A stretch of DNA of 64,000 nucleotides, from positions 2,108,001 through 2,172,000 of the forward strand of contig JAYWIR010000016.1 in assembly GCA_036172245.1 (NCBI GenBank), read 5' to 3'. Under the pieces are notes generated by a model. It saw only the letters and a list, made by a program, of their open reading frames with translations. It was not told the DNA's origin and searched no databases. Positions 1-64,000 of the stretch are shown here, in pieces (position 1 is the first letter of the stretch; each line of letters starts with the position of its first letter). The DNA is from Raillietiella orientalis. Taxonomy: Eukaryota. The position numbers and the translations under genes are program-made.

Positions 1-3000
1 AGGGGCTGAGCGCTCTACGTGGAACACGTGAGGAAAGTTTAAAGCGCATACTGCTGACCGTCGTGAACCCGTTAGAATGTGACCACGGGTTCACAGCTTC
101 TCTTTCGAAGAGATGTTAGTACCCGTAACTGCCTTTTCCAGAGGAGCTACTTTTCCTGCATGTATGTGATGAAACACCTTAGAGATGTCCACCGATGAGA
201 AACCAAGGTCATGGGGCTTTCTTGCAACAACTGATAAGCTTGTGCGACAGCCATTCCTCGAACACGATTCTTGAAACTGGTGAGCCATGTAAACCTCTGG
301 GTTACATGGCTCACCAGCAAGGAGTTTCCGTGAACATTCTTTGTATCTGCTCTGTGATCACTGAAGAAGTTCGCAAGATGGTTGACGTTGCTTCTTCTCT
401 CCGTGTTTTCGCTTACTGTTCCAATGGCCATCCCCTGAACCCCCCGGTAATCGGTTTGCCGCTCCTTTCTTGTTCCCCTTCGCTATGCACTTCCCCACTC
501 GTGATTCGCAACCAAAGTTTTTCAGACTGTTACCCCAAACAGCCACGAATCAGCAAATGTCAAACTATGGTGGCAATGCAAAAAAAAAAAAAAAAAAAAA
601 CGCACGCATACACACGAATACCTATGAAAGGGAAAACAGAGAACATTTGCTCAATTGACAATCACCAAAACGACGCGTTCCTTTAAATGAGATTTTTTGA
701 TATTTGAACTGAATAACAGGAGACAATGATGGAATGTCCAGGAGAAATCGAGGGCGACCCAATGCCGGCAGCAGACTGCAAAGCAGTTGGCATCTCTACC
801 AGCCACGGTAACATAAAAGCCTTCCAGTACAAAAAAAAATGTTGCTGACATCTTGCTTTCAGCTTAAACTTCCATCCAACTCGCTCACAGTGGCGAAGGC
901 ACACTCTTCAGTTCTGTACTTCTTGAACGGCACTTCTCAGTGAACAACACAGCTGCTGTGGATTCTGTATGCATGTCCGGAGTAAGCGACACACGTGAAA
1001 AACACGCACACAACCTGCTCATGGTGTCAGATGGACCATCGGAAGTGCACCGTCTGGAAACGCCTCACCTTCCACAAACCAAAGGGGAAAAAAGGGAGCC
1101 AGGTGGCAATTTGAAAGGAAAAAAAAAATTCGTAGAAACCCGGAAGAACGATCGTAATGTAAGAAAAGATGCTACGCAATTCCAATCACCGGAAGAGATA
1201 GCAAAGAACTGAACGAAATACCTAAGGAGGAATGAAGGGAGTGGCGTTCCTGCATCTGACAAAACGGTACGACTCATCTTTTTCTCTCGAATCGATACGA
1301 ATACACTGATCCCCGTTTGTACACATAGTGATTTGGTTCGATCCATAAGGCGGATCACAGTTCATCCAGGACTGCAACCGTAGCAAACCCAGAGGGTTTT
1401 TTTTTTTTTTCCTTTTTACTCCACTTGATTTTCCTCTCGCTGCCAGTTGGTTCTCGGACAAGCTGGTGATCGTTTAAGACAAAGCCACGCAGCACATGCA
1501 CAACCGGAACCGAGTGTGTGGCAAAAACCGAGGTTCACTCGATTTCACGTTCGATGGATGTGCCGCCGCCGTCTACTTCCAAATCCCATCCCTACACATT
1601 GCAGCCCACACTTTGAATGAAAGCAGGTTAATGTGCATACTACTCGACAAGGCCGACATGTGGTACAGTGGATTCAGCAATCCTTCTGGCGCTACCACCT
1701 GCAGCAGCAGACACAAAAGGGAAAACAGGAGAAGGGCTGCGGTGACAAAGTTGACACTTTTCAATCATGTGAAAGTGCACACGAACTCTGCTCATTTGTT
1801 TCGAAATGTATATATGTTTTGGATTGGATAAGACCCGGTAATATTTTCGAAGTCAACCAAAGAGCTTCTTTTCCGATCTCTAAACAGTTTTTCTGATAAA
1901 GCTCTATCGCATGAAAGCATTTGAGGATCGATTTAAGTACCACCGGCCGATTCGAAGAAAACTAATGTTGGTATGAAAAAGCTAACTGATGATGAATGCT
2001 TTTTTTGAATGAATTCAAGAAGTACTACAGACCTTGAAGACGACAAATGATATGAAGGTGTAAAGCGAAATCACACATTTCAGTGAACAAACTCAGCTGT
2101 CGAAACAGAAAAGAGAAGCGGACCATTAAGCTCCACGTCATTTTCAATGGTGGGGAAAAAAAAAAAAAAAAAAAAAAAAAAGTGTCCGAACAAAAAGGAT
2201 CTTGAAATTCATCTTATTTGTATACGAGGATGAGGAAGGGGGAAGCCTACTCCAGGAAGTACACGGGAAAAAAAAAAAAAAAAAAAAAACAACTACAGAT
2301 GTGGTACTCACTGAAAACGGTACAACACAAAACAGCAGAAAATTAGGCTCCGTGACGGAGGAGTGAAAGCCATGCATAAGTGGTACTGAAAAGAAGACAG
2401 ACTTTGGAAACTGCGGTCAAGTTCTGCTTTTGGCAAGCAGGCGCACTGGATAATGGGGACAAGGGGGGACATGCAGCAGCATTTTCCAAGCTCAGGTCTT
2501 ACAAAAATGCTGAAAGTGCGCCGCTGTTGACAACTTTCGCCATGTGCACACCCCATGAAGCGATGGGAATAAACGGACTGCTACTATGTACACTCGTTGA
2601 AGAAAACCAGGAAATTAAATCCACAGAGCTCCTCCAGCAGATCCAAGTAGCAACCTCTACATTTCAATACCCATGGAGTTTCCGTATGATTTTTGTGAGC
2701 ATCAAGAGTTTTCCCAAACTGCTGAGGATGAGGATATCCGAGTACACGCTTGGGCTGTACATACACTACGAGAGTACCACACCTGAGTGAGATTCCAACG
2801 AGATCCAGTCACCGAAATGACGTGTAAATAGGATTAGGGAAAATGGGCTTTCGAGGTCTCTTCCAATCTCCTAGAGTGATACTTTCCATAGATTTTCTCG
2901 ACCTTAGGAGGTTAGATTACAGCCTGCCAAGGTTAAACGGAAAACTGATACGGGATCCTGCGACTCGAATCATGAAAATAAACGAAAAAGAAACAACCGG

Positions 3001-4693
3001 AAATCTCGAGGGAATTTCGTGAAAACGATTCGCCATTGGATGTGGACCTTGTGGATGCGAGCAATGCAACCCACGCTTCCGTTTCCATAAACATCATTCC
3101 CTCGGTTAAATTACCATTTGAGTAAACCAAAAAAGGACGATCACTTCCTATTTAAAAATCCAGTCGTTTCTAAAGAAAAGAATGATGCGGGACAGACACA
3201 CGCTCCCCACCTTCCCCTGCGAAGGACCATTCAGGGATTAATTTCTCCCATCATGAACGTCCTTCTTTCAGTGCCAGAGCAACAGAGGAAAGATTTAGAC
3301 CAACTGGCCAGATTCAGCCGTGGCTTAATTCACAAAACACGCAGGGTTGCGAACACGGCAAGTAACTCCACGGGGATGCATTTCGCCGCCATCACATACT
3401 TCCCCCCCTTAAAGATAAAGACATGCTGCAAAAATCTCTGGGGCCGGGAAAAATCCTCAGAAACAGCTTGGCCAGTTCAGAATTTCGCATTATCGATTGA
3501 TGATGTGAAATTGTGATCCGTCTGCTCAACTGTTACCAAATTCGAATTCTTTTTTTTTTTTTTTTCTACGAAGGAGTGAGCCTGTTGCAATGGGAAAGGG
3601 GCTCCACTAGACATTTACTAACAAACCTGCATAATGCACTTTGCAAAGAACGTGAGCAAAAATCAATATTCACTTTACCCAGTGCCGATTCCGAATCACA
3701 GTCAACATTCAGTGCATCCTTTGTAGGATTGATTCTGTAACAATTTCCAGCAATCCAACGTAACTCTGGTCTTATGACATCCATTGCTCACACGTTCGCC
3801 TCACCAGTGGTAACGAATTATTCACGAAATGCTCTAACAAACCCGATGGCTTGGTGCCTTACTTATTGCAAGCCAAACTCCTACTGCACCAAGTGCTCAC
3901 AAACAAATGGTGGCATTGCAATACACACTTACAGCCCTGTCTTGCATCTACATACAAAAAAGGAATGAATGTCCCATCAAGACAAGAGGAGAAGCAATCA
4001 TAACACATTTATAAGCCACATCTTCATGTTTGGCAATGCAAGTGCATTGGAACCACCACCATCGACTTCACATTAACAAACTCAGTAACACGATGCAACC
4101 AGCACCTGCACAAATGTTTCGCATTTTGGAATGGACATTGGTGGTCTTAGATATACATATGTATCTTCCACCTCACTTTCGTTGCCCTTTTACACAGAAA
4201 ATCCCAAAGGCAACCAGAGATTAATGAATTCACTCGAAAGATCGAAAAACTGAGAGAAATAAATTAAATAATGTATTTAAATGTAAGTATCCATACTACA
4301 AAAAACTTAATGTAATACAAAACACTGAAATAGTGATTAAGTTTTCTTTCAAATGGATTTATTAAAGTATAACTCCAATGTACAAATTCGGAGCAATTTT
4401 TTCACATTCCACAAATGGGAACACCAATCCAAAAGACTGAAAACTTTTGGATACCACTTTATTTTTTTACTGATTTCATGCTCAGTGAAAGATATGAAAA
4501 TTCTAGTTCTCATCGGAAAATCAAGACAAAAGCAAGTTGAACTTTTAATGAGATGTACATCAAATATAATTGCCATCAAAGATAACAAACAGTTCCAGCA
4601 TGAGGCTAACACAGGCAACCCATTATCCATGTAAATAGATACCACATGCATGCAAACAGGCTTCCTTTGATTAGCTACCACTAAAGAACTGCA

Positions 4694-7246
<2,553 letters not shown>

Positions 7247-7493
7247 TACAGCATGCGTGACAATTCAGCCAACACCAACAGATAACTATAGCTGTGAAAC
7301 AAGTGCGCTTCCGATAAATACATATATATTACAAATATGTTAACAAAACAAATCCAATATCCACCTATTTAATTTCGATAAATTTCAATATTAAAAAAAT
7401 ATTCGTCTTTTGAAAAAATAAACAGCACAAGATTTGAACAAGCATTATAACATTTACCAAATTTCATATATAGTATTCCATATTCAAATTCCT

Positions 7494-7508
7494 TGACGTC
7501 AGTTCCGG
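7494..7508. promoter_or_regulatory. CRE palindrome abutting an ETS-like site upstream of eIF4A
   Basis: TGACGTCA (7494-7501) followed by GTTCCGG; reads CCGGAACTGACGTCA on the minus strand, ~250 bp upstream of the eIF4A ATG. Confidence 0.4.
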
Positions 7509-10500
7509 TAAAGATTTATCAAGATGAAAATTCCATCGTAACAATAAACAATTATAAGAAAATACTTTTATTCACTTGATGTTTTATTCTGTTCACAGCA
7601 ATGGAAACAATTCTTGATACTTTTCCAAAATCATAATACCAAAAAAATGAAAAGGTTAATCAAATAAAATGGAAGGACTAAATAATGCCATAAACTGCAT
7701 TATTACACGATTCATTCATTAAATTACAAAAAAAAAAAAAAACAATTCTCGATATTTCATAACTAAATGAATAAACGTTCGAAAGAAAACTTTAAAAAAA
7801 TATTGGCGTATATCATCAAATTCTAAATATGTATTTTCTTCATCTGCAATCTTACTTGTATTTAGACCGGTCTATCTAAAAATTATTTTCAAAGTAATTT
7901 TCCTACTTTATATTGTAACGGTGATCATGGTTATGTCTCCCATCGTCCATAGACAATATTCCATATTTTCCACCAATGTTTTTTGTTTCAATATAAAAGA
8001 TAATGTTTCATTTTGATTTGATTTTAGCAATGTATTTCATTCATAAAATAGTCCTCCGCTTAAATTATCTAGTATATACGGAATCATAGCAAAGTGTACA
8101 TGCTGGAATAAAAAAATGATCAATATCAAAAAATCCAAGTGAACTTGAAATAGAATCTACAATCGTTTACAGACCTTTTACCTTGGGTTGAATATGTCTA
8201 ACTATAAATCAGACTTATAAATCTCCAAAAAACTAAATAGTACATCGAAAAGTCACCTCATGACTGCAGTTCAATAATAATAATCTTGTAATAAAAAGAG
8301 AAAACAGTTTATTTGAACTTCCTCTCTGTGTTGCTTTTCAGTCTGTGAGATGAATTGATTGTAGGACTTCGTTAGGAGACAAACTAATCAACTACTGACA
8401 TTGGTTTCATAGATAAAAGAAAAGAACTTTATTGTAGTCTTACAGAGACTTAAGAATTTTAAAGCAGCTAAGATATCGGACAATAAGTTTTATGTGCATG
8501 TTTGGTCAAATTTGCAAACAACATACCTCTTCGAAAAAGTTGAAAGCTAGGCGCTCTGACATTAATACATGGACATTGTATTTATAAATTTAAGTTGTTG
8601 AAAATTATGTTCTTTCCTATTTATTCGCAATACTTAGTATTATAAATGACCAGTATTTTTATTCAATTATGATAAAAAAAACAAGCTACTTGAATCACTC
8701 GACACAGCATTTTTCATTCAGCTTTCAAAAACGTAAACGAGAGGATATCAACTCTGAATCTGTTGAAATTAATAAGATATTACTTGAAAATATTATTGAA
8801 TTCAGAGGTATTTTCGATGATAATTGTAGGAAATGTTAAAAAGAATTATCATGCTTACGTTCTGAATCCAAACTATGTTTGAAATAAATATTATCGGTAT
8901 AGCATTGACAGAACCCTGCTCCAATTTTGGTTTTACATGGTTCAAAGATGAATATGACGATGCTTATATTAGTAGTTTTTTTCTTTCCCGTCCTAACACG
9001 GGGCGCTCAAAGGTGCCCATGAAAATGTAATTCAAAAATTGAAACTCAAATATAATTTGAGAATTTATATGTACTTATCAAACCACTTATTACACACTTT
9101 TATGTATCTTGATTCAGAAAAACAAGTGTAAAACTTTGTGAACATTGCAGTTGCTTCTCTGAGATTCCTACTTCTCCATGATCTGAATCCATGTCTCTTT
9201 ATGTATTCAGTCGATGGATAGCAAGTGTGCCATAAACTGCAAGTTAATGTTACATTGTCTCAATTGAATTATATGTTTTATTATTATGGACATAGGTTTT
9301 CATCCATAACGTAAATGTCGCGAAAATAACTGATGGCATGCATCATCAAACATACAAAAATAAGAAAGTCCAATATGAGAGTAAATGCTGAAATCCGCTT
9401 CCGATGAAAGTTGAAACTTCAACATATAAATTTTTAAATGCCATGAAATTTGTTTATTGAAACTGAGTGTTTCTCTCTTTTGAATTTGTGAATGAAAAGG
9501 ACTCTCTAAACAGAACTTATTGATCCATGCTTTGGAATGTTATATTGAATTCCAGCAAACAAATTTTTTTTGAAATCAATACGGCATATTTGTATCATCC
9601 TTCCTTGATTAGAGTGTTTAGTTATGAGCATTTGAGCATTATTGGAGTTTGTAGAAGCAATAATCATTAACAGGAAATTGTTGAGGCGATTATAATGATA
9701 AGTGAAACAATGCCAACAAACTTATGTTTCGAAAAGAGAAATCTTGCAATCAGAGATCACTTCTATCTGCGAAACGGATTAAGCGAACCAAAACTTATTT
9801 TGCTAGTGCTTGTACTTATACTGAAAAGATCCTCCGTGATGTAAAACGAAAACTCCATAACGGCGATACCTCAACAGTAGCTTAATCATTTTGTCAAATT
9901 CACTTGCCGTAGAAATTTAAATTTTTCATAGGAGGTTTGCTTTCAGAGTATGTAATCTCATTTATTAGTGAATAATATATGAGATCAAATACTATCTTAA
10001 AGGACTATCTGATGCTTTTGATTGTAATGGCAGTTTTTCTGCTCAACCTGCTGGACGTGAAACCATTTCCCATCTACGAATTCTATCCACTTCTAGAAAA
10101 CTTCAAGGCACTTGCATTTATTTTCGAACTTTGTGTAGATGAGAAGACATTGGATTGTATTTGATTCATTCTGGAGTCTGAATATCGCGATGCTTCTTAA
10201 ACAGAGAAAGTTCTTTTCTTTGATTCCAGTTTATAGTAAATCCAGTCTGCATTTTTTCCATGCATTTGTTCGGTTTTCTTTTTGATCATAAAGCAGTTAT
10301 ATTTTTAGGATAGCATTTGTTAAGCCTTTGCCTATGCGCTATTTGTATTGCATGTGCTATGTGGGTTTGTGTTTGCAAGATTTTTGTTTTCTAAATAACT
10401 GTTTTCACATATGGCTAAAGTCTGAAAACAAGATCTCATTCAAGAAGATAACGGCAACACTAATAATTACACCGTGCTGTGCAAGCAATTTTTTTTAAAT

Positions 10501-13342
10501 GCATGAGTAGTAGTCTTTTGACTCCAAACCTGTGTTACGTATTAGGAAATTTATCGACGATTACGATCCTTGCTGCACAATACCCAAAAACGTCACGAGA
10601 TAGAAGTTTATGGTGATATGTATTTCTTTGGGTTAATTATTTATGTTCTCAAATCAGGGAAAATCCGTTTTACTGTTTGTCGAATTGAAATTATTTTTAT
10701 AAAGTTCTTACAAGCTTAACACTTATAAGTATTAATTGTTCGGTTGAACAAGCATTGAAAATTATATTTAGAAATTCTTGATGGATTGTATATAAACAGT
10801 CATCAGTAATTATAACATGGAGTTCATTGAGGGTGATGTAATTTTCATGGAAATTTACAATAACGCTAATTTCAATTTACATATAACTGTCAATAATTTT
10901 CCCCCTATGTCCGCGGATATTAATCTCGTGTATTGCATTTGTTGTTTCTAGTTATCAGAAATTTATTTCATTACCCTAATATTTGAATTATTTTTCCATA
11001 ATTCTTTTTTGCGCCAGTTAAATTAACAATCAGGTAATATGATTTGAAAAAGGGTCATCAGCCCATCATACAGAAGCATGCTAGAATGGAAGACAAAAAT
11101 ATACTTGGTAGCTGATAACGGAAAATATTGCTTTCATAACCTTGTATGGCTACAGATACAGTGATACTTAGTTTTGAGTGCTATTTTTCAATGAAATCCG
11201 AAGCTTGCGTTCCAATCTCGAGCCCCAAAGATCAGTCAGGAAGAATTACCATGCTACTTGATGAAAATGCCTTGGACCCTGTTAGCTTTGATTTTCTGTT
11301 CCTTTAGTATTTTCATAATTTGCTTTCAAGAAATTGAATAGATTTAAGTTTTCATTTCACAGTCTATAGAAATAAAACAGTAAGAGCATCTGCATGTGTT
11401 AGAACCTTTTTGAATACATTTTGTCTTGTGCTATCATGTACAATTCTGTGGAAACAGCCTTGAAAAAAAGAAATTTCATTGTTGTTAGGTCTTTCTATAT
11501 TTGTTTTAAAATTATATTAGCTACTGTTTATGGTTTAACTTTTGTATTCAAGGTTAATTCAGAAGGGATGCTAATCTGCAACACATGAACTGTGTGTGAG
11601 TTGTGAAATTTTGTTGACAGAGAATATGGTTTCTTTGTGTGTAGTATTTGGCAGAAGCTGGTATCAAGTGAAAATACTTTGATTGATTGTTGTTTGAGGA
11701 AAGTTATTTGAAAATACAAACAGTAGTTTGCAAAACATTTCATGATGTAGTAAAGGTGAAAATTTTTGTGCTTATCACAAAAATTGTGTTTGTGTTTGTG
11801 TGAGTTTTGCTGACAGATGGCAAATTAGGAGAAAGATGTTAAAAGATTTTCAAAGTTAATTATTTTGAAAGTCATTTATCCTGGAAATTTATTCAAAGAC
11901 TGGAAATAAGAAGCTTTGTTGACATAAGGTCTTGCTCGTTGTATTACATGTATTTCATAGTTAATTATATTTTTTCATGTATGTAGCATCATGTTTTTGC
12001 AATTTTATTTAGAAAATCAGTAGAGATCTGTTGAACATTAGTTCATTTAGTGTGATAAAGATGATCAAGATGAATGTGTTTTAAAACTCTTATACATATG
12101 TATGCATTTAAAATTATATCTAATCCAAGTAATTTGTGGTTAAGATTTATTATGATAATTTAAGATTTCATTTAATTGTTATGATAAACACATTAATATG
12201 CTGTTTGTGTTTGTAAGCTAGGTTCCTCCTTCTATAGCTGTTGAAAATTGAATAACAAATTAAGTAATGAATGTATTCGAAAAATTATTGTGATTTCAAA
12301 GAATCAAGGAATAGTTGATTCTTTTCACATTAAATGGAAAAGTATGTTGTTATCTAGTAGTTGTGTGCCATTCTAAAAGAGAATAAATAGTTACAGAATG
12401 AATGCAGTTATACATCCTTTTTGTGGATTTCCAGCATTCTAGTCTGTTTTGGATTTCTTTGAAAATGTTATTTTCCTTTTCTTAATCTTATTTATAAGAG
12501 TTTCAGGTTGTTTGTTGTCATTTTCTTTGAGGTGGAATCCCCTTTTTGGTCATTTTTTCTGGTTTCATCAGAATAACCAAGTTTACTGTTGATTGGGAGT
12601 TAATTTTGTTACCATTGTTTTGTGTATGTAAACCTCAAGTGCCCCTATTTCAGATATGAAAAAATCCAATATTTTGCAAGGTCGTTTCATGTGTATATTC
12701 TTAATTATTTGAAGAAATGATTGATTATTGAAATTGGATACCTACTTTCCTTTTTTGGAATGTTGTATTCTATGATAACTGTAATAATTCTTAATTTTTT
12801 TATATTGTAGCTGCCACATCTGTGGTGCATTAAAATGTGGAACAACACAACTAGCTTTTTGTTCAATGTTGCATTCAGTGGAAAATTTATTGTAACATTT
12901 ATCGTTTTCAAATATTCATTGGAATTTTGCTCAGCTTTGCTTATCTGGTGATGCTTTTGTTGTGTATTGTATATGTTTTCTAAAAGTACATTTAATTATG
13001 TAAACATATTATTTTCTGAGTGTTTCTAAAACTTTCAGCGGAGTGGGAGCATTTTTTGATTTGATTTCATGAAGTCAAAAAGTGAATGGTTGTGTAAAAC
13101 AAATATTTTCTTTAAATTGATTCTATACTAGAAAAGGGCTTATTTTCATAAGCTAAATGGGCTCAAGTTTTATGATCAATTAATATTGCATACTGTAAAT
13201 TTTTTTCACTTTTTTAATATTATGGCTATAAATTGTAATCCATTTTACAGGATTTTCTCAACAAAAAACATTTCATTTTCATAACAGAAGTCTAATTGGA
13301 TTGATCAAAGCAGTTTACATGAGTGACATGTCAAAAGATTAA

Positions 13343-16300
13343 ATGGACATAGTTAATGAAAATGAACTAGTTAAGCAGTTCATCTCCATAACTAATGTTG
13401 ATGAAGAACGTGCAAGATTTTACTTACAGTTAGCATCTGGGAGATTAGAAGTAATAACAGATCTCAATGTGCATTTTGTAATGTTAGCTGAATATGCTCA
13501 TGTTGTTTAGCAAAATGATTAAAAGCTTTCAGAATTTATAAATATCATGTGTTAAATTTTGCTGCCAGTATAGATAATTTAGATCCAAATACTACCATTC
13601 TTATAAAAACAGTTGTGATATATTAGGTTGCAATCTCAAATTTTTTTGAAAGTAATGAAGAGAATCATCAGAGATTCCAGAGTGATGCATTTGATGCAAC
13701 ATCAGTGAACGAGTCTACTGTCATGGAAGTTAATGAAACCAAAAAAAACAATGTACCAGCAAAAGCAAAAGAAACAGGGTAAATATCTTGGGAGGGGAAA
13801 AAAAAAAATTGGTTTATTGCAGTCTAGGTGGGAATAAGTGAAGTATTTAGTCTGGTATAAATGTATTTTTTTTTATCTTGCAAAGTCTTTTGTATGTACT
13901 TATTGCTTCATTTTCTGATTTGTTTCTATTAATTCATTGTATTCTGCTTTGGTACTCATATGGTTAATATGTAGAACTCTTCTGTTTCTAGAAATTAATT
14001 GTGCAGAAGATATCTGAGTTCAAATAATTATAAATAGACTATTTAAAAATTTGGTTAGAAAAGATGAAATATTAAAATCTATTGTTCCGTAAGATTGTTC
14101 AGGGCATTTGATTGATTGGAGAACTGTCAACAGTGGTTGGTGTGGAAGGTGGTTTGGATGAAAGAAGAATGCATATGGGATTGTTGGAAACAGAAGATTG
14201 GTGAAATGGATGTGAGAGTGTATAGTGCTAAGTTTTATATCTTGAAGTATGTTGCTGGTTTTACTGTACCAAAGGATTGGAAAGAGGTTGATCCTTAGAT
14301 TCCTCAGGGATCACAGGGGAAATTGAAAATAGGTTCTCCTGTTTCCAGAGTGAGAAGGGAATAGTACTTTTTGTTTAAAGGAAATTGGAACATGAAATTT
14401 GAGTAAAATTTTATTTGTTATTAGGAGTTACAATTTTAACATATGGGGTTATATTTCCTTGGTCATCGAGTATGGAGATTTTTTTCAGTTGGTTGTTGTG
14501 ATGTTGATGAGGATCCTGTGATCAGTGCTCATTTTATGGTAGTCTAGGTCCCAGTTTGCCATGGCCATGATGTGTGGTGTTTACAAGTATTTCACAGAAC
14601 CTTGATATTTTGGGTTGAATATGATTCGGTTTTTTAGGCTTTTGATAAAGTCATATTGGACCGAGTCTTTGTTGTCACTGGTTAGGTTTTTCACGATTAT
14701 GTGTTCTCCGTTATAAAGATGGGCTGCATCAGCTTTCTTGCAGCTTTGCTTGTAGATGGCTTGTCTGTGAAGAAATAGGAATTTGACAAAAGTTGTTTTT
14801 CCGCTGTTGCCTCCTTCATCTTTGATCCAGAATATGTTTGTGAGGTGTAGAGGTTTTTCTAGGTGTTCTAGGATTTGGAGTTGCCATTCACATAATCAAA
14901 GTCCTTTCATAGGGTTGGGATGAACATTGTTACATAAAATTCCGTAGCACTCATTAATAAAATTGATGTTTGTTGCATAAAATTTGGTATGATGTTCTAA
15001 GAGTAGTTTTCAGCTTTCCCACCTTTTATGAGTTTGAGAATCTGTGGGGATTAGATTAAGTATTGGAGGAAGCATACCTTTTTTTCGTAGGATTTGTTGT
15101 AGGCGTCATCATCAAGTGATCTGAATGCCTATGGTGAGTTGTCTTGTTTTAAGCAGTATTCAGTATTAGGCTGTGAGCTTCCTTTGGAAGTTTCCAGGTG
15201 AGTTCTTGAGAAAGGGGATTGTTTCATTTGTGACAAGGTGCATGCTTTGTAAAGCTGGTGGTAACCTTGGAGATGTGGAGTTGAGTGTATTACTTGATGA
15301 TGAGTTGTATTACCAGGATGGTCATTGACCTTGACCACAATACTTGAGAAACCCTGATAATGGTAATTCTGATAAGGTCCGGAATGTGAGGTGTGTGGGA
15401 AAGTGGTGTTCATGGATTTGTAGTGCTCAGTTGGAATTTGCGTAAAGGGGAGGGGGGGGGGCATTAATAATGATTGGATTGTTGTGTAAGGATTAGTGGG
15501 AAGTCAAGCTTAGTACACAGTAATTAGTTTGCTGTAAATAAAAGTGGCAACACAAGTTATTGCTGTGCCGTAGGTTTCATGTATGCAGAATCAAAGCAAC
15601 TAGATGTTAGTCAAACTATAAATTTATATTACCATATGAATGTTTATAGACTTTATGTAGATATTACTGAATCAACTTGGAGTTAAATAAAATGCAGTGT
15701 GGAATCAAACAGCTGTACTTTTTAATTGTTAAAGACAAATCCATGTCTGATACATTTCAGTGAATTTTTGAAGTTATGGAGTACAAAAAGTAAAGCTGTT
15801 CATGGTTTGAACCACCAGTTTCAAAATATTCGTCTGTAAAATTATTCAGCAATTAATATAAGTTATGAATAGGAAGCGTTTCTTAATATTCGAGATTTGC
15901 TAATAATCACGAGCTCCACATCTCCAAGAACATTAGAAAAATAGTTATATATTTCAGTGCATAGCCAAATATAAATGCATATTCATAATGAAAGTAGGAC
16001 AGATCATGATTTTGTATTATTTTGTGAACAAGAAAGTTCCATAAATAGCTGAAACACTAAAAGCAGGTTCACTGATATTATGACATCATTAAAGATGTAA
16101 AATTGCCTATTTCATATTTCTTTTCACCTGTATCCAATGATTTAAGACTTTATAGCAATGTACTGTTTTACGTATTTGATTAATATACCAAAAATTTCAA
16201 ATGATGGACGATTTAAAAGCTCAGGTATTGAAATTTAATGCTCATGCGATTTTCTGTGGTGTAGCATGGAAATTTTGATGTACTGTATATTTTTAGAATA

Positions 16301-17783
16301 GTAACCAAGATAAAAAGACTTTACATAGATTTTATGTGATCTGTTTATGATTGATTCCTTTTAAGTATTTGTTTGCATTTTTGTGTAACAACAAACATAA
16401 ATGGGGTCATTTCCCCAGCAGATTCTTCACCCTGTTAAATCTTTCTTGAGTTGTAAATAAAAGTGTTATATTTGAGTCTACTGTTTATATCTATTGTAAA
16501 AGCTACTTTTTTGGCATTTTTAGTCGATTTGCTACGTTATCCAGCTTACAAGAGAAAAATAATCATTCAGATGAGCAACAAGCATTCTATGCTGGTGGCT
16601 CAGAAAGAAGTGGCCAGCAAATCTTAGGACCCACAAGCAATAAAAAACTCGTGGAAAATTTTTTTAAAATTGCACGGGAGTAAGTATACTCTTTGCTGAT
16701 GATTTAAAATTTCCAGTAGACATGCTGCAAGCAGCACTTCTCCCAAGCCAGAATCTGATGACAAATTTTCTGGTTTGGGCTACAGACTTGGAGATTCATC
16801 TGGATCACAAAGTATTATATCTACTGGCCACCTGATATCATTTTTGTTGATACTGGTTTCCAAAATTTTAGTTGTAGGTGCTCCATCAGATGTTGAAAGT
16901 AAACCAAGGAATGTAGTTTTAAAGTTATGGAAATCAGGATTTAGTGTTGATAATGGGAATCTGAGAAGTTATGCAGATGCTGCAAACAGGGAATTTTTAG
17001 ATTCAGTTCAAAAAGGGTATGCACTTGCTTTCCTTAACATATAATCTTGAGATTTTGGTTTTTTTTCTAATGGTCTTCAATTTCATCACTGTATATGTCA
17101 GCTTTTTCTCTAGGTTTCAGTTTTTTAAGTGCGTTGCAGTTAATAGAACACACTATAAAAAGTCCATGTGTGAAATGATTTAATTTATATTGGTGCATTC
17201 ATGTTTAGCCATGTTCCACCTGAATTACTGCAATATACCGATAAAGGAATAATAGATTTGAATTTGGAAGATCATACAGACGAAGAATTTGTGCAACCTA
17301 AGTATCATTTAACACCTTTCACAGGAGAAGGTCATATTTTAGGAAGGTAACTAAGTAAATATGCATAGTTATCTAGCTATGTTCATTTAGTCCTACTCCA
17401 AAAATTATTGGTGAATCATCGATTGCAAGTGATGCACGACAGAGTGATATGGATACACATGAAGAAACAGCAAAGGCTATGTTTCCTGTTGATTCTAATC
17501 TACCATCTGCCAATTTACAGATAAGATTAATAGATGGATCAAGGCTAATTATTCGAATGAATAATAATCACACACTAAGTGATTTGCGCACATACATTCT
17601 TCTGTATCCTTTATTATTTATGCTAAAATGTCATGTTTCCTATTAAGCAGTGCTAGACCACAGTTTGCTTCCCAGCCATTCTATTTGATGACAACATTTC
17701 CTAAAAACATACTAAACGAAGATTCTAAAACTTTGGAAGAATTGGGTATACTGAATGGAACCATACAACAAAAACTTATATGA
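13343..17783 (+). CDS. NSFL1C: NSFL1 cofactor p47 (UBA-SEP-UBX p97 adaptor), 8 coding exons
   Basis: Exons 13343-13450, 13627-13778, 16524-16679, 16720-16811, 16878-17016, 17209-17346, 17391-17603, 17651-17783. Motifs: UBA-like FISITNVDEERARFYL, QAFYAGGSERSGQQILGP, FSGLGYRLG, SEP LKLWKSGFSVDNG, SHP FTGEGHILGS, UBX LQIRLIDGSRL...MTTFP. The exon 4 donor position is uncertain. Confidence 0.95.
14485..15464 (-). pseudogene. rep: Endogenous CRESS-DNA virus Rep (HUH endonuclease + SF3 helicase), decayed
   Basis: RCR motif II TPHLQGY (15261-15281), HLETSKGS..N.EYCLK motif III (YCLK 15147-15158), then WQLQILEHL...IFWIKDEGGNSGKTTFVKFL (Walker A 14794-14814), YDFIKSLKNRIIFNPKY, PHIMAMAN (motif C) and KMSTDH. 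In-frame stops at about 15129, 14896 and 14581, plus at least one frameshift. Confidence 0.9.
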
Positions 17784-20700
17784 ACAAGGGATTCAAAACT
17801 TCTGCGCAGAAAGGCATTATGTTTTTGAATAACTTTATAATTTTGTGTTCTTGCTGTTCATGTTACAATCCGAAAAATATATCTGAATTATCATAATAAA
17901 CTGGCAGATGATTAAGGACCTTCCAGTTTGTCCCTGATTGACACTAGAATCCTCTTTGAATGTTTCTTAGATCACATAGCTAGGAATAAAGGGAAGTTAA
18001 TCGGTCACCACCCTTTAACTTTTTTTCCAGATATCTCTACTATCTCTACTTTCTTCCTACCTCTCTCTTGAGATGAACATTGGTCCATTGCACATAGCTG
18101 AGAAGAGTCTATATTCCTAAGGTGATTGCCTGGGAAATGTGGCCACATTGTCTGCATCCAAGTCATCGTGAGCATTTTTTGCTTTTTTCATGTGCATTCG
18201 CGTATGCTTCCCTACTGTTTCGTCTTGTGCATGCAAGCAATCTCATATGCAAAAATATGAGTTGATCCTGACTCACCTTCCTGTCACACTGATGCTCATT
18301 TTCCTTCTATCCTCAACATGGAGGTCTTGTGAATTACGTCTGTGCAAAGAGGGCAGCAAAAAAAAGAAAATAAATACGTTAAAATAGATTCTTTTCTATT
18401 TGCAAGTGATTCTTCGGAAATATTCCTACATGTGAGGCATGTGGAATATTGCTAGATAGCTCCATCCAGAAGGGATGGTTATTGGTGCTCATGTTACTGT
18501 ACTGGGCACCTGTTCCTTGCAGGCTATGGTACGAGTTTGCCCATCGTCTAGCATAACTATTTCTAGTTTCATCACACCTTCCATTCCACTCATACAAGCA
18601 GCTGCACTATTTTTTCTGCTGCTGCACCATAACTTCCATTTCACATGTAAGACTAGAAGGAAAGAAGATCGGAAACATTTCAAAAACCAGCGAGTAATGG
18701 TGATTCTACAAGCATTGCCGAATGCTTTGGGGCGAATTAATGGATAGCAAAACATCCCCCTTCTTTTCATTTCCGTGTTTTAGTTACTTGCTGCTCCAGG
18801 CTGAAATTGTATTGTACCAGCATCTGGCTTCTCAACAGTTATGAGTGGCTGAAAGAAACCATCCAACTGCTAATCTGCTAACACAAAGAGAGCTAACGTA
18901 CATTAAACACTGAACGATAGCAACAGAGCTATAAAGTCAAATGGCATTTTCCCTCCATTCTGCAGAACACTGATGCTCTTGAATGATAATTCTAATTGTT
19001 GCTCTGCTCCAGAAAAAGAAAAAAAAAGAAATGCCATTCTGTCGAGGCAGAATGGCATTATTTCTGCAGAAGAGGCGCTTGGTGAGTGTTTTGGCTACTG
19101 CCATTGCAAACTCTTCCCACCCTGGAGGTGTCTTAGTGAGGAACAAGAGACCCTATAGAAAAGTGTCTGCATGCAGGAGGGAAAGGTGTGCAAAGAAATA
19201 CCACAAGAAGGGCAAAAGGGTAGACTCGAGCAAGTGAAAGATTAGGCGGACACAAACTGTACACCATAGTCCTTTATGACGATGGCACAGTTAACTTAGG
19301 GGTGCAGTAGTGGAAAGCAAAATGGATATAAGTAAACTACTGGAATATCTGATCCTTTAAAAGAACAATCAGTGTACTGAGGTTTGCAGATGGGAATTCA
19401 CTGAGAGGCTCAAACTAGAAATGTCCAAGCATGCTCTGGGATGCACATTGTGGGGAATAGTTGGCAGTAGATGTCCCAGTTTCAATCCTAAAGAGGGGAA
19501 TGGAGGGAAAAGGAAGTTTAGCAATGAACAAGTAAGAGTACTTCCCAAACTCCCAAAATCAAAGTACAGATACTCTTTGTTAAGAAAATGAAGGTCAAAA
19601 GCATTTTTTCTTGGAAGGTGCTTTTTGATGCATCCAGATTTTCTCATCCATGGATGGCATCAAATCTCTTCGTTCATCTTCTCTGCATCCCACAAAACTA
19701 TCTCCTTCCTCCTGTCTTTCAAGTTTTGTGGCTAAATGCTCCTTTAGTTTTTGGCAAACAGGACAATCATGCTCCCATTTGGGCTTTCAAGATTACTGAG
19801 GGGCTTTCCACAAAAGCGAAAACTTGAAGTGCATTGAAAGAACTCCATGAAAGAAGTAAGGATCCTAGTGAGCATTTACTGTCCTGTTAGGTGCTGCTGG
19901 TTTGCACAGGTTTCATCTCTGATCTGTTTTAGAAGAGTTCTTACGGATCAGAAGAAAACTATTAGCATGACCATCTTCTTTAAAAAGTCCTATTTGCTAA
20001 AGCTCATACATTCAAATGTAAAAACCACTAACTGCATGATAGGTCATCTACAAATTAGGTAATATTGAGCAACCAAGCAACCAGACTCGTATAGGAATAA
20101 CTTGTGGCCAGAAAAGAAAATAGGTTATGCTGCATTAAAATCAGATCCAACCATAAAGATTATAGAGATTATTCTTACATAAATGGAAAAATGTCTGTTT
20201 CAACTCTTGATCTAAAATTGAATTTATTTAAATGTGAAAGTCAGCATTACAATTTTCAGATTCTAGCATTGTACAGCATATTTGCAATAAGAACTGATTT
20301 TTCGATGAACATTTTGAAAAGCAAACGAAGTGGGTGAATCATCAAAGTTTTATAGGTAAATGCTGTCATAGCCTTTGGACATACTCTGTTCTACGTGTTT
20401 TCACGTAGTTTCTAGGTATCTTGCAATGTGTTTTTGAAATTCTTTCAAAAAGCAACATATACTGTAGACTACTTTGAAGATTAACTATGCAAAAATTATG
20501 ACTGAGCATTTTAAAATGTTACATATCTGCTGAAAAGCTACAGATGACCCCCTGCAAACATTAATATGCCAGCAAAGGCATTTGGATTTTACATATCCCA
20601 TGATAAAGAATGCCCAAATAATCTTTTCTTCAGTAGGAGCGTAATGAGTTTGATGTGAAACAATTTATACTTCAACTTATTCTTGAAAATTTCAATAGAT

Positions 20701-22523
20701 GAGCCAAGAGCATTTACAATATTCAACATTTCTATTCTATATTTTCTTGTTTTCCAAAAGCAAATCAAAATTTGCTTCCTATTAATCTTTGTAAAGAAAT
20801 ACATAACTGACATCCATTTGGTTAATTTTAATCTAAACTAAGGACTTAATTTCATCATATTCCAACCCATGTTCATTTAGAGCTATTATTTTCAAAAACG
20901 TGTTTCATTATTCAGAGAACTGAATATGAAGGCTCTCATGTAGTTTACCAAGGCTTTAAAATAACAAACAAAATATACAACGGTGGTTGAAAAATTTAAA
21001 ATATATTTACTAAACTGATTTTACTGCTTCAAGTATCGGAAATATTGTTGCTTTTTTCGCTTAATTACCAAACAGATTTTGGAATATTTTGCAGTAATAT
21101 GATTAACAAGTTTTATGACTGTTTAAGTTAAAACGTGGTATCCAATTTTTACTAAGCTTCATAACAGAATCATTTCAATAGTATACTTTCGATCAGTCCC
21201 TATAGGCCAACTGGAAGTTGCTGCATGTGGAAATACAGAACAGTAATGGATACCACCACATATTCCATTGGAATAATCTCAAAACTAGCTTGTTTTACTT
21301 TCACGCAGTGAAAAGTTCTACTATTCTAAGTCATTGTGAATGATGACACTAGGAAACATCTACTGTTGTCTTTTCCCATCAATCAGGCATAAACAATATG
21401 CACCAGAGATTCCTGGCACACACTGTTTATGTCACACCTTGATGCTTGCTCCAAACTGCTGTCAACACTTTACGAAATGAAGCCTGTACTTTGAACATTT
21501 TGCTTGGAGAAAACTGCTTGCACCCTTATGTACAAGCTCCATCACCTGAAAACACAACTGAGAAACTCCCTAAGAAAACCATGTATGAAAGGCCATGCTT
21601 TCAGTCTTGTAGTTGTCCATTAGTCTTTCAGAAAACAGTACATGCAAGTAATTCAATATCCACACAGAACTAAACTATAATCTTCCTCAACAATTATCAT
21701 TGCTGGAGGACCTAACAATCATACTCCTGGATGTTACTTGAAACTCCATCTTAGTGAACTCTATGATGGTTACCCACAGTTTCTGCATAAATGGCAAATA
21801 TGCTCCTTCAAAGTCAGACTGCACTGTTGATATGCTTTGAACAAATCACTCTGTCACTAAACACTAAAATTCCTTTGTGCTCATAAGTAACCTGTAACTC
21901 ATAACTCATTAAACCAAATAATACAGACTTGAATGCCATCTGTGGCGATTTTTGAAATTATTTAAATCATCATCCATATTTTTAATTACCTAAACTCTGA
22001 CATACACTAATAGTGATCTGCTTCAAGAATCAAATACTACTTCATTCAGTGATCCCTATTGCGAATTATGTTTGCTTTAGCATTTTAGAATCTTTTGTAT
22101 GCTGAGAGAATTTATATCCCATAATCCGAAACAAAAAAAATTTCCAACTTTCGAAGAAAAAAAATTCAGCAAATCAAGTGGATACACAAGAATTGAATTC
22201 TACATCATTTTCCAGCATTCTTAAACAATAAAAGCACGACTCAAAACGTGGCTCATAAGGCATAAACAATTAAGTGGTAATTTTCCTGACATATTTATAA
22301 TGTTGTATTTAAAGAAATAATGATAAATGGTTTGTAACATAGAGCACCACTGATGATTACATACTTCAAGCTTGAAGATAAGTTAAGGTTTCAAAGCTTT
22401 CAAAACCAATAACTGTGGCTATTTTAAATTTAATGCTTGGTAAATACTGTACATACCCTACTTTACAGCTGTGTTTGTTCACAGTCTGGATTTACATTGC
22501 TTTATTGTCTAATAAAACATATG

Positions 22524-23768
22524 TCATGTGTTCTGCATTTCAGAACTTTTTTGTTCTTTTCTTGACAAAAAGTGTTCATAATAACTTTTTGTAAAATCTA
22601 TCATTAAATCCTCCATGCATTCTGGCAAGTTTTCAGTTGGAAGTGCAGGAGAACCTGAATAAACTGTAAAAGTAGGGACCACAGTCTCAGGTGATAACAC
22701 AGCATCATCCTTGATCATGCAACACTCTTTTAAGACACATCTTCTTCCCTTAAGAAACATAGTTCATTACAAACTGAAGCATTTAGAACCCACATCGACA
22801 AACACCTGAGATGAAATGATAACATGAAAAACAAAATTGCAATTAACTGCAATTTGTAAGTCACATATTAAACATGACATCAACAGGATGAAAACAAAAA
22901 AAGATAAAAGTAACATCACTCTTCTATGCAGTTGGTAAAAAATATCTTTCAAACTACATAGGACTAAAGATGTATTTTAAAAAAAACATGAAAAATCCAA
23001 AAATATAGCATGGGACAGGATAAATTACGAAATCAGCTACGAGTGAAACAATTACATTTCGTTTATTTACAGAAGGTAGCATCCAATTTTAAGAATGATA
23101 ATTTTATAAGTGAAGACTTAGTCCTGAAACTATGTGAAACTGTCATACTTACAATAACGCAGTTTTTACCGATGTAGACATAAGAACCAATTGTGGCAGC
23201 ACTTATCAAACTCCCTTCACCAATAAATACATTATCACCAATGTATACAGGAAAGAAGGCAATCCTGCAAGAGCCATGTGCAAAAAATCTTCAAGATGTG
23301 GTTTGTTACCCTTTACTAAATTTTTTAAATGGTGGCCTTATAACTGCTTTTTGGCTTATAATACAGTTTCTTCCCACCTTGATATTTGCCAAATCTCCTC
23401 TCAATATGGATTCTTTCATGACAATGTTTTTTCCACATAATATTATGTTCTGACTTCCACATAATATAGACTGTCTGCAGACTTTATTTCCAGTAGCCTA
23501 ATAATGCATGTAGTATAATGCATGAAACATTTTGCAACATTCATAAAAATGCTGTTGATTAAATAAATCTTCCCAATCGAAAATAGCAGTGCAACATAAG
23601 AGTTAAAATTTCAATTGAAGTTTACGTAAGCACAAAAATGATTGGAATACGGACGCAATTTCCATTAATAATATTCGGACCGTTATTAATACAACAAATA
23701 CAATTTAAAACACATTTTACCGTTTCAATGTATTCATTTTTGTCATAATACTGGTCCTGAACCTCCAT
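22524..23768 (-). CDS. DCTN5: Dynactin subunit 5 (p25), 4 coding exons
   Basis: Exons 23721-23768, 23310-23497, 23153-23264, 22524-22748. Translation: [22 protein letters not shown]...LRGDLANI...[23 protein letters not shown]...[22 protein letters not shown] (hexapeptide beta-helix). Confidence 0.97.
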
Positions 23769-26477
23769 TTGCTTTACTCATTTATATTATTGTATTACAA
23801 CGTCATGCTGAAATTCTTCCACGATGTTCCTCTTTATCCCTCACGTCCAAACGCACTCCATTTTCCTCGTGCCGTTCGCACCGCCTCCTCCACCGATGTG
23901 TGCCACGGCTGCACACATGTGCGGCGGACGTGCACGGAATGGACATGGGGGTTGCCATTCGCTCTGTGCACGAAAATCCACCGTGCAGAGCTCTTCCGCG
24001 ACCTCTTGGGTAATTAGCCACCACATTCGTTTACTTGCCTCTTTGAATTATGCAATTTAAAGCATTGAAGACTTACACGTACGTTGCTATCGAAGGATCT
24101 GTATCGAGTGCAAACGATCCGTTAGTTACTTAGACATGGTAAAGTGTTAAAGTTCCTATCGTTTTCAATGTTTCAAGCAGACGTCCGTGCTTCCTGTCAT
24201 CGGGAAGCTTTGAAGTGATGAGGCTTTCAAAACAATTTCTGTTTCAGACATTGCTCAAATAGACAATTCACCATGGAGTGCCGCCGGTTCTTATATGCCA
24301 AAAAAGATACAGTGAGGTACTGGATGTTTTGTTGTGATCAGTGGGAACTGTACTTACGATATCCCTACTGTAGATTGAAACATCTTTGTAAAGTCCTTTG
24401 ATGACATGTGTGATTACCTAAGATGACGTATGTTGTTGTTTGGAAGTGGATTTCGAGTCAATTCAGCGGAGGTTCCACCTTTACAAGCGCCTCTCTAAAT
24501 TCTTAGGAATCGACCCAGGGGTCTTAGTGATCATCCCAGCATGCAAAGAATCGATGCTTTTCCTAAGGCTGCAACATGATGTGAAACTGCTTTTGCACTG
24601 GGATTATGGTGCAAGTAATGAGCACACAGTGCCTCCGGAGGGAGAGTGTCTGCGAACTGAGAGTGATGTGATAATGAAGAATGCCTTCCACGGATGCTGC
24701 CGGAGGTTGAAGCATGCGGCGGAAATGGAGGTGTCGATAGTCTTTTCCCTTCCCTACAGAAAGAGATTTTTAAGTGTTTCTTCCTTACCAAGACCCTTTA
24801 GTAACCTGCAGTAACGATTGCACTGTTGTGCTTTATCCACGGAATTGTGCTGGCAAGGATGCAACTTTAGTTTGGTAAAATCGAACGAGGAAGCGAACAG
24901 TCTCGAACATTTTCCACTCAGATGAGCTGGAAGCTTGTGCTTCTTGTACAGGCAGGTGAAAGTGACAGCTGCATTCGTAGCACGGAGAGTGAGGACGCAG
25001 GTGACTAGATGACAATTCTACCCCGGTTCACACTCTCACCTCAGCTAAACTTTTTCTTCTTTCCCATACCCCAGACGTTGTCATGCAGTATGCTCTTGGG
25101 ATAAGTCCATCCCCTTATGACCGTTTGAATAGTGTTTTTGTAAGTTTATTTCGGTAGTAAACGCTCCAATACAAGCGGATGACGGCTGTTTCAGCGTCAA
25201 TATTCTCTAGAAGGTACCGATTATTTTGGTGCTCTCGAAACGTTTCAACTGAGTTTTTTTTTTGCTTTATTGCCTTATACATGCATATACCTGGCAATAA
25301 TGCATACTCATTCTACAAAATTTTTTTTAGTCTTTCATAGACTTCATTATCTCATTATACTGTGCAGATCTCGACCCGAGCGTAAATTTGATTTTCGTAT
25401 TCCACTTATTCTATAGAAACAGAGGACGGTACATCAAACTATGGTTAAAAGAATATTCTTCTTTTGCTTTCTTAATTTCGCCTCAATTTGATGAAACAAT
25501 TTTGTCCATAAATTTCCAAACACGCTAATGTTTGTGATCCTAGTTACTTGCCCTCTTCATGATGTGCAGATTATTAAGCATTTGATCCTGCCATTTAACA
25601 TACGAGTTCAGGAGCATGAGAACTCTCTCGGAAATCTTCAGCCTTTGCTTTCTTAGGGTCGCCACTCGTTTGTGTCGTCAGGTTTTGATCTGGGCTTGTC
25701 AGTCTAGATGAAAATCTCGTGCCAGTCCCATCTCGAAAAATTAAAGTTTACAATGAGGGAAAACCTAATGGTTCTTTTAAGTATCTCCATATAAATGCTC
25801 TTGGCATTCTTGTGGAACCAAAGGGGGATGCGCTCCTACTGTGGTCAATATTAGTAACAAACTGAGAATGGAATGGACCGTGTGCATGTGAAATCCCAGT
25901 GCAAGGCTTACACATGCATGCTTCCCTGTATGAAATGTCGTGGCGTACAATCGACTTACATGATACATAGTGCCTCCTTTTCTATTTGCATAACACTTAT
26001 GACTTCCATGTACGTCGAGGATTTCTGATCAAACGATTAAACGTCTACGTTAGTAATGATTTTCGGCGAAATCTTCTGAAACGATGGACCGCCGAACATT
26101 CAGTCATCGTTCGTTTCACGACTGCTGTGGTTAAATGCTTGTGCTTTTGTTTGAAAGTACCACCATACTTCCAAAAAACGAAACATTTGTTAGTAAATAC
26201 AACCTTTGGATGAAAATGATACTCTGTGGTCACAAATTATTAGTTTATACTCCTTTTTACTATTGTGCATATCGGACTTCCTATTCCCAGTTAAGGATTT
26301 TAACTTTGTCCAGTCTTGGTCTTCATCGATGTAACCTGATCCATACTTACTGAGGATTCCAGTGTACAAGCACTACTTGGTTACACCTTATCATGTACTT
26401 ATTGAAACCATTTATTCAATTATATACCTTATAATATCAGAACAATAACTGTTGCAACAGCTGATTTCGTCAAAGAA

Positions 26478-29323
26478 TTACTCATCTTGGGAATCCCAAG
26501 AATTAATGCTACCAGGGTTAGATTTGCAGGCATGCAATTCAAAATTGAGATTTTGATCAAAGTTATTATTTTCACTGATGTAGTCACTTTCTAATCTTAC
26601 TTTTCCCATCTCTGAAAAATCTCTAATGGCAGTTGAATTCTCTAAATCAGAGAGTGAAAGGGTATCTGTAGTATCAGCATATAATTTAGTTGCTGTAACT
26701 GGATCACTATCAGCATGGCCTTCATTAACTGGAATCCCATTATTGTGTAACTGATGAGCAATATCAAGCAAAACATTTTTCATTAATCCTGTCTCTCCTG
26801 AAATTGATGATGGAAGTGATCTGCAAACACAGTTCACATCAAAAAACAATGGAATACATAGCAATCAGACCTGTTTAAATTGACATTACTGGCAATTTCT
26901 TGCAATTCTGTGTTCTGCATGCCTTGCTCAAGGAGTGTGTATTCGGGAGTGACTGTTGACTCATGAAATGTAGAATCAACTACCCTATGTAGGCAAAGAA
27001 ATATTCAAAGATACAGAAACTTTTGTACATACTCAGCGTTTCTTTGTTTTGCTGGAGTACTGTCAGCTACTAAGCTAGAAGAAACCAAATGATAGTATGA
27101 AGTTTTTTCTCTACCTCTGAGTCCATCCAACTGGGCTTCTAACAAAATCAGTTTGAGAATTCAATATCAGGGAAGACTGAAGAGGAGGGTGAAGAGCATC
27201 TCTACGATGGATATTACGATTAGACAGATATGCAAGAACTGAATGATCATTTCTGGATAACTGGTTTTGAAAGACACAATGCAATTTGCTATTGATCACT
27301 TTTTCTAGTCCTCGCCGCAGAACATCAAAGTCTTCCTTTTGCTATTCATAAAAGTACATAATAATTCACATAAGTAAATGTGCAAACCATATCAGACTGC
27401 TGTCTCTCATACATCAAAATAGCAGATGCTTCCTCAAATCTTTGTAACTGAATGCCTTGAGCATCTTCTGGAATGCCAAGCAGCAGCAGTTTCTCTTTCA
27501 CTAGATGCTCAACATTGGAACGTAATTTCTGCCTTACGTCATCTCCTATTATATGTGTAACTAAACAAGTAATGACAGGACAAAATAAAGCATAAAATGA
27601 TGAAAGTCTGTCACCAGCAAGAGATGACTTTATCAAATCTTCATGTGTCAAATCCTTGGGAATTTGAAGTAAAGAATTGGGTGGTTTCTCTTCTATTTTA
27701 CACTGAATTCCAACTGATACACAAGCAAACATAGTTTCACTTGATTTCTGTGACAAATAATGTAAAAACTATCACATCACTAATTACCTCTTCAACAGAT
27801 TTTTTTGCATACTTTTCCAATTGCATACATTGCTGGGCTAATTCCTGTCTAAGCTCACTGATCTGCTTTTTACTAAACAAAAGCTCTTCTTTCATAGCTT
27901 CATGCTTCTCTTTCAATGCTATGGAATCCTGCTGCAATATGCAATTGTCTTCAACTACAGAACAGTTTGATCATCAGAAATACATATGCTTACAATGTTG
28001 TTGTAATTCTCTGCTCTTATCTGAAACTTGCTTTTCAAGGAGCTTCTGCATTTCAGTTACTTTTGACCGCCAGAAGCATTCTTGGGCTTTCAGTTGCCCT
28101 TCATGCTTGATGCACATATCTTTTATCTGACAACAGTCAGAAAACAAATTAACAAGCACTTCACTGATAATAACTGGCATGGACTGTAGTAGGAAACTCA
28201 AACAGAAGTGTGCAAAAGAGAAACCCCAAAGATTGGGGGGTTTTCCCCAGTGCTTTTAAATCTAGAAAAGTGCTACATTTGTGCATCCCTGATATGATGA
28301 TAAAATAAAAACCTTCTCTTCCATGTGTCTATTTGTATTATTTTCCACTTTTTTTTCATGCTGCACAGTAAAGTTTTTCCCAATCACAACACTGCTATCA
28401 TTCTGAAATATTCCATAGCAAGATATTTACATGTATATACAAATAGATTAATTTTACATTCTGAAGTTTCTCACTAACTGTTGTTGCAAAATCAGTCTTC
28501 ATCTAAAAAGAAAAACGCAAGAAATAATGAAGTAATAGCTGAAACTCTCACACACATTTAAATACACAAACAGTAACTTTATGTGTGAATTTCTGATAAA
28601 AATTTGCACCAACTAGTGTGTAACCTGATGCATCACACACACTTGAAGACCCATCCAAACCCTGGTAGGGAACTCTTACGAATATGTTTAAGATGCTTAA
28701 TGTGAGGACATGTAATTTTTACGTGCATGAAAATGTACACAACATGAGAATACGTGTGAACTACGAGTCTTTTCTTCACATTGGAAAATGAAAATGATTA
28801 AAAAACACCTATGCTCCGCACGGGGGCTTGAAGGATACCTGCAGATAGTCCATTTTGGACTTCAACTCTTTAATTTCAGTTTCCAACTGTAAGTTGATTT
28901 GCCTTAAATCTTTTAAGTGTTTCAGTATTTCTTTGCTACATTCTCCTTTTTCGCTTTCATGTTTAAGCAGCTCCTCGTAATTCTTATATTGGGGATGCCG
29001 TCTACCGTAGTGGGCATCCAGGTAATACTTGCTAATGAACACTTTCGAACAGCATACGCACTGGAAAGCTTTTAAAAGTCTCGATTGGGTTTTGGATTTA
29101 CCTTGAAAAACGTACTCTCATTTTTCATAATTGGCAGCTTCGGGGCTACGGATGGCCGGCAGGTCCACTGATCCGGAGACTGGGCAGTTGGACCGAACTG
29201 CTTCTGCTTCATCCACGGCCGACCGAGTTCAAAAGAGTCCGCCAGCCGCACACCTTCCGAAACACCGCGCGACACCGACGTGTCCACAGTGGAGTCGTGA
29301 CATCGCGACCATCTCAGCATCAA
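26478..29323 (-). CDS. DZIP1/Iguana-like C2H2 zinc finger and coiled-coil protein (start and some exon limits uncertain)
   Basis: FQCVCCSKVFISKYYLDAHYGRRHP zinc finger (from ~29065), followed by coiled-coil exons and a KLLLLGIPEDAQGI...ER segment resembling the DZIP1 C-terminal conserved block. Many short GT-AG introns preserve the frame. Confidence 0.7.
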
Positions 29324-30572
29324 AGTTTCTTTCGGTAAAGAAAAGCACTCAACATCAAGACAGGTCGAGAAGACTGTTTTTTTTTTTTCCGTTTTTCCTT
29401 TTTACGGTTTGGGGTTTTCACACATACGCTTTCGAAGAAACTGTGGCTTGAGAAGGCAAATTTGCGATTCTTATTGTCAGCATAAGCAAAGAATACCCAC
29501 GGGAAGAGATGACCCTCAATCCAAACGCCTGAAACAAAAAATCGTGAATGCTCAAAGGAATCCACATGTGCAAACAAACTTAAAATAAATTCATTTCAGG
29601 CCGGGTGACAGCTGATCTTTTAACTCTTCCATTTAATTTCCATGTCACTCGGTTTGCTCCCATAATCATCGATTTGACTATGACTCGTCATTTGCAACGG
29701 TTCAACAAAAACTACTTTCCAACATATCGACGAAATCAATCCTGTTCAGTTCACGATTACACACCAAACTACACCGCTGGTAAGCGTGTGAATTAATTGG
29801 AACTTCTGAGTAGGACCGTAGACAATACAGACAAAATAGACATATGATTCTCTTAAATAAAAAAAAAACATTGCTTATTTGCACAGTATGAACCTATACG
29901 AGTTTATTTTCTGTCTCTCTCTCTTAAATATGCCTTGCAAACAATAAGCTTCTTTTACAAAAACACACAAAAAATGATGAACTCTATTAATAAACAGTAC
30001 TTGTAGAACTTCATCACAAATGTAATAATAATTCTCGTCACTGTATTTGATGTTCGAACTGAACTTGTTGCTTATTTGTAAGCTATTCATTTCTCGAGCT
30101 CTCCTGAAATATTTAATGCGGCAAATATTTACTTTAAAATCATCTGACAAGTTTCTTTAGCATGCATTGTTCAATAAACATGTGTACAGTATAATATCCA
30201 AATTCTTCTGATCTGCTAAGTGAAGCAAATAGCCTCTCAAATAATGACTCTTCTCAGAAAAAAAAAAAAAAAACAATGCACCTCTAATAATGAATATTTT
30301 ATTATCATAGAAAGCATTCAAAATAACTGTTTATTTTATTTTTTTAGTGTTGGTTTCTTAAATCACACCTTCTTTTTGGGAGTCTTGCTTCTCATTTCAC
30401 AAATGTCTCTCACAGTGATAGTTGCATCTCAATGAATTCATCACAAGTTCAAATGGGCTCAGCTATCTTACTTGAACGTGCATTCGTGGAAGTATCGATT
30501 TATGGTTTAATGGAATTCTTCAATCTTCTGTTAAATTGTCGCTCCCTGACACTTATCTCGTATGACACCTCC

Positions 30573-30783
30573 TCTGCATTTCAGTTACCTTTGACCGCCA
30601 GAAGCATTCTTGGGCTTTCAGTTGCCCTTCATGTTTGATGCACATATCTTCTATCTGGCAACAGTCAGAAAACAAATTAACAAGCACTTCACTGATAATA
30701 ACTGACATGGACTGTAGTATGGAACTCAAACAAAAATGTGCAAAAGAGAGCTACCAAAGATTGTGGAGTCTTTCCCCAGTGCT
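30573..30783 (-). repeat. Direct duplicate of the DZIP1-like exon/intron segment 28045-28254
   Basis: About 210 bp align without gaps in the same orientation, roughly 90% identical by eye (e.g. TTGACCGCCAGAAGCATTCTTGGGCTTTCAGTTGCCCTTCATG is in both). Confidence 0.95.
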
Positions 30784-32511
30784 GTGTCTGCCATGCGACT
30801 GTGCTTACTGGATTTAGGATCTCATACATGAGATGCATGCTTTTCTATTCAAATGTATCATAAAGAAAAAGTGATAATTATCCTTTATAAAAACGTGAAT
30901 CTATGTTTAGGGCTGTACGCATATAATGACTAAACATACTTCTCAATCCAATTCGTTGTGAATAGCGAGTAATGTGTCGTAATGAAGAAGCAAACTTCTG
31001 TGAGACTTTCATTAGATGACAGTCTGCAGACGATTAGAAGATTTGATTATCGCGATAATTAAAGATTATGCCTTTATATATAAAAACAGCTGCTCAATAT
31101 TAAAAACTGCCATGCTTTCCATCATCAAGTCTTAGGAGAAAAATGCTTTTGCTGTTCTTCGATATCTTTCTGTGTGCATTATTTTCGTCTCAATTTTGTG
31201 TTCGTAACTTTCACAATGAACTTCCCCTTAATTAAGGTGCACCTGTTGTAAATCGAGTCTTTTCAATTAGAGAATTTTCATGAATTCCTTATTAATAAAG
31301 AAACAACGAAATAGACCATCGGGCGCCAACTTCATGAAAACAAAATAAAGAAGCCCAATTATTTATGTCAACGGTTTAACCGGATGAACTAGTAAAGGAA
31401 AAGTAACTGATTAAAAGTTGAATCACTTATCTGGGGAAAACAACGGAATGGTGGATATTTTAAAAAAAAGACAACTTATCCTATTTGCCAAGATGGTCTT
31501 TGGTGATTAGATACGTTTAAAACCTAAACCACAAGAGAAATGCAATTCGGCAAATGTTCTGACAGGGTAATTTTATAAATAGATATGAGAACAGATAACT
31601 TAGTTGGATGTAATATCTAATATGCCAGCAACAGTAATTATAGTTATTTCACTATATGTATGCACGTCCTTTTCTCATCACTTAGTTAAACGACTGCCTA
31701 ATGTTATTTTAATTATTTCTGGCGTTCCATCATTTTTTTTTAAAATAATAGTATTACGAATGCTTGTACAATCCTTTATTAAATCAATGTTTTATGAAAT
31801 TGGAGAACCAATACCTACGACAGCTATTATTATCTAAATAAAACTCATACGGTTTTTGTAGTAACGATCACGTTAATTCGAACGTATTTTAAGGTACGTT
31901 TCGATATTCTTTTCTTTCAGATCTTTGAATCCCAATAAGCAATCAATTAAACTACAATGCGTGATAAGGTGAAGTAGCTTTGACTTTTCCCACTTGTAGT
32001 CTTTTAATAGTTTGCATCTTCATCGTAATGTCCTCATTGTACACCGACAGTAAAAGCTATCTGGCTTACGATTAGTTTTGTCTACAGAAAATTAATACAT
32101 AAGGTTACTCGAATTCTTTGTTCCACATTTGTTGTGTAAGGATTTGTGATTCACTTTAAATGAATGGTGTTTCGAGTGGTCATTTTGTGTGTGCCAAAAT
32201 TGTGTTGGCTGTAGAAAATGTGCTTAAGAAGGGAGGGAAGAGAGGAGAATGTCATTTAATAAAGGTTCCACATTTTTTTCTTAAAAAAAAAAAGAAAAGA
32301 AAAAAAGAAACAGAGTAGATGTATACATGCAAAAACTTTATTTGATCAATTAAACGAGTATCAGGTTTTTGTATTTAAGGATGGTTTTTTTTAAAAAAAA
32401 AATTTGATGTGAATATGCCATTTTTCTAAATTTTTATAATAATTTAGATGACTAATCATATTGTAGCTGATCGTTTTCATTGAAAATAAAGTAAAGTTTT
32501 AAACTTTCGAA

Positions 32512-35500
32512 ATGGAAGTACTATTTAAGAATATCTCCCTGATTTCCATTGAAGATGGGAAAGTTTCAACAAAACTTCAACTTCCAGTGAACTTAAAAGT
32601 GAACTGCTTTAAAAATATGCTAAATTTAAGATTTTTGACAGGTAACCTTTATTTTTAAATTTCAACAATAAAATTTAGGAACATGCATAACATCTTGAAT
32701 TTAAAAATGTATCATTTGGATTAGCAAAGTGAAATGTTCGGTGTGCTTATTTTACAATATGCAGTGTTAAGGTGAAAAAGGTTGATTTAAAGGATCCTCT
32801 CTTAAGATTTAGATGACAACAAACAGTGGGAATGTTCCGTGGATAATGATGTTGATGTAACCAAATGTGGACAGAAGTCCTTTCTAATAGGATACGAGTC
32901 AGAAAATTTGCTTCTATCATTTCCCACCATAGACAGTAAGTTGTAATTGCAGTTACTATGCTAACAAATATTAGAGACTGAGCTAATTTGAAACCCATCG
33001 AGTTAATGTTTTTAAATACAGGAATCAGAGAAAGTCTTGTAAAGTTAAATTCAAGGTTGACTTTGCTAAAGATAATTTGAAAGCCATATTTCTCTTTTTA
33101 AAAGTTTCAGAATTTAACTGTGATTTAGTGAATACTTGTAATCACCTTGAAAAATAATGGGCTGCGTGCTTTATTTAAAAAAGTTTGTGTCAAGTTCTGA
33201 AAGTATACCTCAAGTATGTTTTAGTTTAGACTTTTGCTTTCTATAGCATTTCATTATTAAGATAGTTGGAGTGGATATAGTTGGTTGGATTCGATATCAC
33301 TGAGATGTATTTAAGAAATATTTCAACGAATATTGTTTTGTTTCAGTGCAATCTTCGCATCTTCATGTTCTGTAAATATGTTATCTGTAAATTAAAGATG
33401 TTTTCTTTTATTAAGCATTTTAAGCTCAAGTGTATTGGAATTTATTCTTTCCTTGCTTCCTGAATGCCTAGCAACTTCGAGAGTACAAAATTTAAATTTC
33501 TTTGTAAAGGATGCGAGGTTATCCATAGTGTTTGTGTTGTTTAGTTTTTGTTAACGATTCTATGTTTGTTGTGTTTTTAAGGATTTTTGAAATTCAATTT
33601 GAAGTAGAAATTTTAGTTATATTGTCTTTAATACCCTGGCAAATGTGTGTACTTTGATTTCTTATTATTATTTGTACTTTTTGTTTGGTAACTTTGAAAG
33701 CATTTGAAACTAGGACTATGATGAAATTTCATGAAATGCAAGTTTGCATTTACATTTCTGTTCGTATCCTCGATGATTTTTAACCCAGTGAACTGTGAGA
33801 AATCAATAAATCGATTCTAATTATTAATATTTTGAATTTCAAAACATTACAACTTGAAATAATTTGTATTCCTGTAGTTGTGATCTTGATTATTCCAATA
33901 CTAGGTGTGAAACGATGAATGTCTAAAGAGAGCATTATAAACTAGCAAAATAATTCATTACTTATGTAAATTAGTTCATTAATTTGAAGTGTTTGCGAAT
34001 CATGAATTTTTATGTAGTTACCATGTGAAAGTTCAATGAATGGTTGTATTGAACTGTCTGGAAAACATCGGGATGGTATTTGAGGTTATTTTTGCAGCAC
34101 ATTTTTATTTCATTATTTATGAATATGAAATCTCCGAGAAGATTCTGAGTAATATTTATTTGGTTCAGACACAAGAAATGTAGAGAATGCAAATTCTTTA
34201 GTGATGTAGTGATCATTATGCCCCACTTTCATAATGAGTAATAGCACTTATGTGTTTTATGTGTAAAATTCATATATGGAGTCTCGATATGATGGTTTTT
34301 TCATCATGAATGTACTTTTGATGAGGACTTCTGTACTGTAATTGTTGCTTTAGTAACAATTATAGTGCAGAAGTGTGCTTTCGTAAGTTCTGGAATCATT
34401 GCTGCTGACAAATTCATAAAAGTTCAGATTACATTGCAACTAACATACCAAACCTTTAAAGAGCAGTTCCCTATTGCATTACAAGAATTGCTAAGTATTA
34501 TGCATATTTATGAAATGCTCCAAAAATGTGTCAATGGGGATTGGCAGGGGAAATCTTAGGAGCATGTTGTTTCATGCCTGGTGGACACTGCATGATAACG
34601 AAATTAAAGGCATGCATCCAAGCTGATGTGTTATCTGGGCTGCACATATACTTTTTTTCCTAATTTTTTCATCATATTTATTACATTATAGTTTGTTCTT
34701 TGGAAGTAAAAGAATTCTTTAATGAGCTGATAATCTAATCAAGGAGTATGAAAGTGTGAAAATATTTGATAATAGTGATGAATGTTTTTTAGAAAGTCAT
34801 TCCGATTGTTTCATAACAGATCATTGAAAAATGTGTAATTCTATTATAATGCAGCCATCATGCACCATTAGCATTCTGTTTCGTGAGCTATTAATTATGT
34901 AACACTGTTATGCGCTTTAGTGAGCAAAGCAATGCAGTATTTCGAATTTTTCAGTAGTTGCTAAAAACAATAAAAAACTAGCAGCAAGGAGGAAGCACTG
35001 CATCATTCGTGTTTTTTACTAGAAGGGTTGTGAACTTTTAGGATATTCACCTCTCTCAAAATGATTAATTAACTTGTATTCTCTGAGCAGGTTTATATTG
35101 ATCTGCATCAGAAAACACAGATTTTCAGTATGTAAGTCTATAACATTTTCGGCAAGATACAATTTTATGAATAAAAGAATTTTTATGAATTGGTTTTCTC
35201 TATAGTGTGCAGGTGGGTGGGTGTTCTTTTGCATTTTACTTTCCATATAAATGCAGCTAGTAAATGAAGAGATGCAGCAGGCTCACAAATACATTGAAAA
35301 CCTTGGTACTGAGTTGGACAAAAACTTTGAATTCTGAATTGATAAATGTGGATGGTTTGTTGATACAGTACACTGATAAGAGAGAAGATACAAATTCAAT
35401 TTTGTTCCACTGTCATGTAGCCCCCTTAGTTTTAAAGTTCATAAAACAAACGAAGTTTCTCTTCCAAGTGGTACAGGTTAACTTAGAATATAGAATAAGG

Positions 35501-37525
35501 ATCCTTTTGCTAATGTGTTTTGTATTGATCATTAAAAAAAATTGCTTCTTTGTTAAAGATTTGTGTTGTTGAATGAAAAATACAAAATTGAATGATCCTG
35601 TCATTTCCAGCTGCTGACCATTTTGACCGATTAGTAAAAACTTTCAAATCTGATAGTGAGGTTTCTGTGTTTAGTGAGAGGACTGAGGAAGCATCTGCTG
35701 TTCAATATTTTCAGGTACGACAGGTCTTGAACTGCTGAGAAATCATTACAGCTTTCACAGCTAATTGTTGTCTTTCATTAACTGCAGTTCTACGGTTACC
35801 TGTCACAGCAACAAAATATGATGCAGGATTACATTCGCACCAGCACCTATCAGCGAGCCATTCTAGCTAATATATCCGACTTTAAAGATCGTGTTGTGTT
35901 GGATGTAGGTGCTGGTTCTGGAATTCTCTCCTTTTTTGCCATCCAGGCTGGAGCTAAGAAAGTGTATGCTGTGGAAGCTAGTTCAATGGCTGCTCATGCA
36001 GAGGTAAATCAACAGCACCCATGATGTAAAAATGAAACTTAACTTCACACAAGACTCTTGTCAGATCAAATAACTTACAAGACAGAATAGTTGTTTTGGC
36101 AGGAAAAATTGAAGAAATCCAGCTTCCAGAGTTTGTTGACACAATCATCTCAGAGCCCATGGGTTACATGCTCTTTAATGAGCGCATGTTGGAAACATAT
36201 TTGCATGCAAAAAAATTTCTAAAGCCTGGAGGTAATGAAACCTGGAAAGAAGTGATTTCATTGTAATCCCTAGGGAAGATGTTTCCCAGCAGAGGTGACT
36301 TGCATGTTGCTCCCTTTACAGATGAAGTTTTGTACATGGAACAGTTTAACAAAGCAAACTTTTGGTATGCAAATTGGAAGTTTCTTGCATTTGTTTATGT
36401 ATTTATTCAGGTATCAGCAGTGCTTCCACGGTCTTGATCTTAGTAGTTTGCGGAGTTCAGCAATGGAAGAATATTTCCGTCAGCCTGTAGTAGATACATT
36501 TGATATTCGTATTTGCATGGCAAAATCAATTCGTCATGTTGTTGACTTTCACACTGCTTCAGAAACGGATTTACATTTAATTGGTAGATGCAGCATAGTA
36601 TACTTATTATTTTATTTTTGTGTTCAGTCATCCCTGTGGAATTTCATATGCTACAATCAGGAACAGTGCACGGTTTGGCATTTTGGTTTGATGTAGCATT
36701 CTTAGGCTCAATGCAAACTGTATGGCTATCAACTGCGCCCACAGAGCCACTGACCCACTGGTACCAAGTTCGGTGTCTTTTGGAATGTCCATTGTTTGTA
36801 AAAGCAGGACAAATGTTGACGGGAAAAGTCTCTCTTGTTGCCAATAAACGGTAAATAGATTAGCAGATTTTCAACGAATCTTCTTTTACAGCCAGAGTTA
36901 TGACGTTTCCATTGAGCTATCCATTGAAGGCACTGGCTTTCAGTCTGTCAATACACTTGATTTGAAAAACCCATACTTTCGATACACAGGACAGCCTCCC
37001 CAGCCTCCTCCAGGATGCAATTCTAGTTCTCCAAGTGAAGGGATTTGGCATCAGTTGGATGAACAGGGAGCCAGACAAGGTAAATATATCACACAGATAT
37101 CATTAACTATTTCTGATATAGCTGTCAATCTGGTAAATGGAATTCATGTGAATGGATTGGGAGACATTGCCATGGACACTGGCTCTGGAAATAATTTATT
37201 AACTTCACTTAATCGATCTTCAGTACAGCTACCTCCTCATCTGCTTGAGTTCTCCCCATCTTCGGCTGCTAGCATTCATCCAGGCTCTATTCCAGCTCTT
37301 GGGCCAAAACAGGCATTGTGTCCCAGTTCATCACCATGCTGCTCAATCTCCTCTCCCACCTCACAGTTAATAGGTGGTGCTCTGTCACCTACTTTGATTC
37401 AGTCATCTGCACAACAAGTTGTACTTGGCAATACTTCACATTATCCTGTTAATAACAATCTCATGATTGGAGATTATGTGACCTCAGGAGTTATGCATGC
37501 TTTGCCTGCAGCATACCGGTCTTGA
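32512..37525 (+). CDS. CARM1: Histone-arginine methyltransferase CARM1/PRMT4, 9 coding exons
   Basis: Exons 32512-32641, 32813-32935, 35611-35714, 35788-36003, 36054-36231, 36274-36364, 36411-36583, 36628-36850 and 36892-37525 (probably split by a 42-nt intron at 37080-37121). Motifs: [53 protein letters not shown] loop [24 protein letters not shown]. Confidence 0.97.
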
Positions 37526-40500
37526 AAATCATTATGTGCATTCAGAGAACAAGGTACTTAAGAAAGACTTCTGACAGCAACAATCATCCATAGTTATTTT
37601 ATGCTATTAGTAAAATTGACAGACTGAATGCTTATCTTGTGATCCCATAATTGGATTTACATGTGATTTTAGGAAGTCTAAATTCACAGTTTGTTTTATC
37701 AAAGTTCTGTTGTGCTCTTGTAAATTAATGGCTTTCCTGTGATACCAATGATTGATCATATTGGGTAATTATGCAGATACATTGTCATGTATGTTGTAAC
37801 ATATGTTTCTTCTAATTAAATTTTCGAATTCATTGTATGAATCAAAGATCACAAGTTACATTTACCATGAGTGTGTTTTTGCGAAATTTATTTTCAGATT
37901 TTTAAGATATTTTACAAAAAATAAAATGAAAATCGAGGAACTCTATTATGTAATGTAGGTAGTAGCGTGGTGAAAGTTTCATTGTTTTTTTTCGCAATGA
38001 TATCCTGTTTTGCTGTTCATTATTTTGTATAATTGATAGTTGCATTTTGTGATTTTCAAATTAACTGGCTACATATAGCTGTATATGGACATTAATTCAT
38101 TTCGGAAGCATGTTTGAATATTCATCGTGACCTCAGTAGTATGCCTGGTTAACACCCAACAGCAAACTTGTGTATTATGCATCAAATTTTTTTTGATTTT
38201 GCATCAATTCTAGAAGCTGGTTTCTCTTTGATAGAAAGTTATTTAACTTTCATAGTAGTTATTATTGCTGCTTATCTTCCCATTTTTTTCTGATTACGCA
38301 TGTGCCCCATGTGCTCTGTACAAATAATTGTCGTGTTCATATATTTATTGCTTCTGGACCATATTCCATATGCACTAAATAAAGATTTTCATTTGTTGAG
38401 TTCACCATCATTTTTTCCCCCGTTCCTTGTTTGGTGTCATTCTTCAGTCATCCTTTTCCAAAGCTCAGGATTCCGGTTTTAAATTGTAATGCATTTTAGA
38501 AGAAGGGGACTGACATGTAGTGCCTAGAGGAATAGGAGATAACGTGTTTTCAATGAATTTTATTTAATTGGTACTGATTGTGTTAGTCTCATATTGCCGT
38601 ACGGTGTACTGTTTCACAGCGGGGAATCCGACCAGAAGATGTGTCAGCTGCTTCAAATATCGGCCCCATTATGGGTCGCGCTTTTCGACCTCGTGACCGG
38701 TCCTGGTGTGCAACTGCGTGTCCCTCCTCCTCGCTTTCGCAGGTAAATGGTAATGGCCTTGAGAAATGTGTGACCTCATGCACGGGTATGCGAAACCACG
38801 TATCATGGTCAAGTCCGTTCGCACAGTTTATGAGAATGGAAAAATTTCAGTGACTGGCAGTTTCTTAATTCATAGGGAACCATATCTGTAGGATGCTCCT
38901 CAAAGAATTCGTAAAATGCCGGATAATCACATGGATGGAAGACGATGAAGTGTGTTGATAGTGAAAGTAACTGGAATTGGCGATGCATGCATCGGTGGCT
39001 GAATAGAAGAATTCGACTTTTCTTCCTTGTTCCTACTTGTTCTGTTTATGTGCATGGATGTCGCGAAAACAATCCTAATGAGGAAACAGGCCTTCACTTT
39101 GCTTCAGGAAATTTTCGTCTTCGACACCTAATTGCGTATCGGAAGCTTACATTCGTACCTATATGTTACACTGCCTCTCAAAGGAACAGTTTTCTTCTGC
39201 TTCCTCCTGTATCACAAAAAAAAGTATCATAAAGTAGTTTTATCCTTTCAGCCGTCGTCATCACTGCATTTAAAAGGAAAAAGGAAAAAAAATCACAAAA
39301 TCATCTAAGAATGGAGTCCACACAGAAAGCGGTCAAAGCACGCGGGAGCATGGGCTAGCGGAAGGTTCAGGATTTTGCTCTACCATCTTGATTGATTCTG
39401 CGCAGTTTCCTTGGAGCGCTGACCCCCCCTTCGGTTACTCCGTGTGGTCACCTGGTCCATCGGGAGTCACTGACTTTTTCAGGAGCCCGTTTTTGCAACG
39501 AAAGGTTTGCGATCTCTGGAGCGAACACGTTCTGTCGCAAAATCTGTCCCGTTAAAAGCCAACGTTCAGATGAATGTCGACTCTTTAACTTTCCCGATTC
39601 ATCATCGGATCTCTCGATTCCCGAGTAAATACGTGTTTTATAGGAGCACGGAGTTGAATTACTATTTCATTGCTGTGAAGTGTGTTTGACTTCTGTTTCA
39701 CTCTTCAGGCGTGCAAATGTAATCATGGAAGCTTGAACTACAGAATCATCCAAGTTTGAAATCAGGGAGTGGTTCACGATTTAACTTTTTATCCACCAAG
39801 TAATGGTACGAAAGTTTTTGTTTCCCTTCCCTTACATTTTTCCCTTGAAAACGTCTTCTAGGTGCATTTAAAGAAAAAGTGTTTTTTCCTTTTTCCAATC
39901 ACTACCGATAAATGATATTCCAATCAGCAGCACACAGCAATTTCCGAAATCTTGCAGACTTCCAAATAAGATGCTGTTGCATTTGTTGAAAACTGTCTTT
40001 CTGTTTTTCGGCTTTCATTTCTACGAAAGCCAACTTGCACTCGACGGCATTGGAAAAGTACTTTCGAAAACGCCATTTCACGGCGACCGCGCACTCATTT
40101 TGATTCCCTCTTTAGCCATTTAATGGAACTTCGAATTTATGCTCCGCTGGAAATGTATTCCTGTAGTGGGAACCTTTGATCCTAATAGCGTCTCGCAGGT
40201 ATCGTCGGAAACTACAATCAATGGAAAAGGATTCGGAAACAAAAAAAAAATTGCTGCTGAAATGATTTCGTGATTGCGGTGCCTGTAGATCATTATGAGT
40301 CCGAGGTGGGAAAAATGTCTTTCAAGCCATTCTTTCGCACTGTGAACAGTTGCAACAGCTACAAATGTTTCAACTCGAATGTTTCCAACTTTCACGACGT
40401 GTAGTTGACTGATGCAAATTCCATAGGACATGCTATTTTATTTTCCATAAATCTCATGAAGTTGGTTTTTTTTTCTTTTCTTTTTTACCAATGAATGACT

Positions 40501-42031
40501 ATTCTTTTGACAATGCGAAAGACTGCAACTTAAGGCTGCCCCGAACAAATCAGTTTTGAACGTATTCGGAAAGTTTTGAACTTCCAAACGTGATGATGAT
40601 ACACTGTATGAAAGTGCACTTATGGTGTTCCAAGTGTAACTCTATGCGCTGTAGAAACCACAACTGGTATGAAAAAAATCTTGCATTAAGCGTTGCAGTG
40701 TTGAGTGGGCTTACCCCCTCTGCATCAGCTTTGAATTCCCGTTGATCGTGTAAACGTCCGAGATTTCACTCCGAAAATGCACGATCAAAAGTAGCTGCAA
40801 TAAGCTTTGTTTATTTATTCTTATTACACAGCCCCATCGCATGTAACGAAGGTCGATATGACTTCGATGTAAACATCTGAGGCATCATTTTACGTATGTC
40901 GGTGTGCTCGTCTAATCAGGCGATAAACTATAGCCATAATATGGCAAGGGTCTTGGAAAAATGTTTCATTCAGTTCCTCCCCCTCCCCCCTATCTTTGTT
41001 TTTTGTCAATTTTTGCCCTTTCACGTTAACAAGTCGAATGCCCAGAGTAGCTCTCCCCACATCCCCTTCGTTGTGTTTGTTTAATTAAGTCTGGAATCCG
41101 GATCGAATGCAGAAATGTGGTGCGAACATTCAAACGGTAGTGATGGGCAAACGACAACTTGATGCTATGACATCTTTTTAATGAAGCATAGTTCTGATGC
41201 GTTTTTTTCAAGTATACTCCTTTAAGACCAAGGAAGATGTTCTCAATTCTACACTGGTCCTACATGGTACTCAATAGTAGTACTTAAAGTAGCGTTCTCC
41301 TGCAAGCACTGATATAACGAATGAATCTCAAATCCAGGAGTAAGTTTTGGAAAAACGTATCACGTAATTAGAGCACACAGTTATGCATAATGCACACAGA
41401 ATCTACCCAGATTTTCACAGGACTACACCTAGGAATCATTGTATTGCTTATAATACACAATGCACATCAAAATTCTGGAGTAAGTACTTTGATCTGTGCA
41501 GTAACGTTTTCATGCTTAAAGTGGGATCATACGATTAATGATCATGCGCATTCATGAAGCTTGATTCAATTCATACTCATTTGGTGCAACCTAGATGAAC
41601 AATCACTACTCGCTTTCTCCAAATTTTTTTTATACAACTTGCTCACTACCTTATATCGGACTCGCATAGTTATTCTGTTGCCTGCTGAAACAACTCTGTT
41701 CCGTTTTCGCACTTGCTATCACCATGACATAGGTATGATCTCCAATACCAACAACTGTGATCATCAAAAAATTAAGGATGGACAAAAGTGGGAAAATCTA
41801 GACTATGTACATATGTGTGTGTGAACTCAATAGGAAAAACATAATTTAAATGCAAAATGTGTTCCTGCATAGTAAAAAAAAAAAAAAAAGATATTTTTTA
41901 ATATGAAAAGAATCCACAAATATTATGCAATGATAATAATATAACAAAGATATAATCAGATAATAATATAATCACTATACATATAGTAAAATAAATTTAG
42001 AATATCGAGTGGAAAAGTATTTCGAAAACTT

Positions 42032-45000
42032 CTAATCAAAACTGATCAATTCTGCAGTATGCTGCGATTCCATTTGAGACCCAGGGTCGACAATGGGCTG
42101 CTGTTCTGGTGAAGGCTGAACATTTAGATTATTACAACCGTAAACAGTAGAATGCATGGTAGTTGGAAGGACTGCTCGCATGTCTGTTCAAACTAAAATG
42201 GTTAAATGTCCCTAAAACAAAGTACTAACCTTGAAAATTGAAAGAATGATTTGGTTGAAAACCAGAATGTAAAGGATTCGGATTAGATGCCAAAACTTGC
42301 AAAAATGCAGCTGGAACAGTGGTTGAAACAGGCACAGATGGAGCAATTTGATTGGGAAATGAAGGATGAGGGCCTGTGTAATGCATGGTAGTTGGTCCTG
42401 CGACATACTGCTGTTTGTTTTGCTCTTGGCGAAGTTGCATTTCATGCTCATGCTCTCTCATCCTTATTATTGCCACCTGGCTTTGATACTGTGCCCAATC
42501 AATTGTTAGCAAGCATGTCCGTATTTTATAAATACCTCCAAATACTCTTGCTTTTTTTTCCTCATGACTTCCAACTTTTGGGCCATTTGCAACTGACGCT
42601 TCCTAAATGCATCTTCTGCCTCTTGTTTCAGTTTTTCCCTGTGCTCTTCTCTCAGTGCTTCAAGAGCAGCTCTGGCATCACGAATCTGATTCAATTTATC
42701 CTGTAATCTCTCAAAATACACTGAAACACAATGTCTCGAAGTTTCAGGAAAGGTACTTTACTTCTGTTGTCATCCTGCTTTTGCATATGCTGAATCAAGG
42801 TTGAGTGCATGGTTGTAATGTTCATAAACAGGGTTTGTACAGCACTATCACAAGCAATATTGCGACCATGACTAGAATTCGATTTGATACGATTAACAAA
42901 GATTTCCAACTGGCTATGAAGGGCTTGCATGAACTGCTCCATTTCATACGTTTCTCCATTTTGATATTTCTACAAGAGCAAAACAACAAAGATTAAATAA
43001 CGGAACCCTGGCCTATAATTACAAAAGGGTCATGAGCTGCAGCAGGGGTTACTGCTTGTTCAGTGGCAGGAACATGGAGCTGAGTTGGTGCAGTGGGCTT
43101 TCTAATGGCATCACTTTCCACGACGGGTGCCTGTTTGGCTTCCCAGTACGACCTGTTCAGATATCGGGCTAACTCCAAATCAGTTTCCTCCTTCTCCATA
43201 ATTGGCTTTTTGTTCACCTTTTAAAACATCGCTTTAATTTGCTTTCATTTCTCATGAGCGAAAAATTAAGTCTAATGTATCTTAACGTGTTGGGAAATGA
43301 AGCTGAAATATGTTAACGAAACATTGCAATGTGGCGGCCAAAATTCCGATACATTTTGTTCGCGCTGAGAACAAATGTATCGGAATGCACCAAACATTAA
43401 ATGCAACTGATTTGTGCAAATGGCATGGCACTGAGGGAAAGGGCAAACAAAGGGTGAGGAAACGTTTGGGCTCAACTCGCAGACGATCACTGCGTTGAGT
43501 GCTCATTCACATATCTCCGATATATCGCATATGTTCCAATGTAATGTAAATAATACATCGTAACCGCAATTTCCACAACACATAAGTGCAGAACTTGATA
43601 CCAACTGCAACTTGGCATCCGATCGGGCATGCACTACTATTCTATTGCATTTGAAACGAAAGGAGTCATCACCTGGTCATTAACAAACGTAAGATGATGC
43701 CAGTTTTACAGCTCATCCATGATCCGCCGCTCATTTCGTTACAAAGAGCATCACCAATTCTCCGGGAGTACCTGAAGTGCGTTTCACACAATCGCACATC
43801 CCTTCATCGGAGATGAATATCGCACGTACGAACTTGCCAGGGAAATTGTTTTATTTTTTTCCCCCAAAACAAAACGAAACGAAACAGCAACGCCGGAAAT
43901 CTAAAACTGCAGCATATGAGACGTGATAAACCTCAAAAGATGCCTGGGAGGATTCCACTCGAGCTGCACACAACTGCCTCCCCACACACTTCCTGCTTGC
44001 GGTTATTTCACGCACATTCGCACGGCATTACGTGTTATTATGGGGGGGGGGGGGAGAGAGGTGCTGCTGACTCGGCGGACAACGTACAATCGTACCATTC
44101 AGCTATACACACAGTCAGCCAACCATTCGCTGCTGTTGACGTGACGTACGTACCTCAACGGAACACATTCTCCGGCCAGCCTTTCCGAAGCGTGTTTTTT
44201 TCGGAGGAGGAGAGTCGGCATCCTTGCGCTCCCCTCCCCCCCCTCCCGATTTCAACACAAACGGAGAGGGCACGAAGATGCACGGCCCGACCTCCGTGAC
44301 CACGTAATTAACACCGAACCGACGACCGGGACACGCTCTCTCCAGCGGGGGCGCGACACCAAGAAGAGTAAACACCGAGGGAACCGGAAACCTTTTGGCT
44401 GCGATAAAAAAAAAAAAAAAAAAAAAGGAAAACTCCAAATTAAAAACAATCTGCCAGAATGTAGGACTGCGTTTTCACTCCGCACAAAATGCCTCTCAAA
44501 GAAGAAAACCAACGAGTTGTCCTCCTGATCCCCGGGGAACGGTTCCCTCGCGAGGGACGCCGACGAGTACCGACCGAGTTCTTCTCGTCCACCTGCCCGC
44601 GTCCCAATACCGTTTCACGAGTACCGTAAACGAAAAAATGGTACGCAATACTTTCCGACGACTGGCAGGGATTTCATCCTCCTGCCCCCCGCCGGGGACT
44701 GTTCGGGGGAGCGCGGCCACGGTGGCCGAGACCACCGCGGGGCTGCTCCGGAACCACGGAACAGCTGATAAGGCGTGCGGGGTGCACCCCCGCACGACAC
44801 GCCGAACGGAGGGACACGCGACGACCCCGAACACTGTGCGGGGCGAGGCAGCCGAGTCGTACACGCACACTCAATTCCGAATGGCTGCTTGCACGGGGGA
44901 GAGAAATTCCTTCCGACCTCGAAGGGAACACTGCGTTGTCGGAGGAATTGGGATGCACTTCTTCGATTCCGGGAAAGGCACGTATCCCCTTGAAACTTCC

Positions 45001-48000
45001 CCACTCGAATATTCACCGAAACACGGTTCGGATATCACCTATACGAGCATATCTCCGAGTTTACGTACGTCGAAACTGAATCGGTACCAAATAGAAAATT
45101 AGTAGAATAATCCAACGATAGCAGCAATTTCTTTAAATTCACACACACACACACACACACACACAAATCATTCATTACAAATACGTTACTCAAATGAGCT
45201 ACTTTTATGATTAGAGAAATAAGAAGAATGTACTCAACGCAGGTAACTTACATGTAATGTATCACAAGCAGCGTCCACCGAAAAGCACAACAGTCCAAGA
45301 GGAAAGCCAAAGCTTCCGTGGACACAATACCCGGTTTTCTAAAATCACTCACTATGCTGCTTAAATCTGAGATGGATTCTCATGCATGCCTCAGGAAGAG
45401 TACAAGGCAAAACAGCGATCCATGAATTTTGCTTTTCATACAAAGTGCTCACAAAGGACTGCACCTGCTTTTCGGCAATTATACAAGCAATTAAATCAAA
45501 CTAACGCTACTTTGGATAATTAACCGACGAAACCCCGCTTTCTGTTGTAACAAGGTGATGATTTTCGACCGGAATTATGCTAGGATCACTAATTACTTTA
45601 TGAACAAGTTCTGTTCCATGTTGAGAAGACCTACTAGAATTCAATTTCCTGCTTTCATTACTAGAATTCAAGGCATAAAAGTGAAGTAGGTAAACTTAAA
45701 TACACAGCTCCCGTTTATTTAAGGAACCTTTTCCATGGGGAATCTAAAGAGTAGGAATATGATTTCTCAATTGAAAATGTTTCAAAAATGGCAATGCATC
45801 AAGGCAAAATGGGGAGAAATCAATGAACTTGACAAATGCTTGAACAAATCTGCCAATTTCTTCTTGGATATACATAATCTACATGTATCTATATTAATGA
45901 CTTTCTTCCTTTTCCTCAACGAGTATGCTCAGAAGTAAAATTGTGAACTAGTTCTGGTATTGCACTGCTCAAGAAGTAACATTAGAAACAGTAGACAACA
46001 CAATACAAATTCTAAAAGGTCCATCATAAGATAAACTTCTAATCACAACATATAATAGAAATTGATATCTATTTTTAATACAAGGAACAAGAAAATATCA
46101 GCATTTTCATGTACAGAACTGTTGTGGTTCTAAGGCATGTATCTATTCTTAATATAACTCAAAACTGCTAACTAGGTTTTTATTTTGCCATGAAGTCATT
46201 ACACTTTGTGTCTCATGTCTTAGAGAAATTGAAAGAGTGGCAGTAGGATGAGATTTTGAGAGGATGTTGTCTGGGGCGGATGACAAAGGTTTGGTAATTT
46301 TATATGGAGTAATAGTGATCATGACAGAATTGTACAGGTACTCTAATATAAATAGTGGATATTAAAAAATAGGAAGGAAGACTTATATGAATTGGTGGTA
46401 ATGAGAATTATTAGGGGAGTTTGCTTAATAAATCATAATCCGTGAGGAACTTACTTTTTTCGTGTTTGTATATTGTTGATTCATTTAGAAGTAATTAATT
46501 TTCTTAATAAACAGTACTTAAAAGTTTTAATCAAGATGCAGCATGAAAAAGAATAATTTGTGAACTAGGATATTTTAAATTTGGAACTTTTAGTTTTTTA
46601 TTTTATATGAAAACTTGAAAATTAATAGTCTGATGCTTTAGCAAGAATCATAAAAAATATGACAGTTTACTCGTACAAAGGCAGCTTTAAACTACAAATT
46701 GCAGAGGGCAGATAACTGGCAACATAAACAAAAGCTGGTATAACTGCAAAGAAACTGCACTACTGATGAGGTACATAAACAATGGCATTGTTGACATTTG
46801 TGCTTGAATGTTTTTCTTTGAAAAATGTAAAAGGCTTGTAATGATAGTTTCATTCCGTCTGAAACAGTACACTGTATGTGTTTCTTTATTTTTGGACATG
46901 CACATAATATTGTGGGCAATTGTGATTGAATGTAATGAAACTTGAACAAACTGTTGAATACATGATAATTCTTAAAAAACAAAAACAAAAAAAACTATCA
47001 TTATCAATCACAAATTACTTACTTTTGGTAATGTTGCATAAGAGTTTTGACCACTTGATGTATGTGAAGAATATGAAGTGTGCATCCTTTTCAACTTCTG
47101 CAAAAAATACACCATATAACATCTACTCCAAAGTGTTTTTAATTCCTATTATAAAGCTGCAAAATGTGAATTTCAAATTCATTGTGGTAAGCAAAATCAA
47201 GTAGCTGTATATGAATACAGCCATTAATCAACAAAGGAACATTTGAAATATCTGATTTAATAATAAGTTTAGAAATCAGCAGCCCTCACCACATCACCTC
47301 ATCAGAAATATTGTGATACTTTGATGGTTTACTGATTCATTTAGAGAATATGCAAGCAATTGGTGTTAAAATTGACACCATAATAAGACGAGTACATCTG
47401 AATCACCTGATCAACTTTTACATGGTCAGTTTCATTGTTTACTTAGTTTATGCAACCCCAAAATGACTAGGTGTTTAAAGATTAATAGGATTACACCACC
47501 ATTTAACATTTTTCAGATATGTGAAAATATTCTGTAGTAGCATCATTCTAGCCATTTAAAGATGCACCAACATTCATGATCTGCATTTTTCCAATGAAGT
47601 GGAATCGATTTGATCCTTGATGTTAGAAAAAGTAAAAAAGTGGATAGAGAATTCTTTACAACTTACGAAAGAAAGGCATAATTACGTTTTCAAATATCTA
47701 AAATTACTTTAGTGCTGGACAGTTCCATGTTTTTTTCAATACCAACAAAATGAATACAATAAACAGAAAAGAAACGAAAAATGTTTCTTATTATTTTCAT
47801 GTATAACTGATCGTGTGTGTGCTTCAAAGTAAATATGTTGGTACCACAATCATAAGAACTCAACTCAAAGATGATTTTTCAGTCAAAAATGTCATCATCA
47901 ATTTTAATTGCAAAAGCTAAAAAACTTGAATTTTGAAGCAGACCATCAAGATCTATTTGATGTAAAATATTTCATAAATGTGAACTTACATACTAAATTT

Positions 48001-49819
48001 GAAAATAACATATCACCTTAACAAAACTTTTCAATAATTAAAAGAAACAAAATACCTCCTTTTCTTTTTCTTCTGCTTCAGATTTAGATAATGCAAGTGC
48101 CAACTGAAATTCCTCCTCTTCCTGTAGTTGCAAATCCTTTTCTTTTTTCTTAGATGCAGTCTAACAGAAAACACTATAATTTTATAAGCAGATAAGCATA
48201 TTTACCTCGACTTCAGATGAATCTTTCAAATCACTTTTGGATTCACTCACGGTTTCAGACCTAACATTTTCTAGTTGGAGAATGATTAATCTTTTTTACC
48301 TTGAATATTTGTCCCAACACGGATCACACACACGAACTTCCTTCTCAATACCAAACTTTGGTAAAGTAGTAGTGTGACATGAACAGGCATCACAAAAAAT
48401 TTGACCACAAGCTCTGCAGTGATGCTGTTCAAAAAATATTTCGATGTTTTACAATGATTTCACTTACTTTTCGTTTTAGAAGAGAAAACTGTGCCCTACA
48501 ATGATGACAACATTCTCCTTCTGCCCATTTTGGAGCTGTATCTGCAACAAACATAGCATCACTCTCTTTAAGAACAGGAAATCGAAATCCTTCTGCTTTC
48601 ATTATATTGACCATATCCTGTGTTTGGATCTAGCATCTATTGAAAAATCAAATTCAATACTTGCACAGCTCTGTACTTTGGTTCATTGCGAAATGCATGT
48701 GCCCAAATTTGAATAAGTTCCAGGACACGACCTCGCACTTTTTCATTTGCATGCTGATTAACTAATTCATGCAAACTTTCCATAAATTCTTTGGTGGCCA
48801 ATTCATTATGAATTAGTGTTCCACAGTTTTTTACACAAGACTCTAAAACCTAAAATAGAAAATTGCAAAACGTACTCTCAATTTGCACTAACCTGAAGGG
48901 CAAAGAGGGCCACATTAGGATTGGGATCAAATAATTTACGCTTCAAAGCAGAAAGAGCATACTGTGGCCTGCAAATTACACAACAGATTATAAAGGCTTA
49001 CAGAATGCTTGGAATAAAAGCTTAAATAACCAAGAATTTCTGATGAATTTTTAACAGAATTCCACTGAATTATTTTCATAGTTTAATGGATTGAAAAACT
49101 GTACCGAAAAGGAGTAAAGGTTCTTTTAACAGTATATAAATAGCAAAGTTAATAAGAACTCGGTCTCAGTCTCATCAGACCCTAATTAACTCCTTTATAC
49201 AGTTTTAAATGGAAGCTGGTTTGCTAGCATCAAGTTTGATGAATAAACCATGCAAAACAGACACATGATGTTGTTAAGTAATTATTAATATTATCTCGAT
49301 ATTGCCATTGTACGCTGAATGCTTTTTTTTAACCATTAATGCACAAAATGTTCTGGGCAATTCCTCCTGGCAATCCAAATATAAAAAACACAAGCTACCT
49401 ACCTTTTACTTCAAAATTTCATGTTTTACTAAAAAAATTTGGTAAATTTACTTACTGGATGTCTCCTTGACGAACTAAATCGCACACTTTCAATGTAGAG
49501 ACTAAATCTGGTTCAAGCAAAAGATGACTTGTTGCTTTATCTATAGAAAACCTTTGATTAATGTGGCACTAGCCTTGGGCAGTCATGGTGAAAAATAAAG
49601 CTAATACTTCCATAATTATTAAAATGATTAAGCTGTCATATTCAACAAATCAGATGTAATATTATGGTTACATATCAAAAGAAAAAAAAAACACGTTTCG
49701 ACGCATTCTGCCAACTTGAAACACGAATGAATTCCTATGTTTACATGGAAATATAAAGTATCCTACTGTTAGCTGTACTCACCTAAGCATTTATCAAAAC
49801 TTGACGAAGATCTGAACAT
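42032..49819 (-). CDS. HGS: Hrs/HGS, ESCRT-0 subunit (VHS-FYVE-UIM-GAT/coiled coil)
   Basis: [20 protein letters not shown] ([13 protein letters not shown]), [53 protein letters not shown]-terminal clathrin box ELISFD*. One large intron at 43218-48055. Confidence 0.97.
45141..45164. repeat. (CA)n microsatellite
   Basis: About 12 uninterrupted AC units. Confidence 0.9.
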
Positions 49820-52049
49820 AGTCTTATGTTCTGTCACGAGAATTTATTCAAAACAACAAGCATCACCATGAGTGCAAATCCTAGTAGATACAACTAATTT
49901 TTCAAGTCATGCTTACTTTGGCCATGAATCATTATTCACAGACAATCAACGCTAATCTGTAGTACAAATGCTTCAGGGAGATAACAGCTTTTCAGGAATT
50001 ATAGAACGTAACGGACCATTGATAAAGATGATGATTAAGCGGAATGAAAAAAAAAAAAAAAAAAAAAAAAAGGAAAAAGGTCACGTGTTCCAAGACACTA
50101 TTAACGTGCAAAGCATAGTTTCCGTGAAAACAAAAACAAAAAAAAAAAACAATCAACGTGTTTGCCTCTAAAGTTTTTCAATTACACAACGGATGACGGG
50201 AAACATCGAATGCTTACGATAGGCGTGTACGAAACGTACACGCGCAGACACCGTACAACCAGAATACGGATGCGAAAAGAGGAAACATTAATGACGTTTC
50301 TGAAACTTTTTGTACTTCAGAAACAGCTGATTCTTCACATTTGTACTTCGTGTTAGTATGGGACGGGATAGGAGCCCCGAACCAGAGAAAGTTTACCCGA
50401 TTTACATGCACGCGTCTGCCTGCATCAGCATTGGCCACCTTGGCATGCGTGGAACCACGGCGCCCTCTACCGAGGCGCCCGACCGAGAAGAACGTTCCTT
50501 CCGTCCACCGAAAGAGATTGCGACCGAAAGTACGGACGTCAGTACCACTTCTGCCTTCCCCCCCCTCCCCCCCCCCAAAAAAAAAAACACATACACAACA
50601 CTTTGTTGAGCAATGCTGCTGCCCCGATGTATTCGTTTTGGGTTGTCATCCCTAAATCTGCGTCCCACACACTTCACTCGCCAGGCATGCAGAACTTGGC
50701 AGCAATGCTGTGGTTTTCCTGCATTCTCCATGACGTCGCAATTGTGGTTGGTCTGTCGGTACTTTTCATAGTAAACGGCACCTTATGCTCCCATGTACTT
50801 TCACGTGAAATCACTCCTACTGTCCATCTTCAAGTGAGGAACAGCAATTCAAGACGGAAGCAATGGCTTTCGGCTGCCAATCACACCTTCGAATCTTACA
50901 AAAGGATAATGCAGCCGTGACGCCAAATTATTATCCACAATCGCCAAAAAAGCATTGCATTCACATGGCCAACTGAATGGAAATCCTTAAGCACATCTGG
51001 TAGATCTCTGCCACTATTTTGCCTCATCAACCAAACTGGATTCGTTGTTTCATTCTTTTCCCTCTTGACCACCGCTGACGAGAGTACACCCCCTAGACTT
51101 CTAGAGGTGTTCATCTTTTGCCATCACAGTGTTTAGACGAGTGGCAACTTGTAAAAACAGATCATATCGTTGTGAAATATAAAGCCAGCGTGTTCAACAG
51201 TGTCGCTATTCCTGAAGAAGGGTAGAACCACTGAGACTGAAGAAATGACAGATGCAATGATGTGCACTTTTCGGTGGATGGAACACAGAATTCGACGATT
51301 CATGTATCCATGAGTATTTTTCATGCTGAAATCCACAGTGTCCTTGTGTTTTCAAGGCCAAGAAAAAGAGATGTTTCTTCCAGAGAGGAAAAAACAATTC
51401 TAACATGGAAAGGAGATTCTCGTTGGCAAGCTGCATTGTAAATTTCAAATTAGAAGTTTTTGAGAAACTGAGTTAAGCGAATAATTCACCACATTCTGAC
51501 ATTGTTTTATGTCGGCACTGCAATACCTATCAAACATTTTGAAAATCTCTTCCTGAGACTTTTGCAACAAACATTCTCCAAAAATGATAGTCCTCAATCA
51601 GCAGTACACAGCACTGCAGAATATGCTCAAACATGGGAAGCTACATTTTCTAGATGGTGTGTTATTCCATTAAGGCGGAGCATTCTGATAGTTCGTGGAT
51701 AAGACCTTTCGAGGAAACACGTGTGCCTGACCATCTTCTTATGCTGAATCACTTCCTCATTAGCAGTCTTCGTCGTGACATTTGTAAAGAGCTGTTTATC
51801 CACTTCATGATGAGCCACAAACAGTAGTAACCAAGATTACTAATTTCAATGCAAGATTCACTAGTTCGCAACCACGGATTGCTTGAAATACTTTGACTGA
51901 ATGAATTACTAATAATGATGACTGTATTGGATTCCGATCACAAAGAGGGAATGAGTGAAAACATGTCGCTCACAGTTTTCTCTTATCATATGAATGTGCT
52001 ATGGGAGCATTAATTCGATGAGAGTTGAAAGACTGCATGGCACTTCGTC

Positions 52050-52495
52050 CCCACTCCTTGATTCCTGGAAGGACCCGAGGGTCGACTCCCAATGTTCCGG
52101 CCTTCATTGGGGGCGTCTGGTTTTGACCGACACCGGTGCCACGCCCGAATGTTTCGGCCAACCAGAGCCAGGAGAAACTCGGAACCCAACGACGCAGTGG
52201 CGTCAGTTTCTGCTGGAGTATTCGAACCCGCGATGCAGGCTTTAAACCTGCCCGCGTTGGAGGCCGGTGGCCGTTATGGTGGTCTCCGCGCGTGGCACCA
52301 TGCGTCGTGGGCTCGAATACTCCGAAGGAATCGACTCAGTGCGTCGTGGGTCCCGACTTCACCCCATAGGATGACGCTGGTTGGCCTACATTCATCCGGG
52401 TGCGGCACTGGTAGCGATTCAAACCGGATGCCCCCGATGAGGGCCGGGACAAATGGGAGTCGATCTCCGGGTCCTTCCAGGAATCACGGAGTGGG
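52050..52495 (+). other. Long imperfect fold-back (~445-nt rod-like hairpin)
   Basis: CCCACTCC..GATTCCTGGAAGGACCCG (from 52050) is reverse-complementary to CGGGTCCTTCCAGGAATC..GGAGTGGG (to 52495). Successive inner blocks pair colinearly up to an apex near 52274. Confidence 0.9.
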
Positions 52496-52590
52496 AGCTC
52501 CCCTCCGGTTGTGAACCCCCCATTCCGGGGGACCCTCCACGTCCTACTGATGGAGTAGGTGTGTCTCCACCGCCCCTCCAGAGAGTGCAG

Positions 52591-52977
52591 AGAAGCGAGC
52601 CGATCCCTTCGGGGAAGCTGCGTCCTTCTGAATTTCGGAAGCGTCCCTTCTGGGTCCTCTTCAGAGGAGTAAAAACAGGAGCGGTTCCCTCTCGGGGGAT
52701 CCCCCCGGAGAGGATCCTTTCCGGGTTCCCTTCAGAGAAGAAAGAATGGAGCGAGCCCCTCCGAGGGTCTCTCCGGAGAGAATACGGCAGGAGGATTCCC
52801 TTCTGGATTCCCCTTCGGAAACAACCAGGGCGGAGGTGATCTCCATTTCCAAGGATCCTCCCCAGGCATGAAAGGAACGAACTCCGAGTCCTTTCTGGAT
52901 TCATAGGGCGGACCCCTCCCGGTACCTCCTATCTTGAAGAATTACCCACCCTCGGGTGGCGTGGAACCATGTCGAAG
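52591..52977 (+). repeat. GC-rich repeat, left arm of an inverted pair
   Basis: Reverse complement of 55955-56344; nearly identical in the outer ~240 bp, more diverged toward the inner end. Confidence 0.95.
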
Positions 52978-53106
52978 GATTTCCATCTTCATCATCGTTT
53001 CCATCTTAGAGCATTCACCAAAAACCCTGCTGAGTAAAACGACCTTGAAGAAGGCACTTTTTGATTCATTTTGATGTACATCCATCTTAATAAGCGGAGA
53101 TTTCCG

Positions 53107-54126
53107 CTATTCCTTTTCTCTTATCCTCAGCGGGACTGAGAGGTCATCAAACTCCGCCTGAAGCTTCTTCCTTGATTTCTCGAGTTTGTCATTAGTTCCC
53201 TGAAGATCCTGAACCAGTCTGCGAGAACACTCAAAGTCTTTGCTCATCTTCTTTCTTGCCTCCTCCAGGGCTCCAATCTGCTCAACCTTCTCTTCCAGGT
53301 GCTTCTTACTCTCTTCCAGCTGGGAGGTCAAGGAAATAATCTGCTTCACTAGGATATTGTTGCTGCTTTCGTACTCTTCTAGCTGGTCCTTGAAACCTTC
53401 GTTTTCTGATTCCAGAATCCGTATCCGTGAGCTCAGTGCAAGCTTCTGCTTCGTTTCTTCATTAAGTTGGGTCTGCACATCAGCCAACTGAGCCTCCAGA
53501 TTCATGGCAAATTTCATGCCAGAGGCGGCTTTAGAGTCTGCATCTTCCATCTGCAGACTCACAGCTTCCAGCTCAGTCTGCAACTTTTGCAACCGATCAG
53601 ACAGTTCTTCACGCTTGTTATCTGACTCTTGGAGTTTCATGGCTTGATCACTCAACTGCTGCTCCAGTTGTTTGCGTTTTCTTTCTAAGTCCTGCCTATA
53701 GCTAACAGCGCTCTTGATTTCGTTAGCCATGTCCACGTTTTCTGCTTCGAGAATCTGCTTGCTCTTCTCTAGGGTGGTCTTTGCCTTCTGCAATGAATCC
53801 AACTGCTCATTTAGGGACTCCAGAGCGGAAGCATGCTTCTGCCGAATGCTGGAAATCTGCTGCTCATGCAATATTTGGGCATCCTCTAGCTGCTTCTTCA
53901 GTGTGGCTAGCTCCTCCTCACGTTTCGTGCGCAACTCTTTCTGCACAGCTGTGGTGTCCACGTAGTCCAGGAGCTCGCTCTTCTGAGCTTCCAATTCTTC
54001 ACTTAGATCCCTTTTTTGTTGCTCTGCTTTGTTTCTTGCAATCCTTTCTGCATCTAAGTCTTCTTGCACCTCTGACGGGTTTAATTCAAACTCCCTTAGG
54101 GCTTTCAGAGCTTGAGCTTTACTCAA
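53107..54126 (-). pseudogene. Intronless fragment of non-muscle myosin II heavy chain (zipper/MYH9-10-like) rod
   Basis: EVQEDLDAERIARNKAEQQKRDLSEELEA...QKELRTKREEE...EETKQKLALSSRIR...DKLEKSRKKLQAEFDDL matches the non-muscle myosin II rod. There is no motor domain, no ATG at the ORF start and no flanking myosin exons, and homology ends abruptly. Confidence 0.85.
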
Positions 54127-55954
54127 GATTTCATTTTTCGTAATTTTTTCTTCACATTATTCAAACTATTGATAATATTAAGAAGGAATGAAAAGCAGAG
54201 CAAGGAAAAGCAAAAAGCATCGCGTTCATCTGCAGCCGACGAGAAAAGCCACATTTTGCAGCTTATTCCTTCATCTGCTTCGCAATATATCTTACAACGG
54301 TGTGGAGACAGAGGTAAGAGGGCAATGTTTTTTCCTTCCCATCTGCGGTCATTGAAGAAGTCTATCTGGCATGGGCAGATGCTATTAAGCAATTGCCTTA
54401 CCTTTCAAATGCTTTCTTTCACAGCAAAAAAATAAGCTGATCCTCTGGGGAAGGCAACTTTCTGACTTGAAGTATCCAGCACTGCAAATACGGAGAGAGA
54501 GTATCAGGGACATAAAATTAAGAAGCGTTTGAAACGAAGGTATGTTTCCTCCTTATTGAGTAAGTACGTCTGCATCCTTCATCTGCATGGATATTTGCCA
54601 TTTATGACTGGGCCTGAATTCCTGAGCTTAGCTGCACTGCTACTGAACACAGCAGCTCGTGTCTCTGAGAATAGTCGACTCGAAAAGATGTGCTGCCTTT
54701 CCTGATGCTCACTACCCTCCGCGTTTTCGTGTTTCCTGAATTCTTATTCACGTCTACACCTTTATTCCATAGTGTTTTTTCTTTCATTTTAATAGATTAG
54801 TGGCTTGGGAGAATGTTTGGAATTCCAATGGGGAGGGAAAATAAATGGTACGAGTCAAGTGTTGCCGCACTTGATGTTCTTTCGGACTTATTTGGCTATC
54901 TATGGTTCATAATCACCCACTCATTGTCCATCTTGTTGAGAATATGTATAGCAAGTAGCAGACTTGGAAATTTCCAAGTTTTGGATTTCGTTGCTGATCT
55001 TTAATTGTTCTTGGAAAAAAAGCACACATGGAGAAAAATTTTGAATAAATGTGACCACAAAAGTGCAGTGTCTTGAGCGAGGTCAACTTATCTTAGCTTA
55101 TTATCATAAAAGGAAAGCGGTGGACTGTTTTAGCGATGGTTATTAAATTACGGGTACAGCAACTGACTTGGAAAAGGTGGTGTCCATTTCGGACCATCTT
55201 GCTATACCATCATATGTTGCTATTTTGGATACTGAGAATTGTGGAATTAGTATGTTAGCAATACAAGTCTGTTTCTCACATGGGTGTACTTGGAACTCTG
55301 AATTATGTGGAAATAAGGTGTTCTGTGCACTGGAATTCCGTAGCTCGTGCAGTTGAATCTGTTGAATTGAATATAGCGCAAATTCTTAGGTAGTACTTGT
55401 TTTTCTCATATAATAAACTTCAGGAGATCTTTTTAGCGGAATCCATTCTTTTTTTTTTTCTTCTTTTGAACCTGTAGCAGTTGCGAGTTTGTCACCCACT
55501 TTCCTCTGATAATTCCTTTGTAAGCATTTGAGTTCTTGTGATGGCGCTGGTCATGAGACTGCACTTCTGTGGAGGTTTCATCTAGTGATTTTGAGACTTC
55601 ATGGTGCACATACACAGGTCGAGAGAACACAGTGAATACTCATTTCCGGAATGAGACAGAGTAAACGAACCAGCAAAAGGGCTTCAAGCTGCTAGAATGT
55701 GGCAGAGCATGAAAGAACTCCGCTTCAGAGTGCTTTTTTGTTGCTTAGAAGTCTTATCAGGTGACCCATTAAGATCAGACGTGATCTCGCGGTCAATTAT
55801 GATTTTGCAAATAACCTCAACCATCCCTAGAGCGATTTGCTTTGGGCAGCTGTGCCTGTTGCGAATCATTTAAGAGCTTGCATGTAGGATTCTAATGCCA
55901 TTTTGGATGCAAAATGCTATGTAACAAAGATCCTTCTTTTTTGTCTTCGCAGTT

Positions 55955-56344
55955 CTTCGACAGGGTTCCACGCCACACGGAGGTGGCTAATTCTTCAATA
56001 TAGGGGGTACCCCGGGAGGGGCTCGCCCTATGAATCCAGAAAGGACTCGGGGTCCGTTCCTCTCACTCCTGGGGAGGGATCTCCGGAAATGGAGATCACC
56101 TTTACCCTGGTTGTTTCCGAAGGGGAATCCAGAAGGGAATCCTCCTGCCGTATTCTCTCCGAAGAGACCCTCGGAGGGGCTCGCTCCATTCTTTCTTCTC
56201 TGAAGGGAACCCGGAAAGGATCCTCTCCGGGGGGATTCCCCGAGAGGGAACCGCTCCTGTTTTTACTCCTCTGAAGAGGACCCAGAAGGGACGCTTCCGA
56301 AATTCAGAAGGACGCAGCTTCCCCGAAGGGATCGGCTCGCTTCT
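55955..56344 (-). repeat. GC-rich repeat, right arm of an inverted pair
   Basis: Reverse complement of 52591-52977. Confidence 0.95.
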
Positions 56345-58114
56345 GAAGGGATACATTCCTTGGTTATCGGATATATCAAATGTGAATCGAGCAGCATCTG
56401 AAAATATCAGTGAGTCTCTGTTAATATCCGGAAAGTGCTTCTTCATTCACATCACAAACTCCTATGTCATAAAGCGCGTCGATATGATTCTGAAAAGAAG
56501 GCAAGTGATTCCAATTTCAACTGACACGCATTCTCTTCCGGATTCTGTACGAAGACAGTGCGCGAACATCCCTTCCATTCTCCTGCACTGAACAACCAGT
56601 ATTCCACACTTTCGTACACCGGAATCATAATGTTCTGTTCTGAGGAGGCAGTAAATGGAAACCATTCCTTGGAACGACTTGAGAGAACTCGAGACAAAAA
56701 GCATAATGATAGCTGACTGAATGTGGGAAGGCTGAATTGGGCAATGTTGCACAAAATGGTATCAAACAGATTCTAAACGCGGAGTGTCTTTAGAAAATGA
56801 GCACCTGATACATGTACAGAGATGGCGACCGGTGAGCCCACGCGTGTGTACGGGAACACTGCTGCCGCGTACCACAGAACACGTACGAAGAATTCATAAC
56901 ACTCTTGAGGTTCCCCTTTATACCTCGCAGACCCGGAAGCGACTTGTTTTCCATTTTCTGCTGGAACTGAAAGCAAGCATGAGGTCCAGAGCAGCTGCGT
57001 CTTAAAAACGGTGCATTTGCAAGGTTAGCTGGGAATACAGGAAGAGCACGTGGGATGCCGTGGTTCGGGCAAGTATCTGGGACGTCTCCTTAATTCCCGG
57101 GTCGTGAGAAGGAAAGTACTCCAGATGAAGTTAGAAACCCCTGCTTAGAATAATAGTGGATTTCAAGTCAGGTTTCAAGTCGGAGATGGATAGCGAATTT
57201 TTTTTTTTGCATGGAGCGCACGAGTTGAAATGGTAAAATTAATTACCGCAGGAAAGCTTCCAAATATTTCGAGTAGCCCTGAACTCATTGGTATTATTCA
57301 GAAGTGAACTCTGAGTGTCTTTGTGCTTCTTGATGCTGGAAACTGGAAGCTTTCCTCTTTCACGGATTCGAGGTTCTTTCATCTAAGGCAAAAACGTAAA
57401 GTGCATATAACCAGAAATCAATCCAGATTCACCTGTTTCATAAATGGCATGAATTTGGATGAACCTCCTTCGATTTGGCCTTTGAAAATCAACCTCAGAT
57501 GAAGTATTTCTTGTTTGGACCCAATGTCGTTTTTCCCAAATGAGAATTGTTTTCCAAGTATTGGCAATTTCGCAAAACTGCGATTTCTTATAGCCTTGGC
57601 GAATACACAAAAAAACACCTTTAAGTTCTTAGATACTCTTTTCGATATTAATAAAAGTCTCAGTCGTTTTTAAGGATCAATCGTTTACCTCATGAATGAG
57701 TGTATCCCACTTTTTATTCAGTTTGGTTCAACTGGAGAAGCGCTTTTTTATGAAGCATAGGAGGACAACAACAACAACAAAAATAAGCATGTAAATTGAT
57801 TCTATAAATTCAAAAACATTCAGTAACAAAATTTAGGTAGCTTTCTGTAGGCTATAAATTTCGTTGCAAGATCAAAGTTCTCGAAAATTACATGCAGCAT
57901 AAGAGATCAGAACTCACCATCAACTGAGCAACCGATTTTGCAGAATGCAGAATGAATATTAAGAAAGCATCGTTTTTTTTTTTTTTTTTTAACAAAAAAA
58001 AACAATCTTCAACTCAAGGATTCCGCAAAAAGTGGCGGCTCGAAAAGTAATGGATTGCTCCATATAATTACTGGTGAGTTTCGAAATGGACTCTTTTCCG
58101 CATCTGTTATTCAA

Positions 58115-59110
58115 GCAAACATCATGAGCTGTTTCCCACCCGGGTGCTCCGGGGCGTTTATTCCTAAACCATCCGGGAACAACGTTCCCGGACAAAGGAC
58201 ACAGAAAAACGAAGGGAGGGCTCCCCGACACGCAGGTCGGTACATCCGAATGTCCGGAACGGGAGGGAGGGGTCCACAAATACACGCATAAAAAATAGAA
58301 ATCAAGATATGGGGAAGGGAGGGGATAGGGGTCTTTGGCTTCGGTCGTTCCTTTCCTTCAGAACCGGCGGTGGATGCCGGAGATCTCATTCCTTGCGTGT
58401 TCCGGAAGATGAGGCCTGGCGGCAGCCGACGTCATGTTCTCGTCGGCTACTCCGGTGGCCTGTCGACGAATCGCCTGCGTCTCCAGCTCTCGGTGGGCCT
58501 TGTCGATGGCGCGGGTGCAACAGACAGTTGCGACCATCGCACCTAAGGACAGGCCGTCTGGCGTGAAGAAGGGGCGCATCAAATCCCTTGCGGTGTCCCC
58601 CTGGAGCAGGAGAGCTGAGTGCAGCCTCCTCCACAGTCCTTGGAGGACACCGCAGTCCGAAAGCAGGTGCGGGAGCGTTTCGGCTTCTCTGCACCTTTTG
58701 CAGTTCGGGGAGAGAACTCCCCCGGAAACACAGTTCGTCCGCTGGTTGGAATGGAAACTCCAATGCACCAGCATGATGACGTCCTGCTTCCAAGAAAGGG
58801 TGAACACAGAAGTGTTCGAGCACGAGGGAGGGACCACAAGTTCTTCGGGGAAAACTTTTGCAGTTCAAAAGTTCGCTCCACCGAAGGAGTCCCTTCGGGA
58901 TGTTGCGAGACGTGGCGGCGTCTGCCAGCTCGCTAGCCCTCCAGCCGCCCATGGGTCGGGTTGCTCCTGCGATGGCACAGGCGACCTCCCACCTCGCCGG
59001 TAGGCAGCTGTCGTCTCTTGCCCTTAGGGCAGACAGCGCTGCGGCAAGGGGCGTGGCGGCCAGGCTGATCCAGTTGCCCTGGTCTCGCGTCACAGCTTCC
59101 AAAGAAAGAT
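58115..59110 (-). mobile_element. Decayed 3' portion of an RLE-type (R2/NeSL group) non-LTR retrotransposon
   Basis: CKRCREAETLPHLLSDC..LQGLWRRLHSALL matches the CCHC knuckle plus RH motif that precedes RLE domains. It is frameshifted, lacks a clear PD..D core, and ends in a GC-rich putative 3' UTR at ~58115-58357. Confidence 0.7.
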
Positions 59111-61644
59111 AGGGGAAACCTGTTGCACCATTCCGCTTCCCACAATCACCAGGAGTAATCAGCTGATGTCGAGAAGATGAAAGCAACTGGAGTCATCCTA
59201 CTGTTGAGTATAAAAGGATGAGACATGTCAGGATGTTTTAGTAACATTGCCTCAAGGAAACTGAAATCCAAGTGTTTTCAGCAAGAAAAGGCTTAAATGG
59301 GCAACCTGTCTTTTCGTCCCTCATTACTAACACACGCAAGGGAAAGGTAATATTTTACTTGGCTCAGGCTTAATTAAGGGGAAAAATTCATTGGATCAAT
59401 TGCAAGAATTATCATTCCTGTCACCCAAAGGCCCCACAATTTGGATGCCATCGTTACTGTGCTTCTGTTCCAGTGAACGGGTTCTGTCTGATGCTTTACA
59501 CAAAGGCAGCAAAGGAGGGATGGTTTTGGATATGAAACATCGCTATGCAGCAAAAAAAAGAAAAAAAAAAACAAGATCAGTTGAAATGAGATCTAGATAC
59601 CAAGGTGTTTCGAAACACCTCGGCTTGCGAAAAAGTGAGAAGAGGACTATCCAGGTACGCAAGTAGTCCATTCGTGAAGAAGGGATATGAATGGCGGCAA
59701 ACATACGTGAACCGCTGAAAATGCTGTGGGATGGGAAAATTCCAGAGGTTTCATGTCAGTTTCATAGGGGGGGTTGTAAGGAATCTCAGTTTCCCTAAAG
59801 TCACAAAAAACGTACTGGAAGGTTGTTGATGCCTATAAGGGGAATTATTTCAACTACGTCACAGTTGCGCTCAAGTAGTAAGTATTCCATTGATGACGTG
59901 ATTTTATTATTCCGATTGAAACAAAAAGCGAGGTGAATTTTCGAAATCCATGTGATACGTTAATGCAAGCAATCCGATGGATTCTTCCTCTGCAAGTCGA
60001 TATTTACAGTTTTCCGATATACGTATACATCAGGTGCGCTTGATTTTTCCACTTTTTGCGTCGAGGATTGTACAATACGGATTGTGCTATTTGTAAAAAT
60101 TCGAATTTCCGCGGAACCTTACATCGAAAAATGCTTCGTCTTCCGCAGTCTGTGGTCATAATGGATGCTTTCCCTTAGTGATTCTTGGAGTGTTTTCAAA
60201 ATAGCATTGCCGCACCTTTGAGCAGCAGCCTTCTTCACCTTCGCTGCTGTGCATTTTCCATTTTTGATCTTTCACTTTCTGATTGAGAGTCTTGGTGCGT
60301 TCTCACTAGCGGGTTCTGCTTCCAACTGCACTCCCACCTTCACCTGTCGGATTCGTAACACTTTCCACGTGTTCAAGCCCCGGTCCAGAGAGTGCTGCGA
60401 TGAAAGGGGGGCATTTGCGGCTGAGTCACTCGGCGCCCGTGGCACTACGGCTGTCCCTCTGCTTTGGGATCGGTGCCCAAGTCTCGGTCCACGCGGTGAG
60501 CGTGAATGGTGGAAGACAAAATAAATTCTCTAACACTTGTAGGGACAGTTTTGTCTTTTACCATGAGGTTTCAACGTCCTTGCGATTTCGCAGGGCACCT
60601 GTGAATTTTCCATCTGGTCACTGTCTTGGTTCTCGTATAGGGACCTCGGTACCGTAGCTAGTAGTGTTGTCCACGTCCACAATGGTACGGATTCCTCTAT
60701 TTGCATTTGGATCTTTCCCTAAATGGTCCATTCAGCAATTTTCCTTTTAACGATTGCAAATTGGCAGATTGTGTTGTGTGTTCATCGTTTCATAGTTCGC
60801 TTTCTTCTCGGGATTATTTTTAAATATCATTTCCAAAGGATGTTTTTCTTCATGTTTGTCGATGTCCGGTCAATGTTCTTCCAAGTGGCTGTCTTCGGTC
60901 CCAGAGCTGTGAAAGGCTGTTGGCCATTGCTCATCATCTTGCCATGTTCTCTCAATTTCACTCGTCCACTCGTTCTTCATTAGCTGTATTTTCCCGACGT
61001 GTTTTGCTACTTCCACGCCGTCGTCCACCTTGTTCTTTCGGTCTGCAGATGCTCGGCACGTTGATTCGGATTTACCCTTCCCTGTGGATTTTCCTCTTGA
61101 AATTGGGGGCAGGTCGTTTCTGGTTCTGGTTTCGAGAGAATTGCGAATTTTCCCACGCGCAGAATTTTGGGCAAGGCAATCCATTGCGTAAACTCTCAAT
61201 TTCGTGAAGTCAGAGACGTTACCCGACTAATACTTTCCGATTTCTATCCTGAGAGGTTTCTGCAGTTGATCCAATGATTTGCAAAAGAAATCGCCGCTGG
61301 GAAGGCCAATATCTAACTGCCTCCTTTATTCGGAAACCTTCTCTTGCGTTTGCTTGACCAGGATTCCTCCGATGTCTTCATAATCTTTGATTTTTGCATA
61401 CTTGTTATCGATTTTAGTGGATTTCGTGTTGTTTCGCCAGTCACTCTTGCTTGTCTCCGACGAAAAATACGGAATCAGCATACGCCAGGCATCCGAACTG
61501 TCGTTTATTTACTTGCATGCCTCTTTCTTTTGAAATCTCGTCCACAATGATGCTCGCAGCTCCCGAAGAGCATTGCACTCAGAGTATCACCTTACTGAGT
61601 ACCCTGATCCGTACACATCCACTGTCGGTAGAAACGGATGGCCA

Positions 61645-62880
61645 TTAAAGAGAGAAGGCTTCCTTTACGGTGTTGGGTATCGCAATATGGCTCTGAGTTA
61701 TGCTTGAGTTCAAGTACGAGGGGCAGTGACACGGTACATTGGCTAGGGCTTCTTTTGGATAGTCACAATGTTCGCACTTTTCAGAAAACCCCGGTCGTTT
61801 GCGGTGTCCATTGAGGATGAGTTGGTCAGGTCTCCCTCTATGGATGAGCCTCCAGTCAGCAAATGGGAGGCCTCTGCACTCAGATAAGAACGACACTGAG
61901 GTCAGTTGCAATGCCACACATTGTATAGAACAACCTTGATGCCTATCAAGGAGAATTTCCTAGTATCTCGGATGTGAGATCTCACTGTTCTGGATATTTG
62001 CCTCTTCATTGAGGCAGATAGAGTTTTCTGGGTCGCACATTGCCCTTAAGGGATTAAGAGGATAAGTTGTCCTACTTCAATTCCGCATCTTATAGGGAGA
62101 TCCTTGATTACTGATCGGCATTTGGACCAGAAGGCTCGTGGGTCTCCACGGAGCTTATTTAGGGGAGATTTTCTAAAGCCATTTAAGTAGTCTGTTCATG
62201 GGAATGGGATTTCCTAGAGACTACCTCAAGGAGAGAGCACCAGGCTACGTTTGAAACGTTGATGCAAGGACTGGTTAATAATTTGAAAGCAGAACCGATT
62301 GCCATAGTTGCCGACTCTTCGACTAGAGACATTGCTGCAAGGCATCCATCTTTGGTTCTTTAGTAAAGGTATTCACGTGATGAGCCTTGAGTAAGGGAAG
62401 TATCGTTTGTTTCAGTTTATATTTCCTAAGTTTATTCATTTGTGCCCAGGTAGATAAGGGTTTATTTTCCACCCTTAAGTCATGACGAGAGAGGGAATAC
62501 GGAAGCAATTAATGGCATCAAGTTTTTGTTGCGGTACTCGTTGAGCCACATATTGTGATCAGCTTCTGTTCGAATTCCTGAGTGCAGCCATAGCAGAGGA
62601 AAGAAGGAAACCCTATTAGTATTTCCAGGCATTTGTATGTGTCCTGGGTCTCCAGCGCGGGGATCTGTTCACCATCGATGAAAATGGGGTTGCAACCACT
62701 TGCGAAGGAGAGACAGTGTAGCAATAGGATGCACGTCTTTGGGGGTTCCAAGCATGCCCTTTTACCATATTAGTGGTAAAAGAGACGGCATCTTGTAGTT
62801 CCTCTACAGGTGGGGCGATGATAGCAAGATCGTCAGCGCACGCTATTGGACGAACCCAATTAGAGCAATCCTTTCTTACA
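61645..62880 (-). mobile_element. Decayed NeSL/Utopia-like RLE non-LTR retrotransposon (RT to zinc knuckle)
   Basis: In order: ACADDLAIIA (YADD-like, ~62815-62845), TYKCLEILIG (YKYLG-like), FADWRLIHRGR, CEHCDYPKEALANVPCHC...ITQSHIAI. Many stops and frameshifts; the remnant may extend to ~63300. Confidence 0.8.
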
Positions 62881-64000
62881 CCTGAGGCAAAGAATATTGA
62901 TTGTCTGTAGCTTTCCGAGCTGAGTATGGAATTCCATCCATTCCAAGGGTGAAGTCCAAAGTTGAGTTTAACATTCTAACTCTCAACAAACACGCACTCG
63001 GAATTTTGAATTTACCACAGGAGAATGTAAGAGTGTAATGGGTAGAGTCACACTGAATTAGACACACGCAAGCTTCAAATTGATGAAATTTTTATTACAA
63101 TTTTCATTACATTTAACACATCGATGTTACCTTTCGGAGGCTTCCTGGTGAAATGAGGCAAATCTGCAATCTGTGTGAATTGACCACTGATGGCATCGCT
63201 CAAGAACACACACACGTTGCAATGCCAGCATGTCCTTTCTTCATTTCGGTAATCTCGAATGCACTGGACCGGTGATGCTCGACCTTCCTTCCTTCTCGGG
63301 CCACATACATTGGTTTGCAACATTACGCAGGCCGTATACAGTAGCTTATGTATTGTAATATAATCATGTTAAAAAAATAAAACTCAAAATCTAAACGAAA
63401 CCGAGCGTTCACTTAAAAATTAGTATTTGGTGTTGAGGCTTTTTGATAAATCAGATTGATAACTGCTACTCTTGATAGATCATCACGGTGAGAATCAGTA
63501 AGCCGATTCCTACATGTGTCGGGCCGCACACAGAGGGTCGGCAGGCCGTGGATTGAGTATCTCTGCATCATTGTCTCTGACAATCTCAATGGGGTTTCCC
63601 ATTTGACTGGTAGATTATGGCTACCGTGATTGTTTTGTAGGTTTGGCAGGCATTTAAAAATCGAATCCCATTCCTTGTGTCCTTCATTATAAAAATTTTG
63701 CAGTTTTAATTTTTTTAAAATGGTCAATCTCGATGAAAAAAAATTACAATTCAACAGCATTAAAGACCCAGTGTTAAAACGTGGTGTATTAAAACTCCAT
63801 TGAAATCCACCCGTCTTTCCAATTGCAAATTCATTTGCATTTACATAATCTAACTCATTTACAATGCTCAGAATAATATTTGGGCAAGTTATGCCACTTA
63901 CATTAATTGGCCCAGAAACACTTGCATGAAAGCTTTATTTATCATGGGAAACTTTGGATGCATGCTTTGTGGAAAAGTATGGTATCTGCTTAAAATATGT

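Follow-up and report, generated by a model that had tools for sequence, protein, structure and literature searches.

Endogenous viral elements (EVEs) derived from the Rep genes of cressdnaviruses are known from eukaryotes (Liu et al., 2011; Kinsella et al., 2020; both as cited in the available part of PMC9615429), and draupnirvirus EVEs are an example described in the accessible portion of PMC10193959. In the same portions of these two sources, Rep-like fossils with several stop codons and a lowered GC content appear as a known pattern among such elements. The element described here resembles them in being a chromosomal Rep-like fragment interrupted by several stops, in its lowered GC/CpG content as compared with exogenous relatives and in consisting, as is often the case, of a Rep without a Cap (PMC9615429, PMC10193959, in part). 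It differs from them in that its lineage cannot be named, its best identity to any relative being at most 41%, in its intronic position within a housekeeping gene and in that its decay seems to have been one-stranded. Fossils of CRESS Rep genes are a well-known kind of element, and the present one is a further case, from a virus lineage without any close known relative. Our analysis indicates that it is very probably an EVE derived from a Rep of the Cressdnaviricota, which lies antisense in intron 2 of p47/NSFL1C and is now decayed and non-coding.

The host gene

The p47 gene is encoded on the plus strand of the window, by which we mean the whole stretch of 64 kb that was analysed. Exon 1 (13343-13450) lies in an open reading frame, contains the initiation codon and encodes a UBA-like domain (Pfam UBA_4, E 1.6e-9). 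It is probably followed by exon 2 at 13627-13778, an open stretch with approximate ends, which is preceded by an AG acceptor (before 13627) and followed by a GTAAAT donor (after about 13778). Exon 3 (FYAGGSERSGQQ...; 16553-16680) matches residues 75-128 of PDB p47 chains (E 1e-7). Further downstream, an ORF at 16703-17044 holds the SEP-domain exon (Pfam SEP, E 1.4e-11; PDB 'NSFL1 cofactor p47', E 2e-12) and an ORF at 17377-17646 holds the UBX-domain exon (Pfam UBX, E 1.2e-5). The succession of UBA-like, SEP and UBX domains in this order on a single strand identifies the gene as p47/NSFL1C. Intron 2, of the GT..AG type and about 2.8 kb long, would extend from about 13779 to 16552, as judged from splice sites read by eye, and it contains the viral block. 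In the one assembly available, the Rep remnant is embedded between the p47 exons in contiguous sequence. As the Rep is encoded on the minus strand, it is antisense to p47. A non-muscle myosin II exon of the host has an identity of 55% or less to the proteins listed as matches, of which those of arthropods rank first, whereas the Atlas assigns this myosin to broad clusters in which Chordata are the commonest group. No effect of the viral element on p47 is evident, and our literature search found no paper linking NSFL1C with an endogenous viral element.

A degraded Rep on the opposite strand

The endonuclease part of the Rep is represented by a remnant of the HUH domain at 15132-15284 on the minus strand. 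This segment matches positions 33-81 of the 82 in Pfam Viral_Rep (E 4.2e-9; 37 bits, the cut-off being 26), positions 76-127 of our own profile, which was built from 107 full-length relatives (30.5 bits, E 7e-11), and Rep endonuclease chains of the PDB (E 6e-7 to 2e-6). Motif II (HLQ) and motif III (YxxK, here YCLK) have been kept and align both to the Viral_Rep profile and to the PDB chains; the corresponding stretches TPHLQGY and YCLK are located within a minus-strand ORF at 15129-15503. Viral_Rep was the sole endonuclease family matched by the fragment. In particular, Gemini_AL1 was absent among Pfam matches at E<=1, and the fragment does not carry the Gemini_AL1-type endonuclease of Geminiviridae and Genomoviridae. 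Neither motif I nor any other part of profile positions 1-75 could be detected with our profile in any frame of 13800-16200, and the upstream frames are devoid of Pfam matches. The stretch 15285-15464 is open in one frame, yet shows no detectable Rep similarity. The failure to detect motif I and the first 75 or so profile positions implies that the copy is either 5'-truncated or decayed beyond recognition in this part.

The linker/oligomerisation region and the SF3 helicase are represented by a second remnant at 14485-15018 on the same strand, supported by profile, phmmer, alignment and Atlas comparisons. Our profile matches 14458-15018 over positions 154-344 (171 bits, E 1e-53). Endonuclease and helicase are thus collinear on one strand (profile positions 76-127, then 154-344), a combination of viral Rep endonuclease and SF3 helicase similarity that is expected of an EVE of this kind. 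With the helicase frame as query (X at stops), a phmmer search of 1.84 billion representatives retrieved 3233 proteins at E<=1e-3, of which 681 reached E<=1e-10. Viral_Rep was present in 16 of the top 20 matches that were scanned, RNA_helicase in 15 and both domains in 13. The Atlas clusters neighbouring the helicase region are assigned to Cressdnaviricota (score 0.92). In the fossil itself, Pfam did not match RNA_helicase in the helicase frame and gave only a sub-threshold hit to DUF5906 (E 0.003). A word-indexed protein search with the same frame returned no match, so that an exhaustive protein search is needed to detect the helicase relatives. The helicase remnant retains Walker A (GNSGKT), motif C (AN) and the LKN..F.PKY block; DEGGNSGKT and LKNRIIFNPKY fall within a minus-strand ORF at 14581-14895, PHIMAMAN and STDH within another at 14485-14580. 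Two residues that relatives conserve in our alignment have been replaced in the fossil, namely the acid of Walker B and the arginine in the C-terminal DRW block.

These results bear out much of an earlier note on this DNA, which had described six motifs in an order that we could retrace on the minus strand and had read them as a degraded CRESS-DNA virus Rep with HUH and SF3 domains. The Viral_Rep match, the 681 relatives at E<=1e-10 and our own profile agree with this reading at a level that chance would not produce. By contrast, its description of a near full-length protein of about 325 codons does not hold since motif I is missing: homology can be detected from 14485 to 15284 and amounts to about 267 codons, which are distributed over two frames.

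The Rep copy is a pseudogene: its helicase frame is broken by three internal stops, its endonuclease frame is closed by another, and the reading frame shifts at least once. Our profile locates the endonuclease in minus frame 1 and the helicase in minus frame 0. Together with the ORF ends, these frames place at least one frameshift, along with the stop that closes the endonuclease frame (15126-15128), in the junction at 15019-15131. The helicase frame is interrupted by TGA at 15010-15012 and at 14896-14898 (X32 and X70 of the read-through) and by TAA at 14581-14583, between the PKY block and motif C (X175). A further TGA at 14485-14487 (X207) lies near the natural end of the protein, the Reps of relatives ending a few to some tens of residues past the DRW block in the alignment. 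The fossil keeps 46 of 69 family-conserved columns (66.7%), as compared with a mean of 80.6% (sd 6.5) in relatives, of which two out of 107 score lower; seven of the 26 near-invariant columns differ and 19 are kept. Of the features of a functional Rep, motifs II and III are present, whereas an open frame, motif I and the full set of SF3 motifs are lacking. The CpG observed/expected ratio of the element, 0.26-0.28, falls within the range of the flanking intron (0.2-0.44) and below the value of 0.98 obtained for 87 Rep ORFs of related viruses.

Change-point analysis delimits a compositionally foreign block at 14100-15574, which suggests an insert of about 1.5 kb. Its upstream part on the minus strand (15285-15574) provides room for the missing Rep N-terminus and the region preceding it, but exhibits no profile or Pfam match and no detectable homology. 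The downstream part, beyond the Rep stop (14100-14484), is likewise without coding similarity to Pfam families or to non-Rep ORFs of related viruses. A search for a capsid remnant in 12000-18000, with 193 non-Rep ORFs taken from 77 related IMG/VR loci, gave a best E of 0.014. The nonanucleotide NANTATTAC is absent from 13800-16200, and its count in the whole window is 12 for 9.6 expected. TATTAC occurs at 15627 and 15662 on the plus strand without a stem, no origin-like stem-loop was found (fold of 15440-15700, z 0.19) and no Rfam family is present in the window. As neither a capsid nor an origin stem-loop or nonanucleotide could be recognized, the Rep is the sole feature that links the block to a complete viral genome.

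Relatives of the fossil Rep

The closest relatives of the fossil among the 1.84 billion representatives are unnamed metagenomic CRESS genomes of 2-4 kb, with identities not exceeding 41%. Contigs of 1.3-3.9 kb carry 19 of the top 20 clusters. In IMG/VR, 77 related loci, mostly on contigs of 2-3.7 kb and in a few cases of 5-18 kb, were found with a seven-row alignment as query, and none with a single protein. Two other metagenome loci with an 18-residue match were discarded as spurious, having no Rep profile match at E<=1. None of the top 20 clusters bears the name of a virus family, the labels being one 'Methylococcales bacterium' MAG and two 'hypothetical protein'; of 46 profile matches, a single one is labelled as a virus, namely as 'uncultured marine virus'.

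The fossil has in common with these unclassified Reps (P0004-P0008, P0118 and others; L001-L005 in IMG/VR) the helicase block pattern 'W..D..GN.GKT / ADIA..YNGE / LKNG..FSPKY / PHV..AN / S.DRW' and a Viral_Rep-type endonuclease, which they carry on contigs of 2-4 kb. Nevertheless, its identity to these proteins (P0004-P0008, P0118, L001-L005) is just 30-41%. In a helicase tree of 150 sequences, the terminal branch of the fossil measures 1.28, against a median of 0.67, and its neighbours are weakly supported: P0118 (0.40), then P0006 (0.73), then a clade of eight (0.82).

The comparison with named families is split between the two domains. The motif II-III region of the fossil aligns with the Rep chains 2hw0, 5xor, 6wdz and 7lar (E 6e-7 to 2e-6), which we take to be those of porcine circovirus 2 (consistent with PMC10193959, in part), and both share an overall layout in which an endonuclease, an oligomerisation region and an SF3 helicase follow each other. 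In contrast, the fossil helicase matches no PDB Rep chain at E<=10, and the clade profile covers only residues 14-163 of the 314 residues of 7lar, leaving out its helicase. The fossil does not possess a helicase of the Circoviridae type. Nanovirus helicases share the DR.I.W / KN / KY / AN..PD / S.DR layout to which the earlier note appealed when it likened the fossil helicase to those of nanoviruses, alphasatellites and unclassified CRESS viruses. Nanoviridae and Alphasatellitidae were compared by their endonuclease domain only, using 2hwt and 6h8o, which are presumably of nanoviral origin: the clade profile matches them at E 3e-22 to 5e-22, whereas the fossil's own fragment reaches E 1.5 and fits the circovirus-type chains better (E 6e-7). 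A possibly unclassified lineage with a helicase unlike that of circoviruses is what the earlier note had proposed, and here, as in the viral origin, the p47/NSFL1C-type intron (UBA_4, SEP and UBX on the plus strand, PDB p47 chains matching the flanking exons) and the antisense orientation, its interpretation stands; its near full-length extent and, as stated, its nanovirus/alphasatellite-type helicase are not supported.

Origin and decay of the element

We propose that a fragment of about 1.5 kb, from the double-stranded form of a small circular ssDNA virus, would have been joined into germ-line DNA, probably by non-homologous joining of the replicative form. It would have landed in intron 2 of p47/NSFL1C in the opposite orientation, with the Rep alone still recognizable today. 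The copy has probably since decayed as neutral intron DNA, acquiring stops and a frameshift, losing catalytic residues and CpG and drifting in base composition towards host-like values. Most likely, it plays no role today and is simply removed with the intron during splicing. What can be said of its copy number, its occurrence in further individuals or species, its putative germ-line fixation and its age depends on the one assembly, and searches of IMG/VR and metagenomes yielded no orthologous locus. In one DNA sequencing run (0.11 of the sampled words), contigs match a few exon and intron stretches of the locus and not the viral block. One contig joint of this run, at 13818-16359, was unusable because one of its sides consists of 22 letters at 80% likeness.

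The decay itself seems strongly one-stranded, with G-to-A changes on the Rep sense strand, where about 44% of G has been lost relative to relatives. This raises the possibility, which we consider improbable but worth stating, that the element derives from a deep-branching unclassified cressdnavirus that had infected the germ line of an invertebrate-like host and that its one-stranded decay reflects deamination of ssDNA before or at integration. The change would correspond to C-to-T on the p47-sense strand and would include, on the Rep sense strand, CpG to CpA without CpG to TpG, and its cause would be a host AID/APOBEC-like enzyme or spontaneous deamination of the virion strand. The adjacent intron sequence, although equally transcribed, does not exhibit such a skew, and on this reading the footprint would have been left by deamination of single-stranded viral DNA.

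Our preferred reading, integration of viral DNA followed by neutral decay, also has to be weighed against the idea that the Rep block is one copy of a host repeat, for example a transposon with Rep DNA as its cargo or a Rep-derived family scattered across the genome. The foreign block is indeed about 675 bp longer than the recognizable Rep, and Rep-like DNA does occur inside larger genomes, as indicated by one relative located on a contig of 716 kb and by another with a tandemly duplicated helicase domain. Yet there is no second copy of the element within the 64 kb window, and the block exhibits neither terminal direct nor inverted repeats nor any convincing flanking repeat or target-site duplication. 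Furthermore, the ORFs and frames of the flanks gave no Pfam match, be it to a transposase or to another domain. A host repeat therefore appears very unlikely.

It had also been suggested that the p47 pre-mRNA supplies anti-Rep RNA, from which putative piRNAs or siRNAs against related viruses would be produced. Small-RNA targeting requires near-perfect nucleotide identity, yet the fossil shares no more than 41% identity with any of 1.84 billion representative proteins and its sense strand has lost some 44% of its G. In favour of the suggestion, Rep and p47 are indeed read from opposite strands (minus and plus, respectively), and the production of piRNAs from EVEs in arthropods is on record, at least in the consulted parts of bioRxiv 10.1101/396382, PMC6797480 and PMC7161354. 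However, those of mosquitoes are described there as arising mainly from dedicated piRNA clusters and not from ordinary introns (PMC7161354, in part), whereas the present element is a single copy, as far as the 64 kb window extends, in an ordinary spliced intron. Moreover, the available part of PMC7527727 reports that EVE piRNAs are not required in the response to a cognate densovirus. Because the element is decayed and its protein diverges by at least 59% from that of every known virus, a defence by putative small RNAs from this fossil is unlikely, and we attach very little probability to it.

The least probable alternative is that contaminating environmental CRESS virus DNA was misjoined into the intron during assembly. 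CRESS viruses are frequent contaminants of sequencing samples, but an exogenous Rep would be intact, whereas this copy carries stops, a frameshift and lost catalytic residues, its CpG ratio fits that of the flanking intron and not that of its viral relatives, and the block is enclosed by one intron whose splice sites are canonical at either end; we give this explanation almost no credence. Assemblies suspected of such contamination were dropped from one EVE survey (PMC10193959, in the part available).

Significance of the fossil

The element itself is an inert pseudogene; its interest lies in what it records. If its one-stranded decay did result from editing, it would rank among the few traces of deaminases acting on DNA viruses outside vertebrates and would bear on the restriction of ssDNA viruses in invertebrates. 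Lineages of CRESS-DNA viruses recovered from metagenomes are mostly without a known host. A copy preserved in a chromosome shows directly that the lineage in question once entered germ-line nuclei of a given animal, and such fossils have already been used to link CRESS lineages to hosts (PMC9615429, PMC10193959, in the parts available). A minimum age of the association would follow from comparison with sister genomes, and the present fossil could tie an unnamed group of environmental genomes of 2-4 kb to an animal host.

Rep homology and reading frames

The similarity of the minus-strand remnant to Rep proteins of CRESS-DNA viruses exceeds chance. Its endonuclease frame matched Pfam Viral_Rep (E = 4.2e-9, 37 bits, cut-off 26); the match runs from position 33 to 81 of the 82-position profile and takes in motifs II and III. 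With the helicase frame, a word-indexed protein search gave no match and a Pfam search only a sub-threshold match to DUF5906. An exhaustive phmmer search of 1.84 billion representative proteins returned 3233 proteins at E ≤ 1e-3, including 681 at E ≤ 1e-10; in a Pfam scan of the best 20, Viral_Rep was recognized in 16, RNA_helicase in 15 and both in 13. A profile that we built from 107 full-length matches located the helicase and linker (profile positions 154-344) at 14458-15018 with 171 bits, a score that is partly circular because the members of the profile were found with that region. Independent evidence comes from the endonuclease part of the same profile (positions 76-127), which matched 15132-15284 in another frame (30.5 bits, E = 7e-11). 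In the ESM Atlas, the neighbours of a 104-residue helicase piece were Cressdnaviricota clusters (score 0.92). The significant Viral_Rep match, which the earlier note had named as a check on the repaired protein, the 681 helicase relatives and the independent endonuclease match thus bear out its claim of a CRESS-DNA Rep.

The six motifs reported in that note all lie on the minus strand, in the order described: TPHLQGY and YCLK in an open frame of 124 codons (15129-15503), DEGGNSGKT and LKNRIIFNPKY at 14581-14895, and PHIMAMAN and STDH at 14485-14580. The segments 14485-14580, 14581-14895, 14896-15009 and 15010-15105 belong to a single minus-strand reading frame interrupted by stops, the helicase frame (14485-15105; 207 positions with X at the stops). 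Read-through translation places its internal stops at 15010-15012, 14896-14898 and 14581-14583 and its terminal stop at 14485-14487, all on the minus strand. The endonuclease lies in a different frame, with its stop at 15126-15128 (minus), so that at least one frameshift must have occurred between 15018 and 15132. Profile positions 1-75, including motif I, were absent from every frame of 13800-16200 when searched with our profile, the upstream frames had no Pfam match, and the open stretch 15285-15503 (minus) carries no detectable Rep similarity. The recognizable Rep is therefore confined to 14485-15284, about 267 codons, and falls short of the roughly 325 codons initially proposed.

The host gene and the viral block

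A p47/NSFL1C-type gene occupies the plus strand, opposite to the Rep remnant. Its plus-strand ORFs comprise one with an ATG at 13343 (UBA_4, E = 1.6e-9), one at 16450-16683 matching residues 75-128 of PDB chains named 'NSFL1 cofactor p47' (E = 1e-7), one at 16703-17044 (SEP, E = 1.4e-11; p47 chains, E = 2e-12) and one at 17377-17646 (UBX). Inspection by eye places a GTAAAT donor at the end of exon 2, near 13779, and an AG ahead of exon 3, near 16552; the remnant therefore lies antisense within a single intron of about 2.8 kb, where the earlier note had placed it. Elsewhere in the window, a minus-strand exon of 349 codons (53107-54156) encodes a non-muscle myosin II tail (Myosin_tail_1, E = 9e-89), with 46-55% identity among the matches listed, arthropods first and vertebrates at 48-50%. 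By this measure the host is probably an invertebrate metazoan that is not closely related to any annotated species in the collection searched.

Change-point analysis delimits a distinct block at 14100-15574, with 26.9% G on the plus strand inside versus 16.3% outside (2ΔlnL 58.7), which puts the probable length of the insert at about 1.5 kb. This probably leaves room for an undetectable Rep N-terminus upstream and for about 385 bp of unrecognized DNA downstream. Neither a nonanucleotide nor an origin stem-loop was found around the block (13800-16200; folding of 15440-15700), and no capsid remnant emerged when 12000-18000 was compared with 193 non-Rep ORFs taken from 77 contigs of related viruses (best E = 0.014). 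The genomic copy count suggested earlier stands at one for the 64-kb window, which holds no second Rep copy. A perfect 15-nt inverted repeat links 15266-15280, encoding the PHLQ core of motif II, with 15914-15928, 633 nt upstream of motif II on the other strand (blastn E = 0.15). Nothing Rep-like surrounds the latter arm; the repeat is probably due to chance, although it might be what is left of a second fragment in inverted orientation.

Relatives of the virus

Of the best 20 phmmer clusters, 19 are on contigs of 1.3-3.9 kb, the other on one of 716 kb. The 46 proteins obtained in a profile search include a single one that bears a virus name ('uncultured marine virus'), and IMG/VR contained 134 relatives, mostly on contigs of 2-3.7 kb, with a top identity of 39% over the helicase. 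The Rep phylogeny that had been proposed was built with FastTree for the helicase region (150 sequences, 177 columns): the terminal branch of the fossil is long (1.28 versus a median of 0.67), and its neighbours are weakly supported (P0118, a phmmer match, 0.40; then P0006, another, 0.73; then a clade of eight, 0.82). No close relative of the fossil's lineage is known, and none of the best 20 clusters bears the name of a virus family, in agreement with the earlier suggestion of a possibly unclassified lineage.

In Pfam, the endonuclease falls under the Viral_Rep (circovirus/nanovirus) type, not the Gemini_AL1 type. The fragment matched the Rep chains 2hw0, 8h56, 5xor, 6wdz and 7lar, which we take to be from porcine circovirus 2, at E = 6e-7 to 2e-6, and 2hwt and 6h8o, presumably from nanoviruses, only at E = 1.5. 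The clade profile matched the 2hwt and 6h8o endonuclease domains at E of about 4e-22, whereas on the full-length circovirus-type chain 7lar it aligned over residues 14-163 only. Since the helicase region of the fossil also matched no Rep chain in PDB at E ≤ 10, the helicase is not circovirus-like, as had been noted from the motifs. It may resemble the nanovirus/alphasatellite type.

Several matches deserve comment in their own right. The top phmmer match (P0002, 354 residues), annotated as hypothetical protein from a Methylococcales MAG, is encoded on a 3.9 kb contig and consists of two tandem CRESS-type helicase domains without an endonuclease; instead of a bacterial gene, this seems to be viral or virus-derived DNA that was binned wrongly. 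Contigs of 716 kb and 475 kb carry a helicase-only relative of 267 residues (P0009/P0159; 39% identity to the fossil), possibly a further insertion of Rep-derived DNA into a large genome. Two metagenome loci (L078 and L079; contigs of 64.6 kb and 36.7 kb, 99.4% identical to each other) matched the LKN..PKY block over 18 residues at 78% identity and were rejected as spurious, with no Rep profile hit at E ≤ 1.

Decay of the gene

The Rep remnant is a pseudogene. It has lost the acidic residue of Walker B and, in the C-terminal DRW block, the arginine, both by replacement, and the fossil retains 19 of 26 near-invariant columns and 46 of 69 family-conserved columns (66.7%), compared with a mean of 80.6% (sd 6.5) in the relatives, only two of 107 of which fall below it. 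Its CpG observed/expected ratio is 0.26-0.28, versus 0.98 in related viral Rep ORFs (n = 87) and 0.2-0.44 in the flanking intron. The breaks, replaced residues, lost columns and low CpG are at odds with contamination by a live virus and point to a long stay in host DNA.

In the viral block, decay appears to be one-stranded. The composition of the 87 related Rep ORFs is A.267, C.246, G.243 and T.244, with minima of.171 for G and -0.21 for GC skew. On its Rep sense strand, the fossil has C (.253) and T (.226) as in the relatives, with G at.136, A at.385 and a skew of -0.30; at third codon positions, G is.08 versus.23 in the relatives. Relative to the relatives, CG dinucleotides stand at 0.17, CA at 1.73 and TG at 0.78, and CpG seems to have decayed to CpA, not TpG. 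Among the 17 conserved columns one base away from a codon for the family residue, six are explained by G-to-A, one by C-to-T, eight by other changes and two are ambiguous; six further columns need more than one change.

Rep-sense G-to-A corresponds to C-to-T on the non-template strand of p47, and the skew could stem from transcription-associated deamination of methylated gene-body DNA, from enzymatic or spontaneous deamination of single-stranded viral DNA before integration, or from a strand bias already present in the composition of the ancestral virus. The left intron flank (13783-14099) is skewed too (GC skew +0.33, TG/CA 3.7, from small counts); the right part of the intron (15575-16550; +0.07, 1.16) and the next 2.4 kb of the gene (17650-20000; 0.0, 1.05) are not. 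As the relatives are distant, the ancestral composition is uncertain and we do not firmly rank these three causes. Ahead of the p47 start codon, a stretch of 3.3 kb (10000-13342) also shows an excess of G over C on the plus strand (skew +0.14, TG/CA 1.55, CpG observed/expected 0.43), which may reflect a 5' transcribed region or a promoter-proximal skew.

Origin and significance

The fossil very probably does nothing: part of the replicative form of a CRESS virus would have integrated into the germ line, and the Rep fragment would since have been decaying as intron DNA. [quoted passage not shown] A literature search combining 'NSFL1C' with 'endogenous viral element' found no paper.

The fossil is genuine: a degraded Rep of a cressdnavirus that lies antisense in an intron of p47. 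It is of a kind already well known, as many such Rep-like remnants have been described, a number of them with several stops and lowered GC, and they serve to infer the hosts of cressdnavirus lineages (PMC9615429, PMC10193959). Its value is that it could tie this host to an unclassified virus group, and its one-stranded decay may be of further value.
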